IMG/VR virus record: IMGVR_UViG_3300034093_001947
DNA from: a virus
Lineage: Duplodnaviria; Heunggongvirae; Uroviricota; Caudoviricetes
Reading direction: 5' to 3' (one strand)
DNA: 64,000 bases
The translations under genes were made by a program, and so were the position numbers. Positions within the stretch are counted from its first letter, which is position 1, and the number at the start of each line of letters is the position of its first letter. The notes below the pieces were generated by a model, which was not told the DNA's origin, ran no database searches, and saw nothing but the letters and a program-made list of their open reading frames with translations. This document shows positions 1-64,000 of this stretch, one piece after another.

Positions 1-516
1 TCCATCTTTTAAAGATGATAATACTAGACTGATACAATATCTATCTTCGATAGGATTAATGATATTATGAGGTACTCCGACTTGCACAACTGAAGGAAAT
101 CCTATAGGGGCTGAAAACAACAAATCAACTTCAGTTCGATTATATCCTATGTAATGTGAGTTAACCGCAGATAAACTTTGCTCAGTGCGAACAATATTAT
201 CTTTTGGTTTGTACCAATTCATAATGCTGTTAGCACCTCCAAATATCCAATTTATTTTAGTAAAGTCTCCATGTTTAACATCAACATGTATACCGCTAAA
301 AAAATTAGGAGTAGAGTAGAACACTTCGCAATGATCTGGAAAAATATCTAAATCTGCTAGCAAGTCTAGCATGTCCGAGTTAATATGTTCCTTGATACTA
401 ATTGAAGAATGATAGGATTTTTTGCCATTAACTATGTTAGGAAGACTTGTTAAACTATGTTTGTTTTTTAACAAGTCAACATTAAAATTTAAGTTATGAT
501 GATACGTTGTCATCAT
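1..516 (-). CDS. Fe(II)/2OG dioxygenase-fold (DSBH) hypothetical protein, runs off the window edge
   Basis: Manual translation from ATG at 516: MMTTYHHNLNF...FSGIHVDV...PHNIIN...RYCISL. HxD...H...R pattern; resembles the 2626-3201 product. Confidence 0.7.
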   Translation of the reverse strand, partial: MMTTYHHNLNFNVDLLKNKHSLTSLPNIVNGKKSYHSSISIKEHINSDMLDLLADLDIFPDHCEVFYSTPNFFSGIHVDVKHGDFTKINWIFGGANSIMNWYKPKDNIVRTEQSLSAVNSHYIGYNRTEVDLLFSAPIGFPSVVQVGVPHNIINPIEDRYCISLVLSSLKDG

Positions 517-541
517 TTATTTACCGAAAGACTTATTAGGT

Positions 542-612
542 GTGGCTATGTTGTAATGGTAGCAACCTAGACTGTGACTCTGGTAGTACGGGTTCGAGTC
601 CCGTTAGTCACC
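542..612 (+). tRNA. tRNA-His(GTG)
   Basis: Acceptor GTGGCTA/TAGTCAC, anticodon loop CT-GTG-AC, GGTTCGAGTCC T-arm; followed by CCT rather than CCA. Confidence 0.9.
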
Positions 613-651
613 CCTAATAAGTTTTTGCCACATTGTGGCACCAATAAATAC

Positions 652-743
652 GGAAAGTAATGCAGGGGAGTTGGTTCCCCGACCAGCCTTGAAAACTGGG
701 TTCTCAGAAATGGGATGGGGTTCGACTCCTCTGCTTTCCACCA
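652..743 (+). tRNA. tRNA-Ser(TGA)
   Basis: Acceptor GGAAAGT/GCTTTCC, loop CT-TGA-AA, long variable arm, CCA end; enlarged D region. Confidence 0.85.
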
Positions 744-748
744 ATAAT

Positions 749-1261
749 ATGAACGAAGATTATTTTATCCCTGTTAACACTGACATTAATTTTTTACCTA
801 AAGTAAAAGAATTTATTCCGAATGCAATTTGGAAATGGGTTCCGTCTATGTTTATTGCTACAAATTTATCTAGTACGCACATCGGTGATGATCAATTACT
901 GAGTAAAATTCATAAGGAATTTTTAGGAGAGTTAAATCTTTATAAAATTCCATGTAAATCTGTCTATGGATGGCACCAGGATAAAAATTCAATAGGGTGT
1001 TCATTAAATATGGCATTAGATCGATATCATTGTCATACATTGTTTTCAGTTGGGAATCACGGAACTCCTTTCTTACAAAAAGTAATTGAACTTGAGTACG
1101 ATCCTAATACATGGTATGCATTTAATTCAAAACAGGTGCATACTGTAATAAATCTAGACGAAAAAGATAGATATCTACTTTCATATGTACTACCGGGAAT
1201 TTTTTCCTACACAGATCTAAAATCTTGGTTAGTACAGCATACATATACTTCTCTGATGTAA
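749..1261 (+). CDS. Fe(II)/2OG dioxygenase-fold hypothetical protein
   Basis: ORF restarted at ATG 749 after tRNA-Ser; GWHQD...VHTVIN...RYLLSY motif; stop lies inside tRNA-Trp. Confidence 0.65.
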   Translation: MNEDYFIPVNTDINFLPKVKEFIPNAIWKWVPSMFIATNLSSTHIGDDQLLSKIHKEFLGELNLYKIPCKSVYGWHQDKNSIGCSLNMALDRYHCHTLFSVGNHGTPFLQKVIELEYDPNTWYAFNSKQVHTVINLDEKDRYLLSYVLPGIFSYTDLKSWLVQHTYTSLM

Positions 1262-1320
1262 TGGCAGCATAGCGGTCTCCAAAACCGTTCGTTGGGGTTC
1301 GAGTCCCTAGGGGAGTGCCA
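1247..1320 (+). tRNA. tRNA-Trp(CCA)
   Basis: Loop CT-CCA-AA, T-arm TGGGG-TTCGAGT-CCCTA, CCA end. Confidence 0.9.
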
Positions 1321-1325
1321 GTTTA

Positions 1326-1442
1326 AGGATACATACAGCAATGTCTAACGACACGTTGGTTCGATTCCAACATTATCCGCTTTGGATGATTCGCTCAATG
1401 GTAGAGCAATGGGCTTCATGCCCATCGAAACTGTATCCTGTT
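1326..1442 (+). ncRNA. Y-RNA-like module 1 enclosing a circularly permuted tRNA mimic (T arm, closed acceptor, D arm, anticodon-like arm)
   Basis: AGGATACA/TGTATCCT stem + TACAGCAA; GTTGG-TTCGATT-CCAAC; ATTATCC-GCTTT-GGATGAT; GCTC-AATGGTA-GAGC; ATGGG-CTTCATG-CCCAT. Confidence 0.75.
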
Positions 1443-1449
1443 TTATTAT

Positions 1450-1527
1450 GTAGGGGTTCCAGAGAGGCTTAATGGCACTGATTGCAAACCAGTTGATTCG
1501 TGGGTTCAAATCCCACTCCCTACTCCA
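1450..1527 (+). tRNA. tRNA-Cys(GCA)
   Basis: Loop TT-GCA-AA, U73, CCA end. Confidence 0.9.
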
Positions 1528-1532
1528 TTTAT

Positions 1533-1606
1533 GCGTGGTTAGTTTAATGGTAGAACCAGACGTTGCCAACGTTTAAGCAGGAGTTCGATTCTCCTACCCC
1601 GCACCA
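1533..1606 (+). tRNA. tRNA-Gly(GCC)
   Basis: Loop TT-GCC-AA, cloverleaf, CCA end. Confidence 0.9.
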
Positions 1607-1626
1607 AGTTAGTTGTAAATATTGTT

Positions 1627-2196
1627 ATGTATTTTGTTAAATTAAAAGAACAATTTTTTCTAACACTAGATGCAAATATTGCAAAAGAAGAATTTGCAAA
1701 TTTTGGATCTGTAATCGGCAATGAATTTAAAGGTATACAATATAATAGAATACCGCAGTATTGTACTGATACTATGTTAGAAGTCGTTCCGGAAAATTAT
1801 AGAAAACATTTTACATCGGGCATTATGAAAATTAATGTACCGTATGCAAGACCACACACTGATAGCGGAGTAACCGCAGTATTAAATTTTTATGTACAGA
1901 CTGCTGATGCTGTGACAGTATTTTATAATCAGCTTACTGAAGATTCGGTTTTAACAAAGATAAAAAATCAAACTAACGGAAGTGTCTTTAAATTAAAAGA
2001 TCTAGTTCCTGCTGCAAATTTTAAAGCATTGCCGGGAGACGTTTGGTTACTGGATGTAACGAAGCCGCATTCTGTTATTGCTGCATCCGCAGTTGATAGA
2101 GTAGCATTCTGTTTACACACTAACAGTTTATCTTTCGAAGAAGTCAAAAAAATATTTGAATGCCCGGGTGGTGGAATGGTAGACACACTTTACTGA
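1627..2196 (+). CDS. Fe(II)/2OG dioxygenase-fold hypothetical protein
   Basis: RPHTDS...PHSVIA...RVAFCL motif; 3' end overlaps tRNA-Leu. Confidence 0.65.
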   Translation: MYFVKLKEQFFLTLDANIAKEEFANFGSVIGNEFKGIQYNRIPQYCTDTMLEVVPENYRKHFTSGIMKINVPYARPHTDSGVTAVLNFYVQTADAVTVFYNQLTEDSVLTKIKNQTNGSVFKLKDLVPAANFKALPGDVWLLDVTKPHSVIAASAVDRVAFCLHTNSLSFEEVKKIFECPGGGMVDTLY

Positions 2197-2247
2197 GGTA
2201 AGGAAAAACACTAGGATGTGAGAGTTCGAATCTCTCCTCGGGAACCA
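2162..2247 (+). tRNA. tRNA-Leu(GAG)-like, irregular anticodon arm
   Basis: Leu-type D arm (GGTGGAATGGTAGACAC), long variable region, A73-CCA; anticodon stem pairs best around a 6-nt loop CTGAGG. Confidence 0.65.
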
Positions 2248-2252
2248 TGTAT

Positions 2253-2329
2253 GCCTTCGTACGCTAATTGGGAGTGCGGCTTGCCTTAGAAGCAGGTGGT
2301 TGGGGGTTCGAATCCGCCCGAAGGTACCA
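2253..2329 (+). tRNA. tRNA-Leu(TAG) with short variable loop
   Basis: GCCTTCG/CGAAGGT, CTTGC-CTTAGAA-GCAGG, 5-nt variable loop, ACCA end. Confidence 0.8.
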
Positions 2330-2331
2330 TT

Positions 2332-2458
2332 TTTGTTATCCCGTTTGATCCCAAAGTGTTCGCATAATGGGTAGGGTATCGAGCAGTGCGGCGATATAGT
2401 TGCCATTGCGTCGTGAGGTTGTGGAACAATAAACTGATAAAATCCACAATATAACAAA
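2332..2458 (+). ncRNA. Unidentified structured RNA between tRNAs
   Basis: Closing stem TTTGTTAT/ATAACAAA, internal hairpins GCAGTG..CATTGC and TTGTGGA..TCCACAA. Confidence 0.45.
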
Positions 2459-2467
2459 TCTGTTTAT

Positions 2468-2544
2468 GCCCCGTTACGCTAATTGGTAGTGCGGATTCTC
2501 TCAAAAGGAGTTGGCTGTCTGTTCGAATCAGACACGGGGTACCA
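2468..2544 (+). tRNA. tRNA-Leu(CAA) with short variable loop
   Basis: GCCCCGT/ACGGGGT, ATTCT-CTCAAAA-GGAGT, 5-nt variable loop, ACCA end. Confidence 0.8.
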
Positions 2545-2549
2545 ATTAC

Positions 2550-2624
2550 AGTTCCTTATTTCAGAGGTAGAATATCACATTGACATTGTGAAGGTCACTG
2601 GTTCGATCCCAGTAGGAACTACCA
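2550..2624 (+). tRNA. tRNA-Val(GAC)
   Basis: TCACA-TTGACAT-TGTGA, CCA end. Confidence 0.9.
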
Positions 2625-2625
2625 A

Positions 2626-3201
2626 TTATATAATTAAAGGTTTGAAAAGCTCAACTATTTCTTCCCAAGTAGAAAATTTTGCAGTTGCCCGAATGCTTAG
2701 ACACCAGCGAATATTTGCAATGTCCCGATTAGCAACATTATGAGGTATATTAGTTCTAACTAAACAAGGCCCTTCAATTCTAGCAGATTCAATGCAGACA
2801 ACATCGGCTCGATCAAAATGAATATATGGTGTGCCGCCGCTTGACATTTTAATATTATTTTGTTTACCGGGCAACGGGGAATACCAAAACATTTCTGAAT
2901 TAGCAGACCCCCATACTATATTGATACCCCATACACAATGAGTAACTCCGTTAATAGTATCAATATGAATGTCTAGATTGCTGTTAGCATTACCTCTAAA
3001 AAAAATACATTCTGAAAGAATATCTATTCCGAAATTTTTAAAAAATTCAATAGACTCATCTGTAAGAAATTCTTTATGGTCAACTAACTTCATAGCCCAA
3101 TTGTGCTCTGATTTAGAATAAACCAAATCAATATAATGTTGCATGTCTATATTATCTTTTAATATTTTGACAGGAATATTTAATTTGTAATGGTTTTGCA
3201 T
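2626..3201 (-). CDS. Fe(II)/2OG dioxygenase-fold hypothetical protein
   Basis: DIHIDT...PHNVAN...RWCLSI motif. Confidence 0.65.
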   Translation of the reverse strand: MQNHYKLNIPVKILKDNIDMQHYIDLVYSKSEHNWAMKLVDHKEFLTDESIEFFKNFGIDILSECIFFRGNANSNLDIHIDTINGVTHCVWGINIVWGSANSEMFWYSPLPGKQNNIKMSSGGTPYIHFDRADVVCIESARIEGPCLVRTNIPHNVANRDIANIRWCLSIRATAKFSTWEEIVELFKPLII

Positions 3202-3213
3202 TACGTATTTATT

Positions 3214-3288
3214 GCCCTAGTAGCTCAGTGGTAGAGCACCGTCTTGATAAGGCGGGTGTCCGTGGATCGTTCCCACGCTAGGGTACCA
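3214..3288 (+). tRNA. tRNA-Ile(GAT)
   Basis: CCGTC-TTGATAA-GGCGG; T-loop ATCGTTC; CCA end. Confidence 0.9.
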
Positions 3289-3307
3289 AAAAAAAAATAA
3301 AAAAGAC

Positions 3308-3336
3308 TTGACAGAGTCTTAAATAGACTGTATAAT
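3308..3336 (+). promoter_or_regulatory. sigma70-type promoter
   Basis: TTGACA-17 nt-TATAAT exact consensus. Confidence 0.9.
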
Positions 3337-3392
3337 AAACACATACGCTAGCAACTGTTAGCACTGTTCTTTAAAAAGTTAAGTTGGTATTT

Positions 3393-3476
3393 GCCCCGGT
3401 GGTGTAATGGTAGCCACGCTGGTCTTAGAAGCCAGTGGAGAAATCCGTGTCGGTTCGAGTCCGACCTGGGGCACCA
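3393..3476 (+). tRNA. tRNA-Leu(TAG), canonical long-arm type
   Basis: CTGGT-CTTAGAA-GCCAG, long variable arm, ACCA. Confidence 0.95.
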
Positions 3477-3584
3477 TATACAAACATACTATAGGTTGGG
3501 TTAGATTCGCGGTCTAACTATTTGGGTCTGTAGTGTAGCCCTCCAAAACTACACGCGACTAAGATACATAGTGTGTTTCTATAT
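3476..3584 (+). ncRNA. Structured RNA, TAGTGTGTTTC family copy A
   Basis: AAACATACTAT/ATAGTGTGTTT stem extended by ATATA/TATAT; two internal hairpins. Confidence 0.5.
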
Positions 3585-3591
3585 GGTGAAT

Positions 3592-3675
3592 GCGAGAGTG
3601 GAGAAATGGTATACTCAGGAGACTTAAAATCTCCCGTCGAAAGGCATGCGGGTTCGAGTCCCGCCTCTCGTACCA
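3592..3675 (+). tRNA. tRNA-Leu(TAA)
   Basis: GGAGA-CTTAAAA-TCTCC, long variable arm, ACCA. Confidence 0.95.
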
Positions 3676-3684
3676 AACAATTAC

Positions 3685-3759
3685 CTGGCGTTCGTTCAAT
3701 GGATAGGACAGCATTCTTCTAAAGTGCGAATAGAGGTTCGATTCCTCTACGCCGGACCA
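3685..3759 (+). tRNA. tRNA-Arg(TCT)
   Basis: GCATT-CTTCTAA-AGTGC, CCA end. Confidence 0.9.
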
Positions 3760-3780
3760 AGTTTTTTATTAAGGATCAAA

Positions 3781-4014
3781 ATGAGAGCAAGAACATCTGC
3801 AACTTTTAAGTTGAGTAAGCGAACAAAAACAATGTTAGCATTGATGAAGTTTAAAAATAATCAAGACCGTCATGGTTTTAAAAATGCAATGATTGATGCA
3901 CAAGTGGCAGCAAGCATTGTTCCAAAATCAGAAAAGCGTGATCGTAACGCACCTCGCCCACAAGGCACTAGTTACGTGACCAATGACACTGGTACTGCAA
4001 GTACTAGCGTTTGA
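3781..4014 (+). CDS. Small basic hypothetical protein
   Basis: ATG at 3781 with AAGGA upstream; the longer track ORF runs through tRNAs. Confidence 0.6.
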   Translation: MRARTSATFKLSKRTKTMLALMKFKNNQDRHGFKNAMIDAQVAASIVPKSEKRDRNAPRPQGTSYVTNDTGTASTSV

Positions 4015-4025
4015 GTAAAAAATAT

Positions 4026-4101
4026 TCCGCAGTAGCTCAGTCGGTAGAGTAGAAGACTGTTAATCTTTTGGTCCGTGGTTCGAGCCCACGCTGTGGAGCC
4101 A
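4026..4101 (+). tRNA. tRNA-Asn(GTT)
   Basis: Loop CT-GTT-AA, G73-CCA. Confidence 0.95.
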
Positions 4102-4109
4102 AGTTAAAT

Positions 4110-4199
4110 GGTGCGGTCCTATAATGGTATTAGAGCGGATTGCTAATCCGTCGATCGGTGAAAGCCGGTTTCTGAGTTCGAGTCTCAGTCGCACCGCCA
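4110..4199 (+). tRNA. tRNA-Ser(GCT)
   Basis: Loop TT-GCT-AA, long variable arm, G73-CCA. Confidence 0.95.
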
Positions 4200-4207
4200 A
4201 GTTTTTT

Positions 4208-4272
4208 AGGATCAGTTCAGCAAACATAATAAAAATTTCATTTATACTGAAACATAAAAAGTTGATCCTGTT
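4208..4272 (+). ncRNA. Y-RNA-like module 2 (minimal)
   Basis: AGGATCAG-TTCAGCAA ... TTGATCCT-GTT. Confidence 0.7.
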
Positions 4273-4279
4273 ATTTTAT

Positions 4280-4371
4280 GCCCCTGTAGTTTAATGGTAG
4301 AACAGCGGATTTATATCCCGTATGCAACAGATAATTGGTTAGTGTGGGTTCGACTCCCGCCGGGGGTACCA
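4280..4371 (+). tRNA. tRNA-Ile(TAT) with long variable arm
   Basis: GCGGA-TTTATAT-CCCGT, ~22-nt variable region, ACCA. Confidence 0.8.
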
Positions 4372-4372
4372 A

Positions 4373-4524
4373 GTTTTGAGATAGACGATGAGATGAGTCC
4401 CTTGTATTCTAGTGCCCTATTCTTGAGCATGACACACCAGTAGAATTGTACAAGGTCTGCATAAACTCTCTCATTCGAGACAACCCAGCGAGTCCTTAAG
4501 AAAGATAGTTGGTCTCTCAAAAAC
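4373..4524 (+). ncRNA. Unidentified structured RNA
   Basis: TTTTGAGA/TCTCAAAA closing stem; nested GATGAGA..TCTCATT, CCTTGTA/TACAAGG, TTCTA/TAGAA helices. Confidence 0.5.
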
Positions 4525-4530
4525 CTATTT

Positions 4531-4592
4531 AGGTTAATTACAGCAATAAAAAATGGCTGTCTGCTAGGACTTTAAACTAGTATTAACCTGTT
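4531..4592 (+). ncRNA. Y-RNA-like module 3 (minimal)
   Basis: AGGTTAAT-TACAGCAA ... ATTAACCT-GTT. Confidence 0.7.
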
Positions 4593-4798
4593 GAAAACCC
4601 GGTTTACTGTTTTACGTTATTAAAACAGCGTCCCTGAAACGATAGAACAGGGGGTACACTAGGACCTGACCTTACAGTCTTCTGTTCGGAGATACTGAAA
4701 ACTGCCTAGGGGCGGGAACAAAACCCGTCCAGATGGAAAAATTAGTGGACAGAGTAACCGCTCAGTTTGGGGCTCATGTGGTGTGAGTGGCTAGACAC
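4593..4798 (+). ncRNA. Unidentified multi-hairpin RNA (~200 nt)
   Basis: CTGTTTTA/TAAAACAG, CCCTG/CAGGG, CTAGG/CCTAG, GCGGG/CCCGT hairpins; no ORF. Confidence 0.45.
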
Positions 4799-4872
4799 TT
4801 TATTGAAATGCATTAGGTATCGTATCAAGTAGTGTAACTACTTTGCCAGCGGTGTTAGTGTGTTTCAATAAA
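4799..4872 (+). ncRNA. Structured RNA, TAGTGTGTTTC family copy B
   Basis: 17-bp stem TTTATTGAAATGCATTA/TAGTGTGTTTCAATAAA with AAGTAG-TGTAA-CTACTT hairpin. Confidence 0.5.
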
Positions 4873-4882
4873 TAGATTTAAT

Positions 4883-4956
4883 GCGGGGTTAGTTTAGTGG
4901 TAAAACGAGATCCTTCCAAGTTCAAGTCGCGAGTTCGATTCTCGCACCCCGCTCCA
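4883..4956 (+). tRNA. tRNA-Gly(TCC)
   Basis: GCGGGGT/ACCCCGC, loop CT-TCC-AA, U73-CCA; weak anticodon stem. Confidence 0.8.
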
Positions 4957-4964
4957 AGTTTTTT

Positions 4965-5040
4965 GCGTCCTTAACTCAGTTGGTAGAGTTCTGCCTTTAC
5001 ACGGCAGCTGTCGGCGGTTCGAGCCCGTCAGGACGTACCA
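4965..5040 (+). tRNA. tRNA-Val(TAC)
   Basis: CTGCC-TTTACAC-GGCAG, ACCA. Confidence 0.95.
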
Positions 5041-5047
5041 AGATAAT

Positions 5048-5124
5048 CGGTGTGTAGCTCAGCTTGGTAGAGCTCTGCGTTTGGGACGCAGTGGTCGCAT
5101 GTTCGAATCGTGTCACACCGACCA
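5048..5124 (+). tRNA. tRNA-Pro(TGG)
   Basis: CTGCG-TTTGGGA-CGCAG, C1:G72, ACCA. Confidence 0.95.
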
Positions 5125-5129
5125 ATAAA

Positions 5130-5280
5130 CTCTCCCTTACATACGGAGTACAATGAGATAAGTAGTATGTAAACGAATTTAGACCGGACCTGTATCCATA
5201 CTCCGGTTCCGCTGAAGCGAAAACAGGATGGGCTGCTCTCACGGGGTTTGATGGTTTCCCGACACAACAATAATCATCAA
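5130..5280 (+). ncRNA. Unidentified structured RNA with probable pseudoknot
   Basis: TTACATAC/GTATGTAA; GACCGG/CCGGTT crossed by CCTGT/ACAGG; TTGATGGTT/AATCATCAA. Confidence 0.45.
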
Positions 5281-5289
5281 CAAGAATTA

Positions 5290-5363
5290 CGCGGGTAGGG
5301 TGGTCACCACACCGGTCTCATAAGCCAGGTGCATCGGAGGTTCGAATCCTTCACCCGCATCCA
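5290..5363 (+). tRNA. tRNA-Met(CAT)-like, initiator-type C1:A72, reduced D arm
   Basis: CGCGGGT/ACCCGCA, loop CT-CAT-AA, T-arm GGAGG-TTCGAAT-CCTTC, TCCA end. Confidence 0.7.
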
Positions 5364-5368
5364 TATTT

Positions 5369-5443
5369 GGGCTGATAGTGATAATGGGAGCACAGTGGCT
5401 TTGCAAGCCTCGGGTGGGAGTTCGATCCTCCCTCGGTCCACCA
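5369..5443 (+). tRNA. tRNA-Ala(TGC)
   Basis: G3:U70 pair, loop TT-TGC-AA, ACCA. Confidence 0.9.
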
Positions 5444-5458
5444 ACAAAGGAATGTTAT

Positions 5459-5596
5459 ATGAGTACAAAAGATACACTTGATAAAGCATATGGCAATATT
5501 CCCAAAGAGCCGGTATCATTTATACAATTTGATTTACCGACATTTAGAGGAATTAAGTATTACTGGCTGCGGCTAGTAAGACTTTTTACTCGTTAA
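5459..5596 (+). CDS. Small hypothetical protein
   Basis: AAAGGA SD then ATG 5459 (MSTKDTLDKAYGNIPK...). Confidence 0.55.
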   Translation: MSTKDTLDKAYGNIPKEPVSFIQFDLPTFRGIKYYWLRLVRLFTR

Positions 5597-5608
5597 GTTT
5601 TGACCTTT

Positions 5609-5727
5609 AGGTTCTTTTCAGCAATTAAAAATAATCTTTCTGTAAAAAAGAGGGGCTGGGTTCGAATCCCGGGCGTGAGTTGGTCTTCACGTTGGTGTAG
5701 TGGTAGCACGTAAAAAGAGAACCTGTT
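5609..5727 (+). ncRNA. Y-RNA-like module 4 enclosing a circularly permuted tRNA-Tyr(GTA) mimic
   Basis: AGGTTCTT-TTCAGCAA ... GAGAACCT-GTT; inside TCTTT-CTGTAAA-AAAGA, CTGGG-TTCGAAT-CCCGG, GCGTGAG-TTGGTC-TTCACGT, GTGT-AGTGGTA-GCAC. Confidence 0.8.
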
Positions 5728-5756
5728 TAACTTTAACTTTAACTTCAAGGAAACAC

Positions 5757-5984
5757 ATGGCACGTTTAACGTCACAAGCAGCGGTAGAGATGGTAGGTAA
5801 TCGTTTTGATCTAGTATTGATTGCATCAATTCGTGCTAGAGAATTAAAGCGTGGGCATATGCCTATGGTTACCTGTAATAACGGATTCAACGTCACTGCA
5901 CTTCGAGAAATTGAAGCAGGTAAAGTGGGACGTGATTATTTGGAAAAGCTTCGCAAGCCTCCTAAAAAGAGTGAACACTATTAA
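5757..5984 (+). CDS. rpoZ: DNA-directed RNA polymerase omega subunit homolog
   Basis: MARLT...GNRFDLVLIASIRAREL.RG...VTALREIEAGKV matches the RpoZ signature; AAGGA SD. Confidence 0.85.
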   Translation: MARLTSQAAVEMVGNRFDLVLIASIRARELKRGHMPMVTCNNGFNVTALREIEAGKVGRDYLEKLRKPPKKSEHY

Positions 5985-5989
5985 AGATC

Positions 5990-6448
5990 ATGCAGCCAAT
6001 CTATCTTAATAAAGAAGTCGATAAGACCGGCGTTGAGCTAGAAATTTTACACGTTGAACAAATAGCCAATAGTCCAGTCTATACATTTTTTATCAGACAC
6101 ATGGCCGAATTGATAGATTCCGGGTTCGCAATGGCACGAACTAGTTGGAATGACAATGATTGTGGAGCCATTTATGCAGAAGAGAATGGTGTTATAGTAG
6201 GGGCCATAATCTACAGTAGAGCATACCTACACAAAAATTGCCTGTGGATCGAACTTAGTGCAGTACGTAGTGATTGCCGGAAACGCGGCATTTATTCAGT
6301 GTTACATAATTATTTTGAAATGCTTGCAAAAAAAATGAACTGCGATTCTATTTCTAGTAAAGTACATAAAAACAATGTAATTCGATTATCTTCAGCAGAA
6401 AAAGTTGGCATGAATATTGCTTTCTACCAAATGGTTAAAATGATCTAA
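5990..6448 (+). CDS. GNAT-family acetyltransferase
   Basis: WIELSAVRSDCRKRGIY (motif A: V..D.R.RG). Confidence 0.7.
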   Translation: MQPIYLNKEVDKTGVELEILHVEQIANSPVYTFFIRHMAELIDSGFAMARTSWNDNDCGAIYAEENGVIVGAIIYSRAYLHKNCLWIELSAVRSDCRKRGIYSVLHNYFEMLAKKMNCDSISSKVHKNNVIRLSSAEKVGMNIAFYQMVKMI

Positions 6449-6489
6449 TAAATATTAAACAATATGCGTGAATACTTGCATTAATTAAT

Positions 6490-7239
6490 ATGAAAATAGA
6501 TCAATACTTAAAACCAAAAAATATACCGGGATGGCTAGAGAAAGTATTAGCTTCTCAGCAACGAACAGAGTATAATAAAATACCAACTTATCCAGAAGTT
6601 GAAACTATCAGAGAGTTTTACACTGCACACACATGCAATACTTTTGTTGATCTAGGATGTTGGCTAGGAGTTTTATCAGCACAGGTTAAAAAAGCAGTAA
6701 ATCCGAACAAGCACATACTGATCGATGCTGTGCCTACATACCTGTATCTTGCAAAAAGTCTATTGACAACAGAACAATTAGATGCTAATATAGATATAGT
6801 CGAAATGTCAATTATCGATCGTGAAGAATTTCCAAGTCATTTAACAGTAAATCTTGATGATACATTAAACACTTCTTCAATTAGAACAACCACCAAAGCT
6901 GATATAACAGTTAACATTCCAATTGCAAATCCAAAAACATGCAATGATGCCGCAGTTGAGATTTTTAATCTTGCACCGAATAGTACATATTTAAAAATGG
7001 ATTTAGATGGAGTTGATTACTCATTTTTAAAATCTTTAATAAATCTCTCTATACTGCCCAGCGTTATTCATTTTGAAGCATGGCTAATGACTCCTTCAGA
7101 ATTTAAAGAATGTATTAGTATTTTGGCTCAGTTTGAATCGCTCGGTTACAAAGTTCCTAATCCTCTCGAACTTCTTGGTGCAGATATTAGGGTAATCGTT
7201 ATTTCAAGACAACAATTTAAAAACATCAAAGTAAGGTAA
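6490..7239 (+). CDS. FkbM-like SAM-dependent methyltransferase
   Basis: FVDLGCWLG motif I; YLKMDLDG motif. Confidence 0.65.
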   Translation: MKIDQYLKPKNIPGWLEKVLASQQRTEYNKIPTYPEVETIREFYTAHTCNTFVDLGCWLGVLSAQVKKAVNPNKHILIDAVPTYLYLAKSLLTTEQLDANIDIVEMSIIDREEFPSHLTVNLDDTLNTSSIRTTTKADITVNIPIANPKTCNDAAVEIFNLAPNSTYLKMDLDGVDYSFLKSLINLSILPSVIHFEAWLMTPSEFKECISILAQFESLGYKVPNPLELLGADIRVIVISRQQFKNIKVR

Positions 7240-7241
7240 AA

Positions 7242-7706
7242 ATGGCAAAATGTTATCAATTGGTCGGAGTGCCTGCCTCGGGCAAGAGCACTTGGATTAA
7301 AGAACAAGATTGGGCTTCTGACTGCGTAGTAGTGAGTACTGACGATTTTGTTGAAGCCTATGCTGTAGAACAAGGCAAGACCTACTCGGAAGTATTTGTA
7401 GAGTACATGCCGACGGCTGTAAATCTAATGGCTGACAAAGTTGTACAAGCACGTGAAGCTGGCAAGGACATTATATGGGATCAAACCAGTACTACTCTAG
7501 TAAGCCGTATTCGTAAGTTTAATATGTTGCCTGACTACGAGCATATTGCTGTGGTGTTTAAGACACCGGAACATAAAGAACTGTTTAGACGGTTATGGAG
7601 TCGCCCAGGCAAAGACATTCCAGAGCATGTTATCGCCAGCATGATTGCCAGTTGGGAAGAGCCTACTGTAGAGGAAGGCTTTAAGGAAGTTTGGTTCGCC
7701 CAATAA
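7242..7706 (+). CDS. P-loop kinase (AAA_33 / polynucleotide kinase-like)
   Basis: GVPASGKST Walker A, STDD, IIWDQTS. Confidence 0.8.
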   Translation: MAKCYQLVGVPASGKSTWIKEQDWASDCVVVSTDDFVEAYAVEQGKTYSEVFVEYMPTAVNLMADKVVQAREAGKDIIWDQTSTTLVSRIRKFNMLPDYEHIAVVFKTPEHKELFRRLWSRPGKDIPEHVIASMIASWEEPTVEEGFKEVWFAQ

Positions 7707-7718
7707 TTACTGCCCTGC

Positions 7719-7747
7719 TTGACAGGGCTTTCTTTTGACTGTATAAT
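7719..7747 (+). promoter_or_regulatory. sigma70-type promoter
   Basis: TTGACA-17-TATAAT. Confidence 0.9.
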
Positions 7748-7775
7748 ATGTACTTACTACACTTAAGGAAACATC

Positions 7776-7949
7776 ATGGCAGGCAAAGCAAAATCAATCT
7801 ATCTCACAATATTGCCTAAGGGCAAGCATATGAGCGTATTCAAGAAGGTGTTCTTTGAAGCTAAATCCTACAATGAATATGTTAAGACTGAAGAATTTAA
7901 GGCTGCATGGCCTGCTGAACTATATGATATTATAAAAGAGACGTATTGA
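7776..7949 (+). CDS. 57-aa hypothetical protein
   Basis: AAGGA SD; manual translation MAGKAKSIYL...IIKETY; TGA overlaps the next ATG. Confidence 0.7.
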   Translation: MAGKAKSIYLTILPKGKHMSVFKKVFFEAKSYNEYVKTEEFKAAWPAELYDIIKETY

Positions 7950-8500
7950 TGAAAATATGGATAACTAGCGACCTACATTTTGGACATAAGAACATTATGA
8001 AGTTCTGTCCACAGACAAGAGCACGATTTAGAGACGATGTTGCGTATATGAATAATGCAATGGCGGAAGAATGGAATGCTAAGGTCGCTCCCGAGGATAT
8101 GGTTTACATCTTAGGAGATGTAGCATTTATGTCAGGCAGTGATGCAGGCCGAATGATGCATCGCTTAAATGGTGATAAAATTTTAGTTGAAGGTAATCAC
8201 GATCGCAAGACACTAATGGACGAAACGTTCCGTAGTGCATTTAAGGAAATACACAAGTATTTGGATATTACCTATGACGGCCACAAGTGCGTGATGTTTC
8301 ATTATCCAATTGCCGAATGGGACCAAATGCACAGAGGTGCATTACACTTTCATGGTCACTTACATGGTGGTAAGAGTGGAATCGAACAGTATCGTGCGTT
8401 GGACGTAGGAATGGATTCAACCGGAGAAATTGTTATATCTATGGATCGTGCTGTACGTATGATCAAAGATAATGTGATTAAAGGACATCATACCGGTTGA
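7949..8500 (+). CDS. Calcineurin-like metallophosphoesterase
   Basis: SDLHFGH, LGD, GNHD, FHYP, HGHLH motifs. Confidence 0.9.
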   Translation: MKIWITSDLHFGHKNIMKFCPQTRARFRDDVAYMNNAMAEEWNAKVAPEDMVYILGDVAFMSGSDAGRMMHRLNGDKILVEGNHDRKTLMDETFRSAFKEIHKYLDITYDGHKCVMFHYPIAEWDQMHRGALHFHGHLHGGKSGIEQYRALDVGMDSTGEIVISMDRAVRMIKDNVIKGHHTG

Positions 8501-8525
8501 CAGTATGGTAAAACCATGCTATAAT
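8497..8525 (+). promoter_or_regulatory. sigma70-type promoter
   Basis: TTGACA-17-TATAAT. Confidence 0.9.
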
Positions 8526-8550
8526 ATAACTTATTAACAAGGAGAGTAGC

Positions 8551-9087
8551 ATGGAAGAATTTACTATGGAATTAACTGGGATGGATTTGGTCCATAAGGC
8601 CCAAGTTTTCGCTATTGCTGCTCACAGTGCCGTGGGTCAAAAGCGTAAGTATACCGGAGAACCTTACTTTGTTCACCCTGCAGAAGTTGCAAGGATTGTG
8701 GCAGAGGTTCCTGGCAGTACTGCTGAAATGGTAGCGGCTGCTTGGTTACACGATACAGTAGAAGATACCGGAGTTACCGCCACTGACATCCATATGAATT
8801 TTGGTCCGGAGGTTGCGGCGTTAGTTGGTTGGTTAACTGACGTGTCAAAGCCAGAAGATGGCAATCGTGCTCATCGCAAGGCCATGGACCGTGCTCACAC
8901 TGCTGAAGCACCTGCTGAAGCACAGACTGTTAAGTTGGCAGATTTGATCTCCAACAGTCGTAGCATCATGGCACACGATCCTGCTTTTGCTAGGACTTAC
9001 TTAGAAGAAAAGCGTTTGATGTTAGAAGTAATGACTCGAGGTGATCGTGGGTTGCACGCCGAAGCCAGCCGGTTCGTAGGTGTATGA
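8551..9087 (+). CDS. HD-domain hydrolase, small (p)ppGpp-hydrolase (SpoT/Mesh1)-like
   Basis: AH..Q.RK..GEPY..HP, WLHDTVEDT, V..LTD, KLAD..SN. Confidence 0.8.
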   Translation: MEEFTMELTGMDLVHKAQVFAIAAHSAVGQKRKYTGEPYFVHPAEVARIVAEVPGSTAEMVAAAWLHDTVEDTGVTATDIHMNFGPEVAALVGWLTDVSKPEDGNRAHRKAMDRAHTAEAPAEAQTVKLADLISNSRSIMAHDPAFARTYLEEKRLMLEVMTRGDRGLHAEASRFVGV

Positions 9088-9377
9088 TTGATTTAGACGT
9101 TAATAGTTTTTATCCGCATACTCCTATGAACTGGTTTACTAAACGCCCCCGTAGTTTAGAACTGCGGGTTCGAGAAGATCTTGCTCCTCAGAAATACACT
9201 GTGTATTTTTCGGGCGGTGATTGGTGGGAAGAAAAAGATAAGATGACAGAGTGGTGCTCGAAGCAGTTTGGACACAGAAACAATGGATATAACAATCCTC
9301 GTTGGAGTCCTGGACCTTTTGAGTATAGATTTAAAAATGAAAAGGACGCTACGTTCTTTATGTTAAAGTGGGGATGA
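9084..9377 (+). CDS. Small phage hypothetical (C-terminal F...DA.FF.LKW motif)
   Basis: ORF track; coupled start/stop. Confidence 0.6.
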   Translation: MIDLDVNSFYPHTPMNWFTKRPRSLELRVREDLAPQKYTVYFSGGDWWEEKDKMTEWCSKQFGHRNNGYNNPRWSPGPFEYRFKNEKDATFFMLKWG

Positions 9378-9378
9378 T

Positions 9379-9585
9379 ATGAAATTCTTTTGGGGCGATG
9401 CGAAAGGGCTCAAGGCAGATGTCGAACGTCATCGTGCTCACGAAGCCGAACTGGATGCTAAGATAGCAGAGTTAGAAGGCAAGGAAGATCCCATGAGCAT
9501 TGCCGCATTGCGAGTATATCGTCGCTTCCGTGCCCAACTGCTACAGAGCAAGGCCGATGTTGTAACAAAGATTGGACGAAAATAA
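9379..9585 (+). CDS. Hypothetical protein
   Basis: ORF track; tightly packed operon. Confidence 0.55.
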   Translation: MKFFWGDAKGLKADVERHRAHEAELDAKIAELEGKEDPMSIAALRVYRRFRAQLLQSKADVVTKIGRK

Positions 9586-9698
9586 TGTATATCACAAATA
9601 AATTTAAATCAATCCGACTGCCCAATGAACCGGGCATGTTGGAATGGTTGAAAGAAACATACCCTAATTCAGGATACTATATTGTGGAGACAGTATGA
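9585..9698 (+). CDS. 37-aa hypothetical protein
   Basis: Manual: MYITNKFKSIRLPNEPG..., coupled to both neighbours. Confidence 0.45.
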   Translation: MYITNKFKSIRLPNEPGMLEWLKETYPNSGYYIVETV

Positions 9699-9880
9699 AA
9701 GATGAAGGCCATTTACCTGTTGCAGAACAGAGCTTGATATTTCGTTTACGTAAACGAGCAGAGATCCGCAGACAGATTCAAGGACGTAAAAGCGTAGAAG
9801 AAGGCAAGCCGGATCGTATTGCGGATCTCTTAGAAGAAGCCGCCAACGAAATTGAACGGCTAAATTCGGAGCAAATATAA
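9695..9880 (+). CDS. Hypothetical protein
   Basis: ORF track. Confidence 0.6.
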   Translation: MKDEGHLPVAEQSLIFRLRKRAEIRRQIQGRKSVEEGKPDRIADLLEEAANEIERLNSEQI

Positions 9881-10086
9881 TGCAAATATCAAGAGCAGAA
9901 CAAAGTGTTATAAAGTACAATCAAGAACAATATCGTCTGGATCAGACTCGCTTGGAAAAACAACGAACTGAAGATTACGCAAAAAAAATTGAAGAACGTA
10001 GGCTTGATCAAATCATAGCAGAACGAGTAGCAAGAAATCTTCGTTTAGATTTGGACAAGGGCAGAAATATAGATATCGAATGTTAG
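9880..10086 (+). CDS. Hypothetical coiled-coil protein
   Basis: ORF track. Confidence 0.55.
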   Translation: MQISRAEQSVIKYNQEQYRLDQTRLEKQRTEDYAKKIEERRLDQIIAERVARNLRLDLDKGRNIDIEC

Positions 10087-10095
10087 GAGGCAATC

Positions 10096-10563
10096 ATGCC
10101 ATGGATTGAAAATGTAGCCGCAGATGATATTCCGAAGAGATTTCATCACGAGGCAGGTGAGAACAGTATGCTGATCAGCATTGTTGATCCAGCAAGCTGG
10201 CGACCTACTCCTGCACACAAGTTCAAAGAAATTCACAATTTTGAATTTTTGGACGTCGAAGAAAAGGATGAGGTGCTGGAAGAAGCTATGAAGTGTAGTC
10301 ATGAGCAGGCCGCAGAGCTTGTTCGATTACTGCAACATGCACTGGAAAATAAGATGAACGTGGTTGTTCATTGCTATGCAGGTGTTTGCCGTAGTGGTGC
10401 TGTGTGTGAACTCGGAGTCATGATGGGCTTTGAAGACACTGGCCGCTTCCGTAGTCCTAACTTACTAGTTAAGCATCGCATGATGAAGTCATTAGGCTGG
10501 ACATATGATGCAGATGAAAAGCCAAACATTGATGATTGGCGAACTTTTAGAAGTGTAGACTAA
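10096..10563 (+). CDS. Cys-based (PTP/DSP-fold) phosphatase
   Basis: VHCYAGVCRSG = HCX5R motif; AGGAGG SD. Confidence 0.8.
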   Translation: MPWIENVAADDIPKRFHHEAGENSMLISIVDPASWRPTPAHKFKEIHNFEFLDVEEKDEVLEEAMKCSHEQAAELVRLLQHALENKMNVVVHCYAGVCRSGAVCELGVMMGFEDTGRFRSPNLLVKHRMMKSLGWTYDADEKPNIDDWRTFRSVD

Positions 10564-11438
10564 TGAAAGATCAGCAACACACATCCTCAAAGTTTCACAC
10601 ACAGAATATAGTGTCGTATCCTTATGCAGAATACGGCATTAAGGGAGTCGGTAAGAATCGACTCCCTATTTTGTCAATGGACAAATATATTGATCACAGT
10701 CAAGACCAAAAACTTCATATCGAATGTTGCAAAGGTCTTGCATTAAACGAAGAATATAAAATGGGGATGACCTACGGAGCATTACCCCCAGAAGAAGTTG
10801 CCAGGTTTGGTGGACACGATTGTTGGAGTGAGATGCTTCAGCAACTGCATAAGTACGATCCAACAGGAGTGCATCGAGAAGCTCTTAAAGAAGTTATTGA
10901 TCGAAGTCCCGGAAAAGAAATGCAGGCAATGTACAAATATGCTTATTTTGCCATGGGTGCAGTTATTCCGTGGTTCTTTGCATTGTACTTAAAGAAAAAT
11001 GATTTTGGAAAGAAAACAGAGGACTTTGGGCAATGGACCGAAGCTGCAAAATTGTTTCCTAATGTAGTTGAGTACATTAACCAACTGCCGTTTAAGACAA
11101 TTGGTCGAGTTTTATTTTTTACAACTTACCCAAATGCCGGAGTAGTAACACATCGAGACAGTGTTATGGCTGAACACAGTGATCACAATATCAATTTATT
11201 TTTTGCAAGTGGAAGTCGCCCTAGTTTTATTTGGGACGAAAAGGCTAAGAAAAAGATTTATCTAGATAGTGACGCTCGTAGCTACTTCTTTAATAACCGC
11301 GACTACCACGGAGTTGACCCAGAACCAGTATTTCGATATACTTTAAGAGTTGACGGAACGTTTACTGACGAGCTATGTGAACAATTAGGATTGGAAGACG
11401 GCCGCACTTGGAAGTGGAGTTACGAAACTCCTGATTAG
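10563..11438 (+). CDS. Fe(II)/2OG dioxygenase-fold hypothetical protein
   Basis: VTHRDS...YHGVDP...RYTLRV. Confidence 0.55.
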   Translation: MKDQQHTSSKFHTQNIVSYPYAEYGIKGVGKNRLPILSMDKYIDHSQDQKLHIECCKGLALNEEYKMGMTYGALPPEEVARFGGHDCWSEMLQQLHKYDPTGVHREALKEVIDRSPGKEMQAMYKYAYFAMGAVIPWFFALYLKKNDFGKKTEDFGQWTEAAKLFPNVVEYINQLPFKTIGRVLFFTTYPNAGVVTHRDSVMAEHSDHNINLFFASGSRPSFIWDEKAKKKIYLDSDARSYFFNNRDYHGVDPEPVFRYTLRVDGTFTDELCEQLGLEDGRTWKWSYETPD

Positions 11439-12055
11439 AGTTTACCGTGATCTGTTAGACCGAGTGTTTGATATGCCCACATTCTTTCGCTACATTGAAA
11501 ACATTTTAAACATCTACCTGTTACTTGTTCAGTACAGGTATGCGTTAGATTTGCGAGTGCCTGAATTTCAAGTTGATCAACAAGATCAACTATGTGTGTC
11601 TTGTACAGCATCATAAAAGGCATCTCTATTCTAGGATTACTATTAGATATAGGCCTGTTAGGAAACTGCCATTTTGGATCTCCCCAAGGTTGTGGCGGAT
11701 TTTGATTGATGCCTATAAACAATTTTTCTATTTCTGGATACTTTATTAGAACATGTCTAATGCCTGTTTGATTAATCTGGGTATGATGAATATCCGGTGA
11801 CCCTACTTTGATAGGGTCAGGTAGTCGAATATTAAACAGTAGATTTATGTACTCAATGATACCGTCAATGTACGCATACGAGCCGTCGTGTTTGGCAATA
11901 TAAAAAGGTTGGATGCTAGCAGTAGGACAATCTTTAAGCATTAGATAGAGCAATACTGCACTGTCTAGTCCTCCGGACATCATTAACCCGTAAGCTGTAT
12001 TCTGTTGTAAATTCACAACGATCTGTTTACCATCTATCCTTGACTGAATTTCCAT
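11435..12055 (-). CDS. QueC-like PP-loop ATPase (7-cyano-7-deazaguanine synthase-like)
   Basis: MSGGLDS PP-loop; C-terminal HTC...RCLKCFQC Zn cluster. Confidence 0.65.
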   Translation of the reverse strand: MEIQSRIDGKQIVVNLQQNTAYGLMMSGGLDSAVLLYLMLKDCPTASIQPFYIAKHDGSYAYIDGIIEYINLLFNIRLPDPIKVGSPDIHHTQINQTGIRHVLIKYPEIEKLFIGINQNPPQPWGDPKWQFPNRPISNSNPRIEMPFMMLYKTHIVDLVDQLEIQALANLTHTCTEQVTGRCLKCFQCSERMWAYQTLGLTDHGKL

Positions 12056-12068
12056 AATGTTGTATAAT
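12040..12068 (+). promoter_or_regulatory. sigma70-type promoter for tRNA-Thr/Arg
   Basis: TTGACT-17-TATAAT. Confidence 0.8.
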
Positions 12069-12095
12069 TAAAGTATATTTAAAAGAAAAAGATTT

Positions 12096-12169
12096 GCTCC
12101 TGTAGTATAAAGGCAGTACACTTCCTTGGTAAGGATGAGAAGCTGGATCGTTCCCAGCCTGGAGCACCA
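12096..12169 (+). tRNA. tRNA-Thr(GGT)
   Basis: Loop TT-GGT-AA, T-loop ATCGTTC, ACCA. Confidence 0.9.
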
Positions 12170-12173
12170 AATG

Positions 12174-12248
12174 CGGCCATTAGTGAAATGGATATCATGC
12201 TTGTCTTCGAAACAAGCGGTGTGGGTTCGATTCCTGCATGGCCGGCCA
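12174..12248 (+). tRNA. tRNA-Arg(TCG)
   Basis: CTTGT-CTTCGAA-ACAAG, GCCA. Confidence 0.9.
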
Positions 12249-12252
12249 ATAT

Positions 12253-12762
12253 ATGTATTTTATTCCAATAACTACAAAAAACGTATTTTCATATCATCTA
12301 AATCCAAATGTTGGAAATTTTTGGGGTGTTGTAGATTCCTCGCCTTATTTAAAAATGTTAGGATTGGAAGATTTAGTCGATGATGTATATACCCTTTCTA
12401 TTTGGTTGAGTCCAAACTCGAAAGACATAATACATAAAGATCAACGGCTAGACGGTACGGGAGTTCGTTGGTCATTAGTAGTAGCACCAATAGGTCATGA
12501 GGATGTTTCGATAGAAATTTTTGACCAGATAAATGATACAACTAATACCTTTCATCAAAATTTTCATAAAAGTTCTATACCTTTATTAGATGAAAATAAC
12601 GCAAAATTAGTTGACCAATGGAGTATGAAAAATGGCAGTTGTATTTTTGATGCGTACAATTATTGGCATACTGTAGTAAATTCTACAGATCAATTTAAAA
12701 ATATTATCAGTATAAGATCGGATCATTTAGAATTAGAGAAAATATTAGAAAAGTTTTTATAA
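12253..12762 (+). CDS. Fe(II)/2OG dioxygenase-fold hypothetical protein
   Basis: IIHKDQ...WHTVVN motif; start moved past the tRNA. Confidence 0.6.
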   Translation: MYFIPITTKNVFSYHLNPNVGNFWGVVDSSPYLKMLGLEDLVDDVYTLSIWLSPNSKDIIHKDQRLDGTGVRWSLVVAPIGHEDVSIEIFDQINDTTNTFHQNFHKSSIPLLDENNAKLVDQWSMKNGSCIFDAYNYWHTVVNSTDQFKNIISIRSDHLELEKILEKFL

Positions 12763-12837
12763 CCCGCTATAGTTCAATGGATAGAACGGGGACCTCCTAA
12801 GTCTCAGATACAGGTTCGATTCCTGTTGGTGGGACCA
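12763..12837 (+). tRNA. tRNA-Arg(CCT)
   Basis: GGGAC-CTCCTAA-GTCTC, ACCA. Confidence 0.9.
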
Positions 12838-12878
12838 AACGTTGTTGTGATGAGTAAGAAAAGAAAGTAAAATTAACA

Positions 12879-13106
12879 ATGTATAAAGTAATAAGCAAAA
12901 ATAAATTGACATTAAATGAATGTCTAACATTAAGTGACGCAATGATATTTGCCAAAACTGTTGGCATGTTTGTAACAATTAAAGGTCCTGACTTTGAAAT
13001 TGTAGGCATGTTCGGAGTTGACAGTGTGAAAGACGGCAAGTGCCCGGACGGTGTTGCATACGATTGGAACAAAGCCAGTCGTATTGGGGCACCGAAGCGT
13101 CGATAA
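12879..13106 (+). CDS. Hypothetical protein
   Basis: ORF track. Confidence 0.6.
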   Translation: MYKVISKNKLTLNECLTLSDAMIFAKTVGMFVTIKGPDFEIVGMFGVDSVKDGKCPDGVAYDWNKASRIGAPKRR

Positions 13107-13109
13107 AAT

Positions 13110-13199
13110 AGTGGGTTGCCAGAGCGGTTTATTGGCACATCTTGGAAAGGTGCAGGTTGCGAAAGCGGCACAAGAGTTCGAATCTCTTACCCACTGCCA
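13110..13199 (+). tRNA. tRNA-Ser(GGA)
   Basis: Loop TT-GGA-AA, long variable arm, G73-CCA. Confidence 0.9.
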
Positions 13200-13230
13200 G
13201 ACATTTTGGATAACAAACTTAAAAAATTTG

Positions 13231-13259
13231 TTGACAACAAGAGTTAATTAGTATATAAT
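13231..13259 (+). promoter_or_regulatory. sigma70-type promoter for the Y-like RNA / TROVE-like unit
   Basis: TTGACA-17-TATAAT. Confidence 0.9.
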
Positions 13260-13297
13260 TAATACATAGCAAGCAGTAATGCAAGCTAAGAAGTTTT

Positions 13298-13464
13298 AGG
13301 TTAGGTACAGCAACATTCATTAACTATGAACTGTTAGACACTGTGGTAGAAACTGGAGCAGAGTGCGTAAAAACACCGAGCGTTGAAGGGGTCTATTGAA
13401 GCAAGACTAACGAGCACAGAGTGATGGCCTGTGTAAAATAAAAGCAGTCAACAACTAACCTGTT
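13298..13464 (+). ncRNA. Y-RNA-like module 5
   Basis: AGGTTAGG-TACAGCAA ... CTAACCT-GTT, multi-hairpin interior. Confidence 0.7.
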
Positions 13465-13471
13465 AAATCCT

Positions 13472-13728
13472 AGGATGGATTCAGCAACTTAAACAATAAA
13501 CTCTGAACTAACTGCTATAGAAGATGGTCGCAGGACACAGTAGAAATACTGTTCTAGGAAACTAGACTCGAAGGAATAGACGACACATTGGAAAGACTTT
13601 GTATGATGATTGTACAGACACAACACAATCTAGGCGACATGAATTGTATGCTAGGCTTGCGAGACTTGAACCGATATACTGGGGATGGGGGTAAGCAGAA
13701 AATAAAAATCCGTCTCAGCCATCCTGTT
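13472..13728 (+). ncRNA. Y-RNA-like module 6
   Basis: AGGATGGA-TTCAGCAA ... CCATCCT-GTT; GAAA tetraloop hairpins inside. Confidence 0.7.
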
Positions 13729-13734
13729 GTAGTT

Positions 13735-13806
13735 AGGTTAATTACAGCAATTTTAAATTGTATCATTAAAACCCGTGGGAACAACAAAGCCCACATTTAA
13801 CCTGAA
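13735..13806 (+). ncRNA. Y-RNA-like module 7, abutting the RBS of the TROVE-like gene
   Basis: AGGTTAAT-TACAGCAA ... TTAACCT-GAA then GGAAAAGAAAATG. Confidence 0.7.
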
Positions 13807-13816
13807 GGAAAAGAAA

Positions 13817-23506: not shown

Positions 23507-24943
23507 TTATAACCTCTTTATTTTTTCTTTATATTTTGAAATAAGTTTCTTCCTAGAAGAATACAATTTTTTATAGCTTATATCTTTAATTGTAAGATCT
23601 TTAATTTCGTCTAGTTCAAAGTGATTTAAAATTGCAAAGAGATAAGAACCTGAAGGTTTATTCTTTCCATACGCATATTCTGTATTAATTATTGATGCAA
23701 TTCTTTCAGCAGTATGTTGTGTCATAACATCATTGCACCATACATCATCTTTGACAGTATATCCATACTTATTATAATTTTTTTCAAAATCACTTTGATA
23801 ATATGTTCCCCCGGAATCTTTCAATCTCAATGGCTCGAAATGAAAACTAAAAGGAGTTTCTTTTAACCAACTAACGCTGTTAAAAATATCTTCTTCAGTC
23901 TCATGCGGGAGACCGACTATCATACCTAAGAATATTGAAACATCCTTATTCCAATGTACATTATATAAATCAATTAAGAACTGTTTAACAATTTCAGGCT
24001 TTAGACTTTTTCCAATTATTTTTAATGTATCTTGCCTAAATGATTCAATACCAAAAAATACTGTTGACAATCCCATCTCTTTAAGCATGTTGATAGTTTC
24101 TGGATTCTTATAAAGAAGATCTAATCTCATCCAACAGCTGAATTCAATTTTAAACGGCAATGATGTGATAACTTTATGCAGCTCTTCAATTTTAAATACG
24201 CTGTCGTTAAGGGTGTCGTCATTAAAGAAATATCTAGTAGTTCCGAAATGTTTATAGTTATATTCTAGTTCTTCTTTAATTTGTTCAATATCTCTCAAGT
24301 AATCTAGTTTACGTTTTCCGTTAAGAGGAAATGCACAAAATTTACATTTAAAAATACAACCCCTACTAATCTCAATTGGCAGTACTTCTTTTTCTAAAAT
24401 GCAGTCTTCTAGTAAAAACTTATGATTAAGGGACTGGATATCAAAAGAAGAATTCTGTTTGTCATATATCTTTTTACCAGACACTGTTTTAATAAACTTA
24501 TCTGTCTTACCTTTTTTAAGATTTTCACAGTATTTTAAAAATTGATCTTCTGAATAACCTTGAAATATATCATCTACCCATACGTAATCTACTCCGTGCA
24601 ATGCTTTTGCTCCGCCGAGACATATACGTAATTTAGGAAATTCTTTTTTTAATCTAATACACACATTAGATACATTCTCAGGAATTGAAAGAGGCAAGAC
24701 TGATTTGTTGTCAACCATCATTTTAAACTCGTTAAAAAACGAAGTTGATATTCCTAAACACAATGTATCTGTGGAAACAAATTGTTTAGCAGTATCATAT
24801 AATTCCTGCTCTGAAAAGTCTTGTATAAAATCAATAACTTGACAACTAAAACCGTGCTGCCTGCAATTATGTGCAAGTTGATATGCCCCTAACGATCGTT
24901 GAAAGACTAAACCAGATACTGTGGTTAATAAAAGGATGTCCAT
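23507..24943 (-). CDS. B12-binding-type radical SAM protein
   Basis: SRGCIFKCKFC; CLGGA; NDDT; FGIESF. Confidence 0.85.
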   Translation of the reverse strand: MDILLLTTVSGLVFQRSLGAYQLAHNCRQHGFSCQVIDFIQDFSEQELYDTAKQFVSTDTLCLGISTSFFNEFKMMVDNKSVLPLSIPENVSNVCIRLKKEFPKLRICLGGAKALHGVDYVWVDDIFQGYSEDQFLKYCENLKKGKTDKFIKTVSGKKIYDKQNSSFDIQSLNHKFLLEDCILEKEVLPIEISRGCIFKCKFCAFPLNGKRKLDYLRDIEQIKEELEYNYKHFGTTRYFFNDDTLNDSVFKIEELHKVITSLPFKIEFSCWMRLDLLYKNPETINMLKEMGLSTVFFGIESFRQDTLKIIGKSLKPEIVKQFLIDLYNVHWNKDVSIFLGMIVGLPHETEEDIFNSVSWLKETPFSFHFEPLRLKDSGGTYYQSDFEKNYNKYGYTVKDDVWCNDVMTQHTAERIASIINTEYAYGKNKPSGSYLFAILNHFELDEIKDLTIKDISYKKLYSSRKKLISKYKEKIKRL

Positions 24944-24944
24944 T

Positions 24945-25823
24945 TTAATATTGAAATTCGTTTAATTTTACATGCTCAAAGAATGGGGCTATTTTAAAGT
25001 CTTGTGTAATGCGTCCACGTCGAACACTACCGGGGTCGGGAATATCACTATCTTCAGGAGACCAGTCTGTAATTTTAACCCAAATTTTATTATCAGTATT
25101 AGGAATAGGAAACAATACATTGTGTTCTTCGTCGTAACCGTCGACATTATGATGCTTGTTAATCTCCTCAACAGGCATACCGCTTGCAGCAGATACAATA
25201 TCAATTAGATCATTAAAAGAATAGTTCTCATCTTTCTCAAGGGTATATCGTCCTATTTGTCCAATATTCCTAAATCTAATGACAACTTTTTTATTAAATG
25301 TTTTACATAAGTCGATTAATCTCGGGATAGATGATTCATTAACTCCTTTCATTATTAGACAGTTAATGTTAACGAACATATTCATGTTGACACAGTTTTC
25401 TAATGCTTTAACTTTTCGTTTAGCACACAACATATTATCTGTTTTAAGATACAAATGGTCAAGGTCTGCACCATTCATACTAATAGAAAGTGTACGTAAC
25501 CCGCTATCAAATAGTCGACGAACGTAGTCTGCATTAGCTAGTTTTAAACCGTTAGTGTTTAGCATCGGCCGATGCCCTACTCGTCTAATCATTTTGATTA
25601 TTTCGGGTAAGTCTTTTCTAACTGTTGGCTCTGCACCGATTAGTCTAACTTCAGTCCTATTAGGAAACTTACTAATACATTCTTCCAGCTTTGCAATATC
25701 CATATCAGGGATATCTCGATTAGGAATATAGCAATTAGCACATTCCATATTGCATCGATGTGTTACGTCTGCAATAACAGAATAGAACAAACTATCCTCC
25801 GGGTTATATTCAAAATATTCCAT
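24945..25823 (-). CDS. Radical SAM protein, MoaA/PqqE-like
   Basis: THRCNMECANC, LIGAEPTVR, NTNG, ISMNG. Confidence 0.8.
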   Translation of the reverse strand: MEYFEYNPEDSLFYSVIADVTHRCNMECANCYIPNRDIPDMDIAKLEECISKFPNRTEVRLIGAEPTVRKDLPEIIKMIRRVGHRPMLNTNGLKLANADYVRRLFDSGLRTLSISMNGADLDHLYLKTDNMLCAKRKVKALENCVNMNMFVNINCLIMKGVNESSIPRLIDLCKTFNKKVVIRFRNIGQIGRYTLEKDENYSFNDLIDIVSAASGMPVEEINKHHNVDGYDEEHNVLFPIPNTDNKIWVKITDWSPEDSDIPDPGSVRRGRITQDFKIAPFFEHVKLNEFQY

Positions 25824-25824
25824 C

Positions 25825-26583
25825 TTAAATTTTACAGTTATCCATTAAGGTCATTAAGTCATTGCTAGAACTAAAATGGTCATATACTGACAAATTAACA
25901 CTAAGAGTTATTCTATCAGTAGTACCGTTATTAGATACTGCATGATCTCGGCCTACATCGAACCAATAAAAATTGCCATCAGCGGGAATCTGAAATCTTT
26001 CACCTTCTACTTCAAACCATGTATCGTCATTAGTATACAATGCCGCATGAACTCTAATTTGCCTGTAATAAGGAAAATCAACATGAGGAGAAATAACTCC
26101 TCTTGGCTTTAAATTTAAAATTCTGCACTTAGTTTTAATACTATGAAATTTATTAACGACTTCGGCAAAATATCCCGAGTATGCTTGAGTCGGTTCAGAA
26201 AAGATCTTTTCATTTAGCTCAGTAGTTTGATCGTTTCCGAACTTAGCAAACGTATCATTAATGTCTAATTCAACTTCTTTTCCATCTTGATATCCGAATA
26301 ATTTTAATCCATCATACTCAGGATCTTCACTTTCTTTTCTAGAAGTTAAACTAATACCTTGATAAGTAGTTCGTATTTTTCCTTTTTTAGAAACTACGAA
26401 AGGTTTAAAGTCGTAATCACCTCTAACCCTAGTTAAGTCTGCACGTAACTTTTCTAAATCAAAAGAATAATATTCTGGCAGCTGTCTCCACTTAACTGAT
26501 TGAGGTTTCCACTCAGTGAACGGCGTGTACCAATCTTTATAGTAATCTGCCCCCTCAGTGGTGCTAACATCAAACTTAATCAT
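25825..26583 (-). CDS. Asp/Asn beta-hydroxylase-like Fe(II)/2OG oxygenase
   Basis: ISPHVDF...HAVSNNGTTDRITL. Confidence 0.75.
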   Translation of the reverse strand: MIKFDVSTTEGADYYKDWYTPFTEWKPQSVKWRQLPEYYSFDLEKLRADLTRVRGDYDFKPFVVSKKGKIRTTYQGISLTSRKESEDPEYDGLKLFGYQDGKEVELDINDTFAKFGNDQTTELNEKIFSEPTQAYSGYFAEVVNKFHSIKTKCRILNLKPRGVISPHVDFPYYRQIRVHAALYTNDDTWFEVEGERFQIPADGNFYWFDVGRDHAVSNNGTTDRITLSVNLSVYDHFSSSNDLMTLMDNCKI

Positions 26584-27316
26584 TTTTCTTCCTTATTAAC
26601 TTTATAAATTGCCAAGTTAAATCAAACTCTAAAGGTTTAGTTGAGAAACTCGGCGAGGACGGATTCTTATGATGGTTGTTATGAAACCCTTCACCTCCTA
26701 TTAACCACCCAGCTAACAACATATTAGTACTTAAATCGTCTGTTGCAAAATTTCTATAACCGACCTTGTGATTAACTGCATTTGTAATTGCAGTACTATG
26801 AAACATTAATACTGCCGGAATGCTATAGATCAATATTCCGATCATTGGATTTATTATATATAAGAGTACAATAAATCCTAACAGTAGTTCCATATATCGT
26901 TTGTGAATAAACACTGCTGTTTTGTTTTGCATTAAATCTTTTACAAGGTTACTGGGAATAACAAATGGTTTCCAAATATGGAAATAACTTTGTAAAAAAC
27001 CTATTGATACAGGGCTATGAGGATCTTTTTTAGTATCAGAATACGCATGGTGTAACCTATGGGTACCGATCCACCCTATTGGAGTACCAACTGTTGCCGG
27101 AACACTAGCAAATAACATTATCTTTTCCCATGCTTGGGAAGTTTGAAAACTTTTGTGAGTAAAGTATCTATGAAGACCGCCCGATACTCCTACTACTAAT
27201 AAAAATTGATATACTATAAAGGAAACACATAATAACCAGTATTGCTGATAGTATAATAGAAATACTACCAAAGCAACGTGATTTAAAAAATGTATTCCTT
27301 TAAGCACATAGTTCAT
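26576..27316 (-). CDS. Membrane fatty-acid desaturase
   Basis: HRYFTH, HRLHH, HNNHH. Confidence 0.9.
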   Translation of the reverse strand: MNYVLKGIHFLNHVALVVFLLYYQQYWLLCVSFIVYQFLLVVGVSGGLHRYFTHKSFQTSQAWEKIMLFASVPATVGTPIGWIGTHRLHHAYSDTKKDPHSPVSIGFLQSYFHIWKPFVIPSNLVKDLMQNKTAVFIHKRYMELLLGFIVLLYIINPMIGILIYSIPAVLMFHSTAITNAVNHKVGYRNFATDDLSTNMLLAGWLIGGEGFHNNHHKNPSSPSFSTKPLEFDLTWQFIKLIRKKND

Positions 27317-27317
27317 G

Positions 27318-27698
27318 TTAAGCTAATGTAAGTGATGCCTTGTCCGACTCGAATTCGATGTGAAAATCTGTTCCAAATTCTGTTAACAATGTTGCCCTAT
27401 ATTCGTCATATGCAGCCTCATCTGTAAAAATTCCAATCCAGGTTAAACTTCTCTCATCAGTAAATTCTGCAAGATGGTTTAACAGTTTATTATCATTGAT
27501 AAACTGTTGACGGACTTGTCTTAATTTTGGTAAAAAATTCTCTACTGCTACAACGGGTGCAGAAAAAACGCCCGTCTGAATCATGTAATTGTAGAATAAG
27601 ATTACATAATTTTCACCGCTATCCGGGTTAAAATCGGGATCGGAGATGTGAAAAAATTTAGTAACTATGTGGTGCATATCTGGCTTCCTATAATTCAA
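27318..27698 (-). CDS. Hypothetical protein
   Basis: ORF track; coupled within the operon. Confidence 0.6.
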   Translation of the reverse strand: MNYRKPDMHHIVTKFFHISDPDFNPDSGENYVILFYNYMIQTGVFSAPVVAVENFLPKLRQVRQQFINDNKLLNHLAEFTDERSLTWIGIFTDEAAYDEYRATLLTEFGTDFHIEFESDKASLTLA

Positions 27699-27934
27699 TA
27701 TTTATCCGAGATTTTGCCTTCAAGATATAATAACAGCTCGTTAAAATTTACCAGCTTTTCTTCATCCTCTTCTTCGATAGTTACACCAAATTTTTCTGCA
27801 ACAGTTAGCATAACCTCTAAGGTGTCTAAGCTGTCTATTCCTGCCTCTTTCCAAGATTGACTACTAGTAATAGTATGTTTTGTAACCGCCGTTTGATAAG
27901 AAATAATTTCTAGCAATTCTTCTTTAATGTTCAT
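27695..27934 (-). CDS. acpP: Acyl carrier protein
   Basis: 79 aa, acidic, GIDSLDTLE phosphopantetheine site, E.FGV.I. Confidence 0.85.
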   Translation of the reverse strand: MNIKEELLEIISYQTAVTKHTITSSQSWKEAGIDSLDTLEVMLTVAEKFGVTIEEEDEEKLVNFNELLLYLEGKISDKY

Positions 27935-28541
27935 TTAGGTCCTTGAGAATCTTAAGTTTTCGTCGACTGTTTTTTGCAGTCGCACTTCTAATGTAGTATT
28001 TTGAATTATAGGGAGGAGGAAGTCTCGCACTTTCGAGTAACATGTCATACACAGGAAACCCAGTTGATTCGACTCCATCATGCTCAAATTCAACAACGTA
28101 TAGATAATCGTTTAGTTCAGGAACATACTTAGGCCATAGATCAAAAATTTCTTGGCTCATTTGTCGTTCACTAATTGAGGTGTAGAACCTAAAATATCCT
28201 TTTGACTCTGCTAAGTCTAGTGCTAGCTTCATGGCCGCTGCAACACCATTTTTTTCTAGATTAATTGTTAGTGTTCTAATATTAGTTACAATATTACCAA
28301 GACTCCAATGCGGCATACTTTTCCACCAAGTCATACGTAATGATGCTATTAACTGCCCATCTTGAAAAGTTCCAATATAAGTTCCTGACTTATCGAGCAA
28401 TGTTTTTTCGACATTTTCTAAATTTTTCCAAAAGTCAAATTTTTCTTTTGGCTGATGTTCTGAACGCCAGGGCTCAATTTGATGATAGATATTAGACAAT
28501 GCGTTAGCGTCATCTACAGTTAAAATTCTCGTCTCTTGCAT
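27924..28541 (-). CDS. Hypothetical, possible GNAT-fold protein
   Basis: Beta-strand pattern YIGTF..GQLIASL..HWSLG; paralog of 21147-21719. Confidence 0.5.
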   Translation of the reverse strand: MQETRILTVDDANALSNIYHQIEPWRSEHQPKEKFDFWKNLENVEKTLLDKSGTYIGTFQDGQLIASLRMTWWKSMPHWSLGNIVTNIRTLTINLEKNGVAAAMKLALDLAESKGYFRFYTSISERQMSQEIFDLWPKYVPELNDYLYVVEFEHDGVESTGFPVYDMLLESARLPPPYNSKYYIRSATAKNSRRKLKILKDLNEH

Positions 28542-28548
28542 GTCTTAT

Positions 28549-30450
28549 TTAATTTTTTACAATTTCTATCTCTTTAAGAAAGAGTCTGTTTTTTCTTTGA
28601 GAGACTCCGGTGAACATTTGATATGCAAACATTCGTGGTCTCTTTTCCATTGGTATTCTGTAAAAGATTATCTCTTGTTTATCCCAGTCACTAACTCCTA
28701 CTTGTTTATCAACATATCTATATTTGTTAGTTCTTAATGAAATTGATGCTGACCAATTTCTATTGTCAAACCAATTGTCCCAATCAAACAGGGAAGAACA
28801 TAATTTACCCGAAGTAGGATCATACTCCATATCGATAACTTTATTATTTTGCCACTTTATTAAATCTTCAATTTTAGAATTTAATATAGGATGTAGTGAC
28901 TCTATCACAGATTGATAGAATTTATCTTTATTTTTTACAAAATGAAAACATAACTTTTCTTCTATCTCAAGACCAGAAACTCCGTCTGGATTCCAATTTA
29001 AAATTGTTCTATCTGTAGTGATCCATTCATTGAGTGCTAAAGTTAAATCTTTAAACAACTCAGGAAAGTTCTCTTCAAGTTTAGCAATTAAATCATCATA
29101 AAAATTTTGATAGCTTTTAATTTTTTTATTATGTAGATAAATGGCAATAACTTTAACTAACCCTAAATCGTGTAGAGCTTGAATGAGCCTACCAAAAATA
29201 TTCATTTTAATCCAGTCATCTGAATCAAATGTTTTGCACCCGATTATAATATCAGACATTTGATCAGGGTCTTTCTCTTTCGAGGACTGATTAAAGTAGT
29301 TTACTGTTGAAAACTGTAGTGCATGTTGATCTATATAGTTTTTATCTGCTGCTGGACTTCCTGGCAAGACACAGAAGTAGTACATCCTTAATTCTTCGTG
29401 CAAGTTTAGTTCAAACACATCATACAAACACTTACGCCATTTTTTAGGAGTATCGCCCGGGTTGCCAATTATTAGCTGTGTAAATGTAGGTATCTTTTTT
29501 TCTAAAAGTTTATCGGACAGTTTTCTAAGTTTATCGATATGCGGATTAATTCTATCAATAATTTCTAAGACTTCTTTGTCAGTATGCTGAAGACTGAACG
29601 TATAGTTACTAGTTGCACCACTTGAAAATAATATGTCTGCAATTTCTAAATTCCTATCTAAATTATTTTTACTATAACTGACATACATATTTTTTGGCTG
29701 ATTTGTTTTAGATTTTACATCTGCAATAATCTTTGCAATTTCAACATCTCTAGGAAGGATACCAAAATTTGCATCAGCTAGATAAACATAGTTCGGATCT
29801 AAACTGGCAATAAATTCTATTTCAGCTTTAACTACATCAAAAGGCCGCTGTCTAATTTTTGATAGTGTGGAAGATCCCCAATCACAAAATGTACATCCAT
29901 AGGGGCATCCCCTATTAGTTTCTAAAATTATGCTCATATTAAAGCTACTGAATTTTTCTTTTAGATCTAATATTGTGTCTTTTTGGAATAGATATGCACT
30001 AACAGAAAAATCAGTTATCTTTTCTACGAAATATTCTGATAATGATTTGCTTTTAGTACAGGGAATTCTATCAATTGGTTCCCCTTTAATTTTATCAACA
30101 ATTAAATGAATGCATGTTTCTGCTTCGTTAGTAACTACAAACTCAAATATTTCTGTATCATTTTCCAATGTATGTGGGCCACCAGCAATAATCACACCCT
30201 TAGGATTTAAATTTCTGTACCTATCAACAATCTTCATTGTTAAATTTCTATTCCATGCATAGAGACTAACCATCAAGATGTCACTATTTTTTAGATAAGC
30301 GTCATCTATTTCGTGATTGTGTATTATAGGATCTAGAAAATTAAATTTATTTTTAGATTTAGTTTCAACAGTGGTCTTAACTATTAGCCAGGATAAGGGA
30401 TAATGTATAAGGTTGTTGCTGATAGGTAGATGTACAAATCCGATTTTCAT
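28549..30450 (-). CDS. B12-binding radical SAM protein (633 aa)
   Basis: VSLYAWN, IIAGGPH, TNRGCPYGCTFCDWG, LADANFG. Confidence 0.9.
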   Translation of the reverse strand: MKIGFVHLPISNNLIHYPLSWLIVKTTVETKSKNKFNFLDPIIHNHEIDDAYLKNSDILMVSLYAWNRNLTMKIVDRYRNLNPKGVIIAGGPHTLENDTEIFEFVVTNEAETCIHLIVDKIKGEPIDRIPCTKSKSLSEYFVEKITDFSVSAYLFQKDTILDLKEKFSSFNMSIILETNRGCPYGCTFCDWGSSTLSKIRQRPFDVVKAEIEFIASLDPNYVYLADANFGILPRDVEIAKIIADVKSKTNQPKNMYVSYSKNNLDRNLEIADILFSSGATSNYTFSLQHTDKEVLEIIDRINPHIDKLRKLSDKLLEKKIPTFTQLIIGNPGDTPKKWRKCLYDVFELNLHEELRMYYFCVLPGSPAADKNYIDQHALQFSTVNYFNQSSKEKDPDQMSDIIIGCKTFDSDDWIKMNIFGRLIQALHDLGLVKVIAIYLHNKKIKSYQNFYDDLIAKLEENFPELFKDLTLALNEWITTDRTILNWNPDGVSGLEIEEKLCFHFVKNKDKFYQSVIESLHPILNSKIEDLIKWQNNKVIDMEYDPTSGKLCSSLFDWDNWFDNRNWSASISLRTNKYRYVDKQVGVSDWDKQEIIFYRIPMEKRPRMFAYQMFTGVSQRKNRLFLKEIEIVKN

Positions 30451-31259
30451 TTTTTTCGATCTTGGAACATCTTAATAAATGTTCCGGCTGGGTCAATTTC
30501 CCACCATTTAACACCAAGGTAGCTTTTTCCAGGTTTGGCATGATGATTGTTGTGCCATGTTTCCCCGAATACAAATGGCCAGAGCCACCAAACATTCATA
30601 CTATTATCTTTAGTATCAAAATTTGTATATCCAAAGCCAGGTGTATGATTTAAACTATTAGTAATATTATACGTGATTAAGGTAACAAAAGCAGCCAGTA
30701 TGGAGAAATATAAAAAGAAATCCCAACTGATAATTAAAAATATCAAATTAGAAACTACCCAAACTTTGTTATAGTGAGTACTAAACCATACTACATCTGG
30801 ATTACGAAGGCAATCGATTGCATATTTAAAATTAACTGCGGAGGGTTTAATGCGGTACATCCAAAGGATAAAGCTATGCCAAAACCCATGTATAGGGCTA
30901 TGATGATCTAATTCAGTATCACTGCACCGGTGATGATATCCTCTATGTAACGCTACCCACCAAACAGGACTACCCTGTCCTGCAATCACTGCGGCCCACA
31001 ACATGAGGCGTTCTTTCCATTTACTTGCTTTAAAACTTCTATGACTAAAATACCTGTGAAGTCCGGCAGTCACTCCGATAATGTTGATTACAAAATATCC
31101 TAGCAAGAAATATATTAGTTTAATATGTTCATAGTTTGCAACAATATCATAGCAGGCCCACATACCTAACAGCAAAGTCGGTGTTAATATTAGCAGAAGG
31201 TTAGGCACTTCTTTCAAGTTTTTAAGGATAGGATTAAACATGCTGCTATTTACCGGCAC
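30447..31259 (-). CDS. Membrane fatty-acid desaturase
   Basis: HRYFSH, HRGYHH, HNNHH; WWEIDP. Confidence 0.9.
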   Translation of the reverse strand: MPVNSSMFNPILKNLKEVPNLLLILTPTLLLGMWACYDIVANYEHIKLIYFLLGYFVINIIGVTAGLHRYFSHRSFKASKWKERLMLWAAVIAGQGSPVWWVALHRGYHHRCSDTELDHHSPIHGFWHSFILWMYRIKPSAVNFKYAIDCLRNPDVVWFSTHYNKVWVVSNLIFLIISWDFFLYFSILAAFVTLITYNITNSLNHTPGFGYTNFDTKDNSMNVWWLWPFVFGETWHNNHHAKPGKSYLGVKWWEIDPAGTFIKMFQDRKK

Positions 31260-31903
31260 AGTCGATATTGGTGTTTAAGCGTGAATGATAATAAAACTAC
31301 CGGGCCCAAAATAGACTTTGGTAAAATAAAACTAAGACCTTTAAATTTAAAAGAATCTAAATCTTGTTGAGATCTAAATATCTGTTCTACTCTAAAATTA
31401 TGAGTCAGCCCCGGAATAGTTTTTGTAAACACTTTGTCAATATATTCGTCTGCCTTAGAAAAATCAGTCATGTTTACTAAACCCTTCGGTGCTTTAATTA
31501 CCATGTACCCAGTATAATATCCTTGTGCTTCAAAGAATGAAGTAGATAATGCTTCTATTGATAAAATTTTATCAGCAGGTGTAGCCCAGGATGTTTCTCT
31601 GAAATATACTAACCCTACGCACCAATAAGGCCAGTAACTTTCTTTAATGCCCCAAACTACTTCTAACTTGTACGCAACAAATATTTGTTCTAATCTGCCA
31701 TTGATAAACTGTCCTGTTATAATAAAATCATTTTGAGATGCTTTATTAAACGTGTCTTTAATCCATGTAACAACACCTACTTGATTCTTATATGCGTATA
31801 TAGGATTAGTTCGTTGAAATTCTCCTTGCAAATAAAGATCGAGTATTTCGTTTAGTTGCTTTACATCATCAACATTAGCTGGATCTAAAAATCTATTAAT
31901 CAT
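31250..31903 (-). CDS. Hypothetical protein (weakly like the GNAT-fold paralogs)
   Basis: ITGQFINGRL, YWCVG, FEAQGYYTGY resemble the 21147 and 27924 ORFs. Confidence 0.5.
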   Translation of the reverse strand: MINRFLDPANVDDVKQLNEILDLYLQGEFQRTNPIYAYKNQVGVVTWIKDTFNKASQNDFIITGQFINGRLEQIFVAYKLEVVWGIKESYWPYWCVGLVYFRETSWATPADKILSIEALSTSFFEAQGYYTGYMVIKAPKGLVNMTDFSKADEYIDKVFTKTIPGLTHNFRVEQIFRSQQDLDSFKFKGLSFILPKSILGPVVLLSFTLKHQYRLCR

Positions 31904-33119
31904 TTTTATATTCTATGCAGATAGACTGTAACAATTTGTTAGCACGATTAGATACTTCAGTGATCGATTTATCTGCAATAATAAAATAACCTTTCTCGTT
32001 CGCTAGCATATCGTGTCTAGACGGATATATTCGTTTTCCGATATCTGGTAATACTAATTCATTAGCAGTGTTATTTTTGCATTCTATGTTTGATATTGTT
32101 CCTGCAGGAAAATTAAAATTATGATAAATGCAAGCACCGTCAAATATTGGCTGGTACTGTTGGTTGTTTAGTAAAGAAATGACCCATAACCCGGTGTATT
32201 CTTTACACAAAGAATGTAATGGTTTTTGGGGATTGTTTGTGACCCTCATACCAAAATCAATAAAATAAAAATCAGTATCACTAATAATCACATCAAATAA
32301 AAAAGGTGAATCATTCAATTGAATATGTTGTAAAAATTGGGCTGCTTGTTCTTTAATTTTTTCAATAACACTACGAGAAATTTTAGAAGGAAATCGAAAC
32401 ACTAATTCTGTGCACCACGGCGGGGGAGATGATTCTATATCAAAAATTGAATCAAACGTAATTTGACTACCAACTACTCGACCAGAAACTGTGATTAACT
32501 CACCTTCTATAAATTCTTGTATAATATAGTTGCTATTAAAATCAAAGTAGCCTTGCTTCCAGAATTCAATTTTTGGTAAAGCGTGTTTATCAATATCAAA
32601 AAATTGCGTCAACTGTTCATTATTAAAAATTACTTTAACACCTATACTACCTGTTCCTGCTGACGGTTTAACAACTACAGGAAATTTTAACGAAGTGTTA
32701 TCTATAAAAGTTTTAGGATACGGTATTCCAATAGTTTCAAAAATTTTATAATATGCTTCTTTATTGCACAGTGCTGATTGTTCTAGTTTTATCCCTGGCA
32801 AATTAAATTTTGAGTTTAATGATGCAATTACATGATTAATATAATCAGGCATAGTAGGCAATATGTAACAGTACTCTTCAACTTTAATCAATTCTTTAAG
32901 AAATATTTCAAACCTACTATGGGTAGTAGAATCGTAGGTCAATTCACTATTATAAATTTTAATATTGTTTTGAGGAATAAGTCCTTTTAGTTTTCTAATA
33001 AGAAAGTCAAATTCAGTGTTGTCAGTAGCGATAACAACATCGTACTCTATTAACAAATCATTTAAAGATTGTAGACAGCACAGCAGATTTGCATTCAATG
33101 ACGGAATTAATATTTTCAC
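31896..33119 (-). CDS. ATP-grasp ligase
   Basis: NK..Y, FPVVVKPSAGTGSIGV, IQEFIEG, YFIDFG.R. Confidence 0.85.
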   Translation of the reverse strand: MKILIPSLNANLLCCLQSLNDLLIEYDVVIATDNTEFDFLIRKLKGLIPQNNIKIYNSELTYDSTTHSRFEIFLKELIKVEEYCYILPTMPDYINHVIASLNSKFNLPGIKLEQSALCNKEAYYKIFETIGIPYPKTFIDNTSLKFPVVVKPSAGTGSIGVKVIFNNEQLTQFFDIDKHALPKIEFWKQGYFDFNSNYIIQEFIEGELITVSGRVVGSQITFDSIFDIESSPPPWCTELVFRFPSKISRSVIEKIKEQAAQFLQHIQLNDSPFLFDVIISDTDFYFIDFGMRVTNNPQKPLHSLCKEYTGLWVISLLNNQQYQPIFDGACIYHNFNFPAGTISNIECKNNTANELVLPDIGKRIYPSRHDMLANEKGYFIIADKSITEVSNRANKLLQSICIEYKND

Positions 33120-33574
33120 GGTACAGTCTTATAAGTTCTAAATAATATATCCCAGAAGGGATGAAATATCCCATAATTATACGGTCCGTTAAAATGATGA
33201 ACTAGGTGCCACTTTCCGCTAGTACTCAATGGAAAGATATCAAAGGTTCGATTGTGTTCGATTGCTTCTTGAATAAATGCAGACCATATATAAAATATCA
33301 CAGCAATCCACCATTGTCCTGTAATATAGCAAAACAATAGAGTTGGTATAATTTCAGTTAACCAAACATCTATAGTACTGACTTTGTTATCCTGAAAAAT
33401 AAAAATATTAGTCCAATGCCAGGTTGGTTCATTATTAACGATAAACTGATGATGTCCAACATGATAGGTTTTTAGGAATGGTACTACATGGGCAGCACGA
33501 TGCATCCAGTATAGCAGTAGCGTCCATACTAGGAAATATATTATACCAAAGATTATGCTTTGAGCACTGACCAA
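33116..33574 (-). CDS. Fatty acid hydroxylase / sterol desaturase family
   Basis: YWMHRAAH, YHVGHH, IEHN, WHLVHH...NYG. Confidence 0.85.
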   Translation of the reverse strand: MVSAQSIIFGIIYFLVWTLLLYWMHRAAHVVPFLKTYHVGHHQFIVNNEPTWHWTNIFIFQDNKVSTIDVWLTEIIPTLLFCYITGQWWIAVIFYIWSAFIQEAIEHNRTFDIFPLSTSGKWHLVHHFNGPYNYGIFHPFWDILFRTYKTVP

Positions 33575-34170
33575 TCAAACTCCCAGGTTGCGTCTATTTT
33601 TTCGTACAGCACCCATTGCGGAGTGTACTGTATATTTACAAGGAAGGGTAGTTCGTTTATGTTAGAAAAGAATAAATGTTCCGGGGATCTCTGAAATACT
33701 CGACCTGTTTGTTCTCCAAGGCGAGTTCTGTAAAAAATGTTCTTTATATTTTTATTGTAATCATTAAAGCATAATGCTACCTGTTTACAGCCTTTATTCA
33801 TACTCCATACTTTTTGTTTGGGGAGAATGTAATCTCTAATTAACGCACGATGTCGAAACTGTTTTGCAGTCCATGTGCGAGTTCCAGCTAAACTGATGCC
33901 TTTGTTAAATTCACTTAGATAAACTCCACCGCAAGCAGCAATAGTTTCTCCATTAATTAGTACATAAAATTCACCATTGCCGTTTGAAAATCGATCAGTT
34001 TTTAGTAACACATGCGGTAAGGTATGTGGAGCTTCTTCCCAATTATCGTCCCACATGTTAGTTGCTGCAGGTTGATCAGATTCTAGGCTAGCAGCTTTGC
34101 AAAAATCAAAAAAGTATAGACGTTGTTGCTCCGACAAAGACGAAAAGGCAATTAAAATAAATTCAGACAT
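33553..34170 (-). CDS. Hypothetical, GNAT-like protein
   Basis: TIAACGGV...GTRTWTAKQFR. Confidence 0.5.
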   Translation of the reverse strand: MSEFILIAFSSLSEQQRLYFFDFCKAASLESDQPAATNMWDDNWEEAPHTLPHVLLKTDRFSNGNGEFYVLINGETIAACGGVYLSEFNKGISLAGTRTWTAKQFRHRALIRDYILPKQKVWSMNKGCKQVALCFNDYNKNIKNIFYRTRLGEQTGRVFQRSPEHLFFSNINELPFLVNIQYTPQWVLYEKIDATWEFDWSVLKA

Positions 34171-34207
34171 ATTAAAAACGGTTAAATATTTATATATGGG
34201 GTATCCA

Positions 34208-35002
34208 ATGAAGCAGTATTTTTATCCAAGGGAATGGTTTTTTATCTTAATGCAACTCGTATCTGCAGGAGTGTTTGTGTGGGCACTAACTACAACCGTT
34301 AGTTGGAGCAATTGGTTGCTTGCTCTATTTGGATATTTTTTAATTACATGTTTAGGCATTACAGTTACATTTCATAGATTGCTGACTCATAAATCATATC
34401 GACTTTGGAAACCCTTAGAGTATTTGTTTAGCTTCTTTGGAAATTTAGGCTGCACCGGTAGCTCAGTAGGATGGGTTTTTGTACATAGAGAACATCATAA
34501 ATTTGCAGATAAGCCTGGCGATCCACACAGCCCAGTAGTACTAGGTCCAATAGGTGCTTTTGTTGGTAACTACGGCGGCAAATTTAACAAATGGTCTGTA
34601 AAAGATATTATCAACGATCCTGTTCATAGATTTATGCACGAATACTATATGCCGATAGTCTTATTGGTTGTAGCAGTATTGGTAGCAATTGATCCAATAA
34701 TTGCTGTGTTCCTCTACATTATTCCTGTATTTTTTAACACGATGGCTTCTAGGTTGAGCAACTGGATTGATCATAGCCCAATGTTTGGTACTCGCGTTGC
34801 AACCGACCATAGAGATCAGTCACATAATGTTTGGTGGTGGTCGTACTTAACATTTGGCGAAGGTTGGCACTATAACCATCACACTACTCCCGGAAGTTGG
34901 AAAATTGGAAAAGAATGGTGGCAGTTTGACCCCGGTCGATACGTTATCCAAATTTTGATATTTCTAGGACTTGCGTCGGAGAAGAAAATAAGTTATAATT
35001 AA
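34208..35002 (+). CDS. Membrane fatty-acid desaturase
   Basis: HRLLTH, HREHH, HYNHH; start may be 34196. Confidence 0.9.
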   Translation: MKQYFYPREWFFILMQLVSAGVFVWALTTTVSWSNWLLALFGYFLITCLGITVTFHRLLTHKSYRLWKPLEYLFSFFGNLGCTGSSVGWVFVHREHHKFADKPGDPHSPVVLGPIGAFVGNYGGKFNKWSVKDIINDPVHRFMHEYYMPIVLLVVAVLVAIDPIIAVFLYIIPVFFNTMASRLSNWIDHSPMFGTRVATDHRDQSHNVWWWSYLTFGEGWHYNHHTTPGSWKIGKEWWQFDPGRYVIQILIFLGLASEKKISYN

Positions 35003-35004
35003 TT

Positions 35005-35105
35005 GCGGTCGTGAGCAAATTGGAAAAGCTCCCAAGGTCCACTGAGGGGAACGGGCACGGTCCTAGACGACGCCCTTGTAGGTTCGAAGCCTACCGACCG
35101 TACCA
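35005..35105 (+). tRNA. tRNA-Leu-like RNA with non-canonical anticodon arm
   Basis: GCGGTCG/CGACCGT, A73-CCA, D arm AGC-AAATTGGAAAA-GCT, T arm GTAGG-TTCGAAG-CCTAC; no 7-nt anticodon loop. Confidence 0.65.
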
Positions 35106-35118
35106 AATTTAGTAAAGT

Positions 35119-35814
35119 ATGATTAAAACTATAATATCAGGTGTTGATGCTGACAAATACATATACAAAACAAATTTAAAATTTGCAGATGATTTTTGTC
35201 AGGATCTGTTAGGTCAAGTTAAACTTAGCATAGACAATCTTGTTTTTAGAAATAACTACAACGACCCTAGAAATAACCCAAGAGATACTTTTAATTTAAT
35301 AGGAATTGAAGATTCAAGAGAATTGATTCGACGAGGCAGGCAAATCAAGGAATACTTTACAGAAAGTAATGTTATTAACTTTACTCAATATTTTCTTACA
35401 GAACATGATACTTCTGAATTCCTTTCACTAACTCCGGACTTTTTAAAAGAACCCACTCCCGGCGAGCCAGTTCCTATATTCCAAATTAGCCACGGAGGAG
35501 AAATCCTGCCGCCCCATAAAGGTCATAAAAGAAAAAGTTCTCTGTTTATGCTACTCGAAGGTAACGGAGAAGAGACTAGATGGTATCGAGAAAAAGAGCC
35601 ATTCGAGATTATTCACACTACTAGAATACCAGACTTAGATAAAATCGAACATGTGGTCAGTGCCCAAATAGAGCCAGGGTATTGGTATGTGTTCAATCAT
35701 CTCGAGTGGCATAGTGTACATAAGTTTAGCACTGGTATTCGAATGAACATAGGCCTAGACTTTGACAGTATCTTAGCACCCGAACTAATTAACCTAATAA
35801 AAAAGAATTCTTAA
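35119..35814 (+). CDS. Fe(II)/2OG dioxygenase-fold hypothetical protein
   Basis: LPPHKGH...WHSV...RMNIGL. Confidence 0.55.
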   Translation: MIKTIISGVDADKYIYKTNLKFADDFCQDLLGQVKLSIDNLVFRNNYNDPRNNPRDTFNLIGIEDSRELIRRGRQIKEYFTESNVINFTQYFLTEHDTSEFLSLTPDFLKEPTPGEPVPIFQISHGGEILPPHKGHKRKSSLFMLLEGNGEETRWYREKEPFEIIHTTRIPDLDKIEHVVSAQIEPGYWYVFNHLEWHSVHKFSTGIRMNIGLDFDSILAPELINLIKKNS

Positions 35815-35815
35815 A

Positions 35816-36547
35816 ATGTCAGAAGTTAAAAACAACTATATCAAAGCCTCATGGGCACGTAGAGCAGAACTTACAGAATTAGTGTATCAACGAACACAGG
35901 GATTCGTACATCGAGGTCCATTTCAAGCAATGAAAATTTTGCACAAGTTTAGCTGGGGCGATGGCGACTGTGCTAGCAAATTACTAGGGTTATATGAATG
36001 TGAACTATTTGAAGACATTGAACGAGTTATTAATCAACCGCACGACCTAATCTTAAACATAGGATGTGCTGAAGGTTACTATGGTATTGGTTTGGCAAAA
36101 AGAACACAGACAAAAACCATAGTGTTTGATGTAAACAAAACTGCTGTGGACATTGCAAGAGAAAATGCTGCCGCCAACGGTGTAAACAAAATTCTATTCA
36201 GTACAGACTGCACTATAGACAACTATAGATCATTCCTTGCTTCGGCTAATAATCCGTTTATCTTTATGGATTGCGAAGGTGCAGAAGAAGAAATACTTGA
36301 CCTCAATGTGATGCCAGAACTAACCAAGACCGCAGTAATGGTTGAAAGTCATGACTGTAATAGGCCTGGCCTAACTGATAAGTTAGTTGCACGATTTGCA
36401 GAAACACACAATATTAAACTGATTAGGCAAGGAAATAAAAATCCCTATATGCCGTTAATTGACGATTTAGATGATTATGATAAAATGTTGCTATGTGTGG
36501 AAGCAAGGCCTAGCACAATGATCTGGTTATACATGTATCCTAAATGA
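35816..36547 (+). CDS. Class I SAM-dependent methyltransferase
   Basis: LNIGCAEGYY motif I; FMDCEG. Confidence 0.75.
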   Translation: MSEVKNNYIKASWARRAELTELVYQRTQGFVHRGPFQAMKILHKFSWGDGDCASKLLGLYECELFEDIERVINQPHDLILNIGCAEGYYGIGLAKRTQTKTIVFDVNKTAVDIARENAAANGVNKILFSTDCTIDNYRSFLASANNPFIFMDCEGAEEEILDLNVMPELTKTAVMVESHDCNRPGLTDKLVARFAETHNIKLIRQGNKNPYMPLIDDLDDYDKMLLCVEARPSTMIWLYMYPK

Positions 36548-37182
36548 AGTACGAAATTTTTAAAGAACCATTTGTCCACATTGTGATAGATGATTTTGTA
36601 CCATGGGTGTACAATTTGCAGATTATCAACGAAGCTTGTAGATTAATTCCTGGAATGATTACTAGCAAGGTCAACAGTAATCAAGGCATTGTTATTAGTC
36701 CCGGCTCGAAGAGCAGTAAGAATATGTGGCTGTTCCAGCAATACGCTGCCCGACCAAACAATTTTCAAATTTCAACTTACCTTGAACAGAGAATTTGGTC
36801 CAACGAAGTTAAGCAGATATTACTTGAAGCAAATGATTCTCTCTTTACTAGTATGTTATATACTGATTCTAGTCAGATGCTAATGAGCAAATATACCCAC
36901 GAAGATCATTACAGTTGGCATAGAGATTATAATCCCACTGCTACAATGAACTATATGTTTGCTAAAGACCCATCTAAATTTACAGGTGGGGATTTTGTGT
37001 TCGGCGATTGGGAAACTAAACAACCTCTTAAAACTATTCAATTTAAAAATAATAGATTAGTCATCTTTCCTAGCAGAGTCTACCACTGTGTAACTCCTGT
37101 AGTGAAAAAAGATAAAAATCCAGAGTACGATAGATTCACTGTTCAATACTGGAGTAAGCTCAAAGAGATCAGAGAAACTTGA
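36544..37182 (+). CDS. 2OG-Fe(II) oxygenase (prolyl-hydroxylase-like)
   Basis: YSWHRD, F.GGDF, LVIFPS...YHCV.PV, RFT. Confidence 0.85.
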   Translation: MKYEIFKEPFVHIVIDDFVPWVYNLQIINEACRLIPGMITSKVNSNQGIVISPGSKSSKNMWLFQQYAARPNNFQISTYLEQRIWSNEVKQILLEANDSLFTSMLYTDSSQMLMSKYTHEDHYSWHRDYNPTATMNYMFAKDPSKFTGGDFVFGDWETKQPLKTIQFKNNRLVIFPSRVYHCVTPVVKKDKNPEYDRFTVQYWSKLKEIRET

Positions 37183-37207
37183 CATTCAGATCTAATAACG
37201 CTAATAT
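37179..37207 (+). promoter_or_regulatory. sigma70-type promoter
   Basis: TTGACA-17-TAATAT. Confidence 0.65.
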
Positions 37208-37230
37208 AGTAGCTACTTAAATAAAACATT

Positions 37231-37306
37231 GCTGCCTTAGCTCAGTTGGTAGAGCACCGGTTTTGTAATCCGAAGGTCGTCAGTTCGATTCCGACAGGCA
37301 GCACCA
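37231..37306 (+). tRNA. tRNA-Thr(TGT)
   Basis: Loop TT-TGT-AA, canonical cloverleaf, ACCA. Confidence 0.95.
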
Positions 37307-37318
37307 ACTAATTAAATT

Positions 37319-38476
37319 ATGAGCCAAAAATTCAGATTCCACATATTGGGCTTGCCCCACACAGTATCCAGTAAAGAATATAATGCCTGTGCTTATACTC
37401 AGAAAGTCGTTAAATTCGGCAAGATGATGAAAGAGCGTGGGCATTATGTTATCCACTACGGACATGAAGACAGCGACCTAGTATGCGACGAGCATGTTAC
37501 GGTCACTACAAACAAAGACTTAGAAATTGCTTACGGCAGCTATGACTGGCGTAAAAACTTCTTTAAGTTTGATACAGGCGATCATGCATATCAAACATTC
37601 TATGCAAATGCTATCCGAGAAATTGGACTACGCAAACAACCTAAAGATTTTATCTTACCATTCTGGGGATCTGGTGTTCGTGCAGTATGTGATGCACACA
37701 ACGACCTAATTGTTGTTGAGCCGGGTATTGGCTACGCAGGAGGTCATTGGGCACGTTGGAAGATCTTTGAAAGCTATGCTATTATGCACGCCTTCTTTGG
37801 ATTACAAAGTGTGGGTACATGTAATCAAGATTGGTATCACGGTGTTGTTCCTAACTACTTTGACCTAGAAGACTTTACCTATGAGCCGGAAAAGAAAGAA
37901 GATTACTTCCTGTTCTTGGGTCGAGTATATGAAGGCAAAGGAGCACACCTTGCCATTGAAGTGACTAGAAAGATTGGTGCAAAATTAATCATGGCTGGTC
38001 AGAATAACCTGGCATCAATGGGTTACGCAGAAACTCCAAGCCACGTAGAATTTGTAGGGTATGCAGATGTTGAAACTCGTAAGAAATTAATGAGCCGTGC
38101 CAAAGGAGCATTTGTTCCTAGTCTATATACCGAACCGTTTGGTGGTGTGCAAGTAGAGATGTTGTTGAGTGGTACTCCTACTATCACAACAGATTGGGGA
38201 TCATTTACAGAGAACAATGTACACGGTGTCACTGGATATCGTTGCAGAACATTTGATCAGTTTGTTTGGGCCGCTGAAAACATTGATAAGATCGATCCGG
38301 CTGCATGTCGTGCGTTTGGTGAGAACTTTAGCCTAGAACGAGTAGCACCGATGTATGAAGAATACTTCCAGATGGTGTATGATGTGCATAGCGGCAAAGG
38401 ATGGTACCAGGATCACCCAGAAAGAGAAAACCTTGATTGGTTGCGTAAGTACTATCCACCAATGGACAAGAAATGA
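37319..38476 (+). CDS. Glycosyltransferase family 4 (GT-B)
   Basis: [26 protein letters not shown]. Confidence 0.85.
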
Positions 38477-39411
38477 AAAGAGTAGTTTTTTACTTTGAGC
38501 CCAATTGGGCATTCGGCACAGTGCATTACGAGCTGTTCAAATATCTATGGGGACACGGATTTAACTGTCATCTGTTACCCTGGAATAAAAGTTACACTCG
38601 AGAAGAAATGTTGGAATTAAATTCCACAACTGATATTTTTGTAACTACCCCGCACGGATGGAGATTCTTAGGATATAATTACGGAACTGTTGCACCTGAA
38701 CAATGTGTTATTATAAGTCACGCTAAATTAGACATGACTGAACTTATTCATCATCACGGATATGAGGATTTTAAACGGTTCCGTAGATACGGTTGTGTCA
38801 GTCAATGGCTAGTTGATCTTAGCAAAGAGCTAGGTATCGAACGCCCGGCTGAACTAACGCCAGTAGCAATCAATTACAATACCTTCTACAGTACACCTAA
38901 CGATAATTTAAAAGTTGTAGGATATACAGGCAGCTTCCACAGAAAAGAAGAATTTGCACAGGATATGGTTGCGAGTGACTTAGCACAACCTAAGTATCAT
39001 AAACGTGGTTGGTTAGTCGAAGAAGCAGTGAAACGTGCCGGATTAGAATTTAGAGTTGCCCAACAATACCATAATAGTTTTATCACTATGCCAGGATTCT
39101 ACAAAGGCATAGATGCTGTTATTGCAGCCAGTACAGAAGAAGGTGCCGGACTACCTGTTATGGAAGGCGGTGCAGCGGGCAAGCTGGTAATTGGTACTAA
39201 TGTTGGACACTGGGCTCAGAGAATTGGTGATGCAGGCGGATATGCTGTGCCTGTAGCAGAAGACGAATTCTTAGAAAAAACTGTGGAAATTTTAAGTTAT
39301 TATAAAGATAACCCTAACAAGTACAGACAACGATGCTTGGAAATTCAAGAACATGCTAAAAGTTACGATTGGAAGCACGTTATTGACAAGTGGGTTAACA
39401 TTTTATCTTAA
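38473..39411 (+). CDS. Glycosyltransferase family 4-like
   Basis: [21 protein letters not shown]. Confidence 0.75.
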
Positions 39412-39472
39412 TTAACTACCCTGATAACGTGGACTGATTTACGAATAATTATGTAAAATAGCTGAGGGGTTT

Positions 39473-40210
39473 ATGACTAAAGCTGCTACTTTTGATTGGT
39501 CTGCGTTAGATAGAAATCTAATAACAGAAATGGTAAATTTTATAAGCTACAATGTTGTGGATAAATCCTTATCTCCGACTAGCTTTTCTAACAAACTACG
39601 AGAAATCTTAAGATTTTTTAAAATACCTGTCAAGGTTAGATCCTGCTACAATACTAAAACAGAAAAAAATTCTGTATGGGTAGGTGGATTATACGACAGT
39701 GTGTTAGATCAAGAGGGCAAAACGTCCATCACGCTTTGTATCCAATATCATTCCTCCGACGTAATTATCAAAGCAAATAAAAATTTATTTCGCAGAGTCT
39801 GTATAGCAATAGCAGACACAGTAATGCACGAAGTTATTCATATGCGACAATATCGTAGACGAGGTTATAAAGACATTCCCGGATATGAAAGTTCTGCTAA
39901 TTTGGCAAGAAAACGCAACGAACAAGTGTATCTAGGAAATGGGGACGAGATTGATGCATACAGCTTTAACATCGCGTGTCAGCTGCTTGACAGATTTGGG
40001 GAAGATAAAACATCTATAGTAAATTATCTAAACACTGATCTCCGTGATAGGAGATTAAAAAAGGACGGCTTCAGAATGTATCTAGATACATTTGATCACA
40101 ATCACAGTCACAGAGTAATCCGTAAATTAAAAAAGAAGGTAATGAATTATATTCCTAATGCCCAGGAAATAGCAAAGCCTTATAAAACATCTGATTGGTT
40201 AAAAAAGTGA
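39473..40210 (+). CDS. HExxH zincin-like protein
   Basis: HEVIHMRQ...DEIDAY. Confidence 0.6.
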   Translation: MTKAATFDWSALDRNLITEMVNFISYNVVDKSLSPTSFSNKLREILRFFKIPVKVRSCYNTKTEKNSVWVGGLYDSVLDQEGKTSITLCIQYHSSDVIIKANKNLFRRVCIAIADTVMHEVIHMRQYRRRGYKDIPGYESSANLARKRNEQVYLGNGDEIDAYSFNIACQLLDRFGEDKTSIVNYLNTDLRDRRLKKDGFRMYLDTFDHNHSHRVIRKLKKKVMNYIPNAQEIAKPYKTSDWLKK

Positions 40211-40224
40211 GTAAAAGAACAAAA

Positions 40225-40950
40225 ATGAAAAAATTCAACTGCTGCCCAAAGTTAGATAAAAAAGTAGTAGTCCCAACAAGAAAAGAAGTCCTTGAAATAT
40301 TTAATGATATTAAACCTACAATAGTTAACCAATTTTATGCAGTTGATGAACTAATTCAAGACCTCGGAGTATTCATTGGAAAGCGTTTTAATATCGATGT
40401 TAAACATGCAGAAGCTACCCAAGTGGATCAAAATGACATTGAACTCAATGGATACTACGATGGCGGCTTAGATGAAGCCGGCGATGTTGCTATTGAGATA
40501 TACCTAGTTACTAACCCAATGCAGGACGTCATGTTAATTGACGAAACTCAATTCGATATTATCACAAGAAAAATTGCAGATACCTTAAGTCATGAAGTTA
40601 TCCATATGCAGCAATTCCGTGCAAGAGATTTCTTAGAAGTTGAAAAATGGGACTTTGAAACAGCCTACGAAGAAGGCGATGACGAATACGACGAAGCAGA
40701 AGAAAATCGCTGGTACCTAAGTAGCCCAGATGAGATTAATGCCTATGCATATAACATTGCCAACGAATTGTTAGATAGAAATAGTTATCCACAAGTAATT
40801 GAAAAATTAAACAAAGTTAAAGACATTGCAATTGAAGACAGTATTAATCTTTGGGCATATGTTAACGCATTTTCCAAAGATGTAAATCATCCAGTTTTAC
40901 GTAAATTAATCAAAAAAGTTTATAAAAGTTTAGATCGCTTAAACAGATAA
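40225..40950 (+). CDS. HExxH zincin-like protein (paralog of the upstream gene)
   Basis: HEVIHMQQ...DEINAY. Confidence 0.6.
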   Translation: MKKFNCCPKLDKKVVVPTRKEVLEIFNDIKPTIVNQFYAVDELIQDLGVFIGKRFNIDVKHAEATQVDQNDIELNGYYDGGLDEAGDVAIEIYLVTNPMQDVMLIDETQFDIITRKIADTLSHEVIHMQQFRARDFLEVEKWDFETAYEEGDDEYDEAEENRWYLSSPDEINAYAYNIANELLDRNSYPQVIEKLNKVKDIAIEDSINLWAYVNAFSKDVNHPVLRKLIKKVYKSLDRLNR

Positions 40951-40966
40951 TTGGTAAAGTCGATAC

Positions 40967-40995
40967 TTGACAAAACCTTAAATGTGCTGTATTAT
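40967..40995 (+). promoter_or_regulatory. sigma70-type promoter
   Basis: TTGACA-17-TATTAT. Confidence 0.8.
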
Positions 40996-41001
40996 ATACA
41001 C

Positions 41002-41244
41002 ATGTTTAAGGTTTTTTCTTTAGTGATCATTTTGTTAGCTGGCTGTTCTACTACCAGCTATAGAATTCTAACTCCTACGGAAGTTAGCAATATTCCAATT
41101 GATTGCTGGAATAAAAATCGAATCAACGGATGGTTAACTGAACAACTGCAATTTGCAGAGAAAGATGCAAAAACAAATGGTGCCAGCATTAACGCTATTA
41201 AGCACAAAATTTGGCAAATTCGTACTGATTGCAACGGCCGCTAG
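41002..41244 (+). CDS. Putative lipoprotein
   Basis: MFKVFSLVIILLAGC lipobox. Confidence 0.7.
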   Translation: MFKVFSLVIILLAGCSTTSYRILTPTEVSNIPIDCWNKNRINGWLTEQLQFAEKDAKTNGASINAIKHKIWQIRTDCNGR

Positions 41245-41533
41245 TCTAGTAGGGTGTGCAAGCACTACGCAACGTATTCTGCCGTCGTCGCATACTCTAG
41301 GTAGTTTTAAACCAGATTGCACCATTGCCAAAGAACAGGTTGAATGGTTACGCAGTATTCGGCCAACTCTACATGAGCGTCGAGACGCTTATCTTGAGGT
41401 AACCTCTTGGGGTGGGTTTTCTAAAGAGTTTGCCAAAAACAAAGAGATTGCAAACGGTCGTATAGATTATTTGATTGACGCAAACATTGATGAGATTTAC
41501 TACAGATGCAACTTTCGACACAAATCTTACTAA
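41177..41533 (+). CDS. Putative lipoprotein (start uncertain)
   Basis: KFVLIATAASLVGC lipobox. Confidence 0.6.
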   Translation: MVPALTLLSTKFGKFVLIATAASLVGCASTTQRILPSSHTLGSFKPDCTIAKEQVEWLRSIRPTLHERRDAYLEVTSWGGFSKEFAKNKEIANGRIDYLIDANIDEIYYRCNFRHKSY

Positions 41534-42084
41534 CTGCTGTACTCTTTACTAATTCTGCGATCGCACAAGATTGCATTATGAAAGAGCGAACAACATCAAA
41601 AGAAATCGGACGGATACATGAAATTAAAAATGTAGTAGCCGAAGTTAATCCGTTTGGCAAAGGACAATACAAATGCACAGCTAGTCTAGAGGGCTATACT
41701 GGCGGGAAGTGGCATCAAGGTAAAGGTGAATTTATTTGGTCAGGTGACTATAGTCATGCCAAAGCCTGTGGTGCCGCAACTGAATTGGCAAAGAAAAATT
41801 TGCTCACAGGCTTATATTCAAGTACAATAACAAGTGAGACGTTCGTAGTTTGTAAAGAGCAGGAAGAAAAAGATAGACCTCTTTTAAATCCTAAGATTGG
41901 AACAATTATAGATGATGTTCGTAGATTACGAGCCCATATAAATTATCCCAATGCATTTTACCACAACGGAGAAGAATGTAGATGGTATCTCGAAACTGGC
42001 TGGAATGGCAAGGACATTACACAGTTTCAAGGAATTGTTTGCAGATATGGTCCTACAAAATGGATCATAGTTGATAAATTTTAA
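41506..42084 (+). CDS. Secreted hypothetical protein
   Basis: Signal peptide ending SAIA-Q; Cys-rich. Confidence 0.6.
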   Translation: MQLSTQILLTAVLFTNSAIAQDCIMKERTTSKEIGRIHEIKNVVAEVNPFGKGQYKCTASLEGYTGGKWHQGKGEFIWSGDYSHAKACGAATELAKKNLLTGLYSSTITSETFVVCKEQEEKDRPLLNPKIGTIIDDVRRLRAHINYPNAFYHNGEECRWYLETGWNGKDITQFQGIVCRYGPTKWIIVDKF

Positions 42085-42104
42085 CACACACAGAAAGAGT
42101 AGTT

Positions 42105-42233
42105 ATGACAAACTTTATTGTAGGAACAATCTTTGGAATTATCCTAGCCACTGCTGGAGCATCTGGCATTGCAAAAATTATCGACAGAGGTGTCGATCAA
42201 ACTAAAATTATCATTCAGGAGAATGTAAAATGA
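42105..42233 (+). CDS. Small membrane protein
   Basis: Manual: MTNFIVGTIFGIILATAG... Confidence 0.5.
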   Translation: MTNFIVGTIFGIILATAGASGIAKIIDRGVDQTKIIIQENVK

Positions 42234-42826
42234 AGCGTATTTCAATTGTTCTAGCAGTACTAGCGTTGTCTGCATGTTCGTCTATGACAGAACTGAGGAC
42301 TGAGAATTTAGAGAAAAAGACTGTACCTACTTGGTATATCGATCATGTTGATGTAGGATCGGAAATGAAAGCATGGTATAAGCCGTGGGATCAAAACGGT
42401 ATGTATTATGCAGTAGCCGAAGATGTAAGTCCTTCAATGGAAATGGCCATGAAGAAAGCTACACTTAAGGCAAAAGCAAAAATTGCAGATCGAGTTAACG
42501 GTGAAATGAATAATCGTACAATTATTCGATACGACGAATCCGGTTCCCCAGATCGTCCATCAGGTCGGGCTCAGAGCCAAGATGTAATTGTAAATTTGAT
42601 CGCCGAAAGTGTAGTACGTACTTACGGCGTTGAAAAGAAGATGGTCATCTTTAATCCAGAAGCAAATAACTTCAGAGTATTTGTTATGCTAAAAATTAGT
42701 CAACAAGATGTTAAGGCCATGGCAGCTACTTATGATCAAAACAAGCAGGTAAAACTTGAAGGTAGGGTTGGCGGCAAAACGCTAGATCAAACTGCTACTG
42801 AAGTTTTAGATCAAGCACGTCGATAA
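42230..42826 (+). CDS. Lipoprotein (LPP20-like)
   Basis: MKRISIVLAVLALSAC lipobox; P.WY; A..KA...AK..IA. Confidence 0.7.
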   Translation: MKRISIVLAVLALSACSSMTELRTENLEKKTVPTWYIDHVDVGSEMKAWYKPWDQNGMYYAVAEDVSPSMEMAMKKATLKAKAKIADRVNGEMNNRTIIRYDESGSPDRPSGRAQSQDVIVNLIAESVVRTYGVEKKMVIFNPEANNFRVFVMLKISQQDVKAMAATYDQNKQVKLEGRVGGKTLDQTATEVLDQARR

Positions 42827-42887
42827 TCAAGAACGTAATAGCAGGTGCTTGATCTTAGATAATTAAAAGAATAAAACAAAGGATCCC

Positions 42888-43586
42888 ATGAAAAACAAAC
42901 CCAAGTTCAATGTTAAGCCGGCACAGGCAGCACCTGCGGCTGCACCGGCACAACAAGGTAGAGCACCTAGCATTATGATCGCTGTTCCAGCAATGGAAAT
43001 GGTCAATGCTGAATTTGCACAGCACTTAGCAATGGCGGCAGCTAATCTTGTTGCCAACGGAATTAAGATTAACTGTGCATTCAACATTGGTTCAGTTATT
43101 ACTATTGCTCGCCGTAACTTAACTGATATCTTTCTCAAGAGCGACTTCGATTATATTTGGTGGGTTGACTCAGATATGAAGTTTCCTATTGATGCACCTA
43201 TTCGTTTGCTCAAGAGAAACAAACCAATTGTCGGGGTAAACTATCGTCGACGCCGTTTCCCTAATGCTAACTTTACAGGTATGCTAGGGTCTAATGGTCA
43301 GTTCCGTGAATTTGAAACTAGAGATGATAGCCCTCCAATGGAATTGATTGATGTCCTACCGCACGGATGTGTATTAGTACATCGTTCAGTTTATGAAAAA
43401 ATCCCTCAACCTCACTACTTGCAAGAATATATTCCTGAGCTCAATCTTGAGATCGGTGAAGATATCTATTTCTGTCAACAGGCACAGAAGGCAGGTTATG
43501 AAGTTTGGTGTGATCAAGAGTTGAGTCGTGAAATAAGCCACATCGGCATATTCCACTTCAACTATAACCTAAGTGTGCCTAAATAA
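42888..43586 (+). CDS. GT-A fold glycosyltransferase-like protein
   Basis: ARRNL..., WVDSDM (DxD), G.GC-like PHGC, GEDIYFC. Confidence 0.7.
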   Translation: MKNKPKFNVKPAQAAPAAAPAQQGRAPSIMIAVPAMEMVNAEFAQHLAMAAANLVANGIKINCAFNIGSVITIARRNLTDIFLKSDFDYIWWVDSDMKFPIDAPIRLLKRNKPIVGVNYRRRRFPNANFTGMLGSNGQFREFETRDDSPPMELIDVLPHGCVLVHRSVYEKIPQPHYLQEYIPELNLEIGEDIYFCQQAQKAGYEVWCDQELSREISHIGIFHFNYNLSVPK

Positions 43587-43598
43587 AGAAAGATCACC

Positions 43599-43757
43599 AT
43601 GTTCGAAAGTATTGAATTGAGAAAAGTCGAGAACGGTATTGTTATTCTAATCAGAGATGACGAGAACAACGAAAAAGAGTTTGTATACGATACTGACCGC
43701 AAGGCTTTGAAATTCATCAAAGAATTGTTAGAAACTAAGGTAGCCAACGTAAAGTGA
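43599..43757 (+). CDS. 52-aa hypothetical protein
   Basis: Manual: MFESIELRKVENG...; overlaps the galE start. Confidence 0.55.
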   Translation: MFESIELRKVENGIVILIRDDENNEKEFVYDTDRKALKFIKELLETKVANVK

Positions 43758-44758
43758 AAGTTATTTTAGTCACTGGCGGTAGTGGCTACGTAGGTAGTCA
43801 TGTTGCAAAAATGCTTTTCGAGCATGGGTATTTTCCTGTTGTATTTGACATGCAGGCCAAAGCAAGGCCGTGGGCAAGTCCCCATTGGCCTGCTGTTTGC
43901 GGAGACATAAACAACAAATGGTCATTAGACTTGTTATTTGAACAGTGGCAATTTGATGCAGTTATACACCTTGCCGCTAGTAGCGAAGTTGGTGCGAGTG
44001 TTACTGATCCATTAAGATACTATCAAAACAATGTAGGCGGAACAGCCGAGTTGTTGCGAGCCTGTGCAAAACATAACGTAACCAAAGTTATTTTTAGTTC
44101 TACAAGTAGTGTCTACGGAGAGGTCAATATCAATAATCTTCCTACTAAAGAAGATCATGCTAAAACTCCAGTTACTAGTTACGGCTCAAGTAAATGGGCT
44201 GTTGAATGTATGCTACGAGATGTAGACATAGCACATAATATTAGGTCAGTTAGCTTACGATATTTTAATGCCAGCGGTGCTAGTCCGGATGGTACGATCG
44301 GAGAATTTCGTAACAGACCCACGCATTTGATTCCTAGCATACAAAATGTATACGACGGAAAAAAGGATGCGTTTGATATTTACGGAGTAGACTATCCTAC
44401 AAAGGATGGTAGTGCTGTTCGTGACTTTACTCACATATGGGACATTGCAGATGCACATTTAAAAGCATTGCAGTATCTTGATGCAGGCGGAAAAACTGAT
44501 GCAGTTAACATAGGTGCAGGGTCCGGCAAGAGTGTCTTAGAGATGTTAATCGAATACCAAGACCAAAAAGACCAAGCAATCACTGTTAACATAACGCCAA
44601 GAAGGCCCGGCGATATCCCTATGAATTATGCAGACATTGCCAAGGCAAAAAGCATTCTCGATTGGGAGCCAAAAATGAGTAGTGCTAAAAAAATTATAGA
44701 AGATGCTATTCAATGGTATTCAAGTGACCTTTACAAAGAACTAGCGAGTAATTCATGA
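43754..44758 (+). CDS. galE: UDP-glucose 4-epimerase
   Basis: TGGSGYVGSH, SSTSSVYG, YGSSK, LRYFN, DG..VRD..H. Confidence 0.9.
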   Translation: MKVILVTGGSGYVGSHVAKMLFEHGYFPVVFDMQAKARPWASPHWPAVCGDINNKWSLDLLFEQWQFDAVIHLAASSEVGASVTDPLRYYQNNVGGTAELLRACAKHNVTKVIFSSTSSVYGEVNINNLPTKEDHAKTPVTSYGSSKWAVECMLRDVDIAHNIRSVSLRYFNASGASPDGTIGEFRNRPTHLIPSIQNVYDGKKDAFDIYGVDYPTKDGSAVRDFTHIWDIADAHLKALQYLDAGGKTDAVNIGAGSGKSVLEMLIEYQDQKDQAITVNITPRRPGDIPMNYADIAKAKSILDWEPKMSSAKKIIEDAIQWYSSDLYKELASNS

Positions 44759-45111
44759 TCGAAGTATTAATCATATTGGCATTGTTACAGATCAAGCATT
44801 GGTACATCGACTTTGTTAACCAAACAACTGAAGAAGTACAGCACAAAGGAATTTACCTTAATTGGTTAGGTGTTAAGCATAGTCTTAAACACGGAGTTGC
44901 TACTGCGGCTATCTTGTTCTTATTCACTCCAGTAAGTTGGGCAATCTTATTGGGGTTTATTGATTTCGTATTGCATTATCATATTGACTGGACTAAAATG
45001 AATAAAGGCAATAGAGACATCACCACTCCTCAGTTCTGGAATCATCTAGGACTTGACCAAATGGCCCACCAACTAGTTTACCTAGTAATTGTAGCAGTAC
45101 TAATAGTATGA
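44755..45111 (+). CDS. Membrane protein, DUF3307-like
   Basis: KH..ID, HSLKHG, HYHID..K, GLDQMAH. Confidence 0.65.
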   Translation: MIEVLIILALLQIKHWYIDFVNQTTEEVQHKGIYLNWLGVKHSLKHGVATAAILFLFTPVSWAILLGFIDFVLHYHIDWTKMNKGNRDITTPQFWNHLGLDQMAHQLVYLVIVAVLIV

Positions 45112-45590
45112 AAAAAGAATATAACATTAAAGACAGAGTTTGGATTCATTTAGGTGAACGTAAACTTGTAGAAGGTAGAGTGGTGGAAATTATTGACCTA
45201 GTACATTTAAAAGAAGGACATAGTTCCGATCGTGAACTATACATTATCGAACTTAAAACAGGAATTGACGACGTTTACGAAGTTAGAGATTACGATCAGA
45301 TTAGTCCTGATGCTAGAGGTCCCATTAATTTGTTTAGGAATAGTAAAACTGATATCCTAAAGAATCAACGATACTTGAATAAAGTAGGCATTAAGATGCC
45401 AGTAGATGGACCAAATCCTCTTGAAGATATTGCCAATGAAATTAATAGTGAGCTTGCTAGAAATGACGAAGGTCCAACTATTGAAGAAATTCATGCAGCA
45501 CTTGATAAGAGTTTAAAAGACACTGAGCACCAACCTCTAAATTTAAAAACAGATAAACCTAAGCGTAGATACTTTAAAAAGAAAAAATAA
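45108..45590 (+). CDS. Hypothetical protein
   Basis: ORF track. Confidence 0.6.
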   Translation: MKKEYNIKDRVWIHLGERKLVEGRVVEIIDLVHLKEGHSSDRELYIIELKTGIDDVYEVRDYDQISPDARGPINLFRNSKTDILKNQRYLNKVGIKMPVDGPNPLEDIANEINSELARNDEGPTIEEIHAALDKSLKDTEHQPLNLKTDKPKRRYFKKKK

Positions 45591-45937
45591 TGAATAGTGA
45601 TCCCTGGATTGGTGTCCTTGAGCAATTAGAGCCCAATTATCAAGACCTTAAGTATATGTCAGAACACGCACCTAAGATTAGACTAGTATTGCGTAAAGTT
45701 AATCTAGCATGGCGTGTGCGAATCGAAGAAGATTGGGAACACGTATCTGATGACGAACAGTATCTTTATTACACAGCAGATTACGGCAATTTAGATACAA
45801 GATGCGAATGGTCTGCTACTCAACTAAAAGATTGGAAGTTAGTTAATCGCCTTAGTTATCAAGAATGGAAGTTTTGGAAACGTGAAGACGCCGATAAATT
45901 TTTAACCATATTCAATTTAAAATGGTCATGTCAGTAA
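45590..45937 (+). CDS. Small phage hypothetical (..DA.KF....LKW motif)
   Basis: ORF track. Confidence 0.6.
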   Translation: MNSDPWIGVLEQLEPNYQDLKYMSEHAPKIRLVLRKVNLAWRVRIEEDWEHVSDDEQYLYYTADYGNLDTRCEWSATQLKDWKLVNRLSYQEWKFWKREDADKFLTIFNLKWSCQ

Positions 45938-46233
45938 GATGTCAAGTTATTGAAGAAAACGGTACTAGCCGAGTAGTAGAAATACATAAAGTAGTAGTAC
46001 ACCGATTTATGATGGGTGATGTTGACGACCCAGACTTGTATGCGGCTCAGCCATTATGGGAATGGGAAAAAAGCGAAGCTGGACAATATGTAATGGAACA
46101 CGCTATAGATAAACCAGAATGGCATAGGAACATTAGTCACTTGACAATGGGACACGAATATGCTATAATAGCTGAGTTAGAAAAGAAAAAACTGTCAGAA
46201 TTTTATTTAAAGTTTGGAAAAGTAAATGCGTAA
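45922..46233 (+). CDS. Small phage hypothetical
   Basis: ORF track; ends ..F.LKFG. Confidence 0.6.
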   Translation: MVMSVRCQVIEENGTSRVVEIHKVVVHRFMMGDVDDPDLYAAQPLWEWEKSEAGQYVMEHAIDKPEWHRNISHLTMGHEYAIIAELEKKKLSEFYLKFGKVNA

Positions 46234-47062
46234 TCACTATTGGACATGCTCAAAGTTTGCGGATTGGATCCGCGGCACAGCCAAACTCAAGGCTGGCACA
46301 TCAGAAGAATGGGACGAATGGACTACTACTGCACAAATGCGACACAACTTCCGCTACTGGTTAGCAGAAGAAGGTTTAGATTACTTACAAAAAATTGTTT
46401 ATTTTATTCCGGACAAACTACATGCTATCAAGTACTACATTAACAACCGTTGGGTTAGTCGGACTCATAGTCTTACCGCTCATCCCCGGGATATTAAGCC
46501 TGGCCAGTGGCAAGACGTGGGGAACCGCTTTCTGCCTTGCCTATTCAATGAGCTGGTTGATTTTGTTGAGATAGAATCAGCGTGGAGTCATATTGCTTGG
46601 GGCGACAAAGAAGCTCGTGCCAAATACAATCCTCCATTCTATGCAAGTGGTTGGTGGCGTTGGAGAACTTGGCGTTGTCCCCAAGCTGGCCTTGATCACC
46701 TTGACTGGGCCATGACATTGACCATGGGCTCAGACTGGGGTGTGGAAGAAGACAATCTAAACTTTGGCAAGCCCACTGGACAAGCTATCCGTGCCAAAGA
46801 GCTTAAAGAGCTTTATGTTTGGTGGACTGTAACCTATCGCAATCGTCCTGACCCCTACGATGTAAGTGGCTGGACAGAATACTGCGAAAAGTCTCGGTTA
46901 CTTAACGATGGCAGACTCTTTGGCAGCAAGAAGACTCCCGAACTTGAAGAACTCAGCACACGTTCACATGAACTACTGCAAAAGATCGAAGCTGACTATA
47001 CGGCTGAAGACGAAGCCATGATGATCCGTTTGATCAAGGCACGTGACAGTCTTTGGACATGA
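46226..47062 (+). CDS. Trp-rich hypothetical protein
   Basis: ORF track, 278 aa. Confidence 0.7.
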   Translation: MRNHYWTCSKFADWIRGTAKLKAGTSEEWDEWTTTAQMRHNFRYWLAEEGLDYLQKIVYFIPDKLHAIKYYINNRWVSRTHSLTAHPRDIKPGQWQDVGNRFLPCLFNELVDFVEIESAWSHIAWGDKEARAKYNPPFYASGWWRWRTWRCPQAGLDHLDWAMTLTMGSDWGVEEDNLNFGKPTGQAIRAKELKELYVWWTVTYRNRPDPYDVSGWTEYCEKSRLLNDGRLFGSKKTPELEELSTRSHELLQKIEADYTAEDEAMMIRLIKARDSLWT

Positions 47063-47244
47063 TCCTAAGAATAATAACTATTGCAATAGTTCTAAGCATT
47101 CCTATATTGATTTTAGTCAATAATAGGTTGCCTAGAGTGCATTATTATAACTGCGAAATTGCAGAGTTTCATCCCGATTACCCGATTGCGGTTAAAGAAG
47201 AGTGCCGTAAGATTCGTTCAGATTCAAAACAAGTAACTATATGA
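47053..47244 (+). CDS. Small membrane-anchored hypothetical
   Basis: N-terminal hydrophobic helix; C..AE..PD.P..VKEECR. Confidence 0.55.
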   Translation: MDMILRIITIAIVLSIPILILVNNRLPRVHYYNCEIAEFHPDYPIAVKEECRKIRSDSKQVTI

Positions 47245-47777
47245 AACCTAGTAAAAGTCCAGACCGACATACCTTTCAAAAAGAAGGATATGTCGAACGT
47301 ATGAAAGAAAAAGGCGAAGAACCTAGTCAAGACTACTTGGACATGTTTCAAAAGATTTTAGAAGAAGCTGATCTAAAATGGCAAACTCCAGAGTCCAAGA
47401 TTGATAACATGGAATACGATCTAGTAACCACTGATTGGATTTTGGCAAAAGTTCGTGCTAACAAATCATATGCCCAAAATCTTTATGCCGCAATCTGCAA
47501 CAACGATTTCCAAAAGTTAGCAGTCATTCCTATCCTAACTGAAAAAACTTGGAGTGCCAGTTGGAGATCGGCTGGGGGCATTATTGCAGATATGCGTCAA
47601 GAGGGCGACTACATCGATTGGTATTGTTCGGGTATTCGAAACGACGGCAATTATGATCCAGAAATAAACATCAAGTTCCCAAACGGATATGTTCCGGAAA
47701 AGGTAGTTACTGATGAGATTCGAGAAGACCTAAAACGACTTGGTTGGATAGTCGTGGACCAAAATGATGAATTCTAA
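47241..47777 (+). CDS. Hypothetical protein
   Basis: ORF track. Confidence 0.65.
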   Translation: MKPSKSPDRHTFQKEGYVERMKEKGEEPSQDYLDMFQKILEEADLKWQTPESKIDNMEYDLVTTDWILAKVRANKSYAQNLYAAICNNDFQKLAVIPILTEKTWSASWRSAGGIIADMRQEGDYIDWYCSGIRNDGNYDPEINIKFPNGYVPEKVVTDEIREDLKRLGWIVVDQNDEF

Positions 47778-48055
47778 TGAGCAAACCAATTGTATTAAAT
47801 TTGGAGCAATGGCTCCGTCTGCATTCTCAACTGACTAAAGATACCCCTCCCAGTGTAATGCTTATTCGAGATAAGATGAAGTCTGTTTTAGGATTTACTG
47901 TTAGGAGACATGCAGTATGGAAAACGGATTCAGATTTTGGACACAAATACCTGAAAGAATCTATACACTTGGATTTTTACAACGAGCCAAAACGCACCAT
48001 GTTTCTGCTGAAATATAGTGAATATTTGGACAAAACTGGTATTACCGACTCTTGA
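47777..48055 (+). CDS. Small phage hypothetical (F.NE...TMFLLKY)
   Basis: ORF track. Confidence 0.6.
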   Translation: MSKPIVLNLEQWLRLHSQLTKDTPPSVMLIRDKMKSVLGFTVRRHAVWKTDSDFGHKYLKESIHLDFYNEPKRTMFLLKYSEYLDKTGITDS

Positions 48056-48080
48056 CAAAGCCCCCAATTGGCTATATAAT
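48052..48080 (+). promoter_or_regulatory. sigma70-type promoter
   Basis: TTGACA-17-TATAAT. Confidence 0.9.
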
Positions 48081-48111
48081 AATAACATACTGAAACACAA
48101 AGGAGCGACAC

Positions 48112-49326
48112 ATGGCAACAGTTGCAGGCATCAAGATCAAACCCAAAGTTAAAAAAGAAAAAATCACTAGCCAAAGCATTCGTGAGAATGCCAAACGTGA
48201 CTATAGCCCAAAGTGGGACAATACCGCAGAGCTAACTGGCGAAGAATTTAATCGTCACTTCCGTGGTGCTATGGCCTACTACCGTTTGGAAAAGACTAAT
48301 AAGGATCTTAAGCCAGCAGTTATCAACTGGATGGCAGCAAACGGCTACGACAAGTCAGACATCAAAGCATTTAAAGACACTAAGGACAGTCGTTGCGGTA
48401 CAACTATGGGCAGTGTTGCCGCTTGCCTGCTTCGTGGTATGCCAGAAGTTCATGAAGACTTTAATCAAGGTCGAGACACTGCACAATGGTTGCGAAACGA
48501 AATTGCCAAGGTAATTGAGCAAGGTGCTGATGACGAAGTTGAAGATGACAAAGAAATAAAATCTGCAAAAATTACAGTAGCACAACCTACTATTCAAGAT
48601 CGTATGCGTGAGGCTGCTGGCACAATGAGCGAAGAACTCGATGCCGCCATCGACAGCTGGATCTTAGACCCAGAAGCATTCAATCCCAAGGATATCAAGA
48701 TTATTAATCTGTTGCGTAGTAAAGGTGCCAAGGCCGCCCACTCACGTTTTATTAAACAGTATTTTCAGCGAAACTTTGATGAACTAGCCGAACTGGCTAG
48801 TGGTAATGCCGATGAACAGTTGCGTGAAGCGTATAAGCACAACAGTCGAAAGAATGTTAAGAAACTGATTGAGTTCTACGAAATGATTATGGCTGCATGT
48901 GAACAGATTGCCGCCGAACAGAAAATTCTAAAGAAGCCACGTGCTAAGAAAGTTAAGCCAGCAGAAGAGCTAGTGGCAAAACTCAAATTTAAACCTATTG
49001 ACGATAAACTAGGTGTAGTGTCAGTGCCGGCTGCGGGCTTGATCGGAGCACAGGCGGCAGTTATTTACAACAGCAAGACTCGAAAAATTGGTATCTATAT
49101 TGCTAAGACATCAGCCGGGCTGAGTGTCAAAGGTACTAGTATTGCTGAGTTTACTGAAAAGAGCTTCCAGAAAACTCTGCGTAAGCCGGCAGATCAACTA
49201 CGTGAGTTTAAAGAACAGAACACTCAGAGACGAGTTACAGATTGGTTTGGTAAGATTAAAGCTACCGAGACTATTATGAACGGGCGTATGAATGTGGACA
49301 TTATGATTTTAAAGGTGTTTAAATGA
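48112..49326 (+). CDS. Hypothetical protein (404 aa, early-type)
   Basis: Strong AAGGAG SD; sigma70 promoter upstream. Confidence 0.75.
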   Translation: MATVAGIKIKPKVKKEKITSQSIRENAKRDYSPKWDNTAELTGEEFNRHFRGAMAYYRLEKTNKDLKPAVINWMAANGYDKSDIKAFKDTKDSRCGTTMGSVAACLLRGMPEVHEDFNQGRDTAQWLRNEIAKVIEQGADDEVEDDKEIKSAKITVAQPTIQDRMREAAGTMSEELDAAIDSWILDPEAFNPKDIKIINLLRSKGAKAAHSRFIKQYFQRNFDELAELASGNADEQLREAYKHNSRKNVKKLIEFYEMIMAACEQIAAEQKILKKPRAKKVKPAEELVAKLKFKPIDDKLGVVSVPAAGLIGAQAAVIYNSKTRKIGIYIAKTSAGLSVKGTSIAEFTEKSFQKTLRKPADQLREFKEQNTQRRVTDWFGKIKATETIMNGRMNVDIMILKVFK

Positions 49327-49541
49327 ATGTTGTAGAAACAGTTATGTGGAGGAAATACTCCATTGACTTAAACACTGGACCAGAGCTAGAATACATTAAC
49401 ATGGCTGTGGAGTTAACTAACAATCGATGTGTGACTATATGTAAAGAAGTTCAAGAAAGTTTTGAAATTAGCCCTCGATTAAAACCTGTAGTAGTACAAG
49501 TAATTGATGCGTGTACGACAAAAATTAAAGTAACTAAATGA
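49323..49541 (+). CDS. Hypothetical protein
   Basis: ORF track. Confidence 0.5.
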   Translation: MNVVETVMWRKYSIDLNTGPELEYINMAVELTNNRCVTICKEVQESFEISPRLKPVVVQVIDACTTKIKVTK

Positions 49542-50314
49542 AGAATATTATTTTAATAATGTGTCTTGCCTCTGCGGCAGTTGGATGTACTACAGTTCCT
49601 GAGTCATATTATCCAACAAAGGACACTAACTATCACACTAACGGAATTCCTATTGAGGAAAAGTATGTTTTTAAGGAAGTAAAAAATACTCCAAGGCCAA
49701 CTGTTATCATTGCACACGGGTGTGACGGCACTCAAAATCAGTCCTATAAAGAATGGTTAGTACAAGTTAGTCGTTGGGGTTACAATGGAGTTATGGTAGA
49801 TTCTTTTTTGCCAAGAGGTTTTTCTAACCTCTGTCATAGAGGATATGCAGTTAATCCCGAATTACGGGCATACGATATTGGCAAGTTAGTTGATTATATT
49901 AAAAAACAAACTTGGCATACTGGAAAAATAGCAGTAATAGGATTTAGCCACGGAGGCAGTACTGTGTTAAATCTAGCAAATAACGATCGGGTCAGCGGAG
50001 TAGATGCCGCAATAGCATATTATCCGAGCTGTTACAATAAGTATTTCAATTTTATAGGAAGAGATTGGTCAAGACCACAGTTTCCTGTGCAGATACATTT
50101 TGGAGATAAGGACACATGGACGCCGCCAGAATTATGTACAAATATAGAGAAATATGAATCACACATGTATAAAAATGCCACCCATGCGTTTGATATGAAT
50201 TTTCCATCAAGAGTTGCATACGGATATTACATGGAGTATAATTCAGAAGCAGACAGGCTCTCAAGAAAACGAACAAAAGAATTTTTAGATAAAAATTTAG
50301 TTGCAAACAAATAA
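49538..50314 (+). CDS. Dienelactone-hydrolase family alpha/beta hydrolase, lipoprotein
   Basis: AAVGC lipobox; HGC.G; GFSHGG; YYP; G..D; ATHAFD. Confidence 0.85.
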
Positions 50315-50345
50315 ACAATCTGCTACAATAAACAAAGGAAAAATT

Positions 50346-50966
50346 ATGCTAGTACCAATGGTAATCGAAAAAACAAGTTCGGGAGAACGTGCATTTGACA
50401 TTTTTAGTCGACTGCTGAACGAACGAATTGTTTTCTTAAATGGTCCAGTTGATGACCATAGTGCCAATTTGATTGTGGCACAGATGCTGCATCTTGAAAG
50501 TCAAGATGCAGCCAAAGACATTCATTTTTACATTAACAGTCCTGGCGGAGTAGTCACCGCTGGACTTAGCATCTACGATGTTATGCAGTTTATCAAACCA
50601 GATGTCTGCACTTATGTTATGGGACAAGCCTGCTCTATGGGCTCTTTCCTTGCACAAGCAGGTGCCAGGGGTAAACGATTTGTACTTCCAGAGGCTCGAA
50701 CAATGATCCATCGTGTTAGTTCAGGAACACGGGGCACAAGCGGATCAGTTCATGTACAAGATCTGCAATTTGAAGATGCTAAACGTAGTTTTGAAGAATC
50801 TAAACGAGTAAACGAACGGCTGACTCAGCTGTATGTCAAACACAATACTGCTGGGAAAACATACGAAGAAATGTTCGAAACTATGAAGTTTGACACATTT
50901 TTAAGTGCCGCAGAGGCTGTACAGCACGGTCTTGCTGATCAAGTAGTGGAAAATAGACCCGTATAA
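50346..50966 (+). CDS. clpP: ATP-dependent Clp protease proteolytic subunit
   Basis: LVPMVIE...[30 protein letters not shown]. Confidence 0.9.
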
Positions 50967-51045
50967 TCGTTCCTAAACTGTAGAGCCCCTATGTGCTAAA
51001 TACACAAAAGCACTTAGGGGCTTCTCACATTTACGGAACAACACC

Positions 51046-52125
51046 ATGGTAAAGACATTTGATGCAGGTAATCTAGAAAATATTCCACGCGGCAGCTTAT
51101 TAATTGTAGAAAACGATTTTAGCGGCGATGTTATTGATGGCGGAACAATTACCAATTTTGGTAGCACAGGTATTAAAGATCTTGCTACAAAACAGACGTT
51201 AGTTGTAGAAGATGATAAAATTACAGTACAGACACTGAATGTAAAGAACATCGAAGGTAACACTACATTCCGAGGGGATGTTAAAATCTATGGTGTACTA
51301 GATGCAGGATTTGTTCGTACTACAGAAATTATCACAAATCAGATTTATGAAAAGCAATATCTAGAGTTTGCACACGGAGAAAGCGGTACAAACGTAGGTA
51401 CAGGATTGTTATGGCCAGGTGCCCCTTACAATAAACAATTGGTGTTGATGGCTGGTCCTGATCGATTCTTTAGTACAGAAAGCATCGAAATTGCCAAAGG
51501 CAGAAACTATCTTATTGGTGGTGCCAGTGTACTTACTAGCGAAAGCCTGGGCAGTAGCATTGTTAATTCCAGTTTAAAAACTGTAGGAACACTCCGTGAC
51601 TTAAATGTAAGTGGTGCTGTAAACTTTAACGACTTTGTTTTTTACAACCCCATTGCTAATAGATTCAGCCTAGGACAAGATGCTCCTACTGCATTGTTTA
51701 CAGTTTACGATTATCCAAATAATGTTGAAGTAGTTATTGATTCAGACGATCGAGGCCGTGGCCGCATCGGTACTCTGAATACCAAGGCACTGGACATTAT
51801 TACAGATGACCAAGTTCGCGTAAGTATTGATGAACAGGGCCATATTACATTTGGACATGAACTCCGTGACAGCACAGTTATTCGTGCATACGGTAAACTG
51901 GCCATCAACGTGAAGAATCCAACTGAAGCATTTGAAGTTGGTGGGAATGTTCGAATTGGCGGAAAGCTACAGATGCGTGGAGTTGAACCTCCAACACAAG
52001 GTGCTTACCAACAAGGAGACATTGTATGGAATGACAATCCTCTACCACAGGGCTTCATTGGTTGGGTCTGTGTCAGATCTGGCACTCCGGGCACTTGGAA
52101 GAATTTTGGTGAAATTAGAGCTTAA
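51046..52125 (+). CDS. Putative virion/tail-fibre-related protein
   Basis: Beta-rich; SSL..VGTL repeat; C-terminal GD.VWN..P..G..GWVC...G.PG.W..FG. Confidence 0.55.
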   Translation: MVKTFDAGNLENIPRGSLLIVENDFSGDVIDGGTITNFGSTGIKDLATKQTLVVEDDKITVQTLNVKNIEGNTTFRGDVKIYGVLDAGFVRTTEIITNQIYEKQYLEFAHGESGTNVGTGLLWPGAPYNKQLVLMAGPDRFFSTESIEIAKGRNYLIGGASVLTSESLGSSIVNSSLKTVGTLRDLNVSGAVNFNDFVFYNPIANRFSLGQDAPTALFTVYDYPNNVEVVIDSDDRGRGRIGTLNTKALDIITDDQVRVSIDEQGHITFGHELRDSTVIRAYGKLAINVKNPTEAFEVGGNVRIGGKLQMRGVEPPTQGAYQQGDIVWNDNPLPQGFIGWVCVRSGTPGTWKNFGEIRA

Positions 52126-52129
52126 ACAC

Positions 52130-52158
52130 TTGACAGAATAAATATCTGCCTATATAAT
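52130..52158 (+). promoter_or_regulatory. sigma70-type promoter of queD
   Basis: TTGACA-17-TATAAT. Confidence 0.9.
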
Positions 52159-52165
52159 AGTTACT

Positions 52166-52213
52166 AGCGGTCTTTAACGACTTTCACCCCGCTTTATAAA
52201 TTCTGCATGTCGT
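52166..52213 (+). promoter_or_regulatory. Candidate pseudoknotted cis-regulatory RNA (preQ1-like) in the queD leader
   Basis: AGCGG/CCGCT stem; loop ACGAC pairs with downstream GTCGT; A-rich TTATAAA linker. Confidence 0.5.
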
Positions 52214-52244
52214 CAAACTTGCTACCTTACAAAGGAGACTAGAG

Positions 52245-52751
52245 ATGGCAAATCTACAACCCGTACAATATAAGTACACCTCGACAAAAGAGTATCACGA
52301 TGCTTTTCCATGTGCATATCGCCAATGGAGAGCCGATAGTCACTGTAACCTAAATCACGGATACAGTTTTTCAATGAAGTTCTATTTTGGAACTAACGAC
52401 CTAGACGTTCGTAATTGGGCGGCTGACTACGGTGGCTTAAAAGAACTTAAAAAAATCTTAGAAGATCAATTTGATCACACTACCCTAGTTAGTGCCGACG
52501 ATCCAGAACTAGAATTCTATAAAGAGATGGAACGCCGTAAGTTAGCAAAGCTAACAATACTGCCAGCATTAGGTTGCGAAGCACTGAGCGATATGCTGTA
52601 CAAGTATGTGAATGGTGTTTACATTCCAGACATGTGGGGTGACGGTGAAAGCAAACGTCTTTGGTGTTATCGTGTAGAAGTACGTGAAACCCAAAGTAAC
52701 ATGGCATTCCGTGAAGGTCATCGTGAATGGAATGAAGATCTATTTGCGTAA
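52245..52751 (+). CDS. queD: 6-pyruvoyl-tetrahydropterin / 6-carboxytetrahydropterin synthase
   Basis: CAYRQW...HC..NHGYS, DYG.LK.....DQFDH, E; AAGGAG SD. Confidence 0.8.
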   Translation: MANLQPVQYKYTSTKEYHDAFPCAYRQWRADSHCNLNHGYSFSMKFYFGTNDLDVRNWAADYGGLKELKKILEDQFDHTTLVSADDPELEFYKEMERRKLAKLTILPALGCEALSDMLYKYVNGVYIPDMWGDGESKRLWCYRVEVRETQSNMAFREGHREWNEDLFA

Positions 52752-52902
52752 AGTATGGAGACTTTGGGCCAAGGCCCTAGGTGAAAAAATGGGCGATACT
52801 GATCGAGAAGCTGATCGTATTGCCCTTATTCGTACACTAATTGTATCTGTGTACATGATAACCAATTTGTTCATTATTGCTGGTGTTATTAGACATTGGT
52901 GA
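52732..52902 (+). CDS. Small membrane protein
   Basis: WRLWAKALGEK.G..D.EAD.IA.IRT. Confidence 0.55.
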   Translation: MKIYLRKVWRLWAKALGEKMGDTDREADRIALIRTLIVSVYMITNLFIIAGVIRHW

Positions 52903-52931
52903 TTGACAATGCTACATAAATCCTGTACAAT
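52903..52931 (+). promoter_or_regulatory. sigma70-type promoter
   Basis: TTGACA-17-TACAAT. Confidence 0.8.
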
Positions 52932-52948
52932 AAGATATTACTAGAAAG

Positions 52949-53131
52949 GTGTTTATGTGGAATTCATTTCGTAATTGGTACATTTATAATCAAGATCAAA
53001 TTACTTGGTTTATTATTGGATGGCTGACTTTTGCCGGCATTGATAGTATTGCTCGCGGTAACTACATTTGGGCACTTGTTAACTTTGCTCTTGTATACGT
53101 TAACTATAAATTTTCAAAGGTGAGAATGTGA
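52949..53131 (+). CDS. Small membrane protein
   Basis: Two hydrophobic segments. Confidence 0.55.
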   Translation: MFMWNSFRNWYIYNQDQITWFIIGWLTFAGIDSIARGNYIWALVNFALVYVNYKFSKVRM

Positions 53132-53436
53132 TTGACTTTGCAGGTACCTCTAACCCTGTGGAAACACAGTATCAAGTTATTAAAGACATCCTCTATCAAG
53201 GTGTTTGTGAAGTTGAGTTTACTAAAGTAAGTGGCGAGCTTCGAGTCATGAAGTGTACGCTTCATAAAGATTGGATGCCTAGTGAAGCAATTCGCGAACA
53301 TCATCAAACCCGTCTGCTAGATTTAGAAACCGTTCCGGTTTTTGATACAGACAAACAAGAATGGCGTAGTTTCAAAACTATGCGTGTACTAACCGTTAAA
53401 TTAATAGATCATGGAACAGAAACACTGGACACTTAA
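53128..53436 (+). CDS. WYL_2/Sm-like SH3-barrel protein
   Basis: V.FTKV.GE.R.M.CTL, VFD.DKQEWRSF. Confidence 0.65.
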   Translation: MIDFAGTSNPVETQYQVIKDILYQGVCEVEFTKVSGELRVMKCTLHKDWMPSEAIREHHQTRLLDLETVPVFDTDKQEWRSFKTMRVLTVKLIDHGTETLDT

Positions 53437-53881
53437 TATAGAAGAAGATCCCGCAACAGGAGATGCTATCCTAATGTTCCCTCCAGAACTGCTAGAGAAG
53501 GCAGGATGGAAAGAAGGGGACACGATAGAGTGGATTGATCGTAAAGACGGTTCTTGGGAACTTAAAAAGAAAGAACCAACTCAATGGGTGCTAGTTGAAT
53601 GTGTTAGCACATTTCGTGAACGCTATATGGTTGAAGTGCCAGTAGGTGTAGACCAGTACGGTAAAGATAAAACTCTATGGGCATTAGATACTGTAACAAT
53701 GAACGAAGCTAAAGAATTTAGCCAAGAACATATCGGCGAACAAATTGTGTCTCATCGTGTTGTTACTAAGGAAGAAGCACTGGCGTTGTGCGATAAAGAC
53801 AACGACTATGGTACTTCTTGGGATGAAGATACAAAAATCAAAAACTTTTTTACAACTTGGAAAGAACAAGTAAATGACTGA
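53411..53881 (+). CDS. AbrB/MazE-like N-terminal domain protein
   Basis: EED..TGD.IL.FPPELL...GW.EGD.IEW. Confidence 0.6.
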   Translation: MEQKHWTLNIEEDPATGDAILMFPPELLEKAGWKEGDTIEWIDRKDGSWELKKKEPTQWVLVECVSTFRERYMVEVPVGVDQYGKDKTLWALDTVTMNEAKEFSQEHIGEQIVSHRVVTKEEALALCDKDNDYGTSWDEDTKIKNFFTTWKEQVND

Positions 53882-54044
53882 TACTAGCCAGGTTGTTACT
53901 CTAGAGGGAGATCCGGAGCATCCTGGAAAATTAATGATGCCTTTCCCTCCTGATCTATTGGCTCAAATGGGGTGGGACTACGGTGATGTACTAGTTTGGA
54001 AAGATTATAACGACAGTGGTTTTTCACTTTCTAAGAAAGAATAA
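53874..54044 (+). CDS. Small AbrB/MazE-like protein
   Basis: Manual: MTDTSQVVTLEGDPEHPGKLMMPFPPDLLAQMGWDYGDVLVW... Confidence 0.6.
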   Translation: MTDTSQVVTLEGDPEHPGKLMMPFPPDLLAQMGWDYGDVLVWKDYNDSGFSLSKKE

Positions 54045-54045
54045 A

Positions 54046-64000: not shown

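Follow-up and report, generated by a model that had tools for sequence, protein, structure and literature searches.

Ro60 and its Y RNAs form a classic RNA-surveillance particle. The genes for Y RNAs adjoin that for Ro60 and share its strand; the RNAs mimic tRNA, and co-transcription with a tRNA can occur (PMC4201824). For example, YrlA of M. smegmatis has a 7-bp acceptor, is cleaved by RNase P and receives CCA in vivo (PMC4201824). In phages, the Ro60 of Thermus phage phiLo binds two phage Y-like RNAs and the host PNPase (PMC12135203), and gp130 of Bas63 (Escherichia phage JohannRWettstein), which has high structural similarity to Ro60 and is encoded directly upstream of phage tRNA genes, acts against the Ppl defence; Y RNAs may be among the 'tRNA genes' there, as the authors surmised (bioRxiv 10.1101/2024.10.10.617714). 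Since gp130 was enough to rescue T7 on a host with Ppl, no Bas63 RNA being present (bioRxiv 10.1101/2024.10.10.617714), at least its anti-Ppl activity is independent of partner RNAs.

This study concerns a stretch of 64,000 nucleotides (the window) from the record of a lake phage (Caudoviricetes; IMGVR_UViG_3300034093_001947), and in particular a module of 117 bases at positions 1326-1442 on the + strand, inside the tRNA cluster of the phage. The module is the most tRNA-like payload in the survey described below, and what is new here is a full-cloverleaf payload class within the handle-RNA/Ro60-like family.

Results

Fold and parts of the module

The module was confirmed to be a complete, circularly permuted tRNA-like cloverleaf (Table 1), in which the arms follow in the order closing stem, UACAGCAA, variable-arm hairpin, T arm, closed acceptor, D arm and anticodon-like arm. 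The minimum-free-energy fold of 1326-1442 is exactly this structure (dG -40.1 kcal/mol, z = -4.4; equalled by 0/200 shuffles), and the T arm, closed acceptor, D arm, anticodon-like arm and closing stem named in a preliminary description of the locus were all recovered in place. The hairpin at 1342-1353 and the invariant UACAGCAA at 1334-1341 had been missed in that first reading. The Rfam tRNA model has a match in the module's 5' half, and upon re-permutation in silico, ARAGORN at its default threshold called a tRNA in 30/30 constructs, covering the window copy and 14/14 other distinct orthologues. Because a 5-bp anticodon-like arm is present in addition to the variable arm, T arm, acceptor and D arm, the molecule opens in the variable region, with its ends between the anticodon-like stem and the variable-arm hairpin, and not at the anticodon stem as in YrlA; fold, covariation and the ARAGORN calls agree here with the earlier proposal of a permuted tRNA mimic opened in the variable region.

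The A15-C48 combination and the variable position 21 of the module family are departures from canonical tRNA tertiary pairs. CCA is not encoded at the acceptor, and the closing stem is an uninterrupted 8-bp helix in which inspection of the fold revealed no bulge-helix-bulge motif. A tmRNA reading of the module was rejected, as ARAGORN reported no tmRNA in the window and no Rfam tmRNA match was obtained at 1326-1442.

Table 1. Positions in the window of the module's parts, the flanking tRNAs, the sister modules and the predicted Ro60-like protein gene
Feature	Position	Strand	Basis
tRNA-Trp(CCA)	1247..1320	+	ARAGORN; Rfam tRNA 49 bits; ends 5 nt before module
Closing stem (handle) 5' strand, AGGAUACA	1326..1333	+	fold; pairs with 1432-1439, 8 bp
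Single-stranded handle motif UACAGCAA	1334..1341	+	pattern search, whole-genome scan
Small hairpin UGUC-UAAC-GACA at the class II tRNA variable-arm position ('V' arm of YrlA)	1342..1353	+	fold
T arm GUUGG-UUCGAUU-CCAAC with U54 U55 C56, A58	1355..1371	+	model alignment, fold
Acceptor hairpin AUUAUCC-GCUUU-GGAUGAU, 7 bp, 5-nt closing loop	1372..1390	+	orthologue helices
U8-C9	1391-1392	+	model alignment, fold, covariation
D arm GCUC-AAUGGUA-GAGC with A14, G18 G19	1393-1407	+	model alignment, fold, covariation
A26	1408	+	model alignment, fold, covariation
Anticodon-like arm AUGGG-CUUCAUG-CCCAU, 5-bp stem	1409..1425	+	fold, orthologues
A-rich linker CGAAAC, closing-stem 3' strand UGUAUCCU, conserved GUU tail (…CCUGUU)	1426..1442	+	fold
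tRNA-Cys(GCA)	1450..1527	+	ARAGORN; starts 7 nt after module
Sister module, same handle, minimal payload	4208..4272	+	pattern search
Sister module, same handle, minimal payload	4531..4592	+	pattern search; Class I model 16.8 bits
Sister module, second tRNA-like payload: hairpin, T arm, closed acceptor, D arm	5609..5727	+	fold, pattern search
Sister module, 167-nt payload, not tRNA-like	13298..13464	+	pattern search
Sister module, 259-nt payload	13472..13730	+	pattern search; own 251-nt contig in one metatranscriptome
Sister module abutting start of predicted Ro60-like gene	13735..13806	+	pattern search; Class I model 22 bits
Predicted Ro60-like protein gene (DUF2828 + DUF7788/vWA), 471 aa	13817..15232	+	Pfam, AlphaFold2 model, fold matches

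Setting in the tRNA array

The three neighbouring tRNAs inspected (Trp, Cys and Gly) all encode CCA. All 15 orthologues of the module lie within tRNA arrays and have the orientation of the tRNAs; the gap is 4-8 nt where a tRNA precedes the module and 6-11 nt where one follows it, and their neighbours change. In the window phage, the position of the tRNA-Trp end means that its 3' processing would set the 5' side of the module, and an RNase P cut at the 5' end of tRNA-Cys would likewise set its 3' side. Four sequencing runs, three of RNA and one whose type is in doubt but is probably DNA, were examined as Logan contigs; no cover assignable to 1326-1442, and no ends, were found.

Conservation and covariation

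A megablast search of window positions 1-6000 against sequenced phages gave no match, and in a scan of viral contigs with a T-arm-only pattern, 112 of the 122 matches were real tRNAs of many isotypes. Orthologues were finally searched for with a handle-plus-T-loop pattern, and the covariation set consisted of 21 related sequences, namely, 15 distinct orthologues and six more distant relatives. MAFFT with RNAalifold misaligned the variable arms and missed the acceptor and anticodon-like helices; a structure-aware split and a covariance model were used instead.

In the 21-sequence alignment, which is fitted to the covariance model, 98.1% of the pair cells hold standard pairs versus 83.1% in shuffles (0/500 as high), and sliding the partners lowers this value to 36-45%. 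Compensatory changes, i.e., changes on both sides, occur in 21/32 pairs overall and in 6/8 pairs of the closing stem, and all three pairs of the variable-arm hairpin are altered on both sides in distant members. As an independent check, a regex-based, structure-aware split of the 15 orthologues showed canonical pairs in 100/105 cells of the acceptor and in 75/75 cells of the anticodon-like stem; either stem comes in seven different helices, and 0/5000 shuffles did as well. The fold of the module is not due to chance.

The T stem is identical in 21/21 relatives, though the search pattern left it free, and the D stem is unchanged in 20/21. The acceptor keeps its length of 7 bp (8 bp in some) across all members despite a freely changing sequence. 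Among the 15 orthologues, the anticodon-like loop measures 5, 6 or 7 nt and six triplets occur, the eight 7-nt loops reading UCA, CCA (x2), AAA (x2), CAA (x2) and UAU, with U33 in all eight; the discriminator (the G73 equivalent) is mostly U (10 orthologues), with G in 4 and C in the remaining one. In five distant members the anticodon-like arm is cut to a 4-bp tetraloop hairpin or absent. The acceptor and anticodon-like arms diverge fast even between phages with 97% identical Ro-like proteins. The UCA anticodon and the tRNA-Sec/Ser identity put forward in the preliminary description do not withstand this comparison of loop and discriminator, by which an opal-suppressor identity is rejected as well. 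The same description had allowed for a degenerate, unconserved remnant; the module is instead conserved in relatives, with covariation.

A common handle and its sister modules

The closing stem and CAGCAA together make up a handle that is common to nine RNAs, whose genes share a strand (+) and are found in the tRNA array and immediately upstream of the DUF2828/DUF7788 gene. CAGCAA is unvarying in 9/9 modules of the phage genome, and the handle stems differ in sequence between modules with complementarity kept. The window contains seven exact copies of the handle pattern, a number reached by 0/100 shuffles; in the whole 228.8-kb record there are nine handles, all on the + strand and all at genome positions 88,137-103,002, with none elsewhere. 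Three sister modules lie ≤520 nt upstream of the Ro60-like gene. An alternative reading as a mobile element with terminal inverted repeats was discarded, since the 'repeats' differ between copies yet stay complementary and all copies are on one strand.

On the independent recruitment of tRNAs put forward in the preliminary description, the evidence cuts both ways: the T- and D-arm sequences of the 5609 class are unlike those of 1326-1442, but both classes can be read on one plan, i.e., handle, hairpin, T arm, acceptor and D arm, with or without an extra hairpin. A parent tRNA was sought among 2,292 tRNAs of the phage and its relatives and none was found, the best global score being 31 of 75, with mixed isotypes. 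In one metatranscriptome, a 251-nt contig identical to 13481-13728 has a depth of 296, and the other contigs listed from that metatranscriptome for this stretch have depths of 3-13; this contig, which falls in the module at 13472-13730, is a weak hint of expression of the RNA family.

The handle was also surveyed in relatives, in 978 kb around 80 homologous genes. The 80 related loci yielded 202 motif matches on the gene strand versus 14 on the opposite strand (~14-fold; chance level ~1 per 100 kb per strand). Half of the gene-strand matches (100/202) lie ≤500 nt upstream of the Ro60-like gene, and 69/77 loci have a handle match ≤600 nt upstream of it.

The Ro60-like protein gene

The protein encoded at 13817-15232 matches Pfam PF11443 (DUF2828) and PF25043 (DUF7788), and its AlphaFold2 model (pLDDT 91.2, pTM 0.89) points to a Ro60 fold. 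The 13 best PDB fold matches of the model are all Ro60/TROVE structures, including the Ro60 of Thermus phage phiLo (E 1e-8 to 3e-6, TM 0.45-0.63), with the phiLo entries 9KOP and 9L5Y within the top three. Among the Swiss-Prot fold matches, five Ro60 proteins come first, followed by telomerase p80, and TEP1 is ninth. The predicted fold has the HEAT-repeat ring and the vWA domain with MIDAS, and the MIDAS residues (DxSxS…T…D; D277, S279, S281, T349, D381) are invariant in 71 sequences. The likeness to Ro60 rests on the predicted fold; Pfam TROVE (PF05731) gave no match in the phage record (65% complete) and a phmmer search against PDB sequences gave noise only. Pfam RtcB had no match in the same record either, and a literature search on DUF2828 returned nothing relevant.

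The protein family is very large, with ~6,300 clusters at 50% identity and members in 711 sequenced phages, which include FelixO1-like, Listeria, Staphylococcus, Campylobacter, Vibrio and mycobacterial phages. For example, FelixO1 and similar ~86-kb Escherichia/Salmonella phages have homologues with 38% identity over 97% of the length.

Discussion

Proposed role of the module

The most likely reading is that the module RNA is the tRNA-mimicking partner RNA of the Ro60-like protein rather than a working tRNA. Thus, 1326-1442 would be a stable non-coding RNA gene in which a handle for the Ro60-like protein is combined with a non-decoding, permuted tRNA-body payload, giving a tethering tRNA-mimic RNA, a reading to which we assign a probability of about 0.6. 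The RNA would be ~115-125 nt long and consist of two parts. The handle would be formed by the 8-bp stem joining the 5' and 3' ends, UACAGCAA after the 5' strand and the …CCUGUU 3' end, and is the candidate binding site for the phage Ro60-like ring protein (DUF2828/DUF7788, 13817-15232); the payload would be a complete permuted class II-like tRNA body with the acceptor sealed by a short loop. The module may be transcribed with the tRNA array and released when the tRNAs on either side, 5 nt upstream and 7 nt downstream, undergo their ordinary processing. Its tRNA-shaped part may provide nuclease-resistant stability, as for YrlA and Yrn1 in bacterial Ro60 particles, and could present a tRNA-like surface to tRNA-handling enzymes or other factors, by which the Ro-like ring would be tethered to them. 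The RNA would have no decoding role. Several observations speak against the partner model: the module lies 12.4 kb from the Ro60-like gene, versus ~4 kb for YrlA, the handle does not carry the GNCGAA/CGAA motif of known Ro60-binding sites, the protein matches Ro60 in predicted fold and not in Pfam or PDB sequence searches, the anti-Ppl activity of Bas63 gp130 needs no partner RNA, and the A15-C48 combination and variable position 21 are not those of canonical tRNA tertiary pairs.

Alternative explanations

It may also be that the handle serves as a processing or stability signal of a polycistronic tRNA transcript (such as a spacer cassette, or a site where a nuclease enters or halts) that acts independently of the Ro60-like protein, the tRNA-like interior being only a good substrate for tRNA-processing enzymes. 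The tRNA-like spacing of the modules in arrays, their mobility, which resembles that of tRNA cassettes, the scatter of the nine modules through the array and the nearly payload-free minimal modules would all agree with such a signal. This is nevertheless unlikely, as half of the handles in related loci are located not between tRNAs but in the 500 nt ahead of the Ro60-like gene, the payload arms are under clear structural selection, and a covarying stem, an invariant single-stranded CAGCAA and large conserved payloads would all be superfluous in a mere cleavage site. The RNA might instead be a tRNA decoy by which a host defence enzyme directed at tRNA (an anticodon or acceptor-end nuclease) is absorbed or sensed, with or without the Ro-like ring; large tRNA arrays in phages are commonly held to compensate for defences that cleave tRNA. 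The fast change of the acceptor and anticodon-like arms between phages with 97% identical Ro-like proteins would suit a decoy, as would the Ro60-like fold of Bas63 gp130, a proven counter-defence factor; we nonetheless regard a decoy as rather improbable, for a decoy of an anticodon nuclease should hold a defined anticodon loop, whereas both length and sequence of the loop drift. Moreover, the predicted target of Ppl is DNA, and gp130 was sufficient against it by itself (bioRxiv 10.1101/2024.10.10.617714).

A working permuted tRNA gene would require an RNase P cut before G1384, trimming of the acceptor loop to the discriminator and addition of CCA, after which a two-piece tRNA joined by the closing stem would be charged and read UGA or another codon. 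The complete cloverleaf with its 7-bp acceptor, U8, A14, G18 G19 and U54 U55 C56, the U33 of all eight 7-nt loops, and the precedent of M. smegmatis YrlA, which is cut by RNase P and gains CCA in vivo (PMC4201824), could be read in this way. Such a tRNA is very improbable given that the loop varies from 5 to 7 nt with six triplets among close orthologues, that the anticodon-like arm is shrunken or gone in distant members, and that position 37 is U, the discriminator is unconserved and CCA is unencoded though the three inspected neighbours encode it. In addition, the same handle bears payloads that are not tRNA-like, the closing stem was seen on inspection to have no bulge-helix-bulge motif, and the long ORFs read normally in table 11, which gives no sign of UGA recoding. 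Finally, the order of a 3' half followed by a 5' half is the expected leftover of a tandem tRNA duplication whose outer halves, those of one copy and the next, have decayed. A functionless remnant of this kind deserves almost no credence: 15 distinct orthologues and six distant relatives show compensatory changes in every variable helix, the 8-bp closing stem and CAGCAA are common to modules that are not tRNA-like, and no parent tRNA was found among the 2,292. As the covariation is among orthologues, and not among recent copies of one sequence, the remnant reading is refuted.

Under the partner-RNA reading, the kept acceptor length and the invariant T arm, together with the free-running 'anticodon', suggest that the system needs shape, elbow and acceptor length, and not decoding. 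The module is therefore a natural case in which the role of tRNA mimicry in Ro particles can be tested cleanly, in a phage that has nine RNAs with one handle and many payloads near a gene of predicted Ro60 fold from a very large family. The counter-defence phenotype of the Ro60-like gp130 of Bas63 places experiments within reach.

Comparison with known systems

The preliminary description had given T arm, acceptor and D arm as the topology of YrlA. This is borne out by the published order (Chen et al. 2014, PMC4201824), i.e., V hairpin, T arm, closed acceptor-like stem-loop and D arm with an enclosing 5'/3' stem, which is also the order in the module, and the Rfam YrlA model (RF02553) aligns at full model length over exactly 1326-1442. 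The end-to-end alignment is thus as proposed, but the score of 25.9 bits (E 0.0017) compares with a gathering score of 69, and the GNCGAAN0-1G motif (the presumed Rsr site) is absent from the 5' part of the module, AGGAUACAUACAGCAAU; on these two grounds, YrlA membership is not supported. YrlA is bound by Ro60 and bears pseudouridine 55 and dihydrouridine. With the same model, one orthologue scores 25.1 bits and other handle-borne tRNA mimics score 40.1 and 28.5 bits. As in YrlA, the D and T stems of the module are nearly invariant (Chen et al. 2014, PMC4201824), and as in YrlA and Yrn1, a protein site is carried by the 5'/3' stem, putatively so in the module. YrlA-type Y RNAs and the phage modules share the strand of a Ro60-type gene and the presence of several payload types per genome. 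The 7-bp acceptor is found in M. smegmatis YrlA too, D. radiodurans Yrn1 has an anticodon-like arm with an off-size loop, and Yrn2, which is destabilised when Rsr is lost, is co-transcribed with tRNA, which resembles the setting of the module. Unlike YrlA, the module has UACAGCAA in place of GNCGAA, its proposed partner is a DUF2828/DUF7788 protein outside Pfam TROVE, and its gene lies inside a tRNA array, on the same strand as the protein gene and 12.4 kb away from it, whereas YrlA is found ≤~4 kb from a TROVE-domain Ro60 gene.

The window phage resembles Thermus phage phiLo (Yrl1/Yrl2; PDB 9KOP, 9L5Y) in that a phage ring of (here predicted) Ro60 fold has partner RNAs, here putative ones, just upstream of its gene. 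In contrast, phiLo has a recognised Ro60 homologue and stem-bulge-stem Y RNAs with a CGAA motif, and the phiLo paper describes no tRNA-like domain (PMC12135203). As in the window phage, the Ro60-like protein gene of Bas63 adjoins a tRNA stretch; unlike in the partner model, gp130 has no defined RNA partner and its activity can be transferred without RNA. Permuted tRNA genes are known from Cyanidioschyzon merolae and other algae, where a circular intermediate is formed at a bulge-helix-bulge motif and working tRNAs result. These genes likewise place the 3' half (T arm, 3' acceptor strand) before the 5' half and separate the acceptor strands by a short sequence, whereas the module has no bulge-helix-bulge motif and no conserved anticodon, and its handle is common to RNAs that are not tRNA-like.

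The handle itself is comparable to the Class I RNAs of Dictyostelium, whose known direct binder is the RRM protein CIBP/Rnp1A (PMC7919456). The signature features of Class I, namely, a compensated 5'/3' stem, …ACAGCAA after the 5' strand and a …CUGU 3' end, are all found in the handle. In both, a single-stranded motif ends in ACAGCAA, with 4/5 near-invariant positions present in the phage handle (Kjellin et al. 2021, PMC7919456), the 5' end starts with (A)AG, the 3' end is …CUGU and the remainder is variable. The minimal phage modules measure 62-67 nt in the window phage and 50-63 nt in relatives, against ~60 nt for Class I (42-65 nt), and module 1326-1442, at 117 nt, lies outside that range. 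With the Rfam Class I model (RF01414), sister modules score 23, 22, 17.5 and 16.8 bits and modules of relatives 40.1 (end to end), 33.8, 30.9 and 26.7 bits; no match reaches the gathering score of 41.5 bits, and module 1326-1442 is unmatched owing to its payload. Class I RNAs differ from the modules in being eukaryotic, having their own promoters, being reported as unique to Dictyostelia and having no tRNA-like payload. It is tentatively suggested, as a possibility that we consider doubtful, that the handle is homologous to the Class I core and that DUF2828-type Ro60-like rings and Class-I-like RNAs are one ancient ribonucleoprotein family. If true, this family would extend across phages, bacteria and some eukaryotes and be separate from classical Ro60/Y RNA, and module 1326-1442 would be a full tRNA grafted onto a Class-I-like handle. 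The likeness of the handle could give the orphan Class I RNAs of social amoebae a candidate protein partner.

Structure and genomic setting of the module

The 117-nt RNA gene at 1326-1442 (+) is a complete circularly permuted cloverleaf with its ends in the variable region (see the table for its elements, in 5' to 3' order). Its minimum-energy and centroid structures coincide at -40.1 kcal/mol, the fold has a z-score of -4.4, and 0 of 200 shuffled sequences fold equally well. The 5' half is aligned by the Rfam tRNA model with 18.7 bits, and the native sequence is not called as a tRNA by ARAGORN. After re-permutation in silico, i.e., with the acceptor re-opened and the closing stem removed, the window copy and every orthologue were called as tRNAs at the default ARAGORN threshold (30 of 30 constructs), both with the small hairpin retained as a long variable arm and with it omitted. 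Fold and calls agree with the anatomy in the preliminary description, namely, T arm, closed acceptor, D arm, and anticodon-like arm, opened in the variable region.

Elements of the permuted tRNA-like module and neighbouring genes (window positions)
Feature	Position	Basis or description
Closing stem, 8 bp	1326-1333 with 1432-1439	sequence inspection and fold
Unpaired 8 bases, UACAGCAA	directly after 5' strand of closing stem	sequence inspection and fold
Small hairpin	1342-1353	sequence inspection and fold
T arm, canonical loop UUCGAUU	3' of small hairpin	sequence inspection and fold
Acceptor stem, 7 bp, sealed by GCUUU	3' of T arm	sequence inspection and fold
U8-C9	between acceptor and D arm	sequence inspection and fold
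D arm with A14, G18 G19; then A26	3' of U8-C9	sequence inspection and fold
Anticodon-like arm (5-bp stem, loop CUUCAUG); then A-rich linker	3' of A26	sequence inspection and fold
tRNA-Trp	1247-1320	5' neighbour of module
tRNA-Cys	1450-1527	3' neighbour of module
Ro60-like protein gene	13817-15232	471 residues; DUF2828 (E 8e-27), DUF7788 (E 3e-50)

The source IMG/VR record comprises 228,849 bases with a completeness rating of 65%; the window corresponds to its bases 89,200-153,199, and near-identical DNA is present in many lake-water metagenomes. A dense single-strand tRNA array fills the first 13 kb of the window, for which ARAGORN finds 25 tRNAs (39 in the whole record), and 15 of 15 module orthologues lie within such arrays at tRNA-gene-like spacing, with neighbours that differ among phages. 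The tRNA-Cys beside the module is identical to its copy in the nearest relative, L215, at only 57/78 positions, as against 74/74 for tRNA-Trp and 73/74 for tRNA-Gly, which suggests a swapped tRNA cassette. Elsewhere in the region, ARAGORN reports a tRNA-??? with a 2-nt 'anticodon' at 2162-2247, and since the Rfam tRNA model gives it just 34.7 bits, it is an odd or damaged array member. An ORF between two array blocks (11435-12055, -) matches QueC over its C-terminal 60 residues (E 4.6e-11), and a phage homologue of the RNA polymerase omega subunit (5757-5984; Pfam RNA_pol_Rpb6, E 4.8e-13) lies immediately 3' of the second tRNA-like module (5609-5727), followed by a GNAT acetyltransferase (5990-6448).

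Conservation and covariation

Relatives were searched for with a pattern of handle motif, small hairpin, and T loop that left the T stem free, where the handle is the closing stem, the single-stranded CAGCAA motif, and the 3' tail. This pattern found 23 viral contigs which, together with loci fetched via the neighbouring protein, gave 15 distinct sequences. A structure-aware split of these shows no variation in the T arm, D stem, and small-hairpin stem. Seven different helices are seen for the acceptor stem, with 100 of 105 cells canonical (the other five are a C-A third pair conserved within one clade), and seven for the anticodon-like stem, where 75 of 75 cells are canonical. When 3' strands were shuffled among sequences, the acceptor and anticodon-like values were never matched (0/5000 each). 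With a covariance model built on the module structure, these 15 score 120-135 bits, and six additional, more distant members were recovered with 64-90 bits. The resulting 21-sequence alignment is fitted to the model and therefore biased towards the structure; it has standard pairs in 98.1% of cells, against 83.1% when shuffled and 36-45% with partners slid, and the independent split of 15 sequences agrees with it. Both sides change in 21 of its 32 pairs, including the first three closing-stem pairs, the small hairpin, and two D-stem pairs, and its covariation score is 0.368 versus 0.120. L215, whose Ro-like protein is 97% identical, has a module identical at 108/117 positions; its differences, six substitutions and three unaligned bases, are confined to the closing-stem clamp, acceptor hairpin, anticodon-like arm, and linker. 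The module is thus a real, conserved, structured RNA gene, and the concern raised earlier, that it might not be conserved in relatives, is answered by 21 members that keep the fold with compensatory changes.

A sister sub-class (L053:4432-4545, L056:4069-4184, L015:4135-4250, L048:755-872, and L013:1611-1726) has the handle GGGAUAC/GUAUCCC, with G-C rather than A-U as first pair; its variable-arm hairpin is longer, and the anticodon-like arm is replaced by a mini hairpin or missing.

The anticodon-like loop

A TCA anticodon and a tRNA-Sec/Ser identity had been proposed from the window copy, and this identity is rejected. Among the 15 orthologues, loops of 5, 6, and 7 nt and six triplets occur; the eight 7-nt loops (UCA, CCA, CCA, AAA, AAA, CAA, CAA, and UAU) all contain U33, with position 37 often a pyrimidine. 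Directly 3' of the acceptor 3' strand, four sequences have G, ten U, and one C. None of the orthologues encodes CCA, and the three neighbouring tRNAs inspected (Trp, Cys, and Gly) encode it. In five distant members, the T arm, the D arm, and an acceptor of 7 or 8 bp are retained, and the anticodon-like arm is reduced to a 4-bp tetraloop hairpin or absent. Judged from these sequences, the variable loop and discriminator, the reduced arm, and the lack of an encoded CCA argue that the UCA reading is an accident of the window copy and that the RNA is not built for decoding.

A comparison with 2,292 tRNAs of these phages points to no parent tRNA (best global score 31/75, isotypes mixed). The best match pairs the module 5' half (1384-1425: acceptor strand, D arm, and anticodon-like stem) with the class II tRNA-Tyr(GUA) at L025:3233-3314 (31/75), a resemblance that may be chance because the acceptor and anticodon-like stems vary among orthologues.

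Handle modules and the Ro60-like protein

The handle pattern AGG-N5-(U/A)(U/A)CAGCAA has seven exact matches in the window, all of them + strand; none of 100 shuffles reaches seven even with one mismatch permitted. Each is closed 60-260 nt downstream by its own complementary strand followed by G(UU), with closing-stem sequences that differ among copies. The enclosed payloads are two tRNA-like RNAs (1326-1442 and 5609-5727) and two large structured RNAs (167 and 259 nt), and three modules are almost empty; the last three of all the modules, in window order, end right at the start of the Ro60-like gene. The whole record holds nine handle modules, all at genome positions 88,137-103,002 and none outside. 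Around 80 homologous genes (978 kb), the motif occurs 202 times on the gene strand and 14 times on the opposite strand, where chance would give about one per 100 kb per strand; 177 of these 216 matches are closed by a complementary strand, and 100 of the 202 on the gene strand are found no more than 500 nt upstream of the gene. In 69 of the 77 loci having upstream sequence, a motif lies within 600 nt upstream. A T-loop motif occurs in 22 closed modules of these 80 loci, in several distinct tRNA-like designs. In a 204-nt handle module of a related phage (L025:7694-7897), the T and D arms are split by a ~20-bp 'acceptor' helix into which a large domain is inserted, itself bearing a second T-loop-like motif. 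L025 also has a permuted (two-piece) tmRNA gene in this region (1138-1397; Rfam tmRNA_permuted, 119 bits).

The metatranscriptome data are contigs and show neither RNA ends nor levels. In one lake metatranscriptome, a contig of 251 nt at depth 296 (other listed contigs of that run here, 3-13) is identical over 13481-13728; it falls in the largest handle module (13472-13730, 259 nt, not tRNA-like) and is a weak sign of expression for the handle-RNA family; nothing specific among the contigs covers 1326-1442.

The DUF2828/DUF7788 protein family comprises 6,304 clusters at 50% identity and occurs in 711 sequenced phages; homologues at 38% identity to the window's protein are found in FelixO1, similar ~86-kb coliphages, and Salmonella phages. 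By sequence, the window's protein falls outside TROVE. A confident AlphaFold2 model from 71 diverse sequences (pLDDT 91.2, pTM 0.89) has as its 13 best PDB fold matches Ro60/TROVE structures throughout (Xenopus, human, Deinococcus, and Thermus phage phiLo; E 1e-8 to 3e-6), with isolated vWA domains ranking far below. Among Swiss-Prot models, Ro60 proteins take the first five places, Tetrahymena telomerase p80 comes next, and TEP1 is ninth. The MIDAS residues are invariant in the 71 sequences.

A proposed Y-RNA-like particle and its precedents

By analogy, the best reading of module and protein is a Y-RNA-like particle, in which both protein binding and biological role are inferred. The handle would bind the Ro60-like ring, with the tRNA body acting as effector end; this body would be stable, freed through processing of the neighbouring tRNAs, and open to recognition by enzymes that gauge the acceptor-T minihelix. 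The strict acceptor length of 7 bp and the invariant T arm are in keeping with such recognition, and the free anticodon loop speaks against decoding. Bacterial Y RNAs lie beside Ro60 on the same strand, several per genome; one combines T, acceptor-like, D, and V arms, its D and T stems hardly varying, the anticodon-like arm of D. radiodurans Yrn1 carries a loop of 6 nt, Yrn2 shares one precursor with a tRNA, and the M. smegmatis YrlA with a 7-bp acceptor is cleaved by RNase P and receives CCA in vivo (Chen et al., PMC4201824). For Thermus phage phiLo, binding of its Ro60 to two phage Y-like RNAs and to host PNPase has been described (PMC12135203). Bas63 gp130, with high structural similarity to Ro60, is encoded directly upstream of the tRNA stretch of its phage and counters Ppl defence, also after transfer to T7; the authors of that study conjectured that Y RNAs are among the nearby 'tRNA genes' (bioRxiv 10.1101/2024.10.10.617714).

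Comparison with known RNA families

In its working, the module may be likened to YrlA. The YrlA-like order T arm-acceptor-D arm, named in the preliminary description, is borne out by the YrlA Rfam model, which aligns end to end at exactly 1326-1442; the score of 25.9 bits (E 0.0017), however, is below the gathering score of 69. The module also differs from YrlA in lacking the GNCGAA motif and fails on the distance to a Pfam-TROVE gene.

Rfam 15 does not contain the handle. Its features correspond to those by which Kjellin et al. (PMC7919456) define Dictyostelium Class I RNAs: compensatory changes maintain a short end-stem, the 5' strand is immediately followed by an 11-nt motif with ACAGCAA at its end, and an (A)AG start and CUGU end enclose a variable remainder, in ~60 nt. 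The Rfam Class I model (gathering score 41.5) gives 23, 22, 17.5, and 16.8 bits on handle modules of the window genome, and 40.1, 33.8, 30.9, and 26.7 bits on modules of relatives, all end to end. Class I RNAs were reported absent outside Dictyostelia (PMC7919456); their direct binder is an RRM protein, and DDB_G0281243, one of four proteins pulled down with Class I RNA, is without known function. The likeness may reflect homology or convergence. New here are the definition of a payload class that is a full permuted cloverleaf, its 21 members with their covariation, and the evidence for an unconstrained anticodon-like loop; the module is a variant of the Y-RNA tRNA-mimic theme, built on this handle.

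What the first reader, a model, noticed from the sequence alone, without database searches (positions are those of the whole stretch)
5609..5727. Complete circularly permuted tRNA-Tyr(GTA) mimic inside the conserved stem
The order is anticodon arm (TCTTT-CTGTAAA-AAAGA), variable GGGG, T arm (CTGGG-TTCGAAT-CCCGG), 7-bp acceptor stem closed by a TTGGTC loop, then D arm (GTGT-AGTGGTA-GCAC). This is a whole cloverleaf opened between the D and anticodon arms, with the shared AGG..CAGCAA/CCTG stem at the break. The acceptor (U1:G72, U73, no CCA) lacks bacterial Tyr identity, so it looks like a non-chargeable decoy. The alternative is a permuted tRNA gene matured by circularisation and re-cutting, as known from red algae and archaea. 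It lies immediately upstream of rpoZ.
Basis: partly seen in the sequence, partly recalled or inferred. Interest (0 to 1): 0.87.

Follow-up and report, generated by a model that had tools for sequence, protein, structure and literature searches.

The report
Phage tRNA-shaped Y-like RNA
A giant phage encodes a small RNA that folds like a complete transfer RNA with its ends sealed; it is most likely the partner of a phage ring protein shaped like the Ro60 autoantigen, not a working or "tyrosine" tRNA.

Summary
Window 5609-5725 contains all four tRNA arms in rotated order (anticodon arm, T arm, closed acceptor hairpin, D arm) inside an AGG...CCUG stem. Rejoined in silico, ARAGORN calls it a 74-nt tRNA. 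Across 55-64 distinct homologues from other phage contigs the helices co-vary, and so do the tRNA tertiary pairs 15-48 and 26-44.

- The "Tyr" anticodon is not conserved. The loop consensus is CUGNAAA, and its middle base is the most variable column.
- The loop closing the acceptor pairs with a conserved GACC leader (5602-5605) upstream, and the two co-vary. It is therefore part of the mature RNA, not a spacer to be cut out.
- The closing stem plus invariant CAGCAA recurs nine times in this genome's tRNA array with other interiors. It co-occurs with a DUF2828/vWA gene (13817-15229) whose model matches only Ro60 structures over its full length.

Other phages carry the same tRNA-like body on a GNCGAA-type stem beside a canonical TROVE Ro60 gene. 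The best reading is therefore a Y-RNA-like (YrlA-like) tRNA mimic.

The decoy idea is untested, and a matured permuted tRNA is unlikely. This scan has already noted the CAGCAA-RNA/Ro60-like pairing on other DNA; I found no paper describing it.

The parts
5602..5605 (+). 5' leader GACC, which pairs with the acceptor-closing loop to form a pseudoknot.
   Evidence: A matching leader 4-mer is present in 64 of 64 homologues, Watson-Crick in 62. Compensatory variants are UACC with GGUA (3 sequences) and GACU with AGUC (1 sequence). In the control, 17 of 228 other handle RNAs have GACC upstream.
5609..5615 (+). Handle, 5' strand (AGGUUCU).
   Evidence: It pairs with 5718-5724. Four of its 7 pairs show double changes in homologues, and the stem co-varies among the 9 paralogues of this genome.
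5618..5624 (+). Invariant UCAGCAA motif just inside the handle, the presumed protein-binding signature.
   Evidence: CAGCAA is invariant in 55 of 55 homologues and present in all 9 paralogues, all on the + strand.
5635..5651 (+). Anticodon-like arm: a 5-bp stem and the 7-nt loop CUGUAAA, with the 'anticodon' at 5642-5644.
   Evidence: The stem sequence is nearly invariant. The loop consensus is CUGNAAA, and position 35 is the most variable column. Covariation between positions 26 and 44 supports stacking under the D stem. An alternative register is possible.
5652..5655 (+). 4-nt variable loop (GGGG).
   Evidence: Its last base co-varies with D-loop position 15: A-U 36, G-G 19, G-C 2.
5656..5672 (+). 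T arm with loop UUCGAAU.
   Evidence: Two stem pairs show compensatory changes. The loop is conserved in all five loci that were found through rpoZ rather than through the RNA.
5673..5692 (+). Acceptor-like 7-bp hairpin closed by the loop UUGGUC (5680-5685). There is no free ends and no CCA.
   Evidence: All 7 pairs co-vary. The loop core GGUC (5682-5685) pairs with the leader.
5693..5710 (+). U8 and G9, the D arm (GUGU / AGUGGUA / GCAC) and G26.
   Evidence: G18 and G19 are invariant, and U8-A14 is present in 63 of 64, although no search pattern included this arm.
5711..5725 (+). A-rich linker, the handle 3' strand (AGAACCU, 5718-5724) and a trailing G.
   Evidence: CCUG is invariant.
13817..15232 (+). 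Gene for a 471-aa DUF2828 + DUF7788 (vWA) protein with a Ro60-like ring fold, the presumed protein partner.
   Evidence: Pfam E-values are 8e-27 and 2.7e-50. The AlphaFold2 model has pLDDT 92.4. The top 12 PDB matches are all Ro60 or Rsr, at TM 0.46-0.66. The MIDAS residues D-x-S-x-S are invariant.
1326..1439 (+). Paralogous handle RNA carrying a second permuted tRNA-like body.
4208..4269 (+). Paralogous handle RNA with a short A-rich interior.
4531..4589 (+). Paralogous handle RNA with a short interior.
13298..13461 (+). Paralogous handle RNA with a 164-nt interior.
13472..13725 (+). Paralogous handle RNA with a 254-nt interior.
13735..13803 (+). Paralogous handle RNA that ends 14 nt before the Ro60-like gene.

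Best explanation
The element is the gene of a stable small non-coding RNA of about 125 nt, built from two modules like a bacterial Y RNA.

Module 1 is a "handle": a 7-8 bp terminal stem (AGG...CCUG) followed by an invariant CAGCAA. I infer that this handle is the binding site of the phage's own Ro60-like ring protein (the DUF2828 + vWA gene at 13817-15229).

Module 2 is a complete tRNA replica with D, anticodon, T and acceptor arms and the tRNA tertiary pairs. Its acceptor end is sealed by a loop, and that loop is locked by base pairing to the RNA's 5' leader.

By analogy with YrlA I infer that the tRNA-shaped module presents a tRNA elbow and anticodon loop to some host or phage tRNA-binding factor while tethered to the ring protein. 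On this reading it gates or redirects an RNA-surveillance, degradation or repair activity during infection. It is not charged and does not decode.

Shown here:
- the RNA architecture and the selection acting on it
- the Ro60-like fold of the protein
- the co-occurrence of handle and protein

Inferred, not shown:
- physical binding of the RNA to the protein
- the identity of the factor recruited
For: Structure:
- The five helices are predicted for the single sequence and for the alignment.
- In 55 homologues 96.7% of cells are paired and 15 pairs show double changes; 0 of 500 shuffles match.
- The tertiary pairs co-vary or are conserved: 15-48 as A-U 36, G-G 19 and G-C 2 (Fisher 7e-13, not corrected for relatedness); 26-44 co-varies; U8-A14 is present in 63 of 64.
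- The leader-loop pseudoknot co-varies.

Not a tRNA gene:
- It has no CCA, whereas 38 of 39 real tRNAs of this phage encode it.
- Canonical Tyr, Phe, Cys and Ser(GGA) tRNAs are already present.
- The middle anticodon base is free to vary.

Family:
- The genome carries 9 handle RNAs, all on the + strand, inside the tRNA array and with unrelated interiors. Three of them abut the DUF2828 gene.

Protein:
- The model has pLDDT 92.4, and its only full-length structural matches are Ro60 from Xenopus, human, Deinococcus and Thermus phage phiLo.

Co-occurrence:
- Five of 5 large phage records with this RNA encode the protein, and each has 3-9 handle motifs on the gene's strand, mostly near the gene.
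- Five of 5 large rpoZ-bearing records without the protein show the motif only at background level.

Modularity:
- The same anticodon-arm + T-arm body occurs on two kinds of closing stem.
- 71 loci have the CAGCA handle; 19 of them show DUF2828 and none shows TROVE in the held flank.
- 8 loci have a GNCGAA-type or other stem; none shows DUF2828 and 6 show a canonical TROVE Ro60.

Literature:
- YrlA has the order T arm, closed acceptor stem-loop, D arm, and a short 5' motif thought to bind Ro60 (PMC4201824).
- Its crystal structure is a tRNA-like L without a free CCA (bioRxiv 10.1101/312249).
Against: - No binding, transcript ends or abundance have been measured. The only RNA-library evidence is contigs of relatives in one metatranscriptome, which could derive from DNA.
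- This copy lies 8.1 kb from the Ro60-like gene. YrlA genes usually lie within 4 kb of theirs.
- No Rfam family, Y-RNA models included, matches, and the YrlA motif GNCGAA is absent.
- The protein is not a Pfam TROVE member and shares only 12-14% identity with Ro60.
- The co-occurrence counts come from related phages and are not phylogenetically independent.
- Most homologues were collected with patterns that fixed the T loop and either the acceptor loop or the anticodon stem. Conservation of those parts is therefore partly built in.
Confidence: 0.6

Rival explanations
1. Decoy for a tRNA-directed host weapon. The sealed tRNA replica would soak up or mis-direct an anticodon nuclease or another tRNA-targeting defence toxin, with or without the Ro60-like protein.
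For: - It has a canonical 7-nt anticodon loop with U33 and A37 on a complete, tertiary-stabilised L shape.
- Its sealed, pseudoknotted acceptor end should make it non-chargeable and nuclease-resistant.
- The rapidly varying middle anticodon base could reflect an arms race.
- It sits in a phage tRNA array, and such arrays are thought to replace cleaved host tRNAs (general knowledge).
Against: - A decoy for one nuclease should keep that nuclease's anticodon. Here GTA, GGA, GAA, GCA and nine other triplets sit on an otherwise constant body.
- The sister type at 1326-1439 and its orthologues have 5-6-nt loops, and a third type has no anticodon or acceptor arm at all. What the types share is the D/T elbow, not the anticodon.
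- No nuclease target is known for this uncultured host.
Confidence: 0.15
2. Processing or stability cassette without a dedicated protein. The handle and the tRNA shape would serve only to have the RNA excised from the tRNA-array transcript by RNase P/Z/E and protected from exonucleases, and the interiors would act on their own.
For: - Handle RNAs occupy 'tRNA slots' 5-10 nt from flanking tRNAs.
- Their interiors are very diverse.
Against: - An invariant 6-nt motif is not explained by processing alone.
- The motif's presence follows one protein family: 5 of 5 records with the protein versus 0 of 5 without.
- The handle type switches with the Ro60-type gene, 19:0 against 0:6.
Confidence: 0.12
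3. A tRNA-like RNA that is opened and used. RNase P would cut the acceptor loop, and the 3' end would be trimmed and given CCA, as reported for Mycobacterium smegmatis YrlA. Alternatively the RNA would be circularised and re-cut as a true permuted tRNA. Either route would yield a chargeable molecule.
For: - A 7-bp acceptor stem stacked on a 5-bp T stem is the main RNase P determinant. M. smegmatis YrlA, which has such a stem, is cleaved by RNase P and receives CCA in vivo (PMC4201824).
- The 7-bp length is kept in the homologues.
Against: - The loop that would be cut is conserved and paired with the leader.
- There is no bulge-helix-bulge at the junction (sequence).
- No RtcB ligase or CCA-adding enzyme was found in the 65%-complete record.
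- The anticodon changes while the acceptor stem and U73 stay constant, which is incompatible with one amino-acid identity.
- The phage already has canonical tRNAs for these anticodons.
Confidence: 0.06
4. A cis-regulatory leader (tRNA-sensing or attenuator-like) of the rpoZ-like gene that starts 32 nt downstream.
For: It lies immediately upstream of the gene on the same strand.
Against: In homologues the downstream neighbour is usually a tRNA gene, another handle RNA or an unrelated gene. Only 18 of 80 loci hold an rpoZ homologue anywhere in the flank.
Confidence: 0.02

Closest known systems
YrlA-type bacterial and phage Y RNAs bound by Ro60/Rsr (Chen et al. 2014, PMC4201824; crystal structure, Wang et al. 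2018, bioRxiv 10.1101/312249)
   Same: - Size of about 80-130 nt, with the 5' and 3' ends forming a stem.
- A short conserved motif on the 5' strand.
- The interior order is T arm, closed 'acceptor' stem-loop, D arm, with the tRNA tertiary nucleotides and no free CCA.
- It is encoded on the same strand as a ring-shaped Ro60-type gene.
- I found the same anticodon-arm + T-arm body next to canonical TROVE genes in other phages.
   Different: - The motif is CAGCAA, not GNCGAAN0-1G.
- No Rfam match.
- The partner gene is DUF2828/DUF7788, not Pfam TROVE.
- This RNA keeps a full anticodon arm with a canonical 7-nt loop, whereas S. [quoted passage not shown] - The acceptor loop is pseudoknotted to the 5' leader.
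Mycobacterium smegmatis YrlA (PMC4201824)
   Same: It has a seven-base-pair acceptor-like stem closed by a loop.
   Different: That RNA is cleaved by RNase P and receives CCA in vivo. Here the loop is conserved and paired with the leader, which argues that it stays closed. No experiment exists.
Deinococcus radiodurans Yrn1 and the RYPER complex; Thermus phage phiLo Ro60 with Yrl1/Yrl2 (PMC12135203)
   Same: A Y RNA tethers a Ro60 ring to another factor (PNPase). Yrn1 can be drawn with an anticodon-like arm. The phiLo case shows a phage-encoded Ro60 with phage-encoded partner RNAs. The phiLo Ro60 structure (9kop) is the top structural match of the protein here.
   Different: The Yrn1 loop has 6 nt and its D arm is doubtful. 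The phiLo RNAs carry the CGAA motif. The partner factor here is unknown.
Circularly permuted tRNA genes of Cyanidioschyzon merolae and other algae or archaea (general knowledge; reviewed in PMC3400036)
   Same: The 3' half of the cloverleaf is encoded upstream of the 5' half, and the acceptor halves are joined by a short intervening sequence.
   Different: Those genes are matured through a bulge-helix-bulge at the termini, a splicing endonuclease and a ligase, followed by removal of the intervening sequence and CCA addition. They also have a fixed identity. None of these features is present here.
Two-piece (permuted) tmRNA
   Same: It is a permuted tRNA-like domain in bacteria and phages.
   Different: tmRNA has a free, chargeable CCA end, a tag reading frame and no anticodon arm. 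ARAGORN finds no tmRNA here.

Membership tests
Canonical tRNA gene (Rfam RF00005 / ARAGORN) | A contiguous cloverleaf detected in genomic order. | tested here: not met
   Neither ARAGORN nor Rfam at the gathering or E<=10 thresholds calls it. It is detected only after artificial re-ordering.
Canonical tRNA gene (Rfam RF00005 / ARAGORN) | An anticodon conserved among orthologues, and an encoded 3' CCA as in this phage's own tRNAs. | tested here: not met
   There are 13 different triplets in 55 homologues. After N73 the sequence is UGGUC, while 38 of 39 real tRNAs of the phage encode CCA.
Circularly permuted tRNA genes | The 3' half lies upstream of the 5' half, with acceptor strands that pair. 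| tested here: met
Circularly permuted tRNA genes | A bulge-helix-bulge at the joined termini for endonuclease cleavage and circularisation. | tested here: not met
   The junction is a 7-bp stem followed by an asymmetric 19-nt/7-nt internal loop. There are no two 3-nt bulges 4 bp apart.
Circularly permuted tRNA genes | The intervening sequence between the acceptor halves is discarded, so it is unconstrained. | tested here: not met
   The loop core is conserved and co-varies with the 5' leader.
YrlA / Y RNA | The order T arm, closed acceptor-like stem-loop, D arm, with tRNA tertiary nucleotides, enclosed by a terminal stem. | tested here: met
YrlA / Y RNA | A GNCGAAN0-1G motif near the 5' end, or a match to a covariance model. 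| tested here: not met
   The motif at that place is CAGCAA. No Rfam family scores E<=10 except three chance-level hits and a weak one to Dictyostelium Class I RNA.
YrlA / Y RNA | Encoded near, and on the strand of, a TROVE-domain Ro60 gene. | tested here: not met
   The record has no PF05731 match. A Ro60-fold DUF2828 gene lies 8.1 kb downstream on the same strand, so the criterion is met only in the wider, structural sense.
YrlA / Y RNA | Bound by the Ro60 protein. | not testable with these tools
   This needs RIP, CLIP or EMSA.
CAGCAA-handle RNAs linked to DUF2828 Ro60-like genes (a family known only from this scan's notes; I found no paper on it) | A co-varying AGG...CCUG terminal stem, an invariant CAGCAA just inside it, one strand only, and a DUF2828 gene in the same genome. 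| tested here: met
Dictyostelium Class I RNA (RF01414) | A covariance-model score at or above the gathering threshold (41.5 bits). | tested here: not met
   Three handle RNAs of the window score 17.5, 22.0 and 16.8 bits.

The most novel reading that the evidence does not exclude
The element would belong to an undescribed, very widespread phage ribonucleoprotein. In it, a Ro60-like ring (DUF2828) is coupled through a CAGCAA handle to a pseudoknot-locked, complete tRNA replica whose middle anticodon base evolves freely. That replica would be a re-targetable tRNA look-alike that captures host tRNA-directed enzymes (anticodon nucleases, modification or repair enzymes) and delivers them, or damaged tRNAs, to the ring. 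The exchange of one tRNA-like body between TROVE-type and DUF2828-type handles would then show that Y RNAs are modular across two protein families.
Probability: 0.2. Interest if true: 0.85.

Novelty: new variant of a known kind. Interest (0 to 1): 0.7.

Why it matters
Ro60 and its Y RNAs are known from animals, about 5% of bacteria and a few phages. What the tRNA-like part of bacterial Y RNAs binds is still unknown.

This element shows that a second, sequence-unrelated but Ro60-shaped protein family travels with its own RNA handle. That family has more than 6,000 cluster representatives at E<=0.001. The same tRNA-shaped body is mounted on either handle.

This yields direct experiments: handle swaps, and compensatory mutants of the leader-loop pairing. 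It also gives the most complete natural tRNA replica yet seen in a Y-like RNA, and a reason to look for tRNA-elbow or anticodon-loop binding partners in phage infection.

For genome annotation, it explains conserved "gaps" in phage tRNA arrays that tRNA finders skip.

Tried and rejected
- blastn of 5400-6500 against 50,697 GenBank phage records found no match.
- Rfam at gathering and E-value thresholds over the element and the other handle RNAs gave only sub-threshold hits. Rfam over eight loci with TROVE-linked relatives returned only tRNAs and a tmRNA.
- ARAGORN with the intron option, run on constructs that kept the handle, gave arbitrary anticodons and was discarded.
- The single-sequence folding energy is not distinctive (z = -1.57).
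- RNA evidence is thin. 21 runs, nearly all recorded as RNA libraries, hold small shares of the words. Of the four runs laid, only one freshwater metatranscriptome has contigs over the element, at 5477-5703. They are about 93-95% alike, so they come from relatives. Contigs cannot show ends, strand or level, and DNA carry-over is possible. No joint indicating a circular form was seen, but contigs could not show one reliably.
- RtcB, CCA-adding enzyme and TROVE were not found in the 65%-complete record, which is no proof of absence.
- I considered reading the conserved TTGACC leader as a -35 promoter box. I rejected it because the leader co-varies with the acceptor loop (UACC with GGUA, GACU with AGUC). 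A start downstream of such a box would also cut off the co-varying handle.
- I did not run complex prediction, because it does not take RNA.
- Literature searches for DUF2828, for permuted tRNA plus phage, for Y RNA plus bacteriophage plus tRNA-like, and for CAGCAA plus Class I RNA found no description of this RNA family.

Full report
**What is there.** The window is part of a 228,849-bp IMG/VR virus record, estimated 65% complete. The record has 39 tRNA genes, 25 of them in the window. Between tRNA-Ala (5369-5443) and an rpoZ-like gene (5757-5984; Pfam RNA_pol_Rpb6, E 4.8e-13) lies the element.

Read directly, its order is:
- handle strand AGGUUCU (5609-5615) and UCAGCAA (5618-5624)
- an A/U linker
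- an anticodon-like arm (5635-5651, loop CUGUAAA)
- GGGG
- a T arm (5656-5672, loop UUCGAAU)
- a 7-bp hairpin GCGUGAG/UUCACGU closed by UUGGUC (5673-5692)
- UG, then a D arm (5695-5709, loop AGUGGUA), then G
- a linker and handle strand AGAACCU (5718-5724), then G

The MFE fold gives these five helices. tRNA finders and Rfam do not call the element in this order. When the two halves are rejoined in silico, ARAGORN calls a 74-nt tRNA(GTA). It does the same for all 12 constructs made from homologues of this type and a sister type.

**Is it more than chance?**
- A scan of IMG/VR for the T loop plus the acceptor loop returned 80 loci. About 75 of them hold the same element; the rest are chance hits in coding sequence.
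- In 55 distinct sequences, 96.7% of cells are paired and 15 of 28 pairs show changes on both sides. No shuffle out of 500 reaches these values, and slid registers drop to about 50% paired.
- All seven acceptor pairs, two T-stem pairs and four handle pairs co-vary. The anticodon and D stems are almost invariant in sequence.
- RNAalifold recovers the same helices, with a possible alternative register for the anticodon arm.
- Positions that form tertiary pairs in tRNA behave accordingly. U8-A14 is present in 63 of 64. The Levitt positions 15 and 48 are A-U in 36, G-G in 19 and G-C in 2 (Fisher 7e-13, not corrected for relatedness). Positions 26 and 44 co-vary as G-G or A-C.
- The D arm was in no search pattern, and its G18 and G19 are invariant.

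The L-shaped fold, including an anticodon arm stacked under the D stem, is under selection.

1. The tyrosine anticodon is not conserved. The loop consensus is C-U-G-N-A-A-A. The triplets are GTA 22, GGA 9, GAA 8, GCA 5 and nine others. Position 35 is the most variable column of the whole RNA. The closest relative (99% identical RpoZ) has TGA. The acceptor stem, U73 and the 4-nt variable loop stay the same whatever the triplet.

2. The loop that closes the acceptor is not a spacer. A motif (U)UGACC(A)UU lies directly upstream of the handle in 53 of 54 homologues, whatever precedes it. Its core GACC (window 5602-5605) is complementary to the loop core GGUC (5682-5685).
   - A second scan left both the leader and the loop free. 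In it, variants change together: UACC with GGUA in three loci, GACU with AGUC in one. Two loci keep G-U wobbles, and one extends the helix to 8 bp.
   - GACC occurs upstream of only 17 of 228 other handle RNAs.
   - The acceptor end is therefore tied by a pseudoknot to the RNA's own 5' leader.

3. The outer stem is a family signature.
   - The genome has nine AGG-N-CAGCAA...CCUG elements, all on the + strand and all inside the tRNA array. Their interiors range from short A-rich hairpins to bodies that bring the whole element to 254 nt.
   - One of them (1326-1439) is a second tRNA-like body opened at a different point.
   - Three of them lie directly in front of the gene at 13817-15229.

**The protein.**
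- The gene encodes DUF2828 + DUF7788 and has no sequence match in the PDB.
- An AlphaFold2 model built from 73 diverse homologues has pLDDT 92.4.
- Its only full-length structural matches are Ro60 proteins: phage phiLo, Xenopus, human and Deinococcus Rsr, at TM 0.46-0.66 and 12-14% identity. After these come only isolated vWA domains.
- The MIDAS residues D-x-S-x-S are invariant.
- The record has no canonical TROVE gene.

**Co-occurrence.**
- Five large phage records that carry this RNA all encode the protein. Each has 3-9 handle motifs on the gene's strand, mostly within about 15 kb of the gene, against 0-2 for the control pattern.
- Five large, at least 92% complete rpoZ-bearing records without the protein show the motif at background level.
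- The second scan also pulled out loci in which the same anticodon-arm + T-arm body, followed by an acceptor-like hairpin and a D arm, sits on a different closing stem. That stem carries the YrlA-type motif (for example GCCGAACG) and lies a few hundred nt upstream of a canonical Ro60 gene (PF05731 + PF25045).
- Over all loci with this body, the CAGCA handle goes with DUF2828 in 19 and TROVE in 0 of 71. The other stems go with DUF2828 in 0 and TROVE in 6 of 8.
- The loci are related, and many are too short to reach the gene. Even so, the partition is clean.

**How it most likely works.** The published picture is as follows. A Y RNA has a terminal stem with a short 5'-strand motif that Ro60 binds. 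It also has a second module that engages another factor. In YrlA that module is a tRNA mimic with a closed acceptor stem, whose partner is unknown but expected to be a protein that reads the tRNA elbow (PMC4201824; bioRxiv 10.1101/312249; PMC12135203).

The element here has that plan, with a different handle matched to a different Ro60-shaped protein. I therefore read it as this phage's Y-like RNA. The handle would bind the ring, and the tRNA replica would be the effector module. The replica's ends are locked away, so it should be neither charged nor trimmed.

The architecture, the selection, the protein fold and the co-occurrence are shown here. Binding and the recruited factor are inferred.

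A conserved G34, A36-A37-A38 and an A-U-rich stem resemble the loops of tRNAs that read UNN codons. This makes anticodon-loop enzymes candidate partners, but that is speculation from general knowledge.

**Rivals.**
- A decoy for an anticodon nuclease is not excluded and could be the purpose of the effector module. The free middle base and the non-canonical loops of the sister types speak against a single fixed target.
- Opening by RNase P with CCA addition happens in M. smegmatis YrlA, which has a 7-bp stem. Here the paired, conserved loop argues against it.
- A true permuted tRNA gene fails three of its defining features.
- A leader of rpoZ is contradicted by the variable downstream genes.
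- A pseudogene is contradicted by the covariation.

**Novelty.**
- tRNA mimicry by Y RNAs is published, as is a tandem-tRNA origin that explains the "permutation" (bioRxiv 10.1101/312249).
- In the papers I searched I found no description of the CAGCAA handle, of its DUF2828 partner, of a full anticodon arm with a free middle base, or of the leader-loop pseudoknot.
- This scan's own notebook already records the handle-protein pairing on this genome and on many others. The pairing is therefore not new to the scan.
- New to my knowledge are the pseudoknot, the tertiary covariation, the non-conserved anticodon and the body shared between TROVE-type and DUF2828-type RNAs.

Noticed in passing
window 1326-1439: A second handle RNA has a tRNA-like body in another rotation: small hairpin, T arm, closed acceptor hairpin, D arm, anticodon-like arm. 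It is opened at 43/44, so the handle sits where a long variable arm would. Its orthologues have 5-6-nt 'anticodon' loops. After re-ordering, ARAGORN calls it a tRNA.
   Followed up: partly
L003:2862-2969 and L009:2115-2223: A third type of handle RNA keeps only a T arm and a D arm joined by 3-4 nt, inside an anticodon-stem-like helix, with no acceptor hairpin. The feature shared by all three types is the D/T elbow.
   Followed up: partly
window 13298-13461 and 13472-13725: Two larger handle RNAs (164 and 254 nt) lie directly upstream of the Ro60-like gene. A pair of similar sizes (about 147-169 and 253-257 nt) recurs in at least 8 related loci. There is no Rfam match, and the interiors are unexplained.
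   Followed up: partly
window 5611-5658, 13736-13804, 4532-4590: Three handle RNAs give weak, sub-threshold hits to the Dictyostelium Class I RNA model (17.5, 22.0 and 16.8 bits against a gathering score of 41.5). The hits run through a short terminal stem, UUACAGCAAU and a 3' CUG. This could be coincidence or a distant relationship.
   Followed up: partly
L173:850-985 with the gene at L173:1523-3172; also L162, L166, L178: Other phages carry a Y RNA with a GNCGAA-type closing stem next to a canonical TROVE/vWA_Ro60 gene. Its anticodon-like arm and T arm are nearly identical to those of the element studied here. Rfam does not call these RNAs at its gathering score.
   Followed up: partly
window 4372-4882, especially 4627-4687: A 510-nt stretch of the tRNA array, free of tRNA genes, holds one short handle RNA (4531-4589). 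It also holds a segment that reaches a summed contig depth of about 3,480 in one freshwater metatranscriptome. There is no Rfam match. It may be another abundant structured RNA.
   Followed up: no
window 4280-4371 and 2162-2247: Two odd tRNAs. One is a 92-nt tRNA with anticodon UAU and a long variable arm. The other is an 86-nt tRNA for which ARAGORN reports only a two-base anticodon (ga).
   Followed up: no
window 5757-5984: The phage encodes a homologue of the RNA polymerase omega subunit (Rpb6/RpoZ). 127 stretches encoding relatives were found in IMG/VR. It is followed by genes for a GNAT acetyltransferase, a putative methyltransferase and an AAA_33 kinase-like protein (5990-7706).
   Followed up: partly
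window 5560-5589: A terminator-like hairpin plus a T run lies inside or at the end of a small ORF (5459-5596), about 10 nt before the element's leader.
   Followed up: no
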